DNA of 51,484 nt, taken from a virus (lineage: Duplodnaviria; Caudoviricetes). Location: positions 1 to 51,484 of IMG/VR virus record IMGVR_UViG_3300048558_000096. The stretch is one strand, 5' to 3'. A model generated the notes under the pieces. It searched no databases. It saw only the letters and a list, made by a program, of their open reading frames with translations, and had not been told where the DNA came from. Shown in pieces: positions 1 to 51,484 of this stretch. The translations under genes and the position numbers were made by a program. Position 1 is the first letter of the stretch, and every line of letters starts with the position of its first letter.

Positions 1-1149
1 CTAGCTCTGAATTGCCGACGGCAATTGCTCTCCATTTCGTTCAATGTGGGGGGCGGCGTGGGAATCAAAGACGGCTAAAACATCCGCCAGCATCTGCGGC
101 GTGGGGTTGACGTAGCGGTAGGTTGTCTTGATGTCCGCGTGACCGAGAAGCCGGCTGACCGTCGTCACCGGAATGCCCGCCTGGATCCACCTGGTCGCCG
201 CTGTGTGGCGCAGATCGTGAAAATGCAGGCCAGTGATCCCGGCCCGGCGGCAGGCCGACGTGAACGACTTTTTGACGTTGTCTTCGATCCCGAACACCAG
301 CTCCGCCGACTCGCGTCCGACCATCAATTGCTGAAGCTCAACCAGCAAACGACGAGTAATTGGAATCGCTCTGCTCTGCTGCGTTTTCGTGTGCGTTGAC
401 CGAAGCCGGATTATTCGCTCGAGTAGATTCACGTCGCCGGCAGTCAAGCTGAGAATCTCGCCTTGCCGCATCCCGGTGTCGAGCGCGCAAATGACTATCG
501 CCTTCAGGTGGGCGCGGCGACCCGTGCACTCGGCAAGTAATCTCACTTCTTCTTCCGGCGCCAGAATTCGTTCGCGCCGGTTCTCGTGCGCAACTTCGAT
601 CAATGGCTTGCCGGATTCAAACGGGCTTCGATCAATCCAGCCTTCCTGCTTGGCGACATTGAACGCCCGGCGCAGCACAGCCAGCTCGCGATTGACGCGC
701 GCGATCGAGCGTTCGTCGCCGCGCCAGGTGGGCGTGTTCAGTCGTTCGCGCCTGAACTCTTCCACGTCGCCCCAGGTGATCGAGCGGACCAGGCGCTTGC
801 CGAAATACTCGCGCCCGACTTCCAACATTTGCCGGCGGTCTTTCCACGTCCGGACGCCGCTGATTCTTCGCCCGTCGCGCTCGATCGGTTCAACGAAATG
901 CCGATCGCGCACGTGGTCAGCCAGATCGCTGAAGGTCATTTTCTGGCGGTCGCGAGCTTTGTCGCCGTGGCGCTCGAGTTCCCTGACCCAATCGTCAATC
1001 AGCCGGTAGCCTTCGGTTTTAGTCAGCACTCGCTGTTCGCGTTCAGCTCGTTTGCCATCAGGCTTCATCCAGGTCAGGCGAGCGAACAGCTTGCCGTCTC
1101 GGTTGCGAATGGCGCCGCGGCGCTTATTGGAAGTTTTGCGTTGGGGCAT
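1..1149 (-). CDS. int: Tyrosine recombinase / phage integrase
   Basis: Catalytic motifs TGMRQGE (R), HFHDLRH (HxxR), LLGH and TTYRY (Y); ATG at 1149 preferred over GTG at 1167. Confidence 0.95.
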   Translation of the reverse strand: MPQRKTSNKRRGAIRNRDGKLFARLTWMKPDGKRAEREQRVLTKTEGYRLIDDWVRELERHGDKARDRQKMTFSDLADHVRDRHFVEPIERDGRRISGVRTWKDRRQMLEVGREYFGKRLVRSITWGDVEEFRRERLNTPTWRGDERSIARVNRELAVLRRAFNVAKQEGWIDRSPFESGKPLIEVAHENRRERILAPEEEVRLLAECTGRRAHLKAIVICALDTGMRQGEILSLTAGDVNLLERIIRLRSTHTKTQQSRAIPITRRLLVELQQLMVGRESAELVFGIEDNVKKSFTSACRRAGITGLHFHDLRHTAATRWIQAGIPVTTVSRLLGHADIKTTYRYVNPTPQMLADVLAVFDSHAAPHIERNGEQLPSAIQS

Positions 1150-1193
1150 AGGTACACACGTCTGCACGTCAGATATTCCATTTGTCGTAATTT

Positions 1194-1628
1194 TCAGATT
1201 CTCCAGATAGCCAGAATCTCTCGGCGAAACTCAATCAAACTGGGCGGGTAGCCGTATTCCCCCATTATCTCGTCCAGCCAAAGCGACCCTAAGAGGGTTC
1301 GCGGCACCATTGCGCACACGGCCACAACGTCAGCTTCAACGTCCACTCTGCCATCTTGCCCGTAATGTCCATGAATCCCGCCAGGATGGAAAAGGTAATG
1401 CCCGATTTCGTGCCAGGCGCACTTGGTCTTTTCATGTCCGCGCAAGTCTCGGTCAATGAAGATTGTTGGCTCTCCATCGCAGGTCATATACAGTCCGCCT
1501 TCCGCGACCGAGTTTTCCTCGACTACGATGATGTTGTGTGCAGCGCAGTAGATATAGAAATCTTCGATGGTGTGGACTTTTACATTCCAAGCCGATGGCA
1601 TTCCTTGTAGAAACAAACTTCTTCTCAC
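1194..1628 (-). CDS. ImmA/IrrE-family metallopeptidase (anti-repressor protease)
   Basis: HEIGH zinc motif plus downstream EAD; next to integrase; GTG at 1628 with AGAGG upstream. Confidence 0.85.
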   Translation of the reverse strand: MRRSLFLQGMPSAWNVKVHTIEDFYIYCAAHNIIVVEENSVAEGGLYMTCDGEPTIFIDRDLRGHEKTKCAWHEIGHYLFHPGGIHGHYGQDGRVDVEADVVAVCAMVPRTLLGSLWLDEIMGEYGYPPSLIEFRREILAIWRI

Positions 1629-1899
1629 GGGCAAACCTCTGGTTAAGCCAAGTGCCCGCTGGCTTCATGATTGTTTATTTAATTGTGCCGCACCACTTGA
1701 ATTGATCGAACGAAGGGAATGGGTGTGTGATTTAACTATGAATATATCGAAACGTCAGGTTGATTCTTGCGCCAACCGGTTTATTCGAGTGGATGTGTGT
1801 GTTTGTGTTTATAGTAGAAACCCAGCAAGAGGATCAAATATGCCGAGATAATATGCAGCACCGCTTCTCTTCTAGCAGGTCCAGACGCTGAATATAGAA

Positions 1900-3894
1900 C
1901 TAAATACCATGCAATAAGGATTCCTGCCCAGAATACCTTTGCTTCTCCGCTTCAATTTCTTTTTTAACTCTCCTGCAGGCTTCTATATCGAGCAGAACTG
2001 TGCCTGCATGTCCCATTAGCAGGTCTGTTACCATTACAAACTTAGTCTTGGTATTAAAGGGCAATGCAGTCGAGTCGCTAATAAGAGTGGTCTTTTTGGG
2101 GATTACGGATTTGGTATGTTTTAATAGAGGTCTCGGCGAAAGCTCTACTATAGCGTCTTTTTTAGTTTTTAGCAGGCGCATTAACGGATAGGAATTTTCG
2201 AAAACGGAAAGGATAATTGCTTGTGACGAACGCGCAAAGCTTGATAATCTTACAGAGCGACCAATGTCGGTCCGTAGGTCTTTTATAGCACTACCGGCAT
2301 TTATTATTTCTTGAACAGCCTTCAGTGGAGAACTATTTACAGATGTGACCTTATCTAGATCCTTAGTGGATAGAAAGTAATGCCTCACCTTAAAGCATGC
2401 TTGCTTTCTTCTTTTCGTTTCATTCTCCGAAATATGAAGATCAGCCATGTCCTTATATGAGCTCTCAAAGTATGCTATAAAATCACATATGATTTTATAG
2501 ATAATCGACTTTCTAAAAGATTTGTAATCAATATCGTAACAAAGATCAAGAGTATTATAGTACCTATCGCTGTGATCACTTTGAGCCATCTTAAGCAATA
2601 TGCCTTCTTGATCCGCCTTCGAATCTACGCATATAAACTGAGCCGCAAAATAGTCTTGCAGTGACTTATGTGACCATCTGTAATAATCTCCATCTCGACT
2701 AAAGAGCGGCACCGTTTTAAGTAAATCGATTAAAAAGTCTGACTCTTTAAAGCTAAGTCCAGAACAATGCTCACGAGCCAACCGAAGATGCTTCAGTATT
2801 TCATCCTTTTCGTATTCAATTTTGCCCAGCTTAATCGTAGCAAAACCTAAAAAACGGAGTATTCTATGAAAGTCTTCAATGTCAAGTTTTGTATGCTTTG
2901 GGCGAACGTACGCACCGTCTTTGGTTAGATCGTGACACTCGAACAGGGAGTCATAAACTTGCCTGTAGAAAATGTGCTTTTTAAAAGGAATTGTGGGCTT
3001 ATATTCATAAGACTTATAAATAAGTGATACTAATAAGGGATTTGTCAGAAATTCCTGTATATTGCTCAGAGCTTCGCTTTCGATCTTAGCTATTATTTCT
3101 TTCGATAAGTCGCTGTCGTTGTCATATTTTCTTAGTAAGGTAAAGGCTTCTTCTTTATTTAAGGGCCGCATGTGAAACTCCTTAAAAGAGGAGAATGAAG
3201 CGAGTGCGCTCTCCGGTCTAGATGTGATCACGAATGAATTCTTGCCTGACCTTGAAATAAAGTCCTGCAAATCATTCACAACTGCCGTTCTATCGTCAAG
3301 TGGAATCTCATCAAAACCGTCAAGGAAAAATACAAAATCCCCTTTACGAATTAGCGCAAGGATGAGGTCTTGGTTAGGCTCTTCGTCTAACGGAGTAAGT
3401 TCCGATGTTATATGATTGAGAATTGCTTTACTGGCGCTAAGCTTTCTAAGGTCTATAAATACTGGTAGTCCCTTATTTTCTCGTACGCAAGCTAAAAATA
3501 GAAATTTCAATAAAGTAGATTTACCCATTCCCGCCGTGTCTGTAATAAGAATTCTGTTAAATTTAGGTATAAAATTGTCTTTGTAGCTATCAACTTTAAT
3601 AGCTGTGCCAGTAGCCCTTTTATCGGCCTCAACTGTCATGGGAATGTATAGGTCTTCCAACTTCTTCTGCTGATTTTGAAATACAAGAACGGTAAGGTAC
3701 GAATGTTTATCGTATGCTCTAGCTAAATACTCTTCAAATTTATTAGTAAAGCTGTGCCGAAGCAAATCACTGTCCGTGTCACTGCTTTTAAAGATTTTGA
3801 CGAGCTTTGGTTTTAGGCGAGTCTCAATTAAGGCCGATATGAAAGGTACAACAAGAGGGGCAATGTATTTTACATCGTCTGGCGTGATAGGCAT
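1900..3894 (-). CDS. NACHT-family (STAND) NTPase, putative anti-phage moron
   Basis: Walker A DTAGMGKST, Walker B FFLDGFDE, ITSR, NPLL and HKSLQDYFAA motifs; visibly AT-rich versus flanks. Confidence 0.88.
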   Translation of the reverse strand: MPITPDDVKYIAPLVVPFISALIETRLKPKLVKIFKSSDTDSDLLRHSFTNKFEEYLARAYDKHSYLTVLVFQNQQKKLEDLYIPMTVEADKRATGTAIKVDSYKDNFIPKFNRILITDTAGMGKSTLLKFLFLACVRENKGLPVFIDLRKLSASKAILNHITSELTPLDEEPNQDLILALIRKGDFVFFLDGFDEIPLDDRTAVVNDLQDFISRSGKNSFVITSRPESALASFSSFKEFHMRPLNKEEAFTLLRKYDNDSDLSKEIIAKIESEALSNIQEFLTNPLLVSLIYKSYEYKPTIPFKKHIFYRQVYDSLFECHDLTKDGAYVRPKHTKLDIEDFHRILRFLGFATIKLGKIEYEKDEILKHLRLAREHCSGLSFKESDFLIDLLKTVPLFSRDGDYYRWSHKSLQDYFAAQFICVDSKADQEGILLKMAQSDHSDRYYNTLDLCYDIDYKSFRKSIIYKIICDFIAYFESSYKDMADLHISENETKRRKQACFKVRHYFLSTKDLDKVTSVNSSPLKAVQEIINAGSAIKDLRTDIGRSVRLSSFARSSQAIILSVFENSYPLMRLLKTKKDAIVELSPRPLLKHTKSVIPKKTTLISDSTALPFNTKTKFVMVTDLLMGHAGTVLLDIEACRRVKKEIEAEKQRYSGQESLLHGI

Positions 3895-3992
3895 TTATAC
3901 TCCGATATACTCCGCTTTAATAATTATCCTTGTGGACACTGCAACTTGCGGCCATTCTCGTAGCACTCCTGCGCAGGCGTCGGTGCAAGTCG

Positions 3993-4544
3993 TCATTTAT
4001 GGGTGTCCATCTTCCGGGCGAATTCGGCCAGCAGCGCGCGCGCAGGCGCGCCAACTTCAAACTCAAGATAGCCGCCGATGCGTCCCTTGAATTGTTTGGC
4101 GTCGCTTAGCTCCCGAATCTGCTTCGCCGTGAAGGTGACGGGAATGATGAAAAACTCAAATGCGGGCTTCGCTCCCTCCGCCTGATTGGCTACGTATCGC
4201 ACAGGCAACTCGACACGCTGCCCATCAATGAGCAGCAGCAGCGGCTCGTCTTCTCTTGTGGCTTTCGCGCTGACCACCAGTATCGCCAGATTCGTCGCCA
4301 GCGGCTCAGCAGGCTTGCGCCCTGAGTATACGCACACCGGCATCATAAAGACGCCTTGCTTCAGGTCGCCGCGCAGAGGGATCAAAAGTTCGATTTTTGA
4401 TTTATCCGTAAACTCATCGTACGCCGTGACGACTTTTCCGGGATTCAAAAAGGCGTCCTTGCCTAGCGGCGGCATTGCGCCACTTTGCGCGAAACCTGCG
4501 CCAGTCAGCGCCGCCAGCAATATCAATACAGCAATGGCTTTCAT
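3993..4544 (-). CDS. Secreted hypothetical protein
   Basis: Signal peptide MKAIAVLILLAALTGAGFA-Q. Confidence 0.7.
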   Translation of the reverse strand: MKAIAVLILLAALTGAGFAQSGAMPPLGKDAFLNPGKVVTAYDEFTDKSKIELLIPLRGDLKQGVFMMPVCVYSGRKPAEPLATNLAILVVSAKATREDEPLLLLIDGQRVELPVRYVANQAEGAKPAFEFFIIPVTFTAKQIRELSDAKQFKGRIGGYLEFEVGAPARALLAEFARKMDTHK

Positions 4545-4600
4545 CGGCTGAACCTTCTGGGGCACAAAAGTTAATTCTCGACCGTGATATACTCACGGCC

Positions 4601-4879
4601 ATGAAAGATTGGGTAGCATTCGCTTTAATCGCCGCCGCTTGCCTTCAGATCTACTTGGCCGCGTCTACCTCGCGCGTTTTGCAGCAACGAAGCCAACTGC
4701 TCGACAAGCGAAGTCGGATACTTGATGAACGGAGTAAGTTACTGGATCAATCAAGCGCAAGCCTCATTGTGGTTCAAGATGTTCCGGCCAGTTGGGGGCC
4801 GACTCTAGTTTTCGACCAGTCTTCACCTCGACATCCAGGGGAGCTTTCCCCAGCAGATCACCATCCAGATAAGCCTTAA
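4601..4879 (+). CDS. Small membrane-anchored coiled-coil protein
   Basis: N-terminal hydrophobic helix, heptads RSQLLDK-RSRILDE-RSKLLDQ; TATACT ends 7 nt before ATG; 3' end overlaps the opposite-strand gene. Confidence 0.5.
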   Translation: MKDWVAFALIAAACLQIYLAASTSRVLQQRSQLLDKRSRILDERSKLLDQSSASLIVVQDVPASWGPTLVFDQSSPRHPGELSPADHHPDKP

Positions 4880-5231
4880 ACCAATAAAGGCCAGAACGCG
4901 AGACAACCAATCGGATATTGAAGATATCCGTGCCGATGTTTCGGTCTCCCTGCCTGCCCATGAAAAGCCATCCGGCCTCTTCTTCCTTCCCGTCGGGATA
5001 TTCCATCCGCAAGCTGACGTGAAACCTTTGATTCGGGTCTTCTGACCAGATAGCGACAACGGCCTTGAATTCGAGCGTCGCGCTCACTGTCGGATTCTCT
5101 GTGGCCACCTTTATCCGGCTGAGCAGTCCATAAAGATTCAGCAGGCCGTCTTCGCCGTCCTTCGCATCCTTGCACAGCGTAACGAATCGCAAGTGTGGGC
5201 GCAGCTTCAGTCCTGACAATTTACCGCTCAT
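4764..5231 (-). CDS. DUF6941-like hypothetical protein
   Basis: LCKDAKDGEDGLLNLYG start and GLYWFKAYLDGDLL end resemble this family; start chosen at MSGK. Confidence 0.55.
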   Translation of the reverse strand: MSGKLSGLKLRPHLRFVTLCKDAKDGEDGLLNLYGLLSRIKVATENPTVSATLEFKAVVAIWSEDPNQRFHVSLRMEYPDGKEEEAGWLFMGRQGDRNIGTDIFNIRLVVSRSGLYWFKAYLDGDLLGKAPLDVEVKTGRKLESAPNWPEHLEPQ

Positions 5232-5316
5232 AGCTGCCCCTTCGCCGTAGGCTACACTTTCGGGGTTTGTTTTCCGTTCTCTTCTTCCTCTTGCTTTTGA
5301 CGCAAATAACTCGCGG

Positions 5317-5616
5317 TCAACTTCCAACGCCCGGCACCATCGGCTTCAGTACGCCAAGAATCGCAACAAGTGACCGTTTAACGACTTGAATTACGCGACC
5401 TGGCATTATCAGCCAAGAAAAGCCCGCAATGCGCGAAAACCAGCGCGCCATCATCAGGCAGTCGTTCACGATCACTAAGACTAAATCGCCATCGCGTGGC
5501 GCGGCGTGATAATGCAGGCAAAGCATTGTTCCTTTAGGCATTCCATATCGCGCCCAACTGTGGTTGGGCAGCGTAAATAACCAGTCTTTGTAGACCGGCG
5601 GTGAGGCAGCGGGCAT
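5317..5616 (-). CDS. Stand-alone degenerate S24 (LexA/UmuD C-terminal-like) domain
   Basis: LFTLPNHSW..GMPKG..PRDGDLVLV..MMARW..ILGV parallels the S24 pattern; GGAG RBS upstream. Confidence 0.5.
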   Translation of the reverse strand: MPAASPPVYKDWLFTLPNHSWARYGMPKGTMLCLHYHAAPRDGDLVLVIVNDCLMMARWFSRIAGFSWLIMPGRVIQVVKRSLVAILGVLKPMVPGVGS

Positions 5617-5681
5617 ATTGGGTTACTCCTGATCTACGGGTTGCGGGGCACGGGCTTGTGTGTGTAGTCAGGCTTTGCGGC

Positions 5682-6320
5682 CTACAGTCCAACCGAGGCC
5701 TTAATACCATCTATAATCAAAGCAGAGGCTACGTCCTTCATTATCGGTAAAAGCGACCGGACGTAGGACTTTATCTTCGTACTGTTTCCATCTCCCGACT
5801 TAACCTCATTTTCAGTGAGGTCGATCAACTCATAGGCTTCCTGCTGCTCAGCGGGCGGTAGCTGCTTGGCGGCCTCTCGAATTTTCTGAAGCAGTGCAAT
5901 CAATTCAGCTATGTCTTGCCCGATACGTTGACTTACATTTGCCGTGTTGCCGTTTCCGGTTTGAACGGCCCCGACTGCTGAATGAAAGTGCTGGGTGACT
6001 TGCTGAATCACCGGAACCTGAAAATGATCTGTCGCATGAGAGGGATTCTTGATTGATTGCTCAATCTCCCGAATTCCTCGATGGGAAATTTGAAGCAAGC
6101 CGTTTTCTCCACCCATCGTCTTTTGCTCAAGCAGCCCTTCCGCACTTAAGTAGCTTAGGATTTCATCTGCTTCCTTGCCGTTTACACCTGCTCGCACAGT
6201 CACATCGTGCCGCTGAAGCCACTTGCTTTCGTTTTCTGTGAACACTTCGTAGGCCGCAAGGAGGTATCTGTACCGCTTCTCTTCTTTTTCAAGAATGATT
6301 CTCTTCAGGTCTTTTGACAT
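5682..6320 (-). CDS. Hypothetical protein with winged-helix-like N-terminus
   Basis: YLSAEGLL..ISHRGI wHTH-like end, GAVQTG linker, helical C-terminus. Confidence 0.65.
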   Translation of the reverse strand: MSKDLKRIILEKEEKRYRYLLAAYEVFTENESKWLQRHDVTVRAGVNGKEADEILSYLSAEGLLEQKTMGGENGLLQISHRGIREIEQSIKNPSHATDHFQVPVIQQVTQHFHSAVGAVQTGNGNTANVSQRIGQDIAELIALLQKIREAAKQLPPAEQQEAYELIDLTENEVKSGDGNSTKIKSYVRSLLPIMKDVASALIIDGIKASVGL

Positions 6321-6354
6321 TTGGCTGTAAACCTCAAGATGCTAAAATTGCAGC

Positions 6355-6693
6355 ATGAACAATTACGATTCGTTTTGCCCACGCTGCCAACCTGACGCTG
6401 AACTTCAGATCAACGCCGACGATCTGAACCATTACTCCGTCACCTTTGGCGACTGCAATCGCGTTAGGAAAGTGATGGTCTGCGGTGAAGATGTCACACA
6501 GAGAACTTATGCCTGCATTGCTGGTTCGGAAGGCTTCGTCGCCATCTTCCTGCTGAATGAAGCGGGAAGGCCTGTCCGCTGCCCAGATTGCAATCTTGAT
6601 TACCTTCGGAATATCCGCCACGGCAATGTTGAAGTAATTGCAGGGTCGCGTAGCGAGCGACGGACTCGGCTTTCAGAGAACCTCAACTACTGA
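6355..6693 (+). CDS. Zinc-ribbon hypothetical protein
   Basis: CPRC and CPDC pairs; extended -10 TGcTAAAAT ending 6 nt before ATG. Confidence 0.55.
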   Translation: MNNYDSFCPRCQPDAELQINADDLNHYSVTFGDCNRVRKVMVCGEDVTQRTYACIAGSEGFVAIFLLNEAGRPVRCPDCNLDYLRNIRHGNVEVIAGSRSERRTRLSENLNY

Positions 6694-6956
6694 TCCTTCC
6701 CGGCCCTCACTGGCCTTATATGCTCCGGCTCATCTCTGTCCTTGATCGTGTTGGACGGAGTGACCGGAAGTAGGCGCGCTCGCATCTCTTTTGTGATCTT
6801 CAGCCTATTATCGAGGCCGACTAGATTGCGCAGAACATCCGCTTCGGTAGCAAAGGGATTCTGCTCAATCACCTTAGCGGCAAGCTCTTTTACACGGGCA
6901 ATCTCTTCTTCGCTCGCGCGGAACGAGAGCATCTTTAATCGTTTAGATTGAGTCAT
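6687..6956 (-). CDS. Ribbon-helix-helix-like regulator (putative repressor)
   Basis: KMLSFRASEEEIARVKELA..TEADVLR strand-helix-helix pattern; leftward gene of the divergent switch. Confidence 0.6.
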   Translation of the reverse strand: MTQSKRLKMLSFRASEEEIARVKELAAKVIEQNPFATEADVLRNLVGLDNRLKITKEMRARLLPVTPSNTIKDRDEPEHIRPVRAGKDQ

Positions 6957-6993
6957 TAACGTAGTTTGGTTTGTTAGCCTTCGGTCGTCTGAC

Positions 6994-7022
6994 ACTGTAT
7001 TACGCTCCCTTGGTATTGGCAA
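6994..7022 (-). promoter_or_regulatory. Leftward sigma70 promoter for the putative repressor
   Basis: TTGCCA-17 bp-TACAGT on the minus strand. Confidence 0.6.
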
Positions 7023-7034
7023 TAAAAAACGTGC

Positions 7035-7064
7035 TTGACGCCGTATGACATCGCAGTACATAAT
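7035..7064 (+). promoter_or_regulatory. Rightward promoter PR1 (leaderless into ATG 7071)
   Basis: TTGACG-18 bp-CATAAT; contains half-site CGTATGAC. Confidence 0.65.
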
Positions 7065-7070
7065 CGGCGT

Positions 7071-7283
7071 ATGGAAGATCAAGTTTCAAAAACTAAGGTA
7101 ATGAAGGCGTGGCGACTTCACCCTGATGTCGTGAAGGCCATTGAAACAGGGATGGCCGCCTCCGGCTTTTCTGAAGAGACGGCTTATGTGGAAACCGTCC
7201 TACGATTGGCGCTAGGCTTACCCGTGGCAGCACCTCCACGCATCCCCCGAATCAAGAAAAAGGCACTAATTGCAACGCCATAA
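7071..7283 (+). CDS. Small ribbon-helix-helix-like regulator (Cro-equivalent position)
   Basis: KVMKAWRLHPDVVKAIE..ETAYVETVLR; first rightward gene. Confidence 0.6.
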   Translation: MEDQVSKTKVMKAWRLHPDVVKAIETGMAASGFSEETAYVETVLRLALGLPVAAPPRIPRIKKKALIATP

Positions 7284-7296
7284 TAATTTTTGTCAC

Positions 7297-7342
7297 TTTA
7301 CGTCATACGCTGCTTGACTGCGTATGACGTAAAAGCTATACT
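7297..7342 (+). promoter_or_regulatory. Promoter PR2 with perfect 14-bp inverted-repeat operator
   Basis: TTTACGTCATACGC-9 bp-GCGTATGACGTAAA straddling TTGACT-17 bp-TATACT. Confidence 0.85.
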
Positions 7343-7381
7343 CCTCCTCGTTGACAGCAGCAAACAAACCCGGAGGAAGCA

Positions 7382-7678
7382 ATGAAGACCTGGAAGAACC
7401 TGAACCAAGCTTTGATGAACGAAGTGATCGCCACCGCGAAAGCGAAAGCCGCTGGCGAACCAAGCTGGCTGCGCGCGATTGATAAAGCCGTCGCGGAGAT
7501 CGAGAGCAATCCCTTCATCGAGTTTCAGGACAACCATCTTCTGATCCTGTCGGCAAAGAGCGGCGAGATTTACGAAGCCAACGGCACGTGCGGTTGCCAA
7601 GCCTTCAGGCGCGGACTGCCCTGCTACCACAGAGCCGCCGCGCGACTGATTACACGTTACCTGGAGCTGGCTGCCTGA
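7382..7678 (+). CDS. SWIM zinc-finger protein
   Basis: CGC..CYH SWIM motif; GGAGG RBS. Confidence 0.8.
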   Translation: MKTWKNLNQALMNEVIATAKAKAAGEPSWLRAIDKAVAEIESNPFIEFQDNHLLILSAKSGEIYEANGTCGCQAFRRGLPCYHRAAARLITRYLELAA

Positions 7679-7875
7679 CGTGGAAGCGGGTCGGGAACCT
7701 CGCTGTAGGCAAAGCTGAGTTCTTCGATGAACCGCGAAACATCCTTCAGGTCGAGAAAGATTGCGGACTCTTCAACGTCGCCCGACGGCACGATCTGCCG
7801 AATTGAGAACTGGTTGGTCTGTTCGTCGAAATGAAATTCGATTTTGTCGCGGGCAGGCATTTCATTCAAAAGCAT
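7657..7875 (-). CDS. Possible small hypothetical protein
   Basis: Protein-like composition filling the gap between two plus-strand genes; start uncertain. Confidence 0.35.
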   Translation of the reverse strand: MLLNEMPARDKIEFHFDEQTNQFSIRQIVPSGDVEESAIFLDLKDVSRFIEELSFAYSEVPDPLPRQAASSR

Positions 7876-7888
7876 AAGGAGTTCTCCG

Positions 7889-8134
7889 ATGAAGATTGAA
7901 GTTATCGAGACTGGGCAACCGTTGGCGCGATTCAGATACCGCGTCATCAATCCAGACAAGCCCATCACTCCCAATGCTCTCACGCGCTTTGGCGACGAAG
8001 GGACGGCATACAGCCTTGATCAGATATATGACCGCTTCATCTATGCCTACGGGCATCGAGAGTTCGAGCTTGTTGTGCTTGGGGCAAAGACAGAGTCCGC
8101 AAGTGCCCCTGCGGATGGCCGGGTTGAGGTTTGA
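7889..8134 (+). CDS. Hypothetical protein
   Basis: AAGGAG RBS before ATG 7889. Confidence 0.6.
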   Translation: MKIEVIETGQPLARFRYRVINPDKPITPNALTRFGDEGTAYSLDQIYDRFIYAYGHREFELVVLGAKTESASAPADGRVEV

Positions 8135-8147
8135 CCTGGTGCCCGGA

Positions 8148-8273
8148 GGCGCGAGCGGTTGGTTTGTGCCCGAATCGCTCGCGTCCCCGTAACGAGATCA
8201 CGCGGAGAGAAAACCGCGTGTGGCCTTGTAACAGCAAGGCCGAATCGCGGGAGTGGTCAAGCGGCCACTCCCG
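8148..8273 (+). other. Four tandem GC-rich hairpins in an intergenic leader
   Basis: Stems 8148-8160/8173-8185, 8199-8205/8214-8220, 8222-8228/8235-8241, 8248-8258/8263-8273. Confidence 0.7.
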
Positions 8274-8294
8274 TCAATCACGGCGGAGATTCTG

Positions 8295-8543
8295 ATGATG
8301 ACTACAAGCAAAGTCAATCCATTCCTGACGCTGGCCTGCTTCGGCGCTGCCTGCATTGCGCAAGGACTGGCAACCGGTCAGATAGCCGACCGGCGCTGGA
8401 CCGCTGAAGACGTTGTCCGCGAATTGGGCGTGAGCCTGACAACCCAATGGCGATGGCGCAAGGAAGGGAAGCTCGGCTTCATCAGATACGGATCACGCTT
8501 TTACTACACGTCACTGCACCTGCGCGAAGCGGGGCTGCTGTAG
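8295..8543 (+). CDS. Excisionase-like HTH protein
   Basis: WTAEDVVRELGVSLTTQWRWRKEGKL..IRYG..YY HTH_17-like pattern. Confidence 0.75.
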   Translation: MMTTSKVNPFLTLACFGAACIAQGLATGQIADRRWTAEDVVRELGVSLTTQWRWRKEGKLGFIRYGSRFYYTSLHLREAGLL

Positions 8544-8551
8544 GAGATTCT

Positions 8552-8971
8552 ATGGTTACTGATGGACTGAAAGAGAGGATGAATCAGGCCGCCGTCGGCA
8601 TTCCGTTCGACGAAGCAGTCGCGCACTGGCGCGAACGCGCTGAGAGCGCGCCGACGCCGGAACTGCGCGCGCTGTTCAATAACTTTATTACGACACTGAA
8701 CCACATGCAGATTACCGGTGTGGCGCTGTGCCCGTGCTGCCTGAAGCCTATTGGCCAGCTTAACGGTGTGACTACAGTTGCCGCGCCAACAGCCGGCGTC
8801 TGCCGCGCTTGCGGTTGCACCAACAACGACTGCCGACAGTGCGTAGCAAAGACCGGATGGCCCTGCCATTGGGTCGAGCCTGACCTGTGCTCCGCCTGCG
8901 TCACGACGGCAATCACTTCCGACTACGACGCGATCTGCCAGCCTGACCGGAGGGAGCAATGCCAGCAGTAA
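8552..8971 (+). CDS. Cys-rich zinc-binding phage protein
   Basis: CPCC and CRACGC..C..C..CHWV..LCSAC; AGGAG RBS. Confidence 0.65.
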   Translation: MVTDGLKERMNQAAVGIPFDEAVAHWRERAESAPTPELRALFNNFITTLNHMQITGVALCPCCLKPIGQLNGVTTVAAPTAGVCRACGCTNNDCRQCVAKTGWPCHWVEPDLCSACVTTAITSDYDAICQPDRREQCQQ

Positions 8972-9543
8972 AAATCAGCGAGATGTCGCCGGAAGAGCTT
9001 CGCATCTGGCGTAGCGAAATCGGCAGGCGCGGCGGCAAGAAACGTGCACAGAGCTTCACGCGCGCGCACCAGAAAGCGGCGCGCAGAGCCGTCAGCAGCG
9101 CGTCTTGCGCGGCAAATGGAGCAAAGGGCGCACAGGCGACCACTGCCAGGTACGGATACGAAAGTCTCTTTCTGAACTGCCGCCGGAAGCGACTGCTCAA
9201 TCCTTCAATGCTGGAACTACAGATGATCGGACTGCTGAGCCGCTTCGAACTGAAACCACAGCGTGATTACGAACGCGAGCATAGGCTGGGCAGCACCTTC
9301 TACACCGTGGACTTCTATCTGCCGCGTTCGCGCAAGGCCATCGAAGTACATGGGAAAGTGCATAAGCTCTTCGACGCGGAGGTACGCGCCAAGCACGACG
9401 CTATCAAAGCCCAATGGCTGGCTGACAACGGTATCGGCCTGCTGGTCGTGCAATACACCGAGTTCGAAGACCTGGTCGCGCTGCACGCAAAGCTGAGCAG
9501 TTTCCTGTCGGGCGAACAGTCCAAGCCGGAAGCTACCTGGTGA
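8959..9543 (+). CDS. DUF559/Vsr-like endonuclease with KGG-like N-terminal repeats
   Basis: REHRLG..YTVDFY..AIEVHG..H..D..L..G; N-terminal IGRRGG and NGAKGA. Confidence 0.75.
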   Translation: MPAVKISEMSPEELRIWRSEIGRRGGKKRAQSFTRAHQKAARRAVSSASCAANGAKGAQATTARYGYESLFLNCRRKRLLNPSMLELQMIGLLSRFELKPQRDYEREHRLGSTFYTVDFYLPRSRKAIEVHGKVHKLFDAEVRAKHDAIKAQWLADNGIGLLVVQYTEFEDLVALHAKLSSFLSGEQSKPEATW

Positions 9544-9547
9544 TCTC

Positions 9548-9821
9548 GCTCTTGGGCTGGTCAATGCGGCTGTTGTGGCCGCGTCCCCAAGCGCACGGTC
9601 TCGCCTGAAGGCCGACCAGATAAGGGCGAGTCAGATTCAAGTTATGACGGCGGGGAATCCGACCCCGTAAGTGCGACCGCCCGCGTCGCCGCCGTCTCCA
9701 ATCTTGCTGACCGGGGTGGATCAGTGAGGGGCCGCCGGAACCTAATACCGGCCAACGGGTGAACCTCCTGTTTAACCGGTGCGGAAGGTAGCAGAGAAGA
9801 TTCCTTCCGCGCCGGATTTTT
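9548..9821 (+). ncRNA. Candidate structured RNA or attenuator ending in a terminator-like hairpin
   Basis: About 280 nt without a credible ORF, several stems; CCGGTGCGGAAGG/CCTTCCGCGCCGG (9776-9815) followed by ATTTTT. Confidence 0.45.
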
Positions 9822-9831
9822 AAGGTGCTCA

Positions 9832-10035
9832 ATGAGCGATTCATTTTTAGCATTCATTGTCACAGGCTTTATTACGGCCATCTTCCTGCTGGGCTTGGGC
9901 GCAGGCTACGCGCTCGCTCGTGCCTGGCAGGAGCGCCGCGCTGATCTACTGGCCGAGAAGTTCACTATCGTCGAATGGCAGGCACGAGAGGCCGTGCGGC
10001 AACTGCATCAGGCGCGCAGCGGGGAGAGAGCATGA
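9832..10035 (+). CDS. Small single-pass membrane protein
   Basis: Hydrophobic N-terminal helix; AAGG RBS. Confidence 0.6.
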   Translation: MSDSFLAFIVTGFITAIFLLGLGAGYALARAWQERRADLLAEKFTIVEWQAREAVRQLHQARSGERA

Positions 10036-10238
10036 ACAGAAGACTAATCACACACCGACCGCAAAACACCGCACGGCAGACCGAAGCACGCCTTCTGCTG
10101 CGCGCCAAATGGGAACGGCGTATGGCTGAACTGCGCAAGTGCGCCGACGTGAGTCGCGAGCAGGTAATGCAGGCTGCAACAGAAATGAACCTGCGCACAC
10201 GGGCGCTGGCGCTTGATTGTGACCAGATAGACCAATAG
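10032..10238 (+). CDS. Hypothetical protein
   Basis: ATGA overlap with the previous gene; GGAG RBS. Confidence 0.55.
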   Translation: MNRRLITHRPQNTARQTEARLLLRAKWERRMAELRKCADVSREQVMQAATEMNLRTRALALDCDQIDQ

Positions 10239-10251
10239 GAGAGAGCGAGAG

Positions 10252-11181
10252 ATGGAGCAACAGATTTACGATTTGATCCCGAAGGTAATGGCCGACGTTG
10301 GTGCCATCGAAAAGGCCCGACGCAACGATCAGCAAAAGTATTTTTTCCGCGGCATTGATGATGTCCTGGCGGCATTCCAACCAGTGCTGGCCAAGCATCG
10401 CGTGTTCTATATCCCTGAAGTACTGGGCACGCCAGTCATCACTGAGCGCACGACGAAGAGTGGCGGGACGCTGATCTACACATCGCTCCAGATCGCCTAT
10501 ACGTTTTATGCGCCCGACGGTTCAAGCGTGCGGTCGGTGGTCGTCGGCGAGGCAATGGACAGCGGCGACAAGTCCAGCAACAAGGCAATGAGTGCTGCCT
10601 TGAAATATTGCCTGCTACAAGTCTTCTGCGTGCCGACGGAAGAGAACGAAGACGCCGACGCGCAGAGCCACGAAGTAAGGCCAGCGGCAAAGCCGACCAC
10701 CGACCACCAACCGCCAACCACCAATCATCAACCACTAACCACCAACGGCAAGCCAAGGCACTCCGCTCCAGCAGCGACCAATGGAGTGGCCAGCGCTCCC
10801 AACGAAGAGCAACAAATCAATGCCGCCCTACTCGAGTACTGCCGCCAGCAGAAAGGCGACAAGAACGGCGCGCACGAAAGATTCTTTGAGGCCGTCTATG
10901 CCTCAAAGCCGCTGGCCGCACGCAAAGCTGAAGCCGTCAAGCTCAAGTTATTCAAGCTTCCACCAGTGCCAAGCAGTCCGGAGCGTGACGCGATGCTGGC
11001 CGACATCGAAGACCTCTTGATCACGCTGCGCGAAAACTTCGGACGCACCGACAACCAGATTTCCGCCGAGATCGCGCGCCAATGTGAAGGCGAATGCGAA
11101 TTCGAGAAGTTCGACGCTGAAACGCTGGCGAAGCTTAAAGACGGGCTTTCGCTGTGGATTACGAAAATTCGGAAAAGTTAG
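10252..11181 (+). CDS. ERF-superfamily ssDNA annealing protein
   Basis: KYFFRGIDDV..GEAMDSGDKSSNKAMSAALKY..VPT..DAD ERF signature. Confidence 0.88.
   Translation: MEQQIYDLIPKVMADVGAIEKARRNDQQKYFFRGIDDVLAAFQPVLAKHRVFYIPEVLGTPVITERTTKSGGTLIYTSLQIAYTFYAPDGSSVRSVVVGEAMDSGDKSSNKAMSAALKYCLLQVFCVPTEENEDADAQSHEVRPAAKPTTDHQPPTTNHQPLTTNGKPRHSAPAATNGVASAPNEEQQINAALLEYCRQQKGDKNGAHERFFEAVYASKPLAARKAEAVKLKLFKLPPVPSSPERDAMLADIEDLLITLRENFGRTDNQISAEIARQCEGECEFEKFDAETLAKLKDGLSLWITKIRKS
10694..10749 (+). repeat. Heptanucleotide tandem repeat (YRACCAC-like, about 8 copies) inside ERF
   Basis: cgaccac cgaccac caaccgc caaccac caatcat caaccac taaccac caacggc. Confidence 0.85.
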
Positions 11182-11239
11182 ACATCAACATGCCGCGCCA
11201 GGATAGACCCAGCGCGGTTTTCTTCGTGGAGGGGTACTT

Positions 11240-12721
11240 ATGTATACCGTCAAACTGACAGAAGAAGAAGTCGCCGACCGCGCGCAAGCCATGGCGCAGA
11301 CCGGCAAGAAGATTATCGAGCTTGAAGAGCGTGAGGAAGGCGTCAAAGCTGAATACAAGCGCACGATGGCCGACATTAAAGAGCAGCGGCTCGACCTGTC
11401 GCTCGACTTCAAAAAACTGATGCGCGCCGTCACGTTGGGCGTGGAAGAGCGCGATGGCCAGCGACCACTCTTCGATGACTACGTGAGGACCAAACGAGAA
11501 TACGACGACCTGAAAAATGCTTACGGATCAAAAGAGCCGGAAGGCGGCAACACCGAAGAGCGGCGGCCAATCGAGGGTTGCCCGGATCATCCCGGCCAGA
11601 TTGACACCAGTGGCGAGCAGCCGCGCTGCGGCGAGTGTGGCAAGTTTCTCGGCTATGTCGAAGTGCGGCCAGACACTGAACAGATCATTGAAGCGGAGGC
11701 GACCGAAGAAGAACGCGAGCGTTTGCATCGTGAAGCTGTCACCGCCTGGCGCGGAGAGCCGGTGCGGGCGATTGCTGGATCGGAAGACGAGTTACAGCAA
11801 GTCGACGGCCAGTCAACCTTGGAGCCACATGCGCAAGACGAAGAATGGGAGCAATTACTTGATGAAGCTGAGAAGGCGCTCGACGCCAATTCTCCGGTCA
11901 ATGAGCACGGCGTTTACGTAAAAGACAAAGCTGAGCGAACCTTTGTAAACGGTAAAAGTCACGCCAAGATTTTCGTGGCTTACGATCATCGGGACGGCTC
12001 GTACAGATCGGCCTATGAAATTCAGCTTGGCCAGTCATGTGCATCTTCGCCGATTTCAATTCATAGCCAGGCGCACGAAACAGAAGCGGCAGCAATCGAA
12101 GAGCAGCGCGCGTTTATTATCGAGCACCTGGTACGCGATGCGGCGCGCTCAGATACCCCGGACAAGGCAAAGCGCGAGGCCGGAAAGCTCATCAAGCAAA
12201 TCGAAGAGGATCGAGCAAAGGCTCCGACGCTGCCAATGGCTGAAGCCGACAAACAGCAGGTTACCTGCGCCTTCTGTGGCTGGTCTGGCGATTCGCCGGT
12301 AAAGAAGCTTCTCAAAGTGGAGGGCCGAGATTATCCAATTGAATGTCGGGCTTGCGGCGCAATTGGATTGCGACCAGTAATCCAAGCCGAGGAAGCGGCG
12401 AAACCCGATTGGCAGACCCGCTCGCTGGATTACGACGACTACCTTGCGTACGCGCTCTCCACGGGCATCAGGAACCCCGCTAGTAATGCGCAGAAGTGGA
12501 ACCTGCACAGTGAACACGAGGCCGACGTGCGCCAGCTCTTGCGACAGCAGGCAGAGGCAAAGCAGGCCGATGACTTCACTGCTGACAAGTGCGTCGAATG
12601 CGGCGCGATTGATGGCGCACACGCGATTGACTGCACGTTTCATCCAGATTTTTGCTTAAACATCACGCCGAAGAAATCCCGCAAGGGTAACTCCCACGCA
12701 CAAGCAAGGAGCAACGCATGA
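11240..12721 (+). CDS. Multidomain hypothetical protein with coiled coil and zinc ribbons
   Basis: CPDH/CGEC, CAFC/CRAC, CVEC..H..C; GGAGG RBS. Confidence 0.7.
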   Translation: MYTVKLTEEEVADRAQAMAQTGKKIIELEEREEGVKAEYKRTMADIKEQRLDLSLDFKKLMRAVTLGVEERDGQRPLFDDYVRTKREYDDLKNAYGSKEPEGGNTEERRPIEGCPDHPGQIDTSGEQPRCGECGKFLGYVEVRPDTEQIIEAEATEEERERLHREAVTAWRGEPVRAIAGSEDELQQVDGQSTLEPHAQDEEWEQLLDEAEKALDANSPVNEHGVYVKDKAERTFVNGKSHAKIFVAYDHRDGSYRSAYEIQLGQSCASSPISIHSQAHETEAAAIEEQRAFIIEHLVRDAARSDTPDKAKREAGKLIKQIEEDRAKAPTLPMAEADKQQVTCAFCGWSGDSPVKKLLKVEGRDYPIECRACGAIGLRPVIQAEEAAKPDWQTRSLDYDDYLAYALSTGIRNPASNAQKWNLHSEHEADVRQLLRQQAEAKQADDFTADKCVECGAIDGAHAIDCTFHPDFCLNITPKKSRKGNSHAQARSNA

Positions 12722-13125
12722 CATCAATCGCAACCATCGCCGAAGAATCTCTTATCCTGCCCATTCCGCCAGAAAGCGCTATCTCTTTCGATCCGCCCGA
12801 CGACGGTCTGACCGCAGCACAACGCCGCCTGGTCGAACTCGATCTGCACAAGCCGACGATCACGGCTTATTACGATGAACTGGAAAAGGTCACGGCGGCA
12901 GTCGCGGCAGAGGTCGGCATCAATGGCTATTTCGCCGCGTCCGATGGCACGGTCTACAAGATCGTCCAGCCATCCGGAGCTTATATCACCTATAAGTTAC
13001 TCAATTTCGAACGCACCAAGCGCCCAGGCGAAGCGCGCGGGACGCTCTCGATGAAAGAGGCCGCCGACGCACGGGCGAACGGCTTTAAGCCGCTGCCAGC
13101 GGAGGGGCGCAATGAAGGCCGATAG
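12718..13125 (+). CDS. Hypothetical phage protein
   Basis: ATGA coupling; AGGAG RBS. Confidence 0.65.
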   Translation: MTSIATIAEESLILPIPPESAISFDPPDDGLTAAQRRLVELDLHKPTITAYYDELEKVTAAVAAEVGINGYFAASDGTVYKIVQPSGAYITYKLLNFERTKRPGEARGTLSMKEAADARANGFKPLPAEGRNEGR

Positions 13126-13759
13126 CGTCGGGAAGCTGCCCGCAGAACACAAGTGCAATACCTGCGGGCACGCTAAGCCCCTGGCCGAGATGGTCGTCGT
13201 CCACCTGCGGCGCGAGAAGCTCTATTACCTGCGCCCGCGCTGCAAGGATTGTCACAACAAACGTGAGCGTGGCCACCGGCGGGAGTGGAAGAAGCAATAC
13301 CTTCAGAAATGGAGGAAGAAGAACGCCAAGCTCAACAAGACTTACTGGTCGAACGATCAAGTAAGAGAGCGAACCCGGATCAACGCCTACAAACGCTTCA
13401 ACGAGAAACATGACGCAATACTCATCCAGGGCAGAATGCGCCGCCACGGCTTCCCGGTCAGCATCCAGGAGGCCGAGGAATTGCTGAAGAAGTTCGGGCG
13501 ATGTTATCCAACACGGTTCGGCCTGACGCCAAAGGGATTGAAAGAGTGTGAGCGAATTCGCGCCGGCATTCGTCGTGCGAGAGGCAAGCAAACTGTTACC
13601 TCGTTCGAGATTCGGCTGATGGTCTACGACGATGACAAGTCGAACTACATCAAGCCGCGCCTTCAGAAGATGCCGTACCAGAACGCGGCGGCAAAATTAA
13701 GCAAATGGCATCGGGAGAATAAATGGAAAACCAAGACAAGTTTGAGCAGTGGGCAATAG
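13112..13759 (+). CDS. Basic zinc-finger protein
   Basis: CNTC..KP....CKDC followed by Arg/Lys-rich helices, like the N-termini of endonuclease VII/HNH proteins. Confidence 0.65.
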   Translation: MKADSVGKLPAEHKCNTCGHAKPLAEMVVVHLRREKLYYLRPRCKDCHNKRERGHRREWKKQYLQKWRKKNAKLNKTYWSNDQVRERTRINAYKRFNEKHDAILIQGRMRRHGFPVSIQEAEELLKKFGRCYPTRFGLTPKGLKECERIRAGIRRARGKQTVTSFEIRLMVYDDDKSNYIKPRLQKMPYQNAAAKLSKWHRENKWKTKTSLSSGQ

Positions 13760-14079
13760 TCGAGCTGATGGGTCACGTGAAGATTGCCGGCCGCGTAACC
13801 GAGGAAGAGCGCTTCGGCGCGAAGTTGGGCCGCGTGGACATTCCGAACGGCGACACCTTCGTCACGCAATACTTCAACGGCTCTTCATTGTACCGACTGA
13901 CGCCGACAACTGAAGAGATCGCGCGCTCAGTCGCCAAGAGTAATCAGCCATCACCTGTCTACCGCTGGGAACTGCCAGAGTCGAAGCAGATCGGAGCTGG
14001 CGAGCCTATCGTCGAGGTCGAGTATCCGAATGACGATGATGAAGATGAAGACTCGGACGATGAAGAGCGTCCGTTCTGA
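13723..14079 (+). CDS. Conserved phage hypothetical protein
   Basis: WAIVELMGH..AGRV..RVDIP..SLYRLTP with an acidic tail ending in PF. Confidence 0.7.
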   Translation: MENQDKFEQWAIVELMGHVKIAGRVTEEERFGAKLGRVDIPNGDTFVTQYFNGSSLYRLTPTTEEIARSVAKSNQPSPVYRWELPESKQIGAGEPIVEVEYPNDDDEDEDSDDEERPF

Positions 14080-14104
14080 AATCCGGGAGTGATTAGATCG
14101 CCTA

Positions 14105-14175
14105 TGCAGGCGGGTGGCTGGTGCCACAGTGAGGCTCATAATCTCGCACTCCCGGTTCGATTCCGGCGTCTGCAA
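14105..14175 (+). tRNA. Atypical tRNA with CAT anticodon (Met/Ile2-like), no encoded CCA
   Basis: Acceptor TGCAGGC/GTCTGCA, D-arm GTGGC-TGGT-GCCAC, anticodon arm GTGAGG-CTCATAA-TCTCGC, T-arm CCGG-TTCGATT-CCGG. Confidence 0.7.
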
Positions 14176-14308
14176 TTACCTCATATTGCCAAGCGACGGC
14201 GACGGCTGTCAGCAGGCACTACAGCGCGCGTTGATTAAATCCTCCGGCGCGCGCTGTCTTTCCCTAACGGAGCCGAATGCACCGGCGGTATCGGTGCGGT
14301 GAAGGCAA

Positions 14309-15088
14309 ATGGGTAAATTACCCGCCTTCCAGTTCTACACCGGAGATTGGCTGAAGGATCCTGCGCTCTCGATGTGCAGCCCGGCCACACGGGGCATTTG
14401 GATTGATTTCCTTTGCGCCGCTCACGAATCCGCTCGCAGTGGTCAAATCACAGGTACGCCCGACCAGTTCGCCCGTGTCTGTCGTTGCACTGCCGCCGAA
14501 TTCGTCGCCGCCGTAAACGAACTCCAAACCACCGGGGCCGCCCTCATACGCGAACGCGACGGGATGTACACGCTGACCAACCGGCGAATGAAACGGGAGG
14601 CCGACGAACGCGAAGGTGCGCGCCTTCGCAAGCAACGTGAGCGCGGCGGAACTGCTAACAGTCACGCCGATGTCACGGACAGGCAACGTCTGCCAATTGA
14701 ACCAGATAGCGGCGTCAATGCCGCTTCGTCACAAGAAAGTCACGCTAATGTCACGCCCTATTCTTCATCTTCATCTTCATCTTCATCTTCGGATGAGCGC
14801 GACGCGCGCGCGACAGATGTTTTGATGGTCTATGGGCAGTACTTTGACCAATCGTTGTCCATCTACCAGCAAGAGCAATTGACGGTAATTGCAGACCTCG
14901 AAGTCTGGCGCGCGACTCTGGTGGAATGGAAAACCAACGGCTATTCGAAGCGAAACATCGCCGGGATGATTCGGATGTACAAAGAACTTCTGGTCAAGCC
15001 GGCTGCCAAAGGAGCACGCAATGGAGCAACAAGACTCAGCGCTGGTGCTACTGCCCTTATCGAATATCTCGGCTCCGACGAAGAGTAA
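14309..15088 (+). CDS. Phage replication initiator (YdaU/DUF1376-like N-terminus)
   Basis: LPAFQFYTGDWL..S..TRGIWIDFLC, NRRM helix, poly-Ser linker, small C-terminal domain. Confidence 0.8.
   Translation: MGKLPAFQFYTGDWLKDPALSMCSPATRGIWIDFLCAAHESARSGQITGTPDQFARVCRCTAAEFVAAVNELQTTGAALIRERDGMYTLTNRRMKREADEREGARLRKQRERGGTANSHADVTDRQRLPIEPDSGVNAASSQESHANVTPYSSSSSSSSSSDERDARATDVLMVYGQYFDQSLSIYQQEQLTVIADLEVWRATLVEWKTNGYSKRNIAGMIRMYKELLVKPAAKGARNGATRLSAGATALIEYLGSDEE
14661..14790 (+). repeat. Putative replication origin: GTCAC iterons plus TCTTCA repeat
   Basis: GTCAC at 14661, 14672, 14728, 14739, 14750 (11-bp periodicity), then (TCTTCA)x4-5. Confidence 0.65.
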
Positions 15089-15620
15089 GCGCGGCGCACC
15101 GACGAACTTCGAGCGCAAGATCGCATCCCTGCTTTCGCAGGCGCGATTAATGCGAGGCCTGCCGCTGCTCGCCGGCGGTGATTTGGCGCTCGCGGTCTCT
15201 TCCTGGTCGCGCGCGTTGAAGGATGTGCCGCTGGAAGACCTGGACGCGTCGTTTGATCGCGCCGTTGAAGATACTCCCACGTCGGAGCCATTCGGCGCGC
15301 CGCACATCAAGGCCGCTCACGCTGTTCTGCTTCAGGATCGAGCACGCGAGCGCGCCAATGCACGTTGGCGCAATCCAGGCACGTTTCGTTGCTGGCTATG
15401 CTCGGACGAAGGGTGGCAATCGGTGCTGATCTATTGCCCGGCCTGGCAGGATTGGATTGGCAAACTCAGGCCGTGCAGGTGTGAGGCTCAGTCGCTGATG
15501 ACGCGGCTGCCGGCGCTTGAACCGCCGGCTTGGGCGCGAAATGAAAAGGGTATTTGGGAGCCGGTTGGTCACACGGGATTGCGGTGCGGCTGTCTGGCGT
15601 GCCTGCGAAAGAGAGATTGA
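15021..15620 (+). CDS. Replication-associated protein (helicase-loader position) with zinc motif
   Basis: Follows the initiator; CWLCSDEGW..PCRC, CGCLAC. Confidence 0.55.
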   Translation: MEQQDSALVLLPLSNISAPTKSKRGAPTNFERKIASLLSQARLMRGLPLLAGGDLALAVSSWSRALKDVPLEDLDASFDRAVEDTPTSEPFGAPHIKAAHAVLLQDRARERANARWRNPGTFRCWLCSDEGWQSVLIYCPAWQDWIGKLRPCRCEAQSLMTRLPALEPPAWARNEKGIWEPVGHTGLRCGCLACLRKRD

Positions 15621-15650
15621 GATGGCGGTTGAAAAAAAAAGGGGGGGGCG

Positions 15651-17771
15651 ATGTGGCGCATTCAAGTGAAGCGCCGACACTTTGGCTTTCAGACTGGCAC
15701 GTCGGTGCTGGCCGTCAAGGAATACCGCACGCGGCGCATGCCTGCGAAGCCCCTGACATTCGCGGTCGTCGCTCCTGACAAGTTCTCGCGGCGATGGCTG
15801 CGGGCAGAATTACTACGTAGATTTGAGATGGAGAGCATTATGAAAAACGCAATACAGAAACAGGTCGCTGTACCGAAAGAGTTGCCGCCGGGCTGGCAGT
15901 TTGATAGCAGTCAGACAGAATACTACCGCGCTCTAAAGCCTGCGGCAGGCATTCAGACGCTGAGCTTTCCGACGAAGCAGGAAGCCATTCTGGCAGCTCA
16001 TAGTTTCGATGCAGCCAACAGTGATGGCCTGCTGGGGCTGGCAGGTAAAACTATCCGAGCGAATGGCGCGGCCACGGCATTGCCCGTTTCAGCGCCCGCG
16101 ACTTTTGAAGTGCATATGCTTGCATTGGACAGTATCCAGCGGTCGCCGACGAACCCGCGAAAGGTCTTCGACGAATCGAAGCTTCAGGAGCTGGCCGAAT
16201 CAATCAAGCTTCAGGGCGTCGTGCAGCCGATCCTGGTGCGACGGGTGACAGTAATACCGAACGGCACGATTCATCTGAAGAATCGGTTTGAACTCGTCGC
16301 CGGCGAACGCCGCTGGCGCGCATCCCAGATCGCCGGCATTGCCACGATCCCCGCCATCGTGCGCGATCTCGACGACAAGGCGACGCTCGAAATTCAGGTC
16401 ATCGAAAACCTTCAGCGCGCCGACCTTTCGCCGCTGGAAGAATCAGCCGGCTACGACGCACTGATCAAAGAGCACGGTTACACGGCCGACACACTGGCCG
16501 CGAAGATCGGCAAATCAAAGAGCTACGTTTACGCCAGGCTGAAGATCAACAACATTCCGGAGATGTGCCGCGCTGCGCTCGAGCGCGGGGACATTTCGCC
16601 GTCGGTTGCTGAGCTGATCGGACGTATCCCGAACGCTGAAATGCGTAAGGCATTCTGGGATGATGTCGAGGAAGATCGCTACGAGAATGATCCCTATCCT
16701 AGCTTTCGCGATATGAAGGACGACATTGAGATTCGTTGCATGCGCGAGCTGAAGGGCGCGCCGTTCGATCAAAACGACAAGAAGCTTTTGCCGGAGGCGG
16801 GAAGCTGCAAGGCTTGTCCGAAGCGCACCGGTAATAATCGGGATCTGTATCCGGACGGACGTGCGGACGTCTGTACCGATCCCAAATGCTTCGAAGCTAA
16901 AATCACCGCCCGTAACAAGCGTTTAATTTCAGAGCTTTCAGCCGACGGCGTGAAGGTGGCCACTCCGAAACAATCGAAGAAGCTGATTGGTTACGGTGGC
17001 AATCTGAGCTACGACGCTGGAAGGGAATGGGTCACCTTGGATTCGATCTGTCATTCCGACATTGGCCCGGTTGCCGATGACGTTGCCGACATTGACGACG
17101 ACTGGGAGCCGCGCACGTATGCCGAACTGCTTGGTGATTCCGTGAAGCCCGAACTGCTCGTGCCGACGGATGCCGGCATACAACGCCTGGTCTCGCGCGA
17201 GAAGGCGGCGGAGATTCTTCGCGAGCAGCACAGTATTGAGCTTGATCGAAGAGGCTCCCACGAACCAAGCGACGATCGGAAAAAGCGAGAGGCGGAGCGG
17301 AAAGCTCAAGAGAAAATTCGCACCGAGACGCTGCGCCAGGCTCAGGCTAAGGTGGCCGAAGATTTCGCCGACGATTTCTTCAACCGGCACGGCAATCACG
17401 ATTCTCTGCTCCGTGTGATTGCGAAAGCGGTTGCCGTCCAGAATTTCAACGCGGGCACGAATGCTTTGAAGCGCCGCGGGATAACCGTCAAGCCGGGAGA
17501 GCGTGACGAGCGACTCTCCGAATATGTGAACAAGCTGGATGCAGCGGATTGCGTTGGTCTGATAGCAGAGATTTTTCTGAACGCGCAACTGAGCGGCTGG
17601 GCAATGTGGGGCCACGACAAAACGGAGAGCGAGATTCTCGGTTATGCCGACGTTGACCTGAAGGAAATCGAAAAGGCCGTAGCCCGCGAACAGAAAGAGA
17701 CCGCGAAGGCCAAAGCAAAGCCGAAACCAAATTCCGCATCTAAGCGAGCCAAATCCGCACCTGCGCTCTAG
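15651..17771 (+). CDS. Large ParB/Spo0J-like protein
   Basis: NPRKVFDESKLQELAESIK..GVVQPILVR..LVAGERRWRA..IENLQR; HTH; C-terminal CKAC/CTDPKC; true start may be ATG 15840. Confidence 0.88.
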   Translation: MWRIQVKRRHFGFQTGTSVLAVKEYRTRRMPAKPLTFAVVAPDKFSRRWLRAELLRRFEMESIMKNAIQKQVAVPKELPPGWQFDSSQTEYYRALKPAAGIQTLSFPTKQEAILAAHSFDAANSDGLLGLAGKTIRANGAATALPVSAPATFEVHMLALDSIQRSPTNPRKVFDESKLQELAESIKLQGVVQPILVRRVTVIPNGTIHLKNRFELVAGERRWRASQIAGIATIPAIVRDLDDKATLEIQVIENLQRADLSPLEESAGYDALIKEHGYTADTLAAKIGKSKSYVYARLKINNIPEMCRAALERGDISPSVAELIGRIPNAEMRKAFWDDVEEDRYENDPYPSFRDMKDDIEIRCMRELKGAPFDQNDKKLLPEAGSCKACPKRTGNNRDLYPDGRADVCTDPKCFEAKITARNKRLISELSADGVKVATPKQSKKLIGYGGNLSYDAGREWVTLDSICHSDIGPVADDVADIDDDWEPRTYAELLGDSVKPELLVPTDAGIQRLVSREKAAEILREQHSIELDRRGSHEPSDDRKKREAERKAQEKIRTETLRQAQAKVAEDFADDFFNRHGNHDSLLRVIAKAVAVQNFNAGTNALKRRGITVKPGERDERLSEYVNKLDAADCVGLIAEIFLNAQLSGWAMWGHDKTESEILGYADVDLKEIEKAVAREQKETAKAKAKPKPNSASKRAKSAPAL

Positions 17772-17805
17772 CGCTGCTCTAGAGCGGCACTAGAAAAACT
17801 AGAGC
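17768..17805. repeat. Four phased CTAG motifs upstream of an HTH gene
   Basis: CTAG at 17768, 17779, 17790, 17799; palindrome GCTCTAGAGC at 17776-17785. Confidence 0.6.
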
Positions 17806-17810
17806 TTTTT

Positions 17811-18266
17811 ATGAAAGCAGCTTTCTCGATCCCAATGGCAAAAAGCAGTAACAAGAAAGGCCGAGGTTCCGGGCTGTATTTGCTCGGCCTTAATAAATCT
17901 GAAATGCGCATACTCCGGCGAGCTGTCCAGTTCGCCGGGTACCCAAGTTTGTCGAACTGGCTTCAGCGGCAGCGGCGAGCCATTGTCGTCGAGCAGACAA
18001 AGCTGCACGGCGACCTGCTGAAGGCTCTAACGCCGGACGAGGCCGAAATCATTGCCGCAATGCGCGCGACTGGCACGCCGGTCACTGTTGCGCATCTCTC
18101 CGAAGACACGCATTTGACCGAAGCGGCAGCCCTGCGGGTTCTTCGCGACTTAATTGATTCCGGCATCGTTGAACCGTCGCGCCAGTTCAAAATCACGGCC
18201 ACTGCGCGCGGCGCGACGAATCCTGAATATCGCTTGAGTCCAAAATATCAACACATCAAGCCGTAG
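17811..18266 (+). CDS. Winged-helix transcription regulator (late-activator position)
   Basis: LTPDEAEIIAAM..VTVAHLSEDTHLTEAAALRVLRDLIDSGIV wHTH; last gene before the late region. Confidence 0.7.
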   Translation: MKAAFSIPMAKSSNKKGRGSGLYLLGLNKSEMRILRRAVQFAGYPSLSNWLQRQRRAIVVEQTKLHGDLLKALTPDEAEIIAAMRATGTPVTVAHLSEDTHLTEAAALRVLRDLIDSGIVEPSRQFKITATARGATNPEYRLSPKYQHIKP

Positions 18267-18300
18267 CCTTCGCGCAGTTCCAACCAATCCAGCCAACTGG

Positions 18301-18331
18301 CGCAGGCTCGCGAGTGAGGCGTGAGCCTGCG
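18301..18331. terminator. Hairpin closing the early operon
   Basis: CGCAGGCTCGCG/CGTGAGCCTGCG 12-bp stem, no U-tract. Confidence 0.45.
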
Positions 18332-18344
18332 CTGTCCACTCTTC

Positions 18345-18373
18345 CAAAATAAAACCAGCCATCAATCCACAAT
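18345..18373 (+). promoter_or_regulatory. Late-type promoter copy 1
   Basis: CAAAAT-17 bp-CACAAT. Confidence 0.55.
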
Positions 18374-18426
18374 TCCCACGCTGAAGCATAACTGTTTTCT
18401 CATCTCCCCTGGGGAGACTGGTACTC

Positions 18427-18681
18427 ATGACGGAACACGCTCAACTGCGAATGAACAGCACGGACTTTTTTATCTCTTTAACAGCCTGGCTCTCCGGCAC
18501 TGGCCTGGCGCTGCTGATTTCTCCGCAGTTCGTCACGATCGCCACGGTGCTGCTGACGGCGCTGGCGTCAATTGCGGGCCAACTGGTGAAGCCATGGGCG
18601 GAATACTACTTCGAGAAGCGACGCGAGGCTGATCGCAAAAAGCGTCGGTTACGGAGAAGGGATAGCAATGAAGTGGGTTGA
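18427..18681 (+). CDS. Holin-like membrane protein
   Basis: Two hydrophobic segments, very basic C-terminus, two in-frame Met codons (M1/M9). Confidence 0.5.
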   Translation: MTEHAQLRMNSTDFFISLTAWLSGTGLALLISPQFVTIATVLLTALASIAGQLVKPWAEYYFEKRREADRKKRRLRRRDSNEVG

Positions 18682-19009
18682 CCAGTGGCTGGGCAAGAGC
18701 GCGCTGAGCCGCGTCGAAAAGCTGACCGCCGACAAGTTGGACGAAATCGCCCGCGTGAAGCGCGCGCAGTTCGCCGATGAGCTTTCGATTCAGAAGCGGA
18801 TTGACGACGTAGACACCCAGATTGCCGACCTGAAGCGAAAGCGCAAACGAATCGAAGCGGAGCTTGCCACGGCCCGCGAAACCAATCAGCGGCGCACTGA
18901 GCAGCACGAGGCCGAACTGAAAGAGCTTCAGGCCAATGCCGCCGCACTTCAACAAGCAGACGTAACGACCCCCGCAACGAAAACGATGATCTTCCGGGCT
19001 GGTGAGTGA
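18668..19009 (+). CDS. Coiled-coil hypothetical protein
   Basis: Long heptad helix; overlaps the previous gene. Confidence 0.6.
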   Translation: MKWVDQWLGKSALSRVEKLTADKLDEIARVKRAQFADELSIQKRIDDVDTQIADLKRKRKRIEAELATARETNQRRTEQHEAELKELQANAAALQQADVTTPATKTMIFRAGE

Positions 19010-20026
19010 ATGAAAAACGAGATCAAGATTGATTGGACGCTTTGGCTATGGACTGCCGTGCTGGGTCTGATCATGACGTTTTGCGCGGCGGTGGCAACGG
19101 CGCAAACCTGCGTCCCGCCGCTTTACCAGGGCAACGTCAACGCCACGGGCAATTGCGGTTCGCTCACTGTCCGATGGCTGAATCGAAACCAGGTCAAGGA
19201 CATTGACCATTACACAGTTCGCTGGTTGACCGACGGTGTGACCAATACACAGCCCGGCAATGCCGTCGGTGACACTCGGCACGATCTCTATTGCCAGTTC
19301 AGTTCGCATGTCGTCATCACTCAATACCTGAAGAATGGCGCTTCGTGTTCGACGATGAGCACGGGCACAGCCCCGCACACACCTGCCTGTGGTCTTTGCG
19401 GCGGCAATGGAGGCGGTGCGCTGGGCGTAGCCAATGGCGCAAGTTGGGGGCCTTTTCAGACGGAGAATTCAATAGCCGTGCTGGGCACTGAAAGTGATAT
19501 GGTCGGCGGTACGGCTCAGGCTGGCGCGACTCTGCCGTTTTCACTGCTGGGCCTGAAGGTCACTGTCGCCGGCCAGCCTGCTGGTCTGTTCTACGTCTCG
19601 CCTCGCCAGGTCAATTTCTGGATTCCCTATGACGTGCCGCTCGGCATTCAGTCGGTGCGCGTCACTACAGCAGACGGAAGGCAGTTCAATGGATCCGCCA
19701 ATATTCAGGTCGAGACGCCGGCGATCTTCACCGAGACGGCGAACGGGCAGGGTTACGGCAAAGCTACGTGGTACGGCAACGGCTATATGTCGCTTTGGGG
19801 AACCGGTATCAGATCGCCGTGGGTGTCGCTCTATCTGGGTGACGGGCGACGCGTCGAGGCGACCTACAGCGGCCCCGCGCCAGGCTTTTACGGCCTCTGG
19901 CAACTCAACTTCCCGATCAACCGACCCGCGTCGCCGCTCGGCGCATTCGTGCGCTCGTGGGTGAACGAATGCAGGTGCATCGAAGGCGGCGGCTTCCGGG
20001 ACAGTAACGGTTTTGATCTTCACTGA
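19010..20026 (+). CDS. Secreted protein with TIGR03437 (Solibacter C-terminal)-like domain
   Basis: Signal peptide ..AAVATA-Q; motifs LFYVSPRQVNF, PAIFT..GQG, SLWGTG, YSGPAPGFYGLWQLN. Confidence 0.75.
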   Translation: MKNEIKIDWTLWLWTAVLGLIMTFCAAVATAQTCVPPLYQGNVNATGNCGSLTVRWLNRNQVKDIDHYTVRWLTDGVTNTQPGNAVGDTRHDLYCQFSSHVVITQYLKNGASCSTMSTGTAPHTPACGLCGGNGGGALGVANGASWGPFQTENSIAVLGTESDMVGGTAQAGATLPFSLLGLKVTVAGQPAGLFYVSPRQVNFWIPYDVPLGIQSVRVTTADGRQFNGSANIQVETPAIFTETANGQGYGKATWYGNGYMSLWGTGIRSPWVSLYLGDGRRVEATYSGPAPGFYGLWQLNFPINRPASPLGAFVRSWVNECRCIEGGGFRDSNGFDLH

Positions 20027-20229
20027 TGACTGAGAAACAAAAACAACAGGCTATTCAAACCGCGCGCGAGATCGAGGGGCAGCTCCGTCGCGCCGCTTCG
20101 TCCGTCAAGGTCCAAACAATCGCGGAGATGGAAAAGAAGCTGCTCGACCTGGCTGATGCTCAAGCAAATCTCGTCTCGTCGCTCTCGGCCTGCGAACCCA
20201 TTGGCGGAGATGAAATCGAGGTCGAATGA
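20026..20229 (+). CDS. Hypothetical protein
   Basis: TGATG coupling with the previous gene. Confidence 0.5.
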   Translation: MTEKQKQQAIQTAREIEGQLRRAASSVKVQTIAEMEKKLLDLADAQANLVSSLSACEPIGGDEIEVE

Positions 20230-20326
20230 TTTACGCATACGCCGCAATCTGGGCTGGCCTTGTCTCGCTGCTGTGTGTGGCGCTGGCCGGTCGAACCTAT
20301 CAATCGAAACAAGAAAAGGACACCAA

Positions 20327-20554
20327 ATGGATAAAGAAACGATTGCTTTAATCATCGCGCAAAACGGGCTTGGCACTGCGAGCACTCTGCTTGCGGCGAA
20401 GTCCGCAAAGCTGAAAAAGCAACTCGACAAAGAAGGGGACGACGTGAAGAGGGCGGCACTGGAGAAGAAGATCACGAAAGCCGAGCACCTCTCGACTGCG
20501 CTCCGAATCGCCAATGAAGGCATCGTCGAGTACCAAGTCGCGATTGCCGAGTAA
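20327..20554 (+). CDS. Hypothetical protein
   Basis: AAAGGA RBS before ATG 20327. Confidence 0.55.
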   Translation: MDKETIALIIAQNGLGTASTLLAAKSAKLKKQLDKEGDDVKRAALEKKITKAEHLSTALRIANEGIVEYQVAIAE

Positions 20555-20693
20555 TCCATCTCTGGCCGCTTGTTGGCTTCGTGTTCGAGGTCGGGGGTGA
20601 CGCTCAACCGAACGATGGGCGGCCAGACTAATTTGACTGCTGGCGTTCTTATGAAGAAAGTGCGACATGTAGGCCGCAGTCGCAAGCCCCGCC

Positions 20694-20722
20694 GCAAATA
20701 ATCCCACCAAACTCTTTATCCT
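20694..20722 (+). promoter_or_regulatory. Late-type promoter copy 2 (leaderless terS)
   Basis: GCAAAT-17 bp-TATCCT-6 nt-GTG, no Shine-Dalgarno. Confidence 0.6.
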
Positions 20723-20728
20723 GATCTC

Positions 20729-21328
20729 GTGAAGAAGAAGTCTCCCTCAAAAAAATCGGCAAAGAAAGCCGCGAAAAAGGCGGTGCGCAAGGCTGCGCCA
20801 AAAACGAGTCAAAACGAGTCAAAATTTCAATGGGACGAGCAGCGATGCAAGGCTGCTCAGCAAGTGGCGGAAGGTCAATCAACGGAGCATCAAATTGCTG
20901 AAGGTTTAGGTGTTGGTCGTGCCACGATTGAACGCTGGAAAGCTCACGTAGAGTTTCAGGCGCGCGTAAAAGAGATTGTTGACGAAACTGCCGCTGCACT
21001 GAAAAAGCAGGGCATTCGAATCAAAGAAACCCGTCTTGCAAAGCTTGATCGAATGGTTCGGCGCATTGAATCCGTTATTGCTGGTCGCGCGGAAGATATG
21101 CCCGAAGCGCCAGGCGGCAAGTCCGGGTTGCTGGCCAGAGACTACAAAGGCAAGGACGCCGACCGAACTGTTTACAAGTTCGACGCGCCGATGGTGAAAG
21201 AGTACCGCGAGTGCCTGAAACAAGCCGCCATTGAACTTGGCGAGTGGACTGAAAAACGAGAGCACACCATCGAAGACGTGACGCCCATCAAGACTATTGA
21301 GGCAGTGAAACCTAATGGCACTGCTTGA
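20729..21328 (+). CDS. terS: Terminase small subunit
   Basis: HTH IAEGLGVGRATIERWK; ELGEW tail; directly upstream of TerL. Confidence 0.75.
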   Translation: MKKKSPSKKSAKKAAKKAVRKAAPKTSQNESKFQWDEQRCKAAQQVAEGQSTEHQIAEGLGVGRATIERWKAHVEFQARVKEIVDETAAALKKQGIRIKETRLAKLDRMVRRIESVIAGRAEDMPEAPGGKSGLLARDYKGKDADRTVYKFDAPMVKEYRECLKQAAIELGEWTEKREHTIEDVTPIKTIEAVKPNGTA

Positions 21329-22622
21329 CGTGTCCGGCGATAAAGTTCGGCTCAATTTTCACGCTGGCCAGTGGAAGGCTTGGGAGAGCGAGAAGCGCTT
21401 TGTTGCCGTCCTGTCTGGCACGCAAGGCGGAAAAACGTCATTCGGGCCGCTGTGGCTTTACCGAGAAATTCAGCGGCGCGGCCCCGGCGATTACCTGATC
21501 GTCACGCCGACCTTCACGCTGCTCGAGCTGAAAGCCCTGCCGGAATTCCGTCACTACTTTGAAGCACTGCTTCAGCTTGGCCGCTACGTCTCCTCGCCGT
21601 CGAAGTCCTTTACCTTTTCCGAGAATGGAGCATTTCGCACCTTTGGACGAAAGCCGGAACAGCCGACGCGCGTGCTGTTCGGCTATGCCGCGGATCCCGA
21701 ATCGCTCGAATCCGCGACCGCGAAAGCCGCCTGGCTCGATGAAGCCGGGCAAAAGAAATTCAAGCTGGCCAGTTGGGATGCGATCTTGCGACGGTTGTCG
21801 CTGGCACAAGGTCGTGTGCTGATCACGACCACGCCGTATGATCTGGGGTGGCTCAAGCAACGGATTTGGGATCGCTGGAAAGCGAAAGACGAAACGATTG
21901 ATGTAATTCGGTTCGACTCGACGGAAAATCCGATCTTTCCGCCCGAAGAATTCGAGCGTGCGCGGCGAGATTTGCCCGGCTGGAAGTTCGATATGTTTTA
22001 CCGGGCGATCTTCACGCGGCCAGCGGGATTGATCTATGACAGTTTTGACGAGACTCAGCACAAATGCCCGCGCTTTACGATTTCAATGGACTGGCCGCGG
22101 TATCTAGGCCTCGACTTCGGCGGCGTCAACACAGCGGGCCTGTTCTATGCCAAAGACCCGAAAAGCGACCCGCCAAAGTATTACCTTTACCGAGAATACA
22201 AAGCGGGCGGACGGTCAGCGGTTGAACACGTGAAGCACTTACTTGAAGGCGAGCCAGGCATCCCGTTCGCTGTCGGCGGCTCGAAATCAGAAGACCAATG
22301 GAGAAGGGAATTTGCCGCGGGTGGGAAGGTTGCTGGCCAGGACGTGCCCGGTCTGCCGATCCGAGGGCCAGAATTTGCCGACGTGGAGGTCGGGATTGAT
22401 CGCGTGTACGGCGCACACAAGCGCGGGCAGATTGTCGCGTTTGATGACCTGCCGGGTTATTTAGAGCAGAAGCAGACCTACGCGCGGGAACTCGACAAGA
22501 ACGGCGAGCCGACTGAGAAGATTGAAGACAAAGAGACGTTCCACTTTATGGACGCGGAGCGATACATCGTTGGGTATTTGATGCACCATCAGGAATTTCA
22601 GCAGGACGAATGGCTGCGCTGA
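21315..22622 (+). CDS. terL: Terminase large subunit
   Basis: FHAGQ, Walker A GTQGGKT, Walker B WLDEAG, TTTP, nuclease GLDFG and HFMDAERY. Confidence 0.93.
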   Translation: MALLDVSGDKVRLNFHAGQWKAWESEKRFVAVLSGTQGGKTSFGPLWLYREIQRRGPGDYLIVTPTFTLLELKALPEFRHYFEALLQLGRYVSSPSKSFTFSENGAFRTFGRKPEQPTRVLFGYAADPESLESATAKAAWLDEAGQKKFKLASWDAILRRLSLAQGRVLITTTPYDLGWLKQRIWDRWKAKDETIDVIRFDSTENPIFPPEEFERARRDLPGWKFDMFYRAIFTRPAGLIYDSFDETQHKCPRFTISMDWPRYLGLDFGGVNTAGLFYAKDPKSDPPKYYLYREYKAGGRSAVEHVKHLLEGEPGIPFAVGGSKSEDQWRREFAAGGKVAGQDVPGLPIRGPEFADVEVGIDRVYGAHKRGQIVAFDDLPGYLEQKQTYARELDKNGEPTEKIEDKETFHFMDAERYIVGYLMHHQEFQQDEWLR

Positions 22623-22649
22623 AAATAAATCCAACCCTTCGGCCAAACT
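22621..22649 (+). promoter_or_regulatory. Late-type promoter copy 3 (leaderless portal)
   Basis: GAAAAT-17 bp-CAAACT-6 nt-GTG, no Shine-Dalgarno. Confidence 0.55.
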
Positions 22650-22655
22650 CCCGCC

Positions 22656-24164
22656 GTGGCCGACGATAAGAAAAACCAACCAGATTACGTTTGCGCTGCC
22701 GCTGCCGAGCAGTTGCCCGATCTGCAGATCGTACGTGACATCAGCGGCGGGACGCGCCATCTCCGTTATTGCAAACAGGCCAGCGTCTACCTGCCACGTG
22801 AGCCAAAAGAGCAGGATGCCGCCTACGCGATACGCCGAAGCCGCGCGGCGCTGTTTAATGCTTATGAGCGCGCCGTTCACGGACTGGTCGGAATGGTCTT
22901 TCGCAACGAACCGGAGTTGAGCGAAGACGTGCCGGAAGTGATGCGCGGGCGAAAGCCGGTCAAGGGTGATGCCGCTGCAGGAACCGCCGTGCAAGATGCC
23001 ATAGAAGGCCAGCTTGAGAATTGCGACCTCGCCGGAACGCATTGGGCAGTCTTCGCAAAGGACCTCTTCACTGACGCCTTTGAAGGGCACGCGTTTCTAT
23101 ACGTGGACATGCCGCCGAAGCTGCCCGACGGCGCAACATTAGCAGATGAACGCAACGCCGGCAGACGCCCGTATTTCGTCAAATACAAGAAAGACCAGGC
23201 CGTCAATTGGCGACTCGATGACCGGGGCCGACTTCAACAGATCACCTTTGAAGAGTGCTCAATGGAGCCGGACGGCGAATATGGCGAACAGGAAGTGAAG
23301 CGGTATCGCGTTCTCAAACCCGGGAGCTGGAAACTCTTTAAGAAGATCAAAAACGATAAGGGCGAAGAGTCTGTTGTTCCTGATCCTGACAACCCGGGTG
23401 GTGAAACCAGTCTGAAGGAGATCCCGGTTTCGATCTGCTACACCAAGAAAATCAAGCCGCTCATCAGCCGTCCGGCGCTGCTCGATCTAGCCGTCATCAA
23501 CCTGCTGCATTACGCCGAAGGCTCGGACTATCGCACATATCTGCACATCGCCAGCCGCCCGATTCTTTGGTTTCGGGGCCGCGACAAAGCCAAGAAGATT
23601 GAGCCGATTGGACCATATACGTTCTTCGACGTGGACGGAGAGAAGGGCAATGTTGACTTCGCTGAAACGAGCGGCGCGGCGCTCGACGCCGCTCGTAACG
23701 ATCTGAAAGACCTGGAAGAGCAGATGTCTGTACTCGGTCTTTCGATGTTGAAGCAGAAGACTGCGCAGAAAACCGCCACAGAGGAAGAAGGCGACCAGGT
23801 GCGCGAGTTGTCGGAACTGGCGACAGCGGCTCAATCTCTGCACGACTGTTTTGAGCAAGGATTTGGATGGATGGCCCAATATCAAGGCTTGCCGTCCGGC
23901 GGTTCAGTCAGCCTAGGTGTGAGTGATGCGGATTTGGTTCTGACCGAACAGCAGATGAACGCCTATGGGAGCCTGGCCGGAACCGTGCTCAGCAAACAGA
24001 CCGTGCGCGAAATTCTGAAGGAGCGCGGGGCGCTGCCGGAAGCGTTCACCGAGCAGGAAGAGAAGAAACGGCTCGAAGCCGAAGGTGCTGAAGATTCCGC
24101 CAAACAGAAGGAGCGCTTTGATCAGCAGATGCGCAGTCTCGACCGTGGCGGCTTTGGAGGGTAA
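22656..24164 (+). CDS. Portal protein (DUF4055-like)
   Basis: YLPREPKE..Y..R..A.LFN, PALLDLAVINLLHY, KTATE motifs; follows TerL. Confidence 0.88.
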   Translation: MADDKKNQPDYVCAAAAEQLPDLQIVRDISGGTRHLRYCKQASVYLPREPKEQDAAYAIRRSRAALFNAYERAVHGLVGMVFRNEPELSEDVPEVMRGRKPVKGDAAAGTAVQDAIEGQLENCDLAGTHWAVFAKDLFTDAFEGHAFLYVDMPPKLPDGATLADERNAGRRPYFVKYKKDQAVNWRLDDRGRLQQITFEECSMEPDGEYGEQEVKRYRVLKPGSWKLFKKIKNDKGEESVVPDPDNPGGETSLKEIPVSICYTKKIKPLISRPALLDLAVINLLHYAEGSDYRTYLHIASRPILWFRGRDKAKKIEPIGPYTFFDVDGEKGNVDFAETSGAALDAARNDLKDLEEQMSVLGLSMLKQKTAQKTATEEEGDQVRELSELATAAQSLHDCFEQGFGWMAQYQGLPSGGSVSLGVSDADLVLTEQQMNAYGSLAGTVLSKQTVREILKERGALPEAFTEQEEKKRLEAEGAEDSAKQKERFDQQMRSLDRGGFGG

Positions 24165-24167
24165 GTC

Positions 24168-26021
24168 GTGCCCTCCGTTTACGAAATCTCCCAAGCTTTC
24201 CGGGCGGCACTGCTTCAGCGCGATCGCACTGCAGCCGCTCGTCTCATCTCCGCTTACGGCGTCAGTTTTCAGCGCCTGCAAGATTCCCTCGCTCGACTCA
24301 CCAAACAAATCGAAGACGCCCGTTCCCGCGGCGAAGACGTCACCGAGGCCTGGCTGTACCGGCAGGCGCGATTCCGCGAGCTGCTCGACCAGGCGAGCAG
24401 GGAAATGCTCGCACTCGGCAAGTACTCGGATGGCTTGATCAGTGAAGCGCAGCGCACTGAGATCGAGCGCGGCTTGCGGGATTCGGCCAACCTGATGGAG
24501 ACGGCGGCAAACGAGGCCAGCATCAACGCCAGTTTCAACCGCGTGCCGACGTCGGCCGTCGAATCCGTGGTTGGCCATCTGGGCGATGGTTCTCCATTGC
24601 GCGGGGTGTTGAACCGTTATGGCGCCGAAGGGGCGAAGCGGATCGAGCAGGAACTGATGGCGGGACTGGTGGCCGGGGAAGGTCTGGCCAAGGTGGCGCG
24701 CCGGCTTCGTGACGTGGAGGAGCTTAGCCGGGCGAAGGCGATGTCTATCCTTCGCACTGAATCACTCAGGGCATATCGCGAAGCAAGCAGAAAAACGTAT
24801 CAGAAGAATGACGACCTGTTGAGCGGATGGCGTTGGATCAGTGCCAAGCAATCCCGAACCTGTCTGGCGTGTCTCGCCTTAGATAACACCTTCTTTCCGC
24901 TCGACAAACCAATGCCCAGCCATCCTAACTGTAGATGCGTGATGGTGCCAGAAATCAAAGGCGAACCTCCCCGCCAGCGCGAAACCGCCGCTGAGTGGTT
25001 CGCCAAGCAGCCGGATTCCGTAAAGCGCGAGTCCATGACCGATGACGAACTGGAAGCCTTCAACGCCGGGCGCGTTACGCTCCGTGACTTCGTTGGACGC
25101 ACGGATTCCGAAAAGTGGGGGCCCAGCTATCATCAGCTCAGCCTGAAGCAAGCGCTCGCCGGGAAAGGGAAGTTTCCGAGCAGCCAGCCGCCAGCGGTTA
25201 CGCCGAAGCCGGTGTCTGTGCCACCTGCACGCCCGACGCTGACCGGCGCAGAGGCGCGCAAGCAGCTTCTTGATCTGCGCGCCCAATATGGCCCAGCGGA
25301 TCGAAAGGCTGTTCTCGACATGGATGAGCGCGCGCGCGTGGCTGAGCGTGCCGTGCGCCAGGCTGAAAACGAAGTCGAGAAACAGGCGGCGGTCACCGAG
25401 AGAAATCGGATTTACCGAGAGAACAAGCAGCAGCAGGATTCGCTTCAGGAAAAATACCGGGTGCTGCTTTACCAGGATGAAGAGACACAGATCGAGGCGA
25501 CATGGGGACACGACTTCCCGAACCGCTCCGAACTGGAAACGGGAGTTGCCGCCTTCCAGAAACTGATCGGCAAGAAAACTTTTGATCGGGGCGCGGAAGT
25601 AGAGATTCATTTTGCAAAGAATGGCCGTGCTTACTTCGTGCCTCAATCGAGGAAGGTCTTCCTGCATCACGGAAGTGACGCTTCGAAGGTCGCGCACGAA
25701 TTTGGCCACTGGCTTGAGGATAACCACGCGGGCATCTTCAATGATATTAGCCTCTTTCTTCAGCGCCGGACGCTTGGCGAAAAAGCAGTGAAGCTTCGCG
25801 ATCTAGTTGGCGACAGCTACCAAGACCACGAAATCACGCGGCCCGATAAATTCCTTGATCCGTACATCGGCAGGGTGTATGAAGATAAGGACGGAAAGCG
25901 ATACGCCTCCGAAGTTCTGGCTGTGGGGCTGGAATACTTTTACAAAGCACCGGGCGTGCTGGCGTTGAAAGACCCGGATATGTTCGATTTCATTTACGAT
26001 CTACTGAGAAAACATCAATGA
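24168..26021 (+). CDS. MuF (Mu gpF-like) minor head protein with C-terminal zincin extension
   Basis: RTESLRAY, RTCLAC, HPNCRC MuF motifs; extension with HEFGH (25695-25709) and EVLA. Confidence 0.85.
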   Translation: MPSVYEISQAFRAALLQRDRTAAARLISAYGVSFQRLQDSLARLTKQIEDARSRGEDVTEAWLYRQARFRELLDQASREMLALGKYSDGLISEAQRTEIERGLRDSANLMETAANEASINASFNRVPTSAVESVVGHLGDGSPLRGVLNRYGAEGAKRIEQELMAGLVAGEGLAKVARRLRDVEELSRAKAMSILRTESLRAYREASRKTYQKNDDLLSGWRWISAKQSRTCLACLALDNTFFPLDKPMPSHPNCRCVMVPEIKGEPPRQRETAAEWFAKQPDSVKRESMTDDELEAFNAGRVTLRDFVGRTDSEKWGPSYHQLSLKQALAGKGKFPSSQPPAVTPKPVSVPPARPTLTGAEARKQLLDLRAQYGPADRKAVLDMDERARVAERAVRQAENEVEKQAAVTERNRIYRENKQQQDSLQEKYRVLLYQDEETQIEATWGHDFPNRSELETGVAAFQKLIGKKTFDRGAEVEIHFAKNGRAYFVPQSRKVFLHHGSDASKVAHEFGHWLEDNHAGIFNDISLFLQRRTLGEKAVKLRDLVGDSYQDHEITRPDKFLDPYIGRVYEDKDGKRYASEVLAVGLEYFYKAPGVLALKDPDMFDFIYDLLRKHQ

Positions 26022-26269
26022 GCGTGAAGCTGAAAATCCTGGATGCGGTATTGACGATTGACGACAGCTTGCATGTCGCAGCGGAAGACACTGACCTTGC
26101 CGCCTTCGCGCAGGCAATTGAGCTTGGAGCGAACGAACTGCAAGGATTTACTTCTGAAGCCGATCAGGCCAAACACGTCGCCAAGCGACTGATCGAACGC
26201 CACGGCGGCGAGATTCTTTCCGAGACAGAGCCGCTTTGGATGAATGATCCGATTGAACGGATTTACTAG
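26018..26269 (+). CDS. Small acidic protein, candidate MuF-toxin immunity
   Basis: ATGA-coupled to the MuF gene. Confidence 0.5.
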   Translation: MSVKLKILDAVLTIDDSLHVAAEDTDLAAFAQAIELGANELQGFTSEADQAKHVAKRLIERHGGEILSETEPLWMNDPIERIY

Positions 26270-26274
26270 CCCGC

Positions 26275-26303
26275 CAAAATAATCTCCCGCCATCATCTAC
26301 CCT
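26275..26303 (+). promoter_or_regulatory. Late-type promoter copy 4
   Basis: CAAAAT-17 bp-TACCCT-9 nt-ATG. Confidence 0.55.
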
Positions 26304-26312
26304 CTGGCCTCG

Positions 26313-26534
26313 ATGGCGACCGATACCACAATCCATAAAGACCGACTGGAAGCGATTCAAGCTGCGCTGGCCATCTCGGATTACGGCGACACGATCACCG
26401 TGCATCGTCACGCCGACGGCGACGACACGCCACATAAAAACACGTGGAATTGCTGGTGCAGCCCGGTCGTTGTCGAAAAGCGGCTCGGATTGACTGCCGC
26501 ACAGATCGCAAAACAAGCCCAAGTGAGATGGTAA
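26313..26534 (+). CDS. Small His/Cys protein
   Basis: H..H..CWCSP motif. Confidence 0.55.
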   Translation: MATDTTIHKDRLEAIQAALAISDYGDTITVHRHADGDDTPHKNTWNCWCSPVVVEKRLGLTAAQIAKQAQVRW

Positions 26535-26536
26535 TA

Positions 26537-28747
26537 ATGCGTAAATTATCCTTCCTTCCAGCTCTCTTTCTGTTGTTGACGCTGCCCGCGCTGGCGCAAT
26601 CAGTTTGTCAGATACAAGGTGTTCTCTATCGAATTGACGGCGTCACGCCCGCCGCCTACGGCCAACTGAACATTGTCGAGACCGTCAAGGTCGGTGCGAC
26701 GATCAGTACGAAGTCTCTGCCGGTGCGGGCTGATGGGAACGGCCTGCTGTCTTTCAACGCTCGTCAGGGCGCGTCTATCACACTGAAGGGAGATTTCTAC
26801 GGCTACACGCGGGGCGTGACTGTAAATGTTCCCAATGCGACTACCGCGAACCTGTCTGACTTGGTGATCCTCACGACAGTGTTCACGACGCTTGGTGATA
26901 CGGTTTACGCCGGCGTGAATGGCGTGCCGACGCGGTTACCAGCCGGTGCGAATGGGAAGTGCTATGTGATGACCGCCGGTGTTCCGGCCTGGGTGACCTG
27001 TCCGGGCGGCGGGAGTGGATTTGATCCAGTCACTGCCAACCGCGCATTGGCCAGCGGCAGCGATGGATTACCGGTGGCGTCAACGACCACCGATGCCGAG
27101 CTTGGTTATGTGGCGGGTGTGACCAGTGGGATTCAATCGCAACTCAACAGCAAAGCCGCTTCCAGCCACTCGCACGCCATCGCGGACACGACGGGATTAC
27201 AGGCCGCTCTCGACGCGAAGGCGGCGGCCAGCCACACGCACGCGGCGGCGGACACGGTCAGCGGGACATTCGATGTGGCACGGATACCGGACTTGTCAGC
27301 AACATATCAGCCGGTGCTGGGATTCACACCTGTGCCGAACACCCGCACGGTCAACGGTCATGCTCTGTCGGCGAATGTGACTGTGACGCCCGCTGATTTG
27401 TCGCTGGTGATCGGTACGAACACGCAGGCTTGGGATGCGGACTTGGATACGTGGGCGACAAAGGCCGCGCCGTCGGGCACGGTGGTTGGCACGACGGACA
27501 CGCAGACGCTTACAAACAAATCCATCGTCGCAACTCAATTGACCGGCACCTTGCAGGCTGGCCAGTTTCCGGCGCTGACCGGCGATGTGACGACGGTTGC
27601 GGGCGCGCTGGGGGCGACGATTTCGGCAAACGCGGTGACCAATGCCAAGGCCGCGCAGATGGCCGCGCATACCTTCAAGGGCAACAACACAGGCTCGACG
27701 ACCAATGCGCTGGATTTGACCGCAACGCAATTGACGGCGGAATTGAACGTATTTGGCGCGAGCCTGAAAGGGCTTGTTCCTGCGGCGGCTGCTTCGCCGG
27801 ATTCGACAAAATTTCTGAATGAGGCGGGATCGTTCGCTGTGCCCACTGCCACAGTAGATCAGACGGCGGCTTATACGTGGACGGGGCCGCACATCTTCAA
27901 TAAAAACGGCGCGCTATCTTCGAGCACTGGCCCTGGCATTACCGCGAACGGAACATGGGTCACAGGCGGTACGGCAACGACCACGAAGCCGTACATACTG
28001 ATTGAGCCGAGCGGCGCGACGAGCACGGGATGGAGTACGAGCGGAACGGGATTGGGGGTGAATGCGGCAAGCGGATTTACGGGAAACTTGGCCGATTTTC
28101 AAATAGCAGGCATAAGCAAGGTCAAAATATCTGGTGCAGGTGCGGTTACTCTTTCTGGCGGGTCGTTAATAACCCCCACTAATTTCGGCGTCAGCTTTAA
28201 TACTGGCAGCTCGGATGCTATTTACAATAGCGGCAGTCCAGGAAATCTTATATTTTATGTAGGCTCTACGGATCAGGCCAGACTAGACTCAGCCACATTT
28301 CAATTGAAGTCGAGCCATAGTCTAGCTTGGTCATCAGGGGCAGTCGGCGCTGCTAGTGATCTCTTCCTCCGCCGCGGCGCTGCCGCCACTCTTAGCGTGC
28401 AAGGCGCATCATCGGTTGCTGGCACGCTCAGCACGCCCGCGCTCAGTCCGGCTCAAGTCACATCCGATCAGAATAACTATGCCCCCGGCACGGGCTGGTT
28501 TATTCGCCTCAGCTCCGACGCTTCCCGCAATCTAACCGGCCTTGTTGCTGGCGCTGATGGGCAGGTGGCGGAGATTTGGAACGTAGGCGCAAATAATATT
28601 GTGCTCATCCACGAATCGGCATCCAGCACTGCTGTAAATAGATTTACGAGCAGCACGGCTGCGGATTTGACCCTCGCCGCAGGTAAGTGTGCCGAACTTC
28701 GATACGATACGACCAGCGCGCGCTGGCGTGCTCGGTTGTGTAACTGA
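26537..28747 (+). CDS. Fibre-like protein with N-terminal signal peptide
   Basis: MRKLSFLPALFLLLTLPALA-Q; fibre repeats SHSHAIADTTGLQAALDAKAAASHTH, TELGYV.GVTS.IQ.QLN-like, TQTLTNK, LTGDVT. Confidence 0.75.
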   Translation: MRKLSFLPALFLLLTLPALAQSVCQIQGVLYRIDGVTPAAYGQLNIVETVKVGATISTKSLPVRADGNGLLSFNARQGASITLKGDFYGYTRGVTVNVPNATTANLSDLVILTTVFTTLGDTVYAGVNGVPTRLPAGANGKCYVMTAGVPAWVTCPGGGSGFDPVTANRALASGSDGLPVASTTTDAELGYVAGVTSGIQSQLNSKAASSHSHAIADTTGLQAALDAKAAASHTHAAADTVSGTFDVARIPDLSATYQPVLGFTPVPNTRTVNGHALSANVTVTPADLSLVIGTNTQAWDADLDTWATKAAPSGTVVGTTDTQTLTNKSIVATQLTGTLQAGQFPALTGDVTTVAGALGATISANAVTNAKAAQMAAHTFKGNNTGSTTNALDLTATQLTAELNVFGASLKGLVPAAAASPDSTKFLNEAGSFAVPTATVDQTAAYTWTGPHIFNKNGALSSSTGPGITANGTWVTGGTATTTKPYILIEPSGATSTGWSTSGTGLGVNAASGFTGNLADFQIAGISKVKISGAGAVTLSGGSLITPTNFGVSFNTGSSDAIYNSGSPGNLIFYVGSTDQARLDSATFQLKSSHSLAWSSGAVGAASDLFLRRGAAATLSVQGASSVAGTLSTPALSPAQVTSDQNNYAPGTGWFIRLSSDASRNLTGLVAGADGQVAEIWNVGANNIVLIHESASSTAVNRFTSSTAADLTLAAGKCAELRYDTTSARWRARLCN

Positions 28748-28770
28748 CTCTTAACCCATTAAGGAGAAGC

Positions 28771-29163
28771 ATGAAGAATTTGAAACTGACTGTAATTGGC
28801 CTTGTGTTGGCGTTCGCGCTGGGCAATCTAACCGCCACGCACGCACCACAGGTAGCTCTTACCCCATCTGTCAGCGCGGCATCGGTCTTCGAGAATGCCA
28901 GCATCCGCAGGCAGAACTACATCACGCGCTATCGGACGAACGCCGTGAAGCTTATTGAGGCGTTGGAAACGGCAAAGGCACTGAAGGATGAATATGACGG
29001 CAGCGCATTGAATGACGGAATCGTGGATGGCGACTTTGCCAATTCCTCCAATGACGATCTGACGGCGCAACAGTTCAAGGACGCAGCCGGGAACGTGGAG
29101 GCATTTCGGGCGCTGTTCTACGCCAATTTCTACGCAACCAACGTGTATCGGCTCAGGCGCTGA
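28771..29163 (+). CDS. Secreted or membrane-anchored helical protein (possible fibre chaperone)
   Basis: AAGGAG RBS; N-terminal hydrophobic signal. Confidence 0.65.
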   Translation: MKNLKLTVIGLVLAFALGNLTATHAPQVALTPSVSAASVFENASIRRQNYITRYRTNAVKLIEALETAKALKDEYDGSALNDGIVDGDFANSSNDDLTAQQFKDAAGNVEAFRALFYANFYATNVYRLRR

Positions 29164-29172
29164 GAATTCGAT

Positions 29173-29355
29173 TCAAGGCCACCACGAACCAAGGCGGTAA
29201 AGAAGAAATCGTCTGAGCTTTCTAAACCGACGGCGGGAAACGTGACCGCACAGTCTGCACCGATAGAGCGGCTTATGGATACCGATCCCGGTCTGCTGTT
29301 GCGGAATTTCGGCATAGCGATGCCTGCAAAGAACGACGCGAATTATTCTCAGCAT
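29173..29355 (-). CDS. Small zinc-binding moron protein (DUF1660-like)
   Basis: CRH..CRLCG; own promoter TTGACG-17 bp-TAAATT (29429 to 29401). Confidence 0.5.
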   Translation of the reverse strand: MLRIIRVVLCRHRYAEIPQQQTGIGIHKPLYRCRLCGHVSRRRFRKLRRFLLYRLGSWWP

Positions 29356-29464
29356 ATGTGGGTATGAGAGTTTTTGGAGGGGTCGGGCGGGGTTGAGTGA
29401 AATTTACGGATGGAGATTGAAGCCGTCAAGAACTTAATGGGAATCCGACAAACTTGAAGGAGCT

Positions 29465-29836
29465 ATGAAGACAAAACAAACAATTCTGTTCAGTATGCTG
29501 GCAATCCTCTTACTGCTTTGCGCGTCGTTGTCCTACGCCAAAGACAAATACACTCTGACCGACGCCGAGCAGCGCGAGTGGGCGCAGTTCACGCAGATTG
29601 ACCAGCAGCTAAGCCAGCGCCTTTTCGCCACCGTCGAACAGGCCCGCTCATTGTCCGCCGCCAACACGGAGCAGGCCGTGCGGTTCCTGGCGGCAATCAA
29701 AGAAGCGCTGTCGGCCATCGAAGCCAACGATCTGCGCAAGCAACTATGGCTGGAACAACTGCGCGCTGCGAAAGCAATCCCTGGGGGCGTGATCGAGGGC
29801 AAAGAATTGGTCAAACCGCCGAAGGCCGCTGAGTAG
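29465..29836 (+). CDS. Secreted coiled-coil protein
   Basis: AAGGAG RBS; signal peptide ..LLLLCASLSYA-K. Confidence 0.65.
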   Translation: MKTKQTILFSMLAILLLLCASLSYAKDKYTLTDAEQREWAQFTQIDQQLSQRLFATVEQARSLSAANTEQAVRFLAAIKEALSAIEANDLRKQLWLEQLRAAKAIPGGVIEGKELVKPPKAAE

Positions 29837-29872
29837 CTTTGGCTGGCACAGCAGGCCGATATGTGCGGAGTG

Positions 29873-29904
29873 GGTCGGGTGGTAAATCGCCCGGCCTTTT
29901 ATTT
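29873..29904 (+). terminator. Intrinsic terminator
   Basis: GGTCGGGTG..CGCCCGGCC followed by TTTTATTT, between convergent genes. Confidence 0.7.
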
Positions 29905-29920
29905 GTATCAGCGGAGACGT

Positions 29921-30589
29921 CTACTTCTGCTGATTAAGTATTCGAAGGAATTCGTCCAGGTCTCTCTGGGTTAGTTGGCCTTTTCTGGCTGTCTTCCTTG
30001 CATGCGCTTTTGGAGGTGGAGGCGAAAACACAGTTGAAGTGAGCTTCTGGTTAATCAACGGTTTGGTTTGAACAGGCTTTTGAGCTTTCGCTGGTGGCAA
30101 TAGTGCGGGCCCTGAATAGGAAGTCTTGTCCAGTTTCTGTAACGAATCCGAGAAAGGGTTTTTCAGAGAGCTAATCGGTAAACCGATGGCTGCGGTATTA
30201 ACCTCAGTGATACCCCTTACTTGCTTAAGAGGATTCGTTTTGTAAGCCTTCGACTTGGATTGTGTTCTCCACTGCTTGCAGTCAGCCAAATTGCGATTTT
30301 TTTGAAAGCTACAAACCAGATCGGTCTCCTTGTTGGCAATATCCATCGCATCAACGCTATTTTTGGCAAACGCTTTCGCATCTTTATACATTGTTTGCGC
30401 TTTCGGACTATGAAGGGCTGAATCTGCCAGTTCGGAACCTTCAGCCTTCGCCCAGTTGATGGTGGGCTTGCTAACGTTCTGGGCTTTTGTAGAGACTAGG
30501 TGCCAGGCCTGACCCATAATCAGCCCAACGGAAACGACACCTGCACTGGCCTTCGTTTTGGCCCAAGAAAACCAGGATTCTTCTTGCAT
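29921..30589 (-). CDS. Membrane-anchored hypothetical moron protein
   Basis: AAGGAG RBS, N-terminal hydrophobic segment, TTGACA upstream at 30659-30654, lower GC. Confidence 0.6.
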   Translation of the reverse strand: MQEESWFSWAKTKASAGVVSVGLIMGQAWHLVSTKAQNVSKPTINWAKAEGSELADSALHSPKAQTMYKDAKAFAKNSVDAMDIANKETDLVCSFQKNRNLADCKQWRTQSKSKAYKTNPLKQVRGITEVNTAAIGLPISSLKNPFSDSLQKLDKTSYSGPALLPPAKAQKPVQTKPLINQKLTSTVFSPPPPKAHARKTARKGQLTQRDLDEFLRILNQQK

Positions 30590-30709
30590 ATACAGACTCC
30601 TTTTTATTGATGGTTTAAGCCCTGAATGAGCTTTTAAGCATAAGGGTCCGCACTGTCAAATTATTTCTTAAATTTTCTTGTATTATCTAATAATCATCTG
30701 CAAATGACG

Positions 30710-30786
30710 AAAAAGCCCAAGCACTTTTCGATGCGCGGGCAAGTCAACTCAGCTTTGGTTGTTGTTCGTGCTTGCGCCACTTGAAT
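30710..30786 (-). ncRNA. Candidate small RNA 4
   Basis: TTGCCA-17 bp-TAATAT promoter (30821 to 30793); GCAAG/CTTGC stem with 27-nt loop; GCCC..GCATCGAAAAGTGC..GGGC-TTTTT terminator. Confidence 0.55.
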
Positions 30787-30861
30787 AACCAAATATTAGA
30801 CGGCAGATAAAGCCGTGGCAAGTCGCGAAGTTCCCTCTCTTTCGATCCCTCTCCACCTCTC

Positions 30862-30890
30862 CAAAATAAATAAAACACTTCAGCAATACT
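30862..30890 (+). promoter_or_regulatory. Late-type promoter copy 5 (scaffold/capsid operon)
   Basis: CAAAAT-17 bp-AATACT, then hairpin GCGGC-GAGAT-GCCGC. Confidence 0.6.
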
Positions 30891-30945
30891 CCTTTCCGTC
30901 GCGGCGAGATGCCGCCAATTCAAACAACTGAGGGAGTCAGTTTTT

Positions 30946-31710
30946 ATGCCAATAGCACTTACCTACGACACGCGAGACGCGGTGCCGGAAGTACTGAAAG
31001 ACCACGTTGCCGAGAAAGACGGCAAATTCATCTTTGAAGCCGAACCCGCATCCGTCGTGACGCAGACCAACGGGAAGTTGGAAAAGCTTCGCGGCGATCT
31101 GGACAAGAAAACCGCCCGATTGGGCCGCTACGCCAAACTTGAAGAGTTGGGCGACGACCTGGACGTAGATGACCTGTTGAGCCTGCGCGAGCTGAAGAAG
31201 CAGGGCAAGCCGCTGACCGCGGATGAAAAGGCCGAGATGGAGCGGCTGCACAAGAAAGCGCTCGACAAAGCGAACGGCGACCTGGCCGCAACCAGCGAGA
31301 AGCTGAAGGGCTACGAGTCGGAGCTGAAGCGCTTCAAGCTGGTGGATCCGATCCGCGCGGTTGCGACGTCTGAGAAGGTTGGAATGTTCGCGGAAGATTT
31401 TGACCTGGCCTGGTCAGAGATTGGACGCCGATTCCAGTTGGTCGAAGAGGAAGGCAAAAAGCCGCGCATTGTCGTGCTGGATGATGACGGCGATCCGACT
31501 GATACCAAAGTCGAAGACTTCTTCAACAAGCTCTACAAGCAACAGCGTCCGAAATTCTTCAAAGCGTCCGGAGCAGGCGGCAGCGGGGCGGCAAATAACA
31601 CCAGTGGCGGCGGTGGAAACGGAAAAACAATAACTCGGGCGGAATTCGACGCCTTAGACCAGGCCGGTCGAATGAAGGTCTCAAAGGACGGTCTTCAGGT
31701 CGTTGATTAG
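30946..31710 (+). CDS. Capsid scaffolding protein
   Basis: Coiled coil, FFKASGAGGSGA and C-terminal ITRAEFDAL; directly upstream of the capsid gene. Confidence 0.8.
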   Translation: MPIALTYDTRDAVPEVLKDHVAEKDGKFIFEAEPASVVTQTNGKLEKLRGDLDKKTARLGRYAKLEELGDDLDVDDLLSLRELKKQGKPLTADEKAEMERLHKKALDKANGDLAATSEKLKGYESELKRFKLVDPIRAVATSEKVGMFAEDFDLAWSEIGRRFQLVEEEGKKPRIVVLDDDGDPTDTKVEDFFNKLYKQQRPKFFKASGAGGSGAANNTSGGGGNGKTITRAEFDALDQAGRMKVSKDGLQVVD

Positions 31711-31746
31711 CTGCCCGCGTCCCTAAACTGAAGGAGCATTTCTAAA

Positions 31747-32889
31747 ATGGCGAACGTTTTAACTTCCCTGGCAGCCGACATCTACAAAGCCGCCGATATG
31801 GTCGGCCGCGAGCTGACCGGCATTATCCCCTCGGTGACGATCAACGGCGGCTCGGAGGCTGTTGCGCTCAACGACACAGTGCGTTCGGCGTTCACGGGCG
31901 CCGCGACTGTTTCCACGATCACGCCGTCTATGACGATTCCCGAAGGCGACGATCAGACGGTAAATAACAAGACTCTCACACTGGACACTACGGCAGCCGT
32001 CAAGATTCCGTGGACAGGTGAGGACATCAAGCACGTAGACAACGGCCCCGGCTTCAAGACTATTTACGGCGATCAGTTGAAGCAGGCGTTCCGCGCCATT
32101 GCGAACCAGATTGAAACCGCCCTCTGGACAGCAATCCGCAAAGGTGCGTCCCGTGCATACGGCACGGCTGGAACCACGCCATTCGGGTCAAACTTCAACG
32201 AAATTCCCCAGGTCCGCAAGATTCTCGCCGACAACGGTATGCCCTTCGATGGGCAAGTCAGCTTGGTGATCAACACCACTGCAGGCGCGAACCTGCGCTC
32301 GCTCGCGCAATTGCAAAAGGCGAACGAGGCGGGCGGTACCGAGCTGCTGCGTCAGGGCGAGCTGCTCAACCTGCAAGGCTTCAGCCTGAAGGAATCGGCA
32401 GCGATTACCACGGTCACCAAAGGCACGGGCGCGTCATACCTGGTCAATACCGCGGGCGGCGAGGCGGTAGGCCAGACCACGATCACGGCAGACGGCGGAA
32501 CAGGAACGATCCTGGCTGGTGATGTCGTCACGTTCGCGGGCACCACGCACAAATACATGGTCAACACGGCGCTGTCGGGCGGCGCATTTGTAATCGGCGA
32601 TCCCGGCCTGCTGGCACTGGAAGCCGACGACGACGCGATCACCGTCGGAAACGACTTCACGGCGAATCTGGCCTTCCATAAGTCGGCGGCGGAGCTTGCG
32701 ATTCGTCCAATGGCTGACCCGCCGGGCGGCGACCTGGCGGTGGACACAATGATCGTGCAAGACCCCTGGACTGGCCTGGTCTTCGAGATCAAAGCCTACA
32801 AGGGCTTCAAGAAAGCAATGTTCATGGTGTCCTGCGTCTACGGGGTCAAGGCGTGGAAATCGCAGCACATCGCAGTTCTTTTGGGATAG
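31747..32889 (+). CDS. Major capsid protein (P22 coat-like)
   Basis: 380 aa; NLAFHKSA..DPWTGLVF..YGVK; AAGGAG RBS. Confidence 0.85.
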   Translation: MANVLTSLAADIYKAADMVGRELTGIIPSVTINGGSEAVALNDTVRSAFTGAATVSTITPSMTIPEGDDQTVNNKTLTLDTTAAVKIPWTGEDIKHVDNGPGFKTIYGDQLKQAFRAIANQIETALWTAIRKGASRAYGTAGTTPFGSNFNEIPQVRKILADNGMPFDGQVSLVINTTAGANLRSLAQLQKANEAGGTELLRQGELLNLQGFSLKESAAITTVTKGTGASYLVNTAGGEAVGQTTITADGGTGTILAGDVVTFAGTTHKYMVNTALSGGAFVIGDPGLLALEADDDAITVGNDFTANLAFHKSAAELAIRPMADPPGGDLAVDTMIVQDPWTGLVFEIKAYKGFKKAMFMVSCVYGVKAWKSQHIAVLLG

Positions 32890-32973
32890 GGCTGGCATTG
32901 CTGGGATGCAATCACTTCCGGCGCTGGCTATCTGGTCGGCGCCGGAAGGTTCAACTTCACGAGGGTAAAGCTT

Positions 32974-33231
32974 ATGTCAGACATCAAAACTGTTCGCGTC
33001 GTCAGCAAAGACCCCGAATACCACAAGGGCCAACCGTTCACGATCAACGAAGAGGACTTCGATTCGAAGAAGCACAGGCTCTTTGATTCGGTGAAGACGG
33101 ACGAAGCGCCTGACGGTCTGGAATCGCTGACCGTGGCCGAGCTTCGCAAGCTGGCCGACGAACGCGGCATTGAATTGAAAGGCAGTCTGACGAAGGCTGC
33201 GATCATTGAACTGCTCGAACCGAAGCAATAA
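32974..33231 (+). CDS. Small protein with Rho-N/HeH-like domain
   Basis: LESLTVAELRKLADERGIEL..KAAIIELL. Confidence 0.7.
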   Translation: MSDIKTVRVVSKDPEYHKGQPFTINEEDFDSKKHRLFDSVKTDEAPDGLESLTVAELRKLADERGIELKGSLTKAAIIELLEPKQ

Positions 33232-33234
33232 CCG

Positions 33235-33762
33235 ATGCCTCTGACTGCTGAGAGCCTAATTACGACCGTGGGCGGCGCTTCGGCCAACTCTTACGTGAGC
33301 TTGGCCGACGCCCAGGCCTACCACGAGCTGAACTTCGGCTCGGATGCGTGGTTTGACCCGGACGGCGATGCGGTAACGGCGCAGGTTCGCGCACTGATTA
33401 AAGCGGCGAGACGGTTGAATCAGGAAAACTGGATTGGCAATCGGGTGGATACGACACAGCGGCTGGCCTGGCCGCGCTACGAAGTTGAAGTCGTTGATTC
33501 AGCGGGCTACGGCTACGTCACCGGAACGCGCTACTACGACACGACCGAAATCCCCCAGCAGATCAAAGACGCGCAGTGTGAATTGGCACTGGCGTATTTG
33601 GACGGATTCAGCGAGGGCAACGACAGCGGCGCAATCGAGAAATGGAAAGCCGACGACGTGGAGATCACGTATCGCCAGACCCGGCCCGACGGCGTAATCC
33701 CGAGTGAAGTAATGCGACTGATTTCGCCGCTGATTCAAGGGCCGCAATTGGTAAGGAGCTGA
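33235..33762 (+). CDS. Head-tail adaptor (DnaT-like family)
   Basis: ANSYVSLADA..Y, QRLAWPR, IPQQIKDAQCELA. Confidence 0.8.
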   Translation: MPLTAESLITTVGGASANSYVSLADAQAYHELNFGSDAWFDPDGDAVTAQVRALIKAARRLNQENWIGNRVDTTQRLAWPRYEVEVVDSAGYGYVTGTRYYDTTEIPQQIKDAQCELALAYLDGFSEGNDSGAIEKWKADDVEITYRQTRPDGVIPSEVMRLISPLIQGPQLVRS

Positions 33763-33768
33763 TTATTT

Positions 33769-33951
33769 ATGGCGAACACTTGGACAAGATGGGAAAAGTT
33801 GAAGCACCGCACGAAGCATCTTTGGTATGCCTTCGTGCCGAACTTCCGAGGGATGCGCAACGCGTCCGGTTCAATACTGCTAGGGCTCAAATGCGGACTG
33901 CGTGAAGCGCGCGGCGCTTGGCGTAGCGTGAATGTCTGGCCGGGATGGTAA
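33769..33951 (+). CDS. Small basic hypothetical protein
   Basis: AAGGAG upstream; fills the gap between neck genes. Confidence 0.4.
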   Translation: MANTWTRWEKLKHRTKHLWYAFVPNFRGMRNASGSILLGLKCGLREARGAWRSVNVWPGW

Positions 33952-33954
33952 CCA

Positions 33955-34341
33955 ATGCTGAGCACTGCTCAACTCAACCGAATGCGCCGCGACGCCAACC
34001 GGCTTTTGCCGGACACGGCAACCATTTACCGGCGCACACTGACCGCAGACGACAGCGGCAGCGAAGCGCCGGACTGGTCAACGAAAGTCGGTGAAGTGAA
34101 ATGCCGACTGAGCGCAACCAGTGTCAAAAGCCGAGCGCGCGACATCGTTCGCGGCGGCCAGATCGAAGCGGCAGAGCCGTGGATCGTGAGCCTGCCTATC
34201 GGCACGGATTTGGAAGCAACCGACCGGCTCGAAATCGTCTGCCAATCGCGGCCTGACCTGACCAGCACATATGAGGTGGTGAGTAGTGTTGATCCGCGCA
34301 GCTTCGATGTGAATTTACGCGTGATCGTGAAGAAAGTATGA
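33955..34341 (+). CDS. Head closure / head-tail joining protein
   Basis: LPDTATIYR..CRL..LPIGTDLEATDRL..YEV. Confidence 0.75.
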   Translation: MLSTAQLNRMRRDANRLLPDTATIYRRTLTADDSGSEAPDWSTKVGEVKCRLSATSVKSRARDIVRGGQIEAAEPWIVSLPIGTDLEATDRLEIVCQSRPDLTSTYEVVSSVDPRSFDVNLRVIVKKV

Positions 34342-34730
34342 GCTTTACCCTGACCAGCAAGATTCCGCAGCTAACCGCGCAGATCAAGCGCGATGCGCGG
34401 GCGCTTGTGGTCAAGACGGCAGCGCGAATTGAGACGACCGCCAGGCTTTCGATGGCAGAGCCGAAATCAGGTCAGGTCTACAAGCATAGGGGTAAGGATC
34501 ATCAGGCGGCCGCTCCCGGTGAATCGCCCGCTGTCCGTGACGGTTTTCTGTCGAGCTCGATCCAGGCTGAGCAGACAGGCGAAGCGTCCGCCGTGGTCGG
34601 TTCGAATATGGAGTATGCCGCTGTCCAGGAATTCGGCGGTGCGAATATGCCCGCGCACCCGTTCTTAGGCCCTGCATTCGAAGAAGCCGCAGAGAGCTTT
34701 GAAAAGGGCGTCAAGGAGTTACTGAAGTGA
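34338..34730 (+). CDS. HK97 gp10-like tail/neck protein
   Basis: APGESPAV..G.L.SSI..EYAAVQEFG..MPAHPFLGPA. Confidence 0.85.
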   Translation: MSFTLTSKIPQLTAQIKRDARALVVKTAARIETTARLSMAEPKSGQVYKHRGKDHQAAAPGESPAVRDGFLSSSIQAEQTGEASAVVGSNMEYAAVQEFGGANMPAHPFLGPAFEEAAESFEKGVKELLK

Positions 34731-35161
34731 GCGCGCTTCGCAACGCCATTATTGACCACCTGAAAACCGATGCCGCAGTGGTTGCGGCGGCGACCGGGGG
34801 CATTTGGCCGGGGCTTCCGCCGAAGGGTAGAGCGTCTTATCCGTTCATCAGCGTCACGACGCGCCGAGGAGCATCGCCAGAGCGCAATTTTCGTGGGGCG
34901 GGAACGCCGGCAGACGAGATCGCTTTCGAGCGCGCCACTTTTCTGGTCAAGGCGATTGATAAGAACACGTCGCCGAAAGCCGCGTCAGACATCAAAGAGC
35001 TGGCGAGAACGGCACTCGACGGCGCGGAAGTGGCCGTCACGGGTTACACGCTGATTTCGTGTCAGTGGGTTGGTGATATTCCGGGTTATCCGGAGCTGGA
35101 CGACAGCACGCATTACCAGCACGAAGGAGCATTGGTTGAGATATGGGCGACGAAAAATTGA
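34727..35161 (+). CDS. Tail terminator (DUF3168-like)
   Basis: Position, plus L..DAAV..IWPG.PP..YPFI and ALDG. Confidence 0.7.
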   Translation: MSALRNAIIDHLKTDAAVVAAATGGIWPGLPPKGRASYPFISVTTRRGASPERNFRGAGTPADEIAFERATFLVKAIDKNTSPKAASDIKELARTALDGAEVAVTGYTLISCQWVGDIPGYPELDDSTHYQHEGALVEIWATKN

Positions 35162-35412
35162 AGAAAGTCAAAAAGGCTGAGCCGACCGAAGTGCCTGTAG
35201 GGGAATACGAGCAGCGGCTACAGCAGCTCAGCGAGCCGCTGTCAATACAATACGTCGCGCTGTCCGGGCTGAATTACGGCTGTGCCGTAGAAGATCCGGA
35301 AGGGACGCGCATTGAGGCCGGCGAAGACGTGCCGGCGGAAGTTGTTAAAAACGCGCCATGGTTGCTGGAGCAAGGACATGTGACCGTAAAGAAGGGGGCA
35401 ATCAATGGCTAA
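35143..35412 (+). CDS. Hypothetical structural protein
   Basis: C-terminal WLLEQGHV motif typical of small virion proteins. Confidence 0.55.
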   Translation: MGDEKLKKVKKAEPTEVPVGEYEQRLQQLSEPLSIQYVALSGLNYGCAVEDPEGTRIEAGEDVPAEVVKNAPWLLEQGHVTVKKGAING

Positions 35413-36496
35413 GCATCGCGGTATAAATACGCGCGTCCTGATTGATGGCTACGATTTTTCGAACTACTTCAAGACCTTCCAGGGTGATGCAATGGTCAAT
35501 GCTCTGGACGCGACCGGCTTTCTCGCGACCAATAAGGAATACCTGGTTGACGGCTTTCAGGACGGCAAGGTTTCGCTGGAAGGGTTCTATGCCCGCGATC
35601 AGGAAACGCCTGATCAGGTGGATAACATCTTGCGCTCAGCACTCGGGAGCGCTACCAAAAAAGTCGTGACGATTGCACCTGTCAATTCGGACACGCTTGG
35701 CAATTACTGCTTTCTTGTCTCTGCCGATCAATCCAAGCTGACCGTCAAGGATCAGCACAGCAATCTCATTATGGAGATGGTGGACTTCCTCTCTTCATCG
35801 GGATTGGAGTCGGGCGTCATCCTGCAGCCGGTCGCGGCTCTGACTGCTACCGGCAACGGAACTGCCGTGGACAACGCCGCGGCCACAAACAATGGCGGCG
35901 CGGGCCATCTCCACGTTACCGCCGCGTCCGGCACGACGCCGACCCTGAACGGAAAGATTCAGCACAGCGTTGACGGCTCAACTTGGGTGGATCTGATTAC
36001 GTTTGCGCAAAAGACGACCGTCGGCGCAGAGCGCATCGAGACGGCGGGTCTTTCTGTCGCCCAAGTTGAAACCGCCACAGTCGGCGGTGCGGCAACGGCC
36101 AGCGCGAACGTGATTGTTACAGTGACTGGTGCTGGTATTGCCGGCAGTCCATTGGCGACGAATGTGGCTGTTGCAAACCTCGACTCCGCTGCAACTATTG
36201 GTGGACTGATTCGTGCTGCACTGAATGGAGTGTCTGCAATCACCGCTCTCTATACCGTCGGCGGAAGCGGCGCAAATTACACATTGACACGCATCGTTCC
36301 AGCGGCCAACGACGCCACGCTTAACATCGCCCTTGACGGCGCGACCAACAGCACGGGCGTCCCGGATGCGGCAAGCTCGGCAAATACCACGGCAGGCGTG
36401 GCCGCGCGCAGCATCTACCGCTACCTACGATTTATTCGCACCATCGGCGGCACTACGCCGTCATTCACTGCCACCGTCGCGTTCGCGCGGCACTGA
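35405..36496 (+). CDS. Tail tube-like protein with C-terminal decoration domains
   Basis: N-terminus similar to the next gene (D.T.F...NKEYLV.GF.DGK.S..GFY); Ala/Thr/Gly-rich C-terminal half. Confidence 0.7.
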   Translation: MAKHRGINTRVLIDGYDFSNYFKTFQGDAMVNALDATGFLATNKEYLVDGFQDGKVSLEGFYARDQETPDQVDNILRSALGSATKKVVTIAPVNSDTLGNYCFLVSADQSKLTVKDQHSNLIMEMVDFLSSSGLESGVILQPVAALTATGNGTAVDNAAATNNGGAGHLHVTAASGTTPTLNGKIQHSVDGSTWVDLITFAQKTTVGAERIETAGLSVAQVETATVGGAATASANVIVTVTGAGIAGSPLATNVAVANLDSAATIGGLIRAALNGVSAITALYTVGGSGANYTLTRIVPAANDATLNIALDGATNSTGVPDAASSANTTAGVAARSIYRYLRFIRTIGGTTPSFTATVAFARH

Positions 36497-36514
36497 TTCA
36501 AGGAGTAAGAGGCA

Positions 36515-36937
36515 ATGGCCAAGAAACGCGGCATTTTAACTGACTTCCGTCTTGACGATAACGCTGGAAGCCTGACCGACATTTCCCAGCAATGTGACAG
36601 CGTGGACCTGTCGAACGATGTGGAATCGTTCGACGTGACCACCTTCCAGAGCGCCAACAAGGAATACCTGGTGGGCTTCAGTGACGGCAAAATTTCTTTC
36701 AGCGGCTTCTACGACGGGACGCTGATTGCGCACCTGATGGGGCTTATAACCACGTCAGGCAGTGGTGCATCACGAAGCTTCCAATGGGGGCCGGAAGGTT
36801 CAACGACCGGATTGCCGAAGTTTACTGGCGAGGGCTTCCTGACGAGCTTCAAGCCGTCGAGCAAAGTGAACGAACCGAACAAGTTCACGGCGGAGCTTCA
36901 GATTACCGGCGCAATCACCGTCGGTACCTACGCCTAA
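36515..36937 (+). CDS. Major tail tube protein
   Basis: DVTTF..KEYLVGFSDG..GPEG..G..KFTGE..FTAELQITGAIT. Confidence 0.8.
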   Translation: MAKKRGILTDFRLDDNAGSLTDISQQCDSVDLSNDVESFDVTTFQSANKEYLVGFSDGKISFSGFYDGTLIAHLMGLITTSGSGASRSFQWGPEGSTTGLPKFTGEGFLTSFKPSSKVNEPNKFTAELQITGAITVGTYA

Positions 36938-36966
36938 CCTGGGCACTCTTTCCATTTCTCACTTTC

Positions 36967-36996
36967 GCCCGGCTGGGCAACTGGCCGGGCATTTTT
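36967..36996 (+). terminator. Intrinsic terminator after the tail tube gene
   Basis: GCCCGGCTGG-GCAA-CTGGCCGGGC followed by ATTTTT. Confidence 0.7.
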
Positions 36997-37044
36997 AACA
37001 CGCATAGTGCGGACATCTGCACTGGCAAAAGAAAGGTTAAAACC

Positions 37045-37419
37045 ATGCCTTTGAATTTAGCCGCGCTCGCGGACAAAAAAGCCGACTTGAAGTTTGATTT
37101 CGCGGGCGACGTTGTTCGCATCGAGTATTACCCGCACAAGGTCACACCGAATTACATGGCGCGTTTGCAGGCACTGGGAAGCGCACCTGAATCGGACGAC
37201 GACGAAGATGGTCCAGCGAAGGAAGATGCGCCCAACGCTGATGCCAAGATGGTCAGTGAAATCCTTGTCGGCTGGGACGTGGTTGGCCACAACGACGAAC
37301 CCTACCCGCCAACGTATGAAAACCTGCTGGCCGCCCCGCAGGCGCTCGTTTCCCGCGTGGCAATGGAGATCGTTGCGGCATTGGGAAAATTAGCGCAGCC
37401 GAAAACATCGCGGAAGTAG
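37045..37419 (+). CDS. Tail assembly chaperone (gpG-like)
   Basis: Between tube and tape measure; ends L-G-K at a slippery site. Confidence 0.8.
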   Translation: MPLNLAALADKKADLKFDFAGDVVRIEYYPHKVTPNYMARLQALGSAPESDDDEDGPAKEDAPNADAKMVSEILVGWDVVGHNDEPYPPTYENLLAAPQALVSRVAMEIVAALGKLAQPKTSRK

Positions 37420-37643
37420 CTTCTTTCCTCGCCACGCAAGGCGAGGTGGGCGATTGCCCGGAAGAGTACAAACTGTTTCGCGCTGCAAGGTATTTGGGTG
37501 TGCCGCCGTGGAAGCTCGCCAAACGATCTGTCGTGTGGCTAGAGTGGGCCGTTCTGTTCGACCAGGCTGAAATCCAGGCATCGAAGATCGAAGCCAAGAC
37601 AGAAGAGACGCGAGCGGAACATCAGAAGAAGAGGTTTCAATAG
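37383..37643 (+). CDS. gpT-like extension reached by -1 programmed frameshift at G GGA AAA
   Basis: The -1 frame is open from 37383 (ISAAENIAEVASF..RAARYLGVPPWKL) to 37643. Confidence 0.8.
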   Translation, partial: GKISAAENIAEVASFLATQGEVGDCPEEYKLFRAARYLGVPPWKLAKRSVVWLEWAVLFDQAEIQASKIEAKTEETRAEHQKKRFQ

Positions 37644-37684
37644 GGTGTCATTTCAAATGACATCATTTGAAATGGCACCCTATT
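37639..37684. repeat. 22-bp-arm palindrome between convergent genes
   Basis: AATAGGGTGTCATTTCAAATGA-CA-TCATTTGAAATGGCACCCTATT, one T-G mismatch. Confidence 0.85.
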
Positions 37685-37721
37685 TATCATCATCATCACA
37701 GCATAAAGCGCTTCGTCGCAA

Positions 37722-38114
37722 TTAGCGCCGCGCGTATCGTTTCTTCGACCACTCTTTTGCATGCGACTGAATAATGATTTCGAGCGCGTAAGTCACCGTT
37801 CTACTTGATAAGCTGGAAACCTCTATTTCATAGTCGCCGCCTTCAAAGAGTTCTTGCTGAGACTTGCTGACAATCTTTCCTCCCTCAAGCGGGCCTTCAG
37901 GCCCAGACAGCCTAAAGCCAGCACCTTTAGTGATAGACAGGCTCATTTTCTGCCCTTTCTTAGCTCCAACAATATAAGTTTTTTGACTACTGCCATTAAC
38001 TGTGCCCTTAACGACGGCTGAAGAGCGTCCACGTTGAAATTTTACGCGCTCTGTTGACTGTAAAGCCTCACCGTTGCAGAGCAATGCAATTAGAAGAAGA
38101 GTGGCGACTTTCAC
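37722..38114 (-). CDS. Secreted PliG-like protein (putative g-type lysozyme inhibitor)
   Basis: Signal peptide; VKFQRGRSSA..G.V.G....TY...AKKGQKMSLSI..L.GP..GDYEIEV..Y.LEI.I resembles recalled E. coli PliG; GGAGGA RBS. Confidence 0.7.
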   Translation of the reverse strand: MKVATLLLIALLCNGEALQSTERVKFQRGRSSAVVKGTVNGSSQKTYIVGAKKGQKMSLSITKGAGFRLSGPEGPLEGGKIVSKSQQELFEGGDYEIEVSSLSSRTVTYALEIIIQSHAKEWSKKRYARR

Positions 38115-38160
38115 GGGTGAACTCCTCCGGTCTTTAGTTTCTGGAATAGATGGCGGCAGG

Positions 38161-38189
38161 ATTCTGTGGCGCGTCCTGTCGGGAGTCAA
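38161..38189 (-). promoter_or_regulatory. sigma70 promoter for the PliG-like gene
   Basis: TTGACT-17 bp-CAGAAT on the minus strand. Confidence 0.7.
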
Positions 38190-38194
38190 GTCGC

Positions 38195-38225
38195 CAAAAT
38201 TAACCCTCGCCATCGTGTAAAACCT
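38195..38225 (+). promoter_or_regulatory. Late-type promoter copy 6 (tape measure)
   Basis: CAAAAT-17 bp-TAAAAC(CT); same 33-nt distance to ATG as copy 4. Confidence 0.5.
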
Positions 38226-38232
38226 CAGCACG

Positions 38233-41200
38233 ATGGCAGTAAACGTATACGAACTTCAGGGTGTGGTGGACGTGCAGACCGGCAAGGCTGAAGCCGGCCT
38301 AAAGCGCGTTGACGCCGCTGCGCGCAATACCACAAAAGAACTGAATCAGATTGGGAGCGGGGCGGCGAAGTCGCAATCCGTCTTCAGCAGCTTTAGTTCG
38401 CGCGCCGTCTCTGCTATCAGCGCAATCGGTGCTGCCGCCCGCAAGTATCGCAAAGACCTGGACGATTTCCATGAAGGGATCAGTCGACTTCAAGGCGCAG
38501 CATCCGGACTGCGAAGCTTCGGCACGGCGCTTTCTGCTGCCATCACTGCGCCGCTGGTTGCTGCTGGCGTCCTGGCCACAAAGACCGCCGCCGATCTCGA
38601 AAGCGAAATCGCCAACATCAAATCCATCAAGCCGGACCTTGACGCGAGCAAGCTGTTTTCGACGCTGAACGAGATGCAGACGCGCGTGCCTCAGACTAGC
38701 AAACAGCTTGCGGCGGGCGTCTACAACATCTTTTCAAGTCTCGACAATATCAGTCAGGAAGGCGCGACGAAGCTAGTTGAGAATTTCGCTAAAGGTGCTA
38801 CCGCTGCTCGCACCGACACAGAGACTTTCGGCACAGCCGTTATCGGCGTGATGAACGCCTACAAGATGTCCGTGGACGATGCTGGGCACATCTCCGACGT
38901 GTTTTTCAACACAGTAAAAAGCGGTGTTGTGACCGGCTCGGAACTGGCCAGCGAGCTGGGTAACGTTGCTCAACAGGCCAAGCAGGCGGGCGTTGCGTTT
39001 GATGACCTGGGCGGAATGATTGTCGCGGCCACAAAAGAGGGCGGGCCGGCAGCGCAGAATATCAACAACCTGTCTAACCTTTTCGCCAAGATCACGACCA
39101 CGGACGCACAAAAGAAACTGAACGCCATCGGTGTGGCGACCACTACGGCCACCGGCGAGTTTCGGCCAATGATTTCCGTACTGGGTGACTTCAAAGCAAA
39201 GCTCGATCAGTTGAGCGGATCGAATCGCGCGGGGCTGTTGAACGAAATCTTCCCCGACCTGCAAGCGCGCACCGGCTTGAACACGCTCATTAGCCAGCTT
39301 GACACAGTGAAGAGCGCGTCAGCAGAGAACAAGAGCGGCAAAGGCGGCTCGGCCACTAGCGCGTTTGAAACGCAGGCCAAGACGTTCAACGCGCAAGCTG
39401 CACTTCTGAAAAATACCGTCGTGGCCATCATGACAGAGATCGGCGCGGCTATTCTGCCTGCCGTTACGCCCGCGGTGGTTGCGCTCAAGGACAGGATCGG
39501 CCCGGCGATTGTGTACGTGCGGAACCTGTTTCAAACGATGTCACCAGCAGTCAAGACGGCGCTGGTGGTATTCGCTGCCATTGCTGCCGCTGCCGGGCCA
39601 GTGCTTGTGGTCTTGGGAACGATTGGCGGCGCAATTTTAAGTGTGGCGAGTTCGATCACTACGCTCGGCGGACTGTCTGCGATTGGCACTGCCATTGGAG
39701 CGGCAGCCGGGCCTATCGGATGGGTCTTACTGGCCATTGCTGCGCTGGCCGCCGGAGCCTATGGATTGTACAAGGCTTGGCAAAGCAACTTCGGCGGCAT
39801 TCGCGACACTACCGCGCGCGTGATGGCTTCGATCAAGGCGGCAATTGAGCCTGCACTATCTGCAATCTCGGCATTCTGGTCGCGGCATGGCGCACGGATA
39901 ATGCAGATCGTGAGTGCGTGGTGGGAGCATGTGAAGAAGCAATTTGAGGCGGGATTCCGGTTTGTAATCAACCTTGTTGGCGGCGCGATTCAGTTCCTTG
40001 TGGGCGATTGGGATGGCGCGATGAAGAGTTTTGGGCTTGCGGGGCAGGCAGGAGTTGATCTTTTCAGGAATTCGTTCAGCCAGATACAGAGCGTGATTGG
40101 CGATTCGGCGGCATCAGCCATCTCTGCCGCAGTTGATTTGGGCGCTTCAATTGGCTCGGCGCTGGTGGACGCTTTAATGAGTCCACTTGGCGGATTGGGC
40201 GGGAAGATCGCGGACGGCCTGAAAGGCGCTCATGACGCGGCAAAGAATGTATTCAATCCCTTTGCTTCGTCTGCGCCTGCGCCTGCCGCTGCTGCGCCGA
40301 AGGCTGCTGCTGCGCCTAAGCCCGGTACATTCGGCGGCACGGGCAGGAAGTCCGACGATTGGCGGAATGCCTTCGCCGTTGATCGTCCGGCTACCGTAAC
40401 AACCACTGCGCCGCCACCTGCCGCTAACAGTTCGCGTGCAAATGCTGGTGCTGTCGCGTCTGTTTATCGAAAGCAATTCGAGACAGCCAATCAGCAAGGC
40501 TTCACCGACGCCTTTAAGAAAGCGTCCGCAAAAACAGGATTCTCCGCTGACCTGCTAATGGCTATTGGTTCGCGTGAAACCAATATGAAAAACATCCTCG
40601 GCGACGTTGATCGTAACGGCGTCGCGCATGGCGCTGGTCTGATGCAGGTAGACATCGGCACGGATAAGGCATTCAAGACTTCCGGCGCGTGGAAAGATTT
40701 TGACAAATCAATCATGCGCGGCGCGGAGATTTTGAAAGAAAAGTTTGATTGGTTGACGAATAACGCCGGGAAGACGGCGAGCGTCAAGGGTAACAAGTTC
40801 GTTGTTCCAAAGCTTGAAGGTGAAGAAAAACTGAAGACTGCTGTCGCTATGTACAACAGCGGAGTTTGGGCACCGTACCACGTCAGCAAGGGTCGAAGCG
40901 CTGATTATGGGACTACCGGCAAGGACTACAGCGCGGACGTACTCAAGAGGCAGCAGGCATTCAGTACACTGCTGGGCAACAGCAGTGCGACGTTTGAAGC
41001 GACAGGAAATGCCGCACAGCAGGCTGCGCCGAAGATTGACAGCCTCGCGGTCAGTATCGGTGCGCTCGGCAATGCAGCCGTTGAGCAGCCGAAGAAGCGT
41101 CCAAGAATAGGCGGCGTGACATACGGCGGCGATGGTGCGACTGCAAGGCCGTTCACGGGCCGGATCGAAATCAAGGCGGCGGCGGATCAGATAGCAATGC

Positions 41201-42783
41201 CAAGCATTGCTCCAATTCCCACTCAAATACCCACGCAGACGGCAGCAGCAATGGACACAATGGCGACCTCAACTGCCAAGGTTGCGCCAGCGGCGACGGC
41301 GGCAACCAGCGCCACTGCCGCGAACGCAAGCCAGAACGTCGCTTCTGGTAAGGCCATCGGAGCCAATACAGAGAAACTGATTGATTGGGAAAGGAAGATG
41401 AAGAGCATGACCGCTCAGATGAAAACCTGGGCGGATGCACAGGAAGAAGCCAATCAAAAGATTGCTGAGTCTATGAGCGGTGCGGGCAGATTCGACCGAT
41501 TCCAGGCATTCAACGAGCAGATCGGCAATACCTTCGACTCCTTCATTGATTCGATGATGGACGGCAATGCCAAGTTCTCAGACCTGGGCAAGTCTCTCTT
41601 CAAGGACATTTTCAAAGGGCTGACACAAGAGTTGATGCTGAATGCGACCGGCGGTAAATACAAATCCATCGGCGGCGCAATCGGTGGCGGCATTGGCTCG
41701 ATTTTTCGCGGGGCGTTCGGCGGGCAAGGAGGCGCGGCGACTCAGTCCGGCGTGTCCGCATCGTCCGGCGGTGGAATTGTGGACAACGCAATTAAATCCG
41801 CTGGCGGCGGTGGCGGCGGCGCAGGTCTTGGCGATCTAGGTAGCGGTGCGGCGTCGGGCGGCAGTGTGATTGATAAAGCAACTGGCGCGTTCGACACAGC
41901 CAAGGGCGTCGGCGGGATGTTCAAACAGGGCGGGATGCTCAGCAAATTGCCCGGCGTCGGCAAGCTTGGCGGCTTCCTGGGCAAGATCCCGGGACTGTCG
42001 AAGCTGGGCGGGCTGTTTGGCTTTGGCGGCGGCGGCGGAGCTGCTGCTGGGGCCGCTGGTGCTGCCGGTAGCGCAAGCGGGATGAGTGGCATTCTCGCCG
42101 CTGCTGGCGGGCCTGTCGGCATTGGTATAGCGGCGGCGATGATGATCGGGATGCCACTGATGAAGAAGCTGTTTAGTCACGATTATCTCAAAGACTACAA
42201 AAAGCTCGTCAAGGGCGAATACGGTATCTCGATTTCCGATCAAATGGCCGGAAAAATCATGCAGATCGGCCAGTCGAAGTTCGGTAACGAATGGACAAAG
42301 AGAGAAATCGAAACCGTCAGATTGCAGGAAACGAGAGATATGTTGGCCGAGTACGCCGGCGCTTTCCAGAAGGGCGGCAACGGCAAGCTCTTCGATTCAC
42401 GGATGTGGTCCGATCAGTTCTCAGCCGTCAATCAAATCAAGGTGGGTATGCGTGCGATGGGCGGGCCGGTCAGCGCCGGCGGCGCGTATATCGTCGGCGA
42501 ACGCCGGCCGGAGCTGTTCATTCCGCAAACGTCCGGGCGCGTGGTTCCGAATCTGGACGGACTGAGCAGCGGCCGCGGCGGCAGTCAATCCGATCCTGAA
42601 ATGCGGGGCTTAATGCAAGGCATCCTGGAGCACCTATCGCGGTTAAAGCAGGCCGATGTAGGCGCGATCTACGAGATGGGCGCGAAACAACGTCCGGGCG
42701 TGGCCCGCCGGGATGTGGAAGACGGCATGCGGAATGACCATGAATTCAGAAAGACGATGCGAGATGGAGTTGTCGGGCGCTGA
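38233..42783 (+). CDS. Tape measure protein with internal goose-type lysozyme domain
   Basis: 1516 aa; TP901-like core, amphipathic repeats, SRET..GLMQVD..YNSG..DYGTTGKDYSADV at about 40500-40970, C-terminal RAMGGPV..YIVGERRPELF. Confidence 0.93.
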   Translation: MAVNVYELQGVVDVQTGKAEAGLKRVDAAARNTTKELNQIGSGAAKSQSVFSSFSSRAVSAISAIGAAARKYRKDLDDFHEGISRLQGAASGLRSFGTALSAAITAPLVAAGVLATKTAADLESEIANIKSIKPDLDASKLFSTLNEMQTRVPQTSKQLAAGVYNIFSSLDNISQEGATKLVENFAKGATAARTDTETFGTAVIGVMNAYKMSVDDAGHISDVFFNTVKSGVVTGSELASELGNVAQQAKQAGVAFDDLGGMIVAATKEGGPAAQNINNLSNLFAKITTTDAQKKLNAIGVATTTATGEFRPMISVLGDFKAKLDQLSGSNRAGLLNEIFPDLQARTGLNTLISQLDTVKSASAENKSGKGGSATSAFETQAKTFNAQAALLKNTVVAIMTEIGAAILPAVTPAVVALKDRIGPAIVYVRNLFQTMSPAVKTALVVFAAIAAAAGPVLVVLGTIGGAILSVASSITTLGGLSAIGTAIGAAAGPIGWVLLAIAALAAGAYGLYKAWQSNFGGIRDTTARVMASIKAAIEPALSAISAFWSRHGARIMQIVSAWWEHVKKQFEAGFRFVINLVGGAIQFLVGDWDGAMKSFGLAGQAGVDLFRNSFSQIQSVIGDSAASAISAAVDLGASIGSALVDALMSPLGGLGGKIADGLKGAHDAAKNVFNPFASSAPAPAAAAPKAAAAPKPGTFGGTGRKSDDWRNAFAVDRPATVTTTAPPPAANSSRANAGAVASVYRKQFETANQQGFTDAFKKASAKTGFSADLLMAIGSRETNMKNILGDVDRNGVAHGAGLMQVDIGTDKAFKTSGAWKDFDKSIMRGAEILKEKFDWLTNNAGKTASVKGNKFVVPKLEGEEKLKTAVAMYNSGVWAPYHVSKGRSADYGTTGKDYSADVLKRQQAFSTLLGNSSATFEATGNAAQQAAPKIDSLAVSIGALGNAAVEQPKKRPRIGGVTYGGDGATARPFTGRIEIKAAADQIAMPSIAPIPTQIPTQTAAAMDTMATSTAKVAPAATAATSATAANASQNVASGKAIGANTEKLIDWERKMKSMTAQMKTWADAQEEANQKIAESMSGAGRFDRFQAFNEQIGNTFDSFIDSMMDGNAKFSDLGKSLFKDIFKGLTQELMLNATGGKYKSIGGAIGGGIGSIFRGAFGGQGGAATQSGVSASSGGGIVDNAIKSAGGGGGGAGLGDLGSGAASGGSVIDKATGAFDTAKGVGGMFKQGGMLSKLPGVGKLGGFLGKIPGLSKLGGLFGFGGGGGAAAGAAGAAGSASGMSGILAAAGGPVGIGIAAAMMIGMPLMKKLFSHDYLKDYKKLVKGEYGISISDQMAGKIMQIGQSKFGNEWTKREIETVRLQETRDMLAEYAGAFQKGGNGKLFDSRMWSDQFSAVNQIKVGMRAMGGPVSAGGAYIVGERRPELFIPQTSGRVVPNLDGLSSGRGGSQSDPEMRGLMQGILEHLSRLKQADVGAIYEMGAKQRPGVARRDVEDGMRNDHEFRKTMRDGVVGR

Positions 42784-42786
42784 TCT

Positions 42787-43182
42787 ATGCCAACGCAAAC
42801 TTTTCAGTTAATCGGTCAAATCGGCTCGTCAGGCCGCAAGGCCGTCGCGCGTCTGCGCTGGAACTTCGGCGATGGCCATGAATTTGGCGCAGTCGTCGGC
42901 CACAGTGAAGGGCAGGAGTTTGTCAGCATCGTATTCAATGCGCTCAGTGACCGCGCTGCCCAAAACATCACCGACCCGGAAGACATGGTCAGCAAGACGC
43001 CGATGGAATACGCGCTGGATTTCTTCCTGCGCCGAGAGCAGGACGGGGAAGCGTTCGAGGTAACGACTACTCGCGGCGCGACGCTGCTGGTTTATCTCGA
43101 TGAAGATGAAATCAGTTGGGATATGATCAGTAAGAACGCCCACAAGAGCGGCATCAAATGCCGCCAGGCGCGCACGTCGTAA
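42787..43182 (+). CDS. Distal tail-like protein
   Basis: Position after the tape measure; FGDG.E motif. Confidence 0.6.
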   Translation: MPTQTFQLIGQIGSSGRKAVARLRWNFGDGHEFGAVVGHSEGQEFVSIVFNALSDRAAQNITDPEDMVSKTPMEYALDFFLRREQDGEAFEVTTTRGATLLVYLDEDEISWDMISKNAHKSGIKCRQARTS

Positions 43183-46019
43183 TGCCTTCGCCCCTCAATC
43201 ACAATCAGCTCGAATTGCTCACCAGCACGCAAGCGGCGCTGATTGATGCCGCCTTGGCCGCGCGCAGCCTGAAGGTTGCGGAGTTGGTTGAGATTCACTT
43301 CAAGAAGCCAACGCCGGCGCGCAAGATATACGCGTGGTGGAATCCGCTCTCCGATCCCGCCTACACCGATCCGCTAACCGACTGGCTCGATGGCGATCCG
43401 CTGATACCCGGCTTCGTCGCCAAGGACACAGAGAAGCGCGAGCGTTTCCATAACATCCCGCGCACCGCGGCTCTTTCAGATGACACGATCCAGATGGAAT
43501 TTGCCAATTATGGGCGCGTGTTCGAAGGGTTGGCCGTGCAGAATCGCGGCGCGAGAGTGGAGGTTTACTTCTTCCTTCCTGAAATTCCCGACGACGCTGC
43601 CGGAACTGATTATTCCGTCGTCTGGCAGTTTACGGGCCACCTGATGCGCAACGGCCCGGCCAATGAGGACTTCGTTCCAATTGCGGTTCGCAGTGGCATC
43701 CGCTCGCCGAATGTCATCGTGCCAAGCTGGGTATCCGGCTCAAACTGCCAGAATTACTACAATGCCCATAAGGTGAACGGGGTATATGTCTTTCCCGATG
43801 GACTGCCGGACAACCCCTGCGACATAGACTTACATTTCGGCGGCACGAAAGGCGTGGTTGATCCGCTCACAGGCGAACTCCCCCATACGTGTAACAAGAC
43901 CTTCGACCAGGGCACAAACAATTGCGTGGCAATCAATGGAAGTGTTGAAGCCGCCCGCCGCATCTACGGCGGCGATGATTACGTGATCGAGTCAACGCTG
44001 ATTGGATACGGCGATCACAAGACGCGCAGCTCAACCATTGGCAACGAGAGTCGCAACGAAAATGAGCGGGTCATCTACGGCAAGCGGCACGTGAAGTTGA
44101 TGCATGTGCGCAGGATGGCGAAGGAGTTTAATTCCAACGAAGACGAGCAGGACCAGGGCACAGTGCGACTGGTAGCCAGCGTCAGCCACGGGCCAATCAA
44201 GTCCATCACCGAAGTGAAGGCGAACGACCGCCCGCTCCCTCGCTCGGATGGACTTGGCCTCGAAATTCGACTCGGCACGCAACGGCAGGAACCGACGACA
44301 TATAGCGACGATATGATGGGCTTGAATCGAATTGCCCACATTCGCGGCGACCTGAACCCAATTGATCCGACCGGTATGCAGCCGCAGGATATGAACGTTG
44401 AGTGCACGGCGGAAGGCCGGGACACGGTCAATATCTACGACGCCGACGGCAGCTACACTCAAGCCTACACCTTTAATCGAATTGATTGCGTTCTGGATTG
44501 GCTATTAAATCAGTGGTACGGGTATCGGATGAGTTTTGATCGGCTGTATGGGCCGGATATTCCCTACCTGCGAGCCTTGAATTCGAACTACCACGTTGAC
44601 CTGCAAGCCAGAACGGTTCAGCAGCACATCGAAGACGCCTGTCGCGCGGCGGTCGGCGGCGGCTCGCCTGGCTGGTTTAGACCGTTCTTTTATGGTGGCG
44701 CGTCGGGTGGTGGCGGTGTATGGAGATTCCTGCCCATCCTCAACACTGACCTGACGCTCGCCGACATTCCAACTATCAAGTCGAACTTCGGCGCAACCCG
44801 CCGAGTGATTATTGACGAATCCACGAAACTGCCGCGCATTACGCCCGACAGCAAAGACACGCTGGACATCCGCAATTCGTACATCGTCTTCATCGAAGAC
44901 GCGGAACACGGCAACATTGATCGGCAGATCACATTTAATGCCGACGAAGACCAGTACGAAGAGGGAAGTCAGTACGGTGACGGCTCGAAGCGTCGTGACC
45001 CGAAGCAGGTAGACGGGACCGGGCTGACCACGGAAGCGGAAGCGCGTGTGCTGGGTGAGTTCTTGATCAAGATGGGCGAGTTCTGCACCGGCGGCTTATA
45101 CAACAACGGCACGCTGAAGGTGACGATCCCGGCATTGTGGTCGGTTGGACTGAACCTGCACCAAAACAAAATTGCCCACTTTCCCATCGAAGACAACGAC
45201 CGGCTTGAGCACTACAAAGACACCGACGGCAACCCATTTGAATATTACATGGTCACGTCGCTGTTTCGGAATTCCAGACTTGATCTTGAGGTAAACCTTC
45301 AGGCCTGGTCAGAGCCGTTCTGGAATACGTTCTGCTTTACACCAGGCGGCCGCGCGAGTGGGTACGTCACCTGGCCAGTGGGCGAGGCCGACGCAATTGA
45401 CGGCCCGAATGGCGTGCGAACGATGATCTACGCCGTCAGCGCAGATCGTGGCGCGCACGGCACCACTTATCCAGATACTATTGATCCGGGCACGGTAACC
45501 TTCGATAAGTGGACGCACACAATTACAGCCCTGCCTCCTGTTGGCAAAACCTACTTTGTCAGTTTTCCCGGCATCCCCCTCGGCTTCCTGGTTTGGTGGA
45601 ACGGACAGGTGTGGATTTATGCGGACAGTGGAGTTGACGCGGCCGTACTGCTGCCACCTGGCTCCGTCGGCGCCGGTGACACGCTCAGCCTGGAATGGGA
45701 TTACAACGGCGGCTCGCCAGTGCGCAGATATAAGTGCAGCGGTGTAACGAAGCTAACCGATTCCTCGCCCACAGTGATTTTGCCAACAACGAACTTCATT
45801 GGCGCGAACGCGACGGACACGGGCGTTTATATCGGGCCAATCTCGTGGGAAGTCGTGTACAGCGGTTGCACATCTGATTACGCCGTCCAGCCGGTGGGGC
45901 AGACCGGCACGTCGTCAGTGGCAGGCACGCCCGGAACACCGGAGGCATTTGACGTGCTGGCGTATCAGGTTTTTGAAAGGCCGGAAGACCATTTAGAAGT
46001 TGAAGTTTTTGGAGAATAA
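43182..46019 (+). CDS. Tail tip / baseplate hub protein
   Basis: About 945 aa; CNKTF..C (gpL-like), IYGKR, SHGPI..I, L.N.WYG tail-tip motifs; TAATG coupling. Confidence 0.75.
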   Translation: MPSPLNHNQLELLTSTQAALIDAALAARSLKVAELVEIHFKKPTPARKIYAWWNPLSDPAYTDPLTDWLDGDPLIPGFVAKDTEKRERFHNIPRTAALSDDTIQMEFANYGRVFEGLAVQNRGARVEVYFFLPEIPDDAAGTDYSVVWQFTGHLMRNGPANEDFVPIAVRSGIRSPNVIVPSWVSGSNCQNYYNAHKVNGVYVFPDGLPDNPCDIDLHFGGTKGVVDPLTGELPHTCNKTFDQGTNNCVAINGSVEAARRIYGGDDYVIESTLIGYGDHKTRSSTIGNESRNENERVIYGKRHVKLMHVRRMAKEFNSNEDEQDQGTVRLVASVSHGPIKSITEVKANDRPLPRSDGLGLEIRLGTQRQEPTTYSDDMMGLNRIAHIRGDLNPIDPTGMQPQDMNVECTAEGRDTVNIYDADGSYTQAYTFNRIDCVLDWLLNQWYGYRMSFDRLYGPDIPYLRALNSNYHVDLQARTVQQHIEDACRAAVGGGSPGWFRPFFYGGASGGGGVWRFLPILNTDLTLADIPTIKSNFGATRRVIIDESTKLPRITPDSKDTLDIRNSYIVFIEDAEHGNIDRQITFNADEDQYEEGSQYGDGSKRRDPKQVDGTGLTTEAEARVLGEFLIKMGEFCTGGLYNNGTLKVTIPALWSVGLNLHQNKIAHFPIEDNDRLEHYKDTDGNPFEYYMVTSLFRNSRLDLEVNLQAWSEPFWNTFCFTPGGRASGYVTWPVGEADAIDGPNGVRTMIYAVSADRGAHGTTYPDTIDPGTVTFDKWTHTITALPPVGKTYFVSFPGIPLGFLVWWNGQVWIYADSGVDAAVLLPPGSVGAGDTLSLEWDYNGGSPVRRYKCSGVTKLTDSSPTVILPTTNFIGANATDTGVYIGPISWEVVYSGCTSDYAVQPVGQTGTSSVAGTPGTPEAFDVLAYQVFERPEDHLEVEVFGE

Positions 46020-46022
46020 GCA

Positions 46023-46367
46023 ATGGCTACTTATACAAAAGTAAAACTGTCTGGCAGCACGGACGGACGCGGCGTAAAGATCACAACGACGGGGTCGCCG
46101 GGTGATCTGATCCATGAAGCACATCCAACAAGCTTGGATGAAATCGTTCTGAGCGCGTGGAACAAGGATTCCAGCGATCACACGCTGACGATCCAATTTG
46201 GCGACAACGCAGACTTGATGCCCGTGGTCGTGCCTGCGGGCGTGGGAGTAATACTGGCCGTACCTGTTGGGGCGCACGCGATATTGACGAACTCACTCCC
46301 TGTGCGCGCCTACGCGGATGCGGCGAATCATATTTACGTCGTCGGCTGCGTCAACCGGATAACGTAA
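46023..46367 (+). CDS. Small tail-associated protein
   Basis: MATYTKVKLSGSTDGR..DEI.L.A.N..G.VNRIT; GGAG RBS. Confidence 0.65.
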   Translation: MATYTKVKLSGSTDGRGVKITTTGSPGDLIHEAHPTSLDEIVLSAWNKDSSDHTLTIQFGDNADLMPVVVPAGVGVILAVPVGAHAILTNSLPVRAYADAANHIYVVGCVNRIT

Positions 46368-46454
46368 AGAGTGGACTAATTCTCGACATCAAAAAGGGAA
46401 TTGGGCCATTTAGCCGATAACTCATTGAATCTATTAAAAGAGAAGGTGGACTAA

Positions 46455-48128
46455 ATGAAGTTTGAAGTATTACCGTTGGGCCATGCCAGCAAGCGGGGAG
46501 TATTTTTCGGAATATTCTTGGTCGTTCTTGCTAGTCTTGCGCAGGCTCAGACTCTGACCACAAATCTGCAAATCCCCAAACCAACCGTCGGCGCGCCGAT
46601 TCCGCAGACGCAAAGTACATTGCGCACGGCGCTGGATCAGCTTGATTCGGCGACGGCCGGGAGATTGAGCAAGTCGGTTGCCGGCGGCTCGGACGTCACG
46701 CTGACGACAACCGAAGCGCGCAACGCGGTGCTGGAATTCACCGGGATACTGACCGGCAACATCAACGTGATCGTGCCGACGAAGGCGCGGAAATACATCG
46801 TCTACAACAACACGACCGGCGCGTTCACTCTGACGGTAAAAACATCCGGCGGCACCGGGATCGCAGTTACACAGGCAACTCGCGTCTGGCTCTACTGTGA
46901 CGCTACGAACGTCGTGCAGCTCGACGCCGGCAGTACGGGTGCAAACTCCGCGCTGAGTAATCTGGCCAGCGTCTCGATCAATACATCGCTGCTCGCTCAG
47001 GCCGGCGTTGACCTTGGCTCGACCCTGAAGCCGTTCCGCGATCTGTACCTGTTTGGGGGCGGTACGTATGGGACGAACTACTTCAAGATCACCGGGACAC
47101 CGACGGCTGCCCGCGTCTTTACGCTGCCCGACTTGGCCAGCAGCACCTTTGCTCTGATTGCCGGCGCGCAGACCTTCAGCGGGAAGGTATTCGACAATAC
47201 GAACATCTTCAATAGCTACCACGACGTGACACGCATCGTCGCGCCATCGAACCCGGCCAGCGGCAGTCTTCGGTTATTTGCCAACAATGCTACCGGCAAG
47301 CTGGCGTGCCTGGATAGTTCCGGCGCCGACTGTATGCCGTCGGGCGGCGGAGGTGGCGCACCGGCGCTATCGGCAGTCACTGATCCAACCGGCAATTGGT
47401 CGCTGGCAATGGGAGCAAACCTGGTCACGCTTACGTGGGCAGGGAATTACGGTTCCTCCACAGCGTGGAAATTCGCAGGAAACAACACCTCTGCAACCGG
47501 GCCACTGGTCGAGATCAATACCGGGATCGGCAACAACCAGGTGCCGTTTCTGGTCGGTTCGCGCGGCGGGCAGGCCCTGAAGACGGACGTGCTAAACAAC
47601 GTGATCATCGGGCAAACGGGCGGAATGTCCGGCAGCGCAACTGACGGCTTTCCTATGATTCCGTACATCAGCTCAAACGGCGAGCCGAGCGGAACTCCGT
47701 CGCTTGGCTCTGGCGCGATCGCTCTCGAAAATGACGGGATCTTCGGAGAATATCGTCTCTGGGCATACCTCAACAGCGCCTGGCGACTGTTGACGCCAAC
47801 AGGCCGCCTGTATGACTCGCAAAGCGGTACTGGCGCGCAAACGATTGATTGGAGTCTCTCCCGCGAATCAATCGCAACTCGCACGTTGAGCATGACAGGG
47901 AACGTGACACTGACATTTACGTCACCGCTGAAGTCGGGGGTCATCGTGACATTAGTGCTGGTGCAGGACGCGACGGGCAGCAGGCTGGCGACCTGGCCAG
48001 CATCCGTGAAGTGGCCGAGCGGGACGGCTCCCACGCTGAGCACTGGCGCAAACAAGAAGGACGTTTTTCAATTCGTATGGGATGGCACAAATTATTACTC
48101 GCTGTCTCAATCAATTGACGTAAGGTAA
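46455..48128 (+). CDS. Tail fibre with N-terminal signal peptide
   Basis: ..GVFFGIFLVVLASLAQA-Q, TTNLQIPKP anchor-like segment, C-terminal QDATGSR..WP..VKW..GTAPTLST..D.F.F fibre-tip domain. Confidence 0.8.
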   Translation: MKFEVLPLGHASKRGVFFGIFLVVLASLAQAQTLTTNLQIPKPTVGAPIPQTQSTLRTALDQLDSATAGRLSKSVAGGSDVTLTTTEARNAVLEFTGILTGNINVIVPTKARKYIVYNNTTGAFTLTVKTSGGTGIAVTQATRVWLYCDATNVVQLDAGSTGANSALSNLASVSINTSLLAQAGVDLGSTLKPFRDLYLFGGGTYGTNYFKITGTPTAARVFTLPDLASSTFALIAGAQTFSGKVFDNTNIFNSYHDVTRIVAPSNPASGSLRLFANNATGKLACLDSSGADCMPSGGGGGAPALSAVTDPTGNWSLAMGANLVTLTWAGNYGSSTAWKFAGNNTSATGPLVEINTGIGNNQVPFLVGSRGGQALKTDVLNNVIIGQTGGMSGSATDGFPMIPYISSNGEPSGTPSLGSGAIALENDGIFGEYRLWAYLNSAWRLLTPTGRLYDSQSGTGAQTIDWSLSRESIATRTLSMTGNVTLTFTSPLKSGVIVTLVLVQDATGSRLATWPASVKWPSGTAPTLSTGANKKDVFQFVWDGTNYYSLSQSIDVR

Positions 48129-48132
48129 TAAC

Positions 48133-48203
48133 AAAAGTAAAGCCGGACTTTCGCCCGGCAGGTTCAGCGGCAGCCAACTCAGCTTAAGAATGCGCCGCTA
48201 GTT
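48133..48203 (-). ncRNA. Candidate small RNA 1
   Basis: TTGACA-16 bp-TAGAAT (48237 to 48210); TAGCGGC/GCCGCTG stem with 22-nt loop; GCCGGGCGAAAGTCCGGC-TTTACTTTT terminator. Confidence 0.65.
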
Positions 48204-48260
48204 GGCGGGATTCTACACCTCGAGCTGTTGATGTCAAAGAGTTTGAAGCCACCAGAAATG

Positions 48261-48299
48261 AAAATATTGGGGCTAACCAGAAGCCAGCCCCAATATTTT
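48261..48299. terminator. Bidirectional-type terminator
   Basis: AAAATATTGGGGCT/AGCCCCAATATTTT 14-bp inverted repeat. Confidence 0.75.
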
Positions 48300-48315
48300 G
48301 AAAGACGGAATCAGG

Positions 48316-48867
48316 TTATTTCAGTTCTGTCAGTGAGATGTTATCAAGCTGCACTGATCTACCCAGGCCACCCGGATTTGTGAGCCTGAAAATGAGTAAC
48401 GGGGTTGTTCCATAACCTGATGGGACATAAAAATCATAGATCAGCTCAGTCCCAACAAATGTCGGTGTAAGCGGAATGCTATAAGTTATCGGCGTGCCGC
48501 CGTCATCAATTTCCGCTTCAAGGGTCATCCCGCTGGGGCGACTGGTGGTATAGCCAAGAGCAAGCCGATAATATCTATCAGCCGTAATAGAAATCGTCCG
48601 GTCAATTGAGACAATGCCTCCAGTGGAGGGGGTGGACATAACGCACACATTTCCGACTAACGGCGCGCTCAAAGTTGTTGTTTGATTCGTGGCCGAAGTG
48701 AGGGGAGGGGCGGTGACATTCCATCCAGCCATGCCGCTGCCACTTGGAAAATCACTATTACTGGTTACAAGGTTAGCGCCCTGAGCCAGCGCGAAAGACG
48801 CCCCGGCCGTAAGCAACAGAAAAGTAGCGACGATAGACAAAGCTGTCCTATTCAGATTGAACTTCAT
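48316..48867 (-). CDS. Secreted beta-sandwich (carbohydrate-binding-module-like) moron protein
   Basis: Signal peptide ..SFALA-Q; NLV.NSDF..G..GW start and LDNISL end typical of CBM4/9-like folds; AAGGAG RBS. Confidence 0.65.
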   Translation of the reverse strand: MKFNLNRTALSIVATFLLLTAGASFALAQGANLVTSNSDFPSGSGMAGWNVTAPPLTSATNQTTTLSAPLVGNVCVMSTPSTGGIVSIDRTISITADRYYRLALGYTTSRPSGMTLEAEIDDGGTPITYSIPLTPTFVGTELIYDFYVPSGYGTTPLLIFRLTNPGGLGRSVQLDNISLTELK

Positions 48868-49497
48868 ATTTCTCCTTATAGATAGATTTAGAGTAGCAGG
48901 TGCCGCTTATGTGCTGCCGCATAGCAGTACCTTAACAGCACCTAGTTGAGGGGAAAGCTATCCCACAAAGGTCACACGTATCGCCTCCTGCCTGAAGCTT
49001 GGGGTTGCCCATTGCAGGTAGACGTAGTTGAGGAATAACTGACAATTGCACCACGCAAAAGGAATTGCGCGTTAAAGATCGTGGTTTAGGCTATGAGCTA
49101 AAGATCGTTTTGGAGGACAAGTTAGCAGAGGTAACTAAAAAAAGAGTTGTTGTGGCAACTTCTATATTTTTTTTATTTGGAGTGACCTGTAAGGCAGGAG
49201 GGTTATACTCCCCTAAAACTAACGGGTCAATACTGAAAATGACATCTTACGTGAATTAATTACCATGTAGGCATATCTTAAAGATCAGCGTCAGATAGTG
49301 AAGCCATCTCGTCAGATACTGAAGTTATCTTGTCGGATGACGGATTACAAGCTGGTAGGAGTGTGTCCATGTTGGCTATTCTACGATTTTTGCGTATACC
49401 TCGAATGCACAATTACTCGAAATTCGCGCCACCTCCGCCGCAGGCGAATTGGAGACAGACGGCGGAGTTTTGGTTCAGGTGAGGGCAGCGGCGGAGA

Positions 49498-49566
49498 CAG
49501 TAAAGCCGCACCTATTCGATGCGGCCCTCGGCAGCACAAACTTAACCAAACAAAAAGCTGCCAGTT
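49498..49566 (-). ncRNA. Candidate small RNA 3
   Basis: TTGACT-16 bp-TAAAAT (49600 to 49573); GGCAGC/GCTGCC stem with 21-nt U-rich loop; GCCGCATCGAATAGGTGCGGC-TTTAC. Confidence 0.65.
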
Positions 49567-49610
49567 GGGGGGATTTTAGACCGGCGGCTTGCAGAGTCAA
49601 GCTTTTCCGT

Positions 49611-49853
49611 TCAATCCGAAAACTCTTCTGGAGTGTCAAGGTCGGGCGGCGAAGGCGCTTGCTTCGGCTTGCTTCGCGCGGAAGACTTGCGCCCAGCGCT
49701 GATCTGTTTCAACTCGTGGTCAAAGTAGATGTGACACATGGGGCATCTCCACATTGGCGGCTGGCGATTCGCTGGATCAAGTTTTTGCTCGCACTCTGGA
49801 CACGGCGGGCCGTTGGTGAGGGTTGCGATTTCGGGAAGAGCGTTATCAGGCAT
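49611..49853 (-). CDS. Small zinc-ribbon protein
   Basis: CPEC..CPMC; AAGG before ATG 49853. Confidence 0.55.
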   Translation of the reverse strand: MPDNALPEIATLTNGPPCPECEQKLDPANRQPPMWRCPMCHIYFDHELKQISAGRKSSARSKPKQAPSPPDLDTPEEFSD

Positions 49854-49887
49854 TGCCTTTATATAACAGGTGGGATATAAGGCGCGC

Positions 49888-49957
49888 AAATGGCAGCGAT
49901 ACGTCGCTTGACACCTCGTGACGCTGCTGAAAGGCCGGGCGAAAGTCCGGCTTTATT
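49888..49957 (+). ncRNA. Candidate small RNA 2
   Basis: TTGCCT-17 bp-TATAAG (49853-49881); TGGCAGCG/CGCTGCTG stem with 23-nt loop; same 22-mer terminator as sRNA 1. Confidence 0.6.
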
Positions 49958-49996
49958 GCGCAAAGGACTCTGTTCAGTAGAGTCCGATAACAGCAC

Positions 49997-50662
49997 TTAC
50001 GTGGTGTTACCGGGCGACAGGCTGAGTAACTCCCATCGGTCAATCTCGGCCATCAATGCGCGGTGATTCCCAGCCTTTGCTAAATCAAGTGCGCGGGCAA
50101 ATGCCTGCACGCCATCGGATTGCTTATAAATTGTGTCCCGATAAAACGGACCGCGCAGGATGCGCCGAAGCAACGCCGCATCCTCTGGATCGTCATAGAT
50201 CACCTTCGGTCGCGTTCGCTCGTAGCTACTGGCGGCCTGCGTAACAATGGCAGCGTAGTTTGGAAGGCCAAGTTCGACGGCTTCTAGATCGCAGGCGTCA
50301 TAATCGCATTCGTGCACCAATTCAAAGTTAATTACAGTAGCATCGTTCGGGAAGAAGGCATCTAGTATTCGTCCGTCAAGGGCGTCCTGCTCGCGCCGCA
50401 TGCAGTCGCACTTGAAGGGACGCGGCACGTCGCCGGTCACGCACTCATGGGCATCGTGCAGGAAGCCCCACAGCAGGTTTATCGGCTCTTTTGAGCGTCT
50501 ATATGCCAGCAAGCCTACGAAGACAAGATGCGGCAGCAGCGGATACCAGACCGAACCACCAAAGCGACAAAGACGCCCGGCGTGTACGGCAATATCCATT
50601 GCGGTTGGCGTTCCTGTCGCGCCACCAATGGTCTGAACGTGGATTCCAGATTGTGTGATCAT
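49997..50662 (-). CDS. HD-superfamily phosphohydrolase (YfbR-like deoxynucleotidase)
   Basis: DIA....LCRFGG..Y....H, FLHDAHE..TGDVPRPFK, CD..A..LE. Confidence 0.8.
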   Translation of the reverse strand: MITQSGIHVQTIGGATGTPTAMDIAVHAGRLCRFGGSVWYPLLPHLVFVGLLAYRRSKEPINLLWGFLHDAHECVTGDVPRPFKCDCMRREQDALDGRILDAFFPNDATVINFELVHECDYDACDLEAVELGLPNYAAIVTQAASSYERTRPKVIYDDPEDAALLRRILRGPFYRDTIYKQSDGVQAFARALDLAKAGNHRALMAEIDRWELLSLSPGNTT

Positions 50663-50970
50663 CTCTCAGCCTCCAAGTGTGATAACGCGACGCATCCGGC
50701 CACGCCGCAAATCTCTTTCACTCTGACGCCTGGCGTCAGCACTTCCCCGGCCAGAATCAGCGCAGCGCGCGCCGGCGTTGTTACCAGATCATCGTCAATC
50801 CTGAATCTCGGCCCGCCCGTCCAAAGACGATGGGGCGTTGAGTCGGTCTCGACGGTGCGAATGAATGCAAGGAATCGAAGCGCGGCGTCGGTGATGGGCT
50901 TGGGCTTAATATCAACCCGCACACTGACGCCTTTGCTGTTTTGGCCGATGACGTAAAAGCTCATTGCCAC
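50659..50970 (-). CDS. Degenerate HNH-endonuclease-like protein
   Basis: LWTG..RAA..G..CG..GCV..SHL scaffold without the catalytic His/Asn. Confidence 0.5.
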   Translation of the reverse strand: MAMSFYVIGQNSKGVSVRVDIKPKPITDAALRFLAFIRTVETDSTPHRLWTGGPRFRIDDDLVTTPARAALILAGEVLTPGVRVKEICGVAGCVALSHLEAER

Positions 50971-51179
50971 ACCTTATTCGCTTTGCCGAAATCTTCGAGC
51001 AGTCGCGCCGTCATCAGTGGCACAGACACATCGAACAGTTTCGCCAACTCTTCTACTTGCTGGCCGTCGGTTAGATCGATTCTACCGCCAAGCTTCTCGA
51101 CTTCTTTTGCGAGCAGAGACGGCGGCACAAGCAGGTAGGCCGCGAAGATGTTCGCTTCGGCTTCTTCTTCGTTAGTCAC
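50961..51179 (-). CDS. ImmA/IrrE C-terminal half only
   Basis: EAEANIFAAYLLVP..LAKLFDVS....RL without HExxH; ATGA/GTGA-type coupling. Confidence 0.6.
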   Translation of the reverse strand: MTNEEEAEANIFAAYLLVPPSLLAKEVEKLGGRIDLTDGQQVEELAKLFDVSVPLMTARLLEDFGKANKVWQ

Positions 51180-51484
51180 TCGTCCTCGCTTGGCTTGATA
51201 ATATCTGGGTACAAAGCCTTGATCGTCCGCTTATCCGCATCTGTTGCCACGCGCTGTGTAACCCAGTTGTCAGAGTGGTCAGCAAGCCGGACAAGCCACA
51301 CATCGCCATCGCTGAAATTGTGAAGCGCGAAAATTCCTGCCTCGCCATCAATCTGGCAGCCCACTGGACAAGTATTAGGTATACCGTTGCTTTCCTTCTC
51401 ACTGGCTTCAACTTCCTCAATGGTCGTCGGGAATTTATAGCCAAGCCTTGCTTGCTCTATCCAAAGTCTTTTCAGTACAGTCAT
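51176..51484 (-). CDS. Hypothetical protein at the window edge
   Basis: ORF coupled to the downstream gene; start may lie outside the window. Confidence 0.45.
   Translation of the reverse strand: MTVLKRLWIEQARLGYKFPTTIEEVEASEKESNGIPNTCPVGCQIDGEAGIFALHNFSDGDVWLVRLADHSDNWVTQRVATDADKRTIKALYPDIIKPSEDE

Follow-up and report, generated by a model that had tools for sequence, protein, structure and literature searches.

The window, by which we mean the whole 51,484-nt stretch of DNA that was analysed, is the 51.5-kb record of a temperate tailed phage encoding an integrase (1-1167), terminase, portal, capsid, tape measure and tail fibre. The phage DNA was present in bioreactor metagenomes. Three small RNA units and the genes around them lie at the locus under study:

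46455..48128, plus strand: tail-fibre gene (PHROG tail fibre, E = 8e-14), convergent with unit 1 and ending 5 nt from the unit 1 3' end
48133..48203, minus strand: unit 1 RNA, with stem arms 48199-48194 and 48171-48166, a 22-nt loop and a terminator-like hairpin (48159-48142)
48210..48237, minus strand: sigma70-type promoter of unit 1 (-35 48237-48232, 16-nt spacer, -10 48215-48210; 11/12 consensus matches)
48316..48867, minus strand: 183-aa ORF without a family, flanked by units 3 and 1; it has a terminator of its own (48299-48261), and its N terminus includes a hydrophobic stretch
49498..49566, minus strand: unit 3 RNA, with stem arms 49562-49557 and 49535-49530, an unpaired U/G-rich 21-nt loop and a hairpin (49525-49505)
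49573..49600, minus strand: sigma70-type promoter of unit 3 (16-nt spacer; 10/12 matches)
49853..49881, plus strand: promoter-like site of unit 2 (-35 49853-49858, 17-nt spacer, -10 49876-49881), read from the sequence
49888..49957, plus strand: unit 2 RNA, with stem arms 49892-49897 and 49923-49928 and a terminator-like hairpin (49934-49951)
49997..50662, minus strand: HD-type deoxyribonucleotide phosphatase gene (phrog_318, E = 8.7e-10), convergent with unit 2

The relatives of the capsid, the tail protein and the tail fibre point to a Blastocatellia host. The sole capsid relative with a taxon name was a Blastocatellia MAG (79%), the 953-aa tail protein had its sole genome relative in a Blastocatellales MAG (35%), and the tail fibre was 65% identical over 139 aa to that of a prophage in G567, a genome of the family described below. 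Since a capsid search of 301 class genomes gave three matches at 46-50%, only one of them inside the RNA-bearing family, the host family was not assignable from the capsid. In IMG/VR, the HD gene had no relatives and the tail protein matched the same phage only.

The initial annotation had placed three ~70-nt units here, and their coordinates, strands and loops were all reproduced. In every unit a promoter precedes a stem of 7-8 bp that covaries and closes a loop of 21-25 nt, followed by a terminator-like hairpin. Each folded as two hairpins on the predicted strand, with fold z-scores of -2.84, -4.19 and -3.07 for units 1, 2 and 3, against -0.48, -2.45 and -2.70 on the opposite strands. A descriptor made post hoc from the three units matched three times in the window, compared with a mean of 0.03 in 60 Markov simulations, and a fourth unit, looked for across the window, was not found. 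The near-consensus sigma70 promoters described earlier stood for units 1 and 3 but not for unit 2, whose site was absent from the consensus-scan list and has a -10 box without the last T. A fourth promoter-like site (10/12; 46327-46354, minus strand) lies antisense in a 114-aa tail gene, with no RNA unit after it. The units contain no ORF, as had been reported, and have the sequence features of stand-alone genes. A small ORF starting from an AUG in the loop was rejected, as the AUG was not invariant and no stop preceded the terminator. Units 1 and 2 do share an identical 22-mer in opposite orientation (48138-48159 and 49934-49955). By itself this is a generic terminator-like hairpin and was rejected as a marker of the family; 14 of its 15 IMG/VR matches were in unrelated low-GC phages without the first stem, and the fifteenth was a second record of this phage. 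RNA run X14 yielded three single-read contigs, all within the tail-fibre gene, and run X15 a single contig (48038-48216) that overruns both predicted ends of unit 1 and so gives no sign of a discrete RNA.

Homologues were sought with two covariance models, R1, built from the three window units, and R2, built from 15 sequences and biased to the canonical loop of the host copies. R1 detected chromosomal Blastocatellia copies and, on a related phage contig (L171), a unit that follows the tail-fibre genes and has a different loop. Within one Blastocatellia family, the GTDB family of G015, R2 found the RNA gene in 83 of the 87 genomes, at 1-10 copies each. The search of Acidobacteria and phage genomes that had been proposed thus located the family in these genomes and in eight other phage contexts. 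In a 151-genome sample of the class, with family membership taken from the 87-genome scan, R2 was positive in 37 of 39 members and in none of the 112 other Blastocatellia genomes. A pattern search of 401 genomes of the phylum returned seven matches, and the three with the family loop were family members. The 89 canonical copies parsed comprise 35 directly behind ligA, 50 in other places and four too near a contig end. The RNA gene is a core chromosomal gene of one Blastocatellia family, with its core copy behind ligA. Across 13 + 40 loci, the only shared neighbour gene was ligA, at the core locus.

The extra host copies occupy varied accessory contexts, often prophages and islands, and no linked toxin gene or tandem repeat array was found at the copies (the ORF lists of host loci began at 45-70 aa). 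The eight other phage or prophage contexts, all with the canonical loop, are L171, prophages in G567 and G122, two DarB-like loci in G140 and three IMG/VR records. The G140 copies (L426, L427) lie directly behind DarB-like antirestriction genes of 3,000-4,500 aa. In G561, five copies of the RNA gene lie within 3.8 kb (L311 11595-15347), beside an island behind tRNA-Pro; this second cluster resembles that of the window, with drifting loops, including intermediates, and one loop that is wholly different.

The initial annotation had not recognised the family, and Rfam held no match. The window gave 0 matches at gathering score, the units of seven host loci gave no family at E<=5 beyond weak terminator-level overlaps, and the mRNA leaders and further loci gave no match. 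Two scaffold patterns produced 34 and 37 matches in IMG/VR; apart from the second record of this phage, all were chance matches. Among other viral records related by capsid, R1 gave no match in 13, mostly fragments or distant, and R2 none in two of them; BLAST of 48100-50000 against 401 class genomes returned short matches only. No description of the RNA family was found in the literature searched, which excluded the supplements of RNA-motif surveys (e.g., PMC2864571) that could hold the motif. The family is real and apparently undescribed.

Covariation of the stem among homologues had been set as a test, and it was observed. In 15 sequences aligned without structure, with no pairing filter beyond the covariance model itself, the first stem was 96.7% paired and three of its eight pairs had changed on both sides. 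In the larger set (62 of 97 parsed sequences), seven of the eight pairs had changed on both sides; the parsing descriptor demands pairing, which makes the percentage paired in the 97 sequences circular. The first stem has no U-tail and is conserved in sequence as well as in pairing, and unit 1 carries a compensatory change in it. The family alignment places the -10 box at a fixed distance from the stem, 6-7 nt before the RNA, an arrangement that argues for a primary transcript.

The host loop ends in a near-invariant UGGCUGAGGA, which forms its 3' half. The nine loop positions GGCUGAGGA showed 96-99% identity per position in 89 copies, and the 5' half of the loop and the promoter spacer were variable among host copies. 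The loop motif was common to 89 of 94 parsed non-window copies, an invariance that is partly circular owing to the bias of R2. Five copies form a second subfamily, type B (L180, L200, L402 and L186, L358), located between 2-oxoacid:ferredoxin oxidoreductase and aldehyde/alcohol dehydrogenase genes or convergent on selB. A loop-blind pattern, which was noisy, and a rerun of R1 over the family (26/87 genomes) gave no certain evidence of any other loop class.

Perfect 12-18 nt complements of UGGCUGAGGA plus the adjoining stem arm were enriched in the intergenic DNA of the family genomes, and several lie 20-35 nt before start codons. The 12-mer complement (loop end plus arm) occurred 58 times in 10 family genomes (75.6 Mb), of which 11 were RNA genes, and 10 times in five other genomes of the class (39.3 Mb), four of them in one repeat protein. 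Fifty-two of the 58 sites were fetched, and 41 were analysed after nine RNA genes and two degenerate copies had been dropped. Eighteen of these were intergenic and 23 coding, compared with one and nine outside the family. The intergenic fraction gave a Fisher p of 0.07 and the intergenic rate a p of 0.004 (0.011 without the sites known beforehand), with an outside control of five genomes, crude gene calls and related genomes that are not independent. At the 23 coding sites, Ala-Ser-Ser-Ala codons account for the 12-mer. The complement extended by the next 5' base at 22 of the 41 sites and at 0 of 10 outside the family; after the removal of four sites that had guided the choice of genomes, the figure was 19 of 37 (p = 1.6e-4 against a context-matched background). 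Some intergenic sites may be decayed RNA genes, three being doubtful besides the two dropped. Before genes, the site was on the target strand only in seven cases, on the motif strand only in two and on both in two, and several loci had tandem sites.

An 8-nt complement placed before a Shine-Dalgarno (SD) sequence and ATG matched 78 times in 44 of the 87 genomes. Four of 40 SD-linked sites extended four bases into the stem arm, bases that were unseen at selection (p ~1e-4 to 1e-3). The longest sites measure 16-18 nt. Two dinB leaders have kept a 14-nt perfect complement, and in two genomes a site precedes a MacB/FtsX permease gene; the genes behind the sites range widely (DinB, TPR and other secreted proteins, MacB/FtsX permease, clostripain, Hsp20). 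The dinB-family leader (L445, L446, ~1530-1600, minus strand) is itself conserved, with a hairpin directly before the 14-nt site and no Rfam match. The canonical RNA gained -5.5 to -19.6 kcal/mol on co-folding with candidate leaders, compared with -1.4 to -5.2 kcal/mol for loop-shuffled controls, a gain that follows from the selection of complementary sites. In five of nine leaders with an SD, the site was predicted to pair with it (probability 0.52-0.79), and blocking the site raised the predicted SD accessibility, strongly in two of the nine and modestly in the rest.

A search of the 87 genomes with an 11-mer complement revealed no single target gene common to the family. Its matches were mostly the reverse strand of Met-Ala-Glu codons, and its design left out the best sites, those in which a G precedes the motif. 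A 10-mer variant with the G gave 18 matches in five genomes, compared with 23 for the control. Other pairing partners were rejected, including tRNA 3' ends (0/30 loci with a 10-mer complement) and rRNA (no better than shuffles, with 4 bp at the anti-SD). Heptamer CTCAG repeats were rejected as a source of the sites, being rarer in family loci than in controls. Pairing among the units, or with the canonical loop, was weak.

All three window copies carry altered seeds and have lost the canonical complement-pairing. The unit 1 loop keeps part of the motif and was nearer to canonical loops than shuffles were (p = 0.027), and the unit 2 loop was nearest to type B (p = 0.043), both values being marginal and uncorrected; the unit 3 loop resembles neither. 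The unit 1 loop probably derives from the canonical host loop. In position and terminator type, unit 1 matches the copy with the canonical loop that follows the tail-fibre gene in the prophage of G567. A copy of unit 3 (65/70), bounded at 49497-49566 and with unrelated flanks, was present in runs X1, X2, X4 and X13 (four of seven runs examined), with the same -10 hexamer kept on the other contig. A partial homologue of unit 2 (32/38 over 49876-49913) was present in runs X1 and X2, with the -35 hexamer at the same distance and a different spacer. These homologues lie on other contigs of the same samples at a depth close to that of the phage, which is compatible with one common host. The unit 3 loop had no exact match in IMG/VR. 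The loop variability in the window is a divergence of three paralogues within one phage.

A comparison of the loops with the phage genome for complementary targets, also proposed earlier, did no better than chance. The phage had no site within two mismatches, and the best duplexes of the units with 48 phage start regions were no better than shuffles (p = 0.28-0.91). In 1.29 Mb of fetched, non-random host DNA, none of the three phage seeds had an exact complement. On the candidate leaders, units 1-3 had co-folding gains of mostly 0 to -7 kcal/mol, with two exceptions near -12.

The excess of perfect complements in intergenic DNA, several of them before start codons, leads to the reading that the canonical RNA is likely a base-pairing sibling sRNA, controlling genes by pairing with their mRNAs. 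With modest confidence, we take the three units to be phage-borne paralogues of this family-core sRNA, whose changed seeds would redirect them to other host mRNAs. The pairing region of the host RNA would be the 3' half of the loop together with the neighbouring stem arm, pairing presumably nucleating in the loop before the stem opens. Transcription in lysogeny would proceed from the constitutive-looking promoters. Hfq, found in five of five family genomes, may assist the pairing; the U-tails, short in units 2 and 3, are short for an Hfq-bound RNA. Where the site is predicted to pair with a downstream SD, the models hint at activation by an anti-antisense step. The phage copies would pair with other host mRNAs.

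Similar known systems include the trans-acting base-pairing sRNAs with seeds displayed in loops, among them the activators DsrA and RprA (rpoS) and RyhB (shiA), which likewise are short structured RNAs with an own promoter, an intrinsic terminator and Hfq in the host. They differ in having no sequence or Rfam relation to the present family, whose sites are 12-18 nt, perfect and in need of the stem arm. In the accessible part of PMC13501541, anti-antisense activation involves a site upstream of the SD that pairs with the SD, as do several sites predicted here. Compared with Hfq-type sRNAs in general, an own promoter, an intrinsic terminator and the lack of an ORF were found at sequence level, and a conserved single-stranded seed was found in the host copies, in contrast to the changed seed of the window copies. 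Sibling sRNAs such as the Vibrio CsrB copies and NgncR_162/163 combine several copies, one motif and different promoters, according to the portions available of PMC6262261 and PMC9973317. The present family is similar in its several copies per genome, conserved motif and different promoters, but its extra copies are often on prophages or islands and CsrA is mostly absent (present in 21 of 87 family genomes, compared with 83 for the RNA).

Prophage sRNAs that act on host mRNAs include the Pas sRNAs, svsR, PreS and DicF (10.64898/2026.05.13.724894, PMC12803456 and PMC12197685, each as far as its accessible text goes). The window copies are likewise phage-encoded and in accessory regions, their regulation of the host being putative. 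In the same partial texts, those RNAs are described as phage-derived, whereas here a core chromosomal gene is carried by phages, with a canonical or a changed seed. Phage PhiTE has several copies of a host-like RNA, pseudo-ToxI, that mimics a host antitoxin (PMC3475682, in part). The window shares the several copies of a host-like RNA on a phage; unlike PhiTE, it has no tandem repeat array and no linked toxin, and its copies have lost the host motif. Three further classes were rejected. A CRISPR-like guide or solitary repeat does not fit a loop motif shared by 89 of 94 copies, with no hypervariable spacer or linked effector gene; a CsrB/RsmZ sponge does not fit the single GGA of the canonical RNA, its lack in units 1-3 and the distribution of CsrA; and neither an adjacent toxin gene, among host-locus ORFs of at least 45-70 aa, nor a tandem repeat array was found for a type I or type III antitoxin RNA.

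An unlikely alternative is that the stem and UGGCUGAGGA bind a host RNA-binding protein or nuclease, in the manner of a CsrA-like sponge or an antitoxin mimic, and that phages titrate it, the window copies keeping the scaffold only. The up to 10 siblings per genome, the repeated carriage on phages and defence-island-like loci, the sequence conservation of the stem and the failure to find a family-wide target gene are in keeping with such a decoy. It is opposed by the scarcity of CsrA and of GGA noted above and by the lack of a linked toxin or partner gene, and it predicts no excess of complementary sites on the mRNA strand.

We think it slightly more doubtful that the stem scaffold is the handle of a dedicated host protein, with the loop and arm as a programmable guide reading 13-18 nt mRNA sites, and that phages reprogram it by new loops, three of them here. 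By the standard of bacterial sRNAs, the sites are long (up to 16-18 nt) and perfectly matched, the scaffold is conserved in sequence, and a single scaffold bears four loop types, of which two recur on other contigs. However, the loop is near-invariant in the 89 copies, intermediates connect the loop types in a way that resembles drift from a single ancestor, and no partner gene lies near any copy examined. Pairing also enters the stem arm, and a bound protein would keep that arm closed. Of the guide-like or antisense-like role suggested earlier, antisense is the part that appears most likely, and the variable guide was not supported. If true, the dedicated-protein reading would mean a so far unknown RNA-guided regulator in this Blastocatellia family.

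It is decidedly improbable, in our estimate, that the host RNA is functional and the three phage copies are drifting duplicates without a current target. Other phages keep the canonical seed that these three have lost, and no targets were found in the phage or in the 1.29 Mb of host DNA. On the other hand, units 1 and 3 have near-consensus promoters, the stem of unit 1 changed in a compensatory way, and loops of the unit 2 and unit 3 types are kept on other contigs with unrelated flanks (32/38 and 65/70).

There is very little to recommend the view that the hairpins are only terminators or DNA-level elements (a repeat, a small mobile element or a protein-binding site) and the sites decayed copies. 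Units 1 and 2 do face convergent genes, the second hairpin is generic terminator-like sequence and a few sites resemble degenerate copies. Against this, the -10 box keeps its distance before the stem, the first stem, which lacks a U-tail, shows covariation, the homologous stretches on other contigs end at the predicted RNA ends, and the sites favour the mRNA strand before genes (seven versus two, with two both).

The P4 CI RNA is a small phage RNA with its pairing sequence in loops, and the c4 and CI immunity RNAs are cut by RNase P from a longer transcript. P1/P7 c4 RNA, in the available part of PMC12197685, also carries its pairing sequence in loops. The initial annotation had likened the units to these RNAs, but that they repress lytic genes of this phage or of competitors is hardly credible despite the temperate phage location and loop-displayed seeds, given the absence of an Rfam match and of own-phage sites beyond chance, the promoter directly before the RNA, the chromosomal, host origin of a core gene and the lack of a travelling partner gene.

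Under the preferred reading, that of phage-borne paralogues of a pairing host sRNA, an uncharted Acidobacteriota family gains a putative core regulatory RNA with candidate target sites. The findings also show repeated acquisition of a core host sRNA gene by phages, with the seed retained in some and three changed seeds in this one. Should the changed seeds have targets, the phage would offer a clear example from nature of a host sRNA network being rewired by phages through duplication and altered seeds. As a family-specific marker, the RNA can also be of use in matching phage contigs to their hosts.

Several further features of the phage record were noted. Between unit 3 and the 183-aa gene, in AT-rich DNA without ORFs, lies a tandem 21-nt direct repeat (86%; 49289-49330), possibly an operator or origin-type site. 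Two IrrE/ImmA-like peptidase sequences lie one near each end of the record (1194-1634 and 50961-51179, both minus strand), the latter spanning the C-terminal part of the domain only. A tRNA-Met(CAT) gene (14105-14175, plus strand) is situated among the replication genes. A low-GC island near the integrase encodes a NACHT NTPase with a SNaCT5 C-terminal domain (E = 4e-22; 1900-3894, minus strand), which looks like a prophage-borne anti-phage NLR-type gene.
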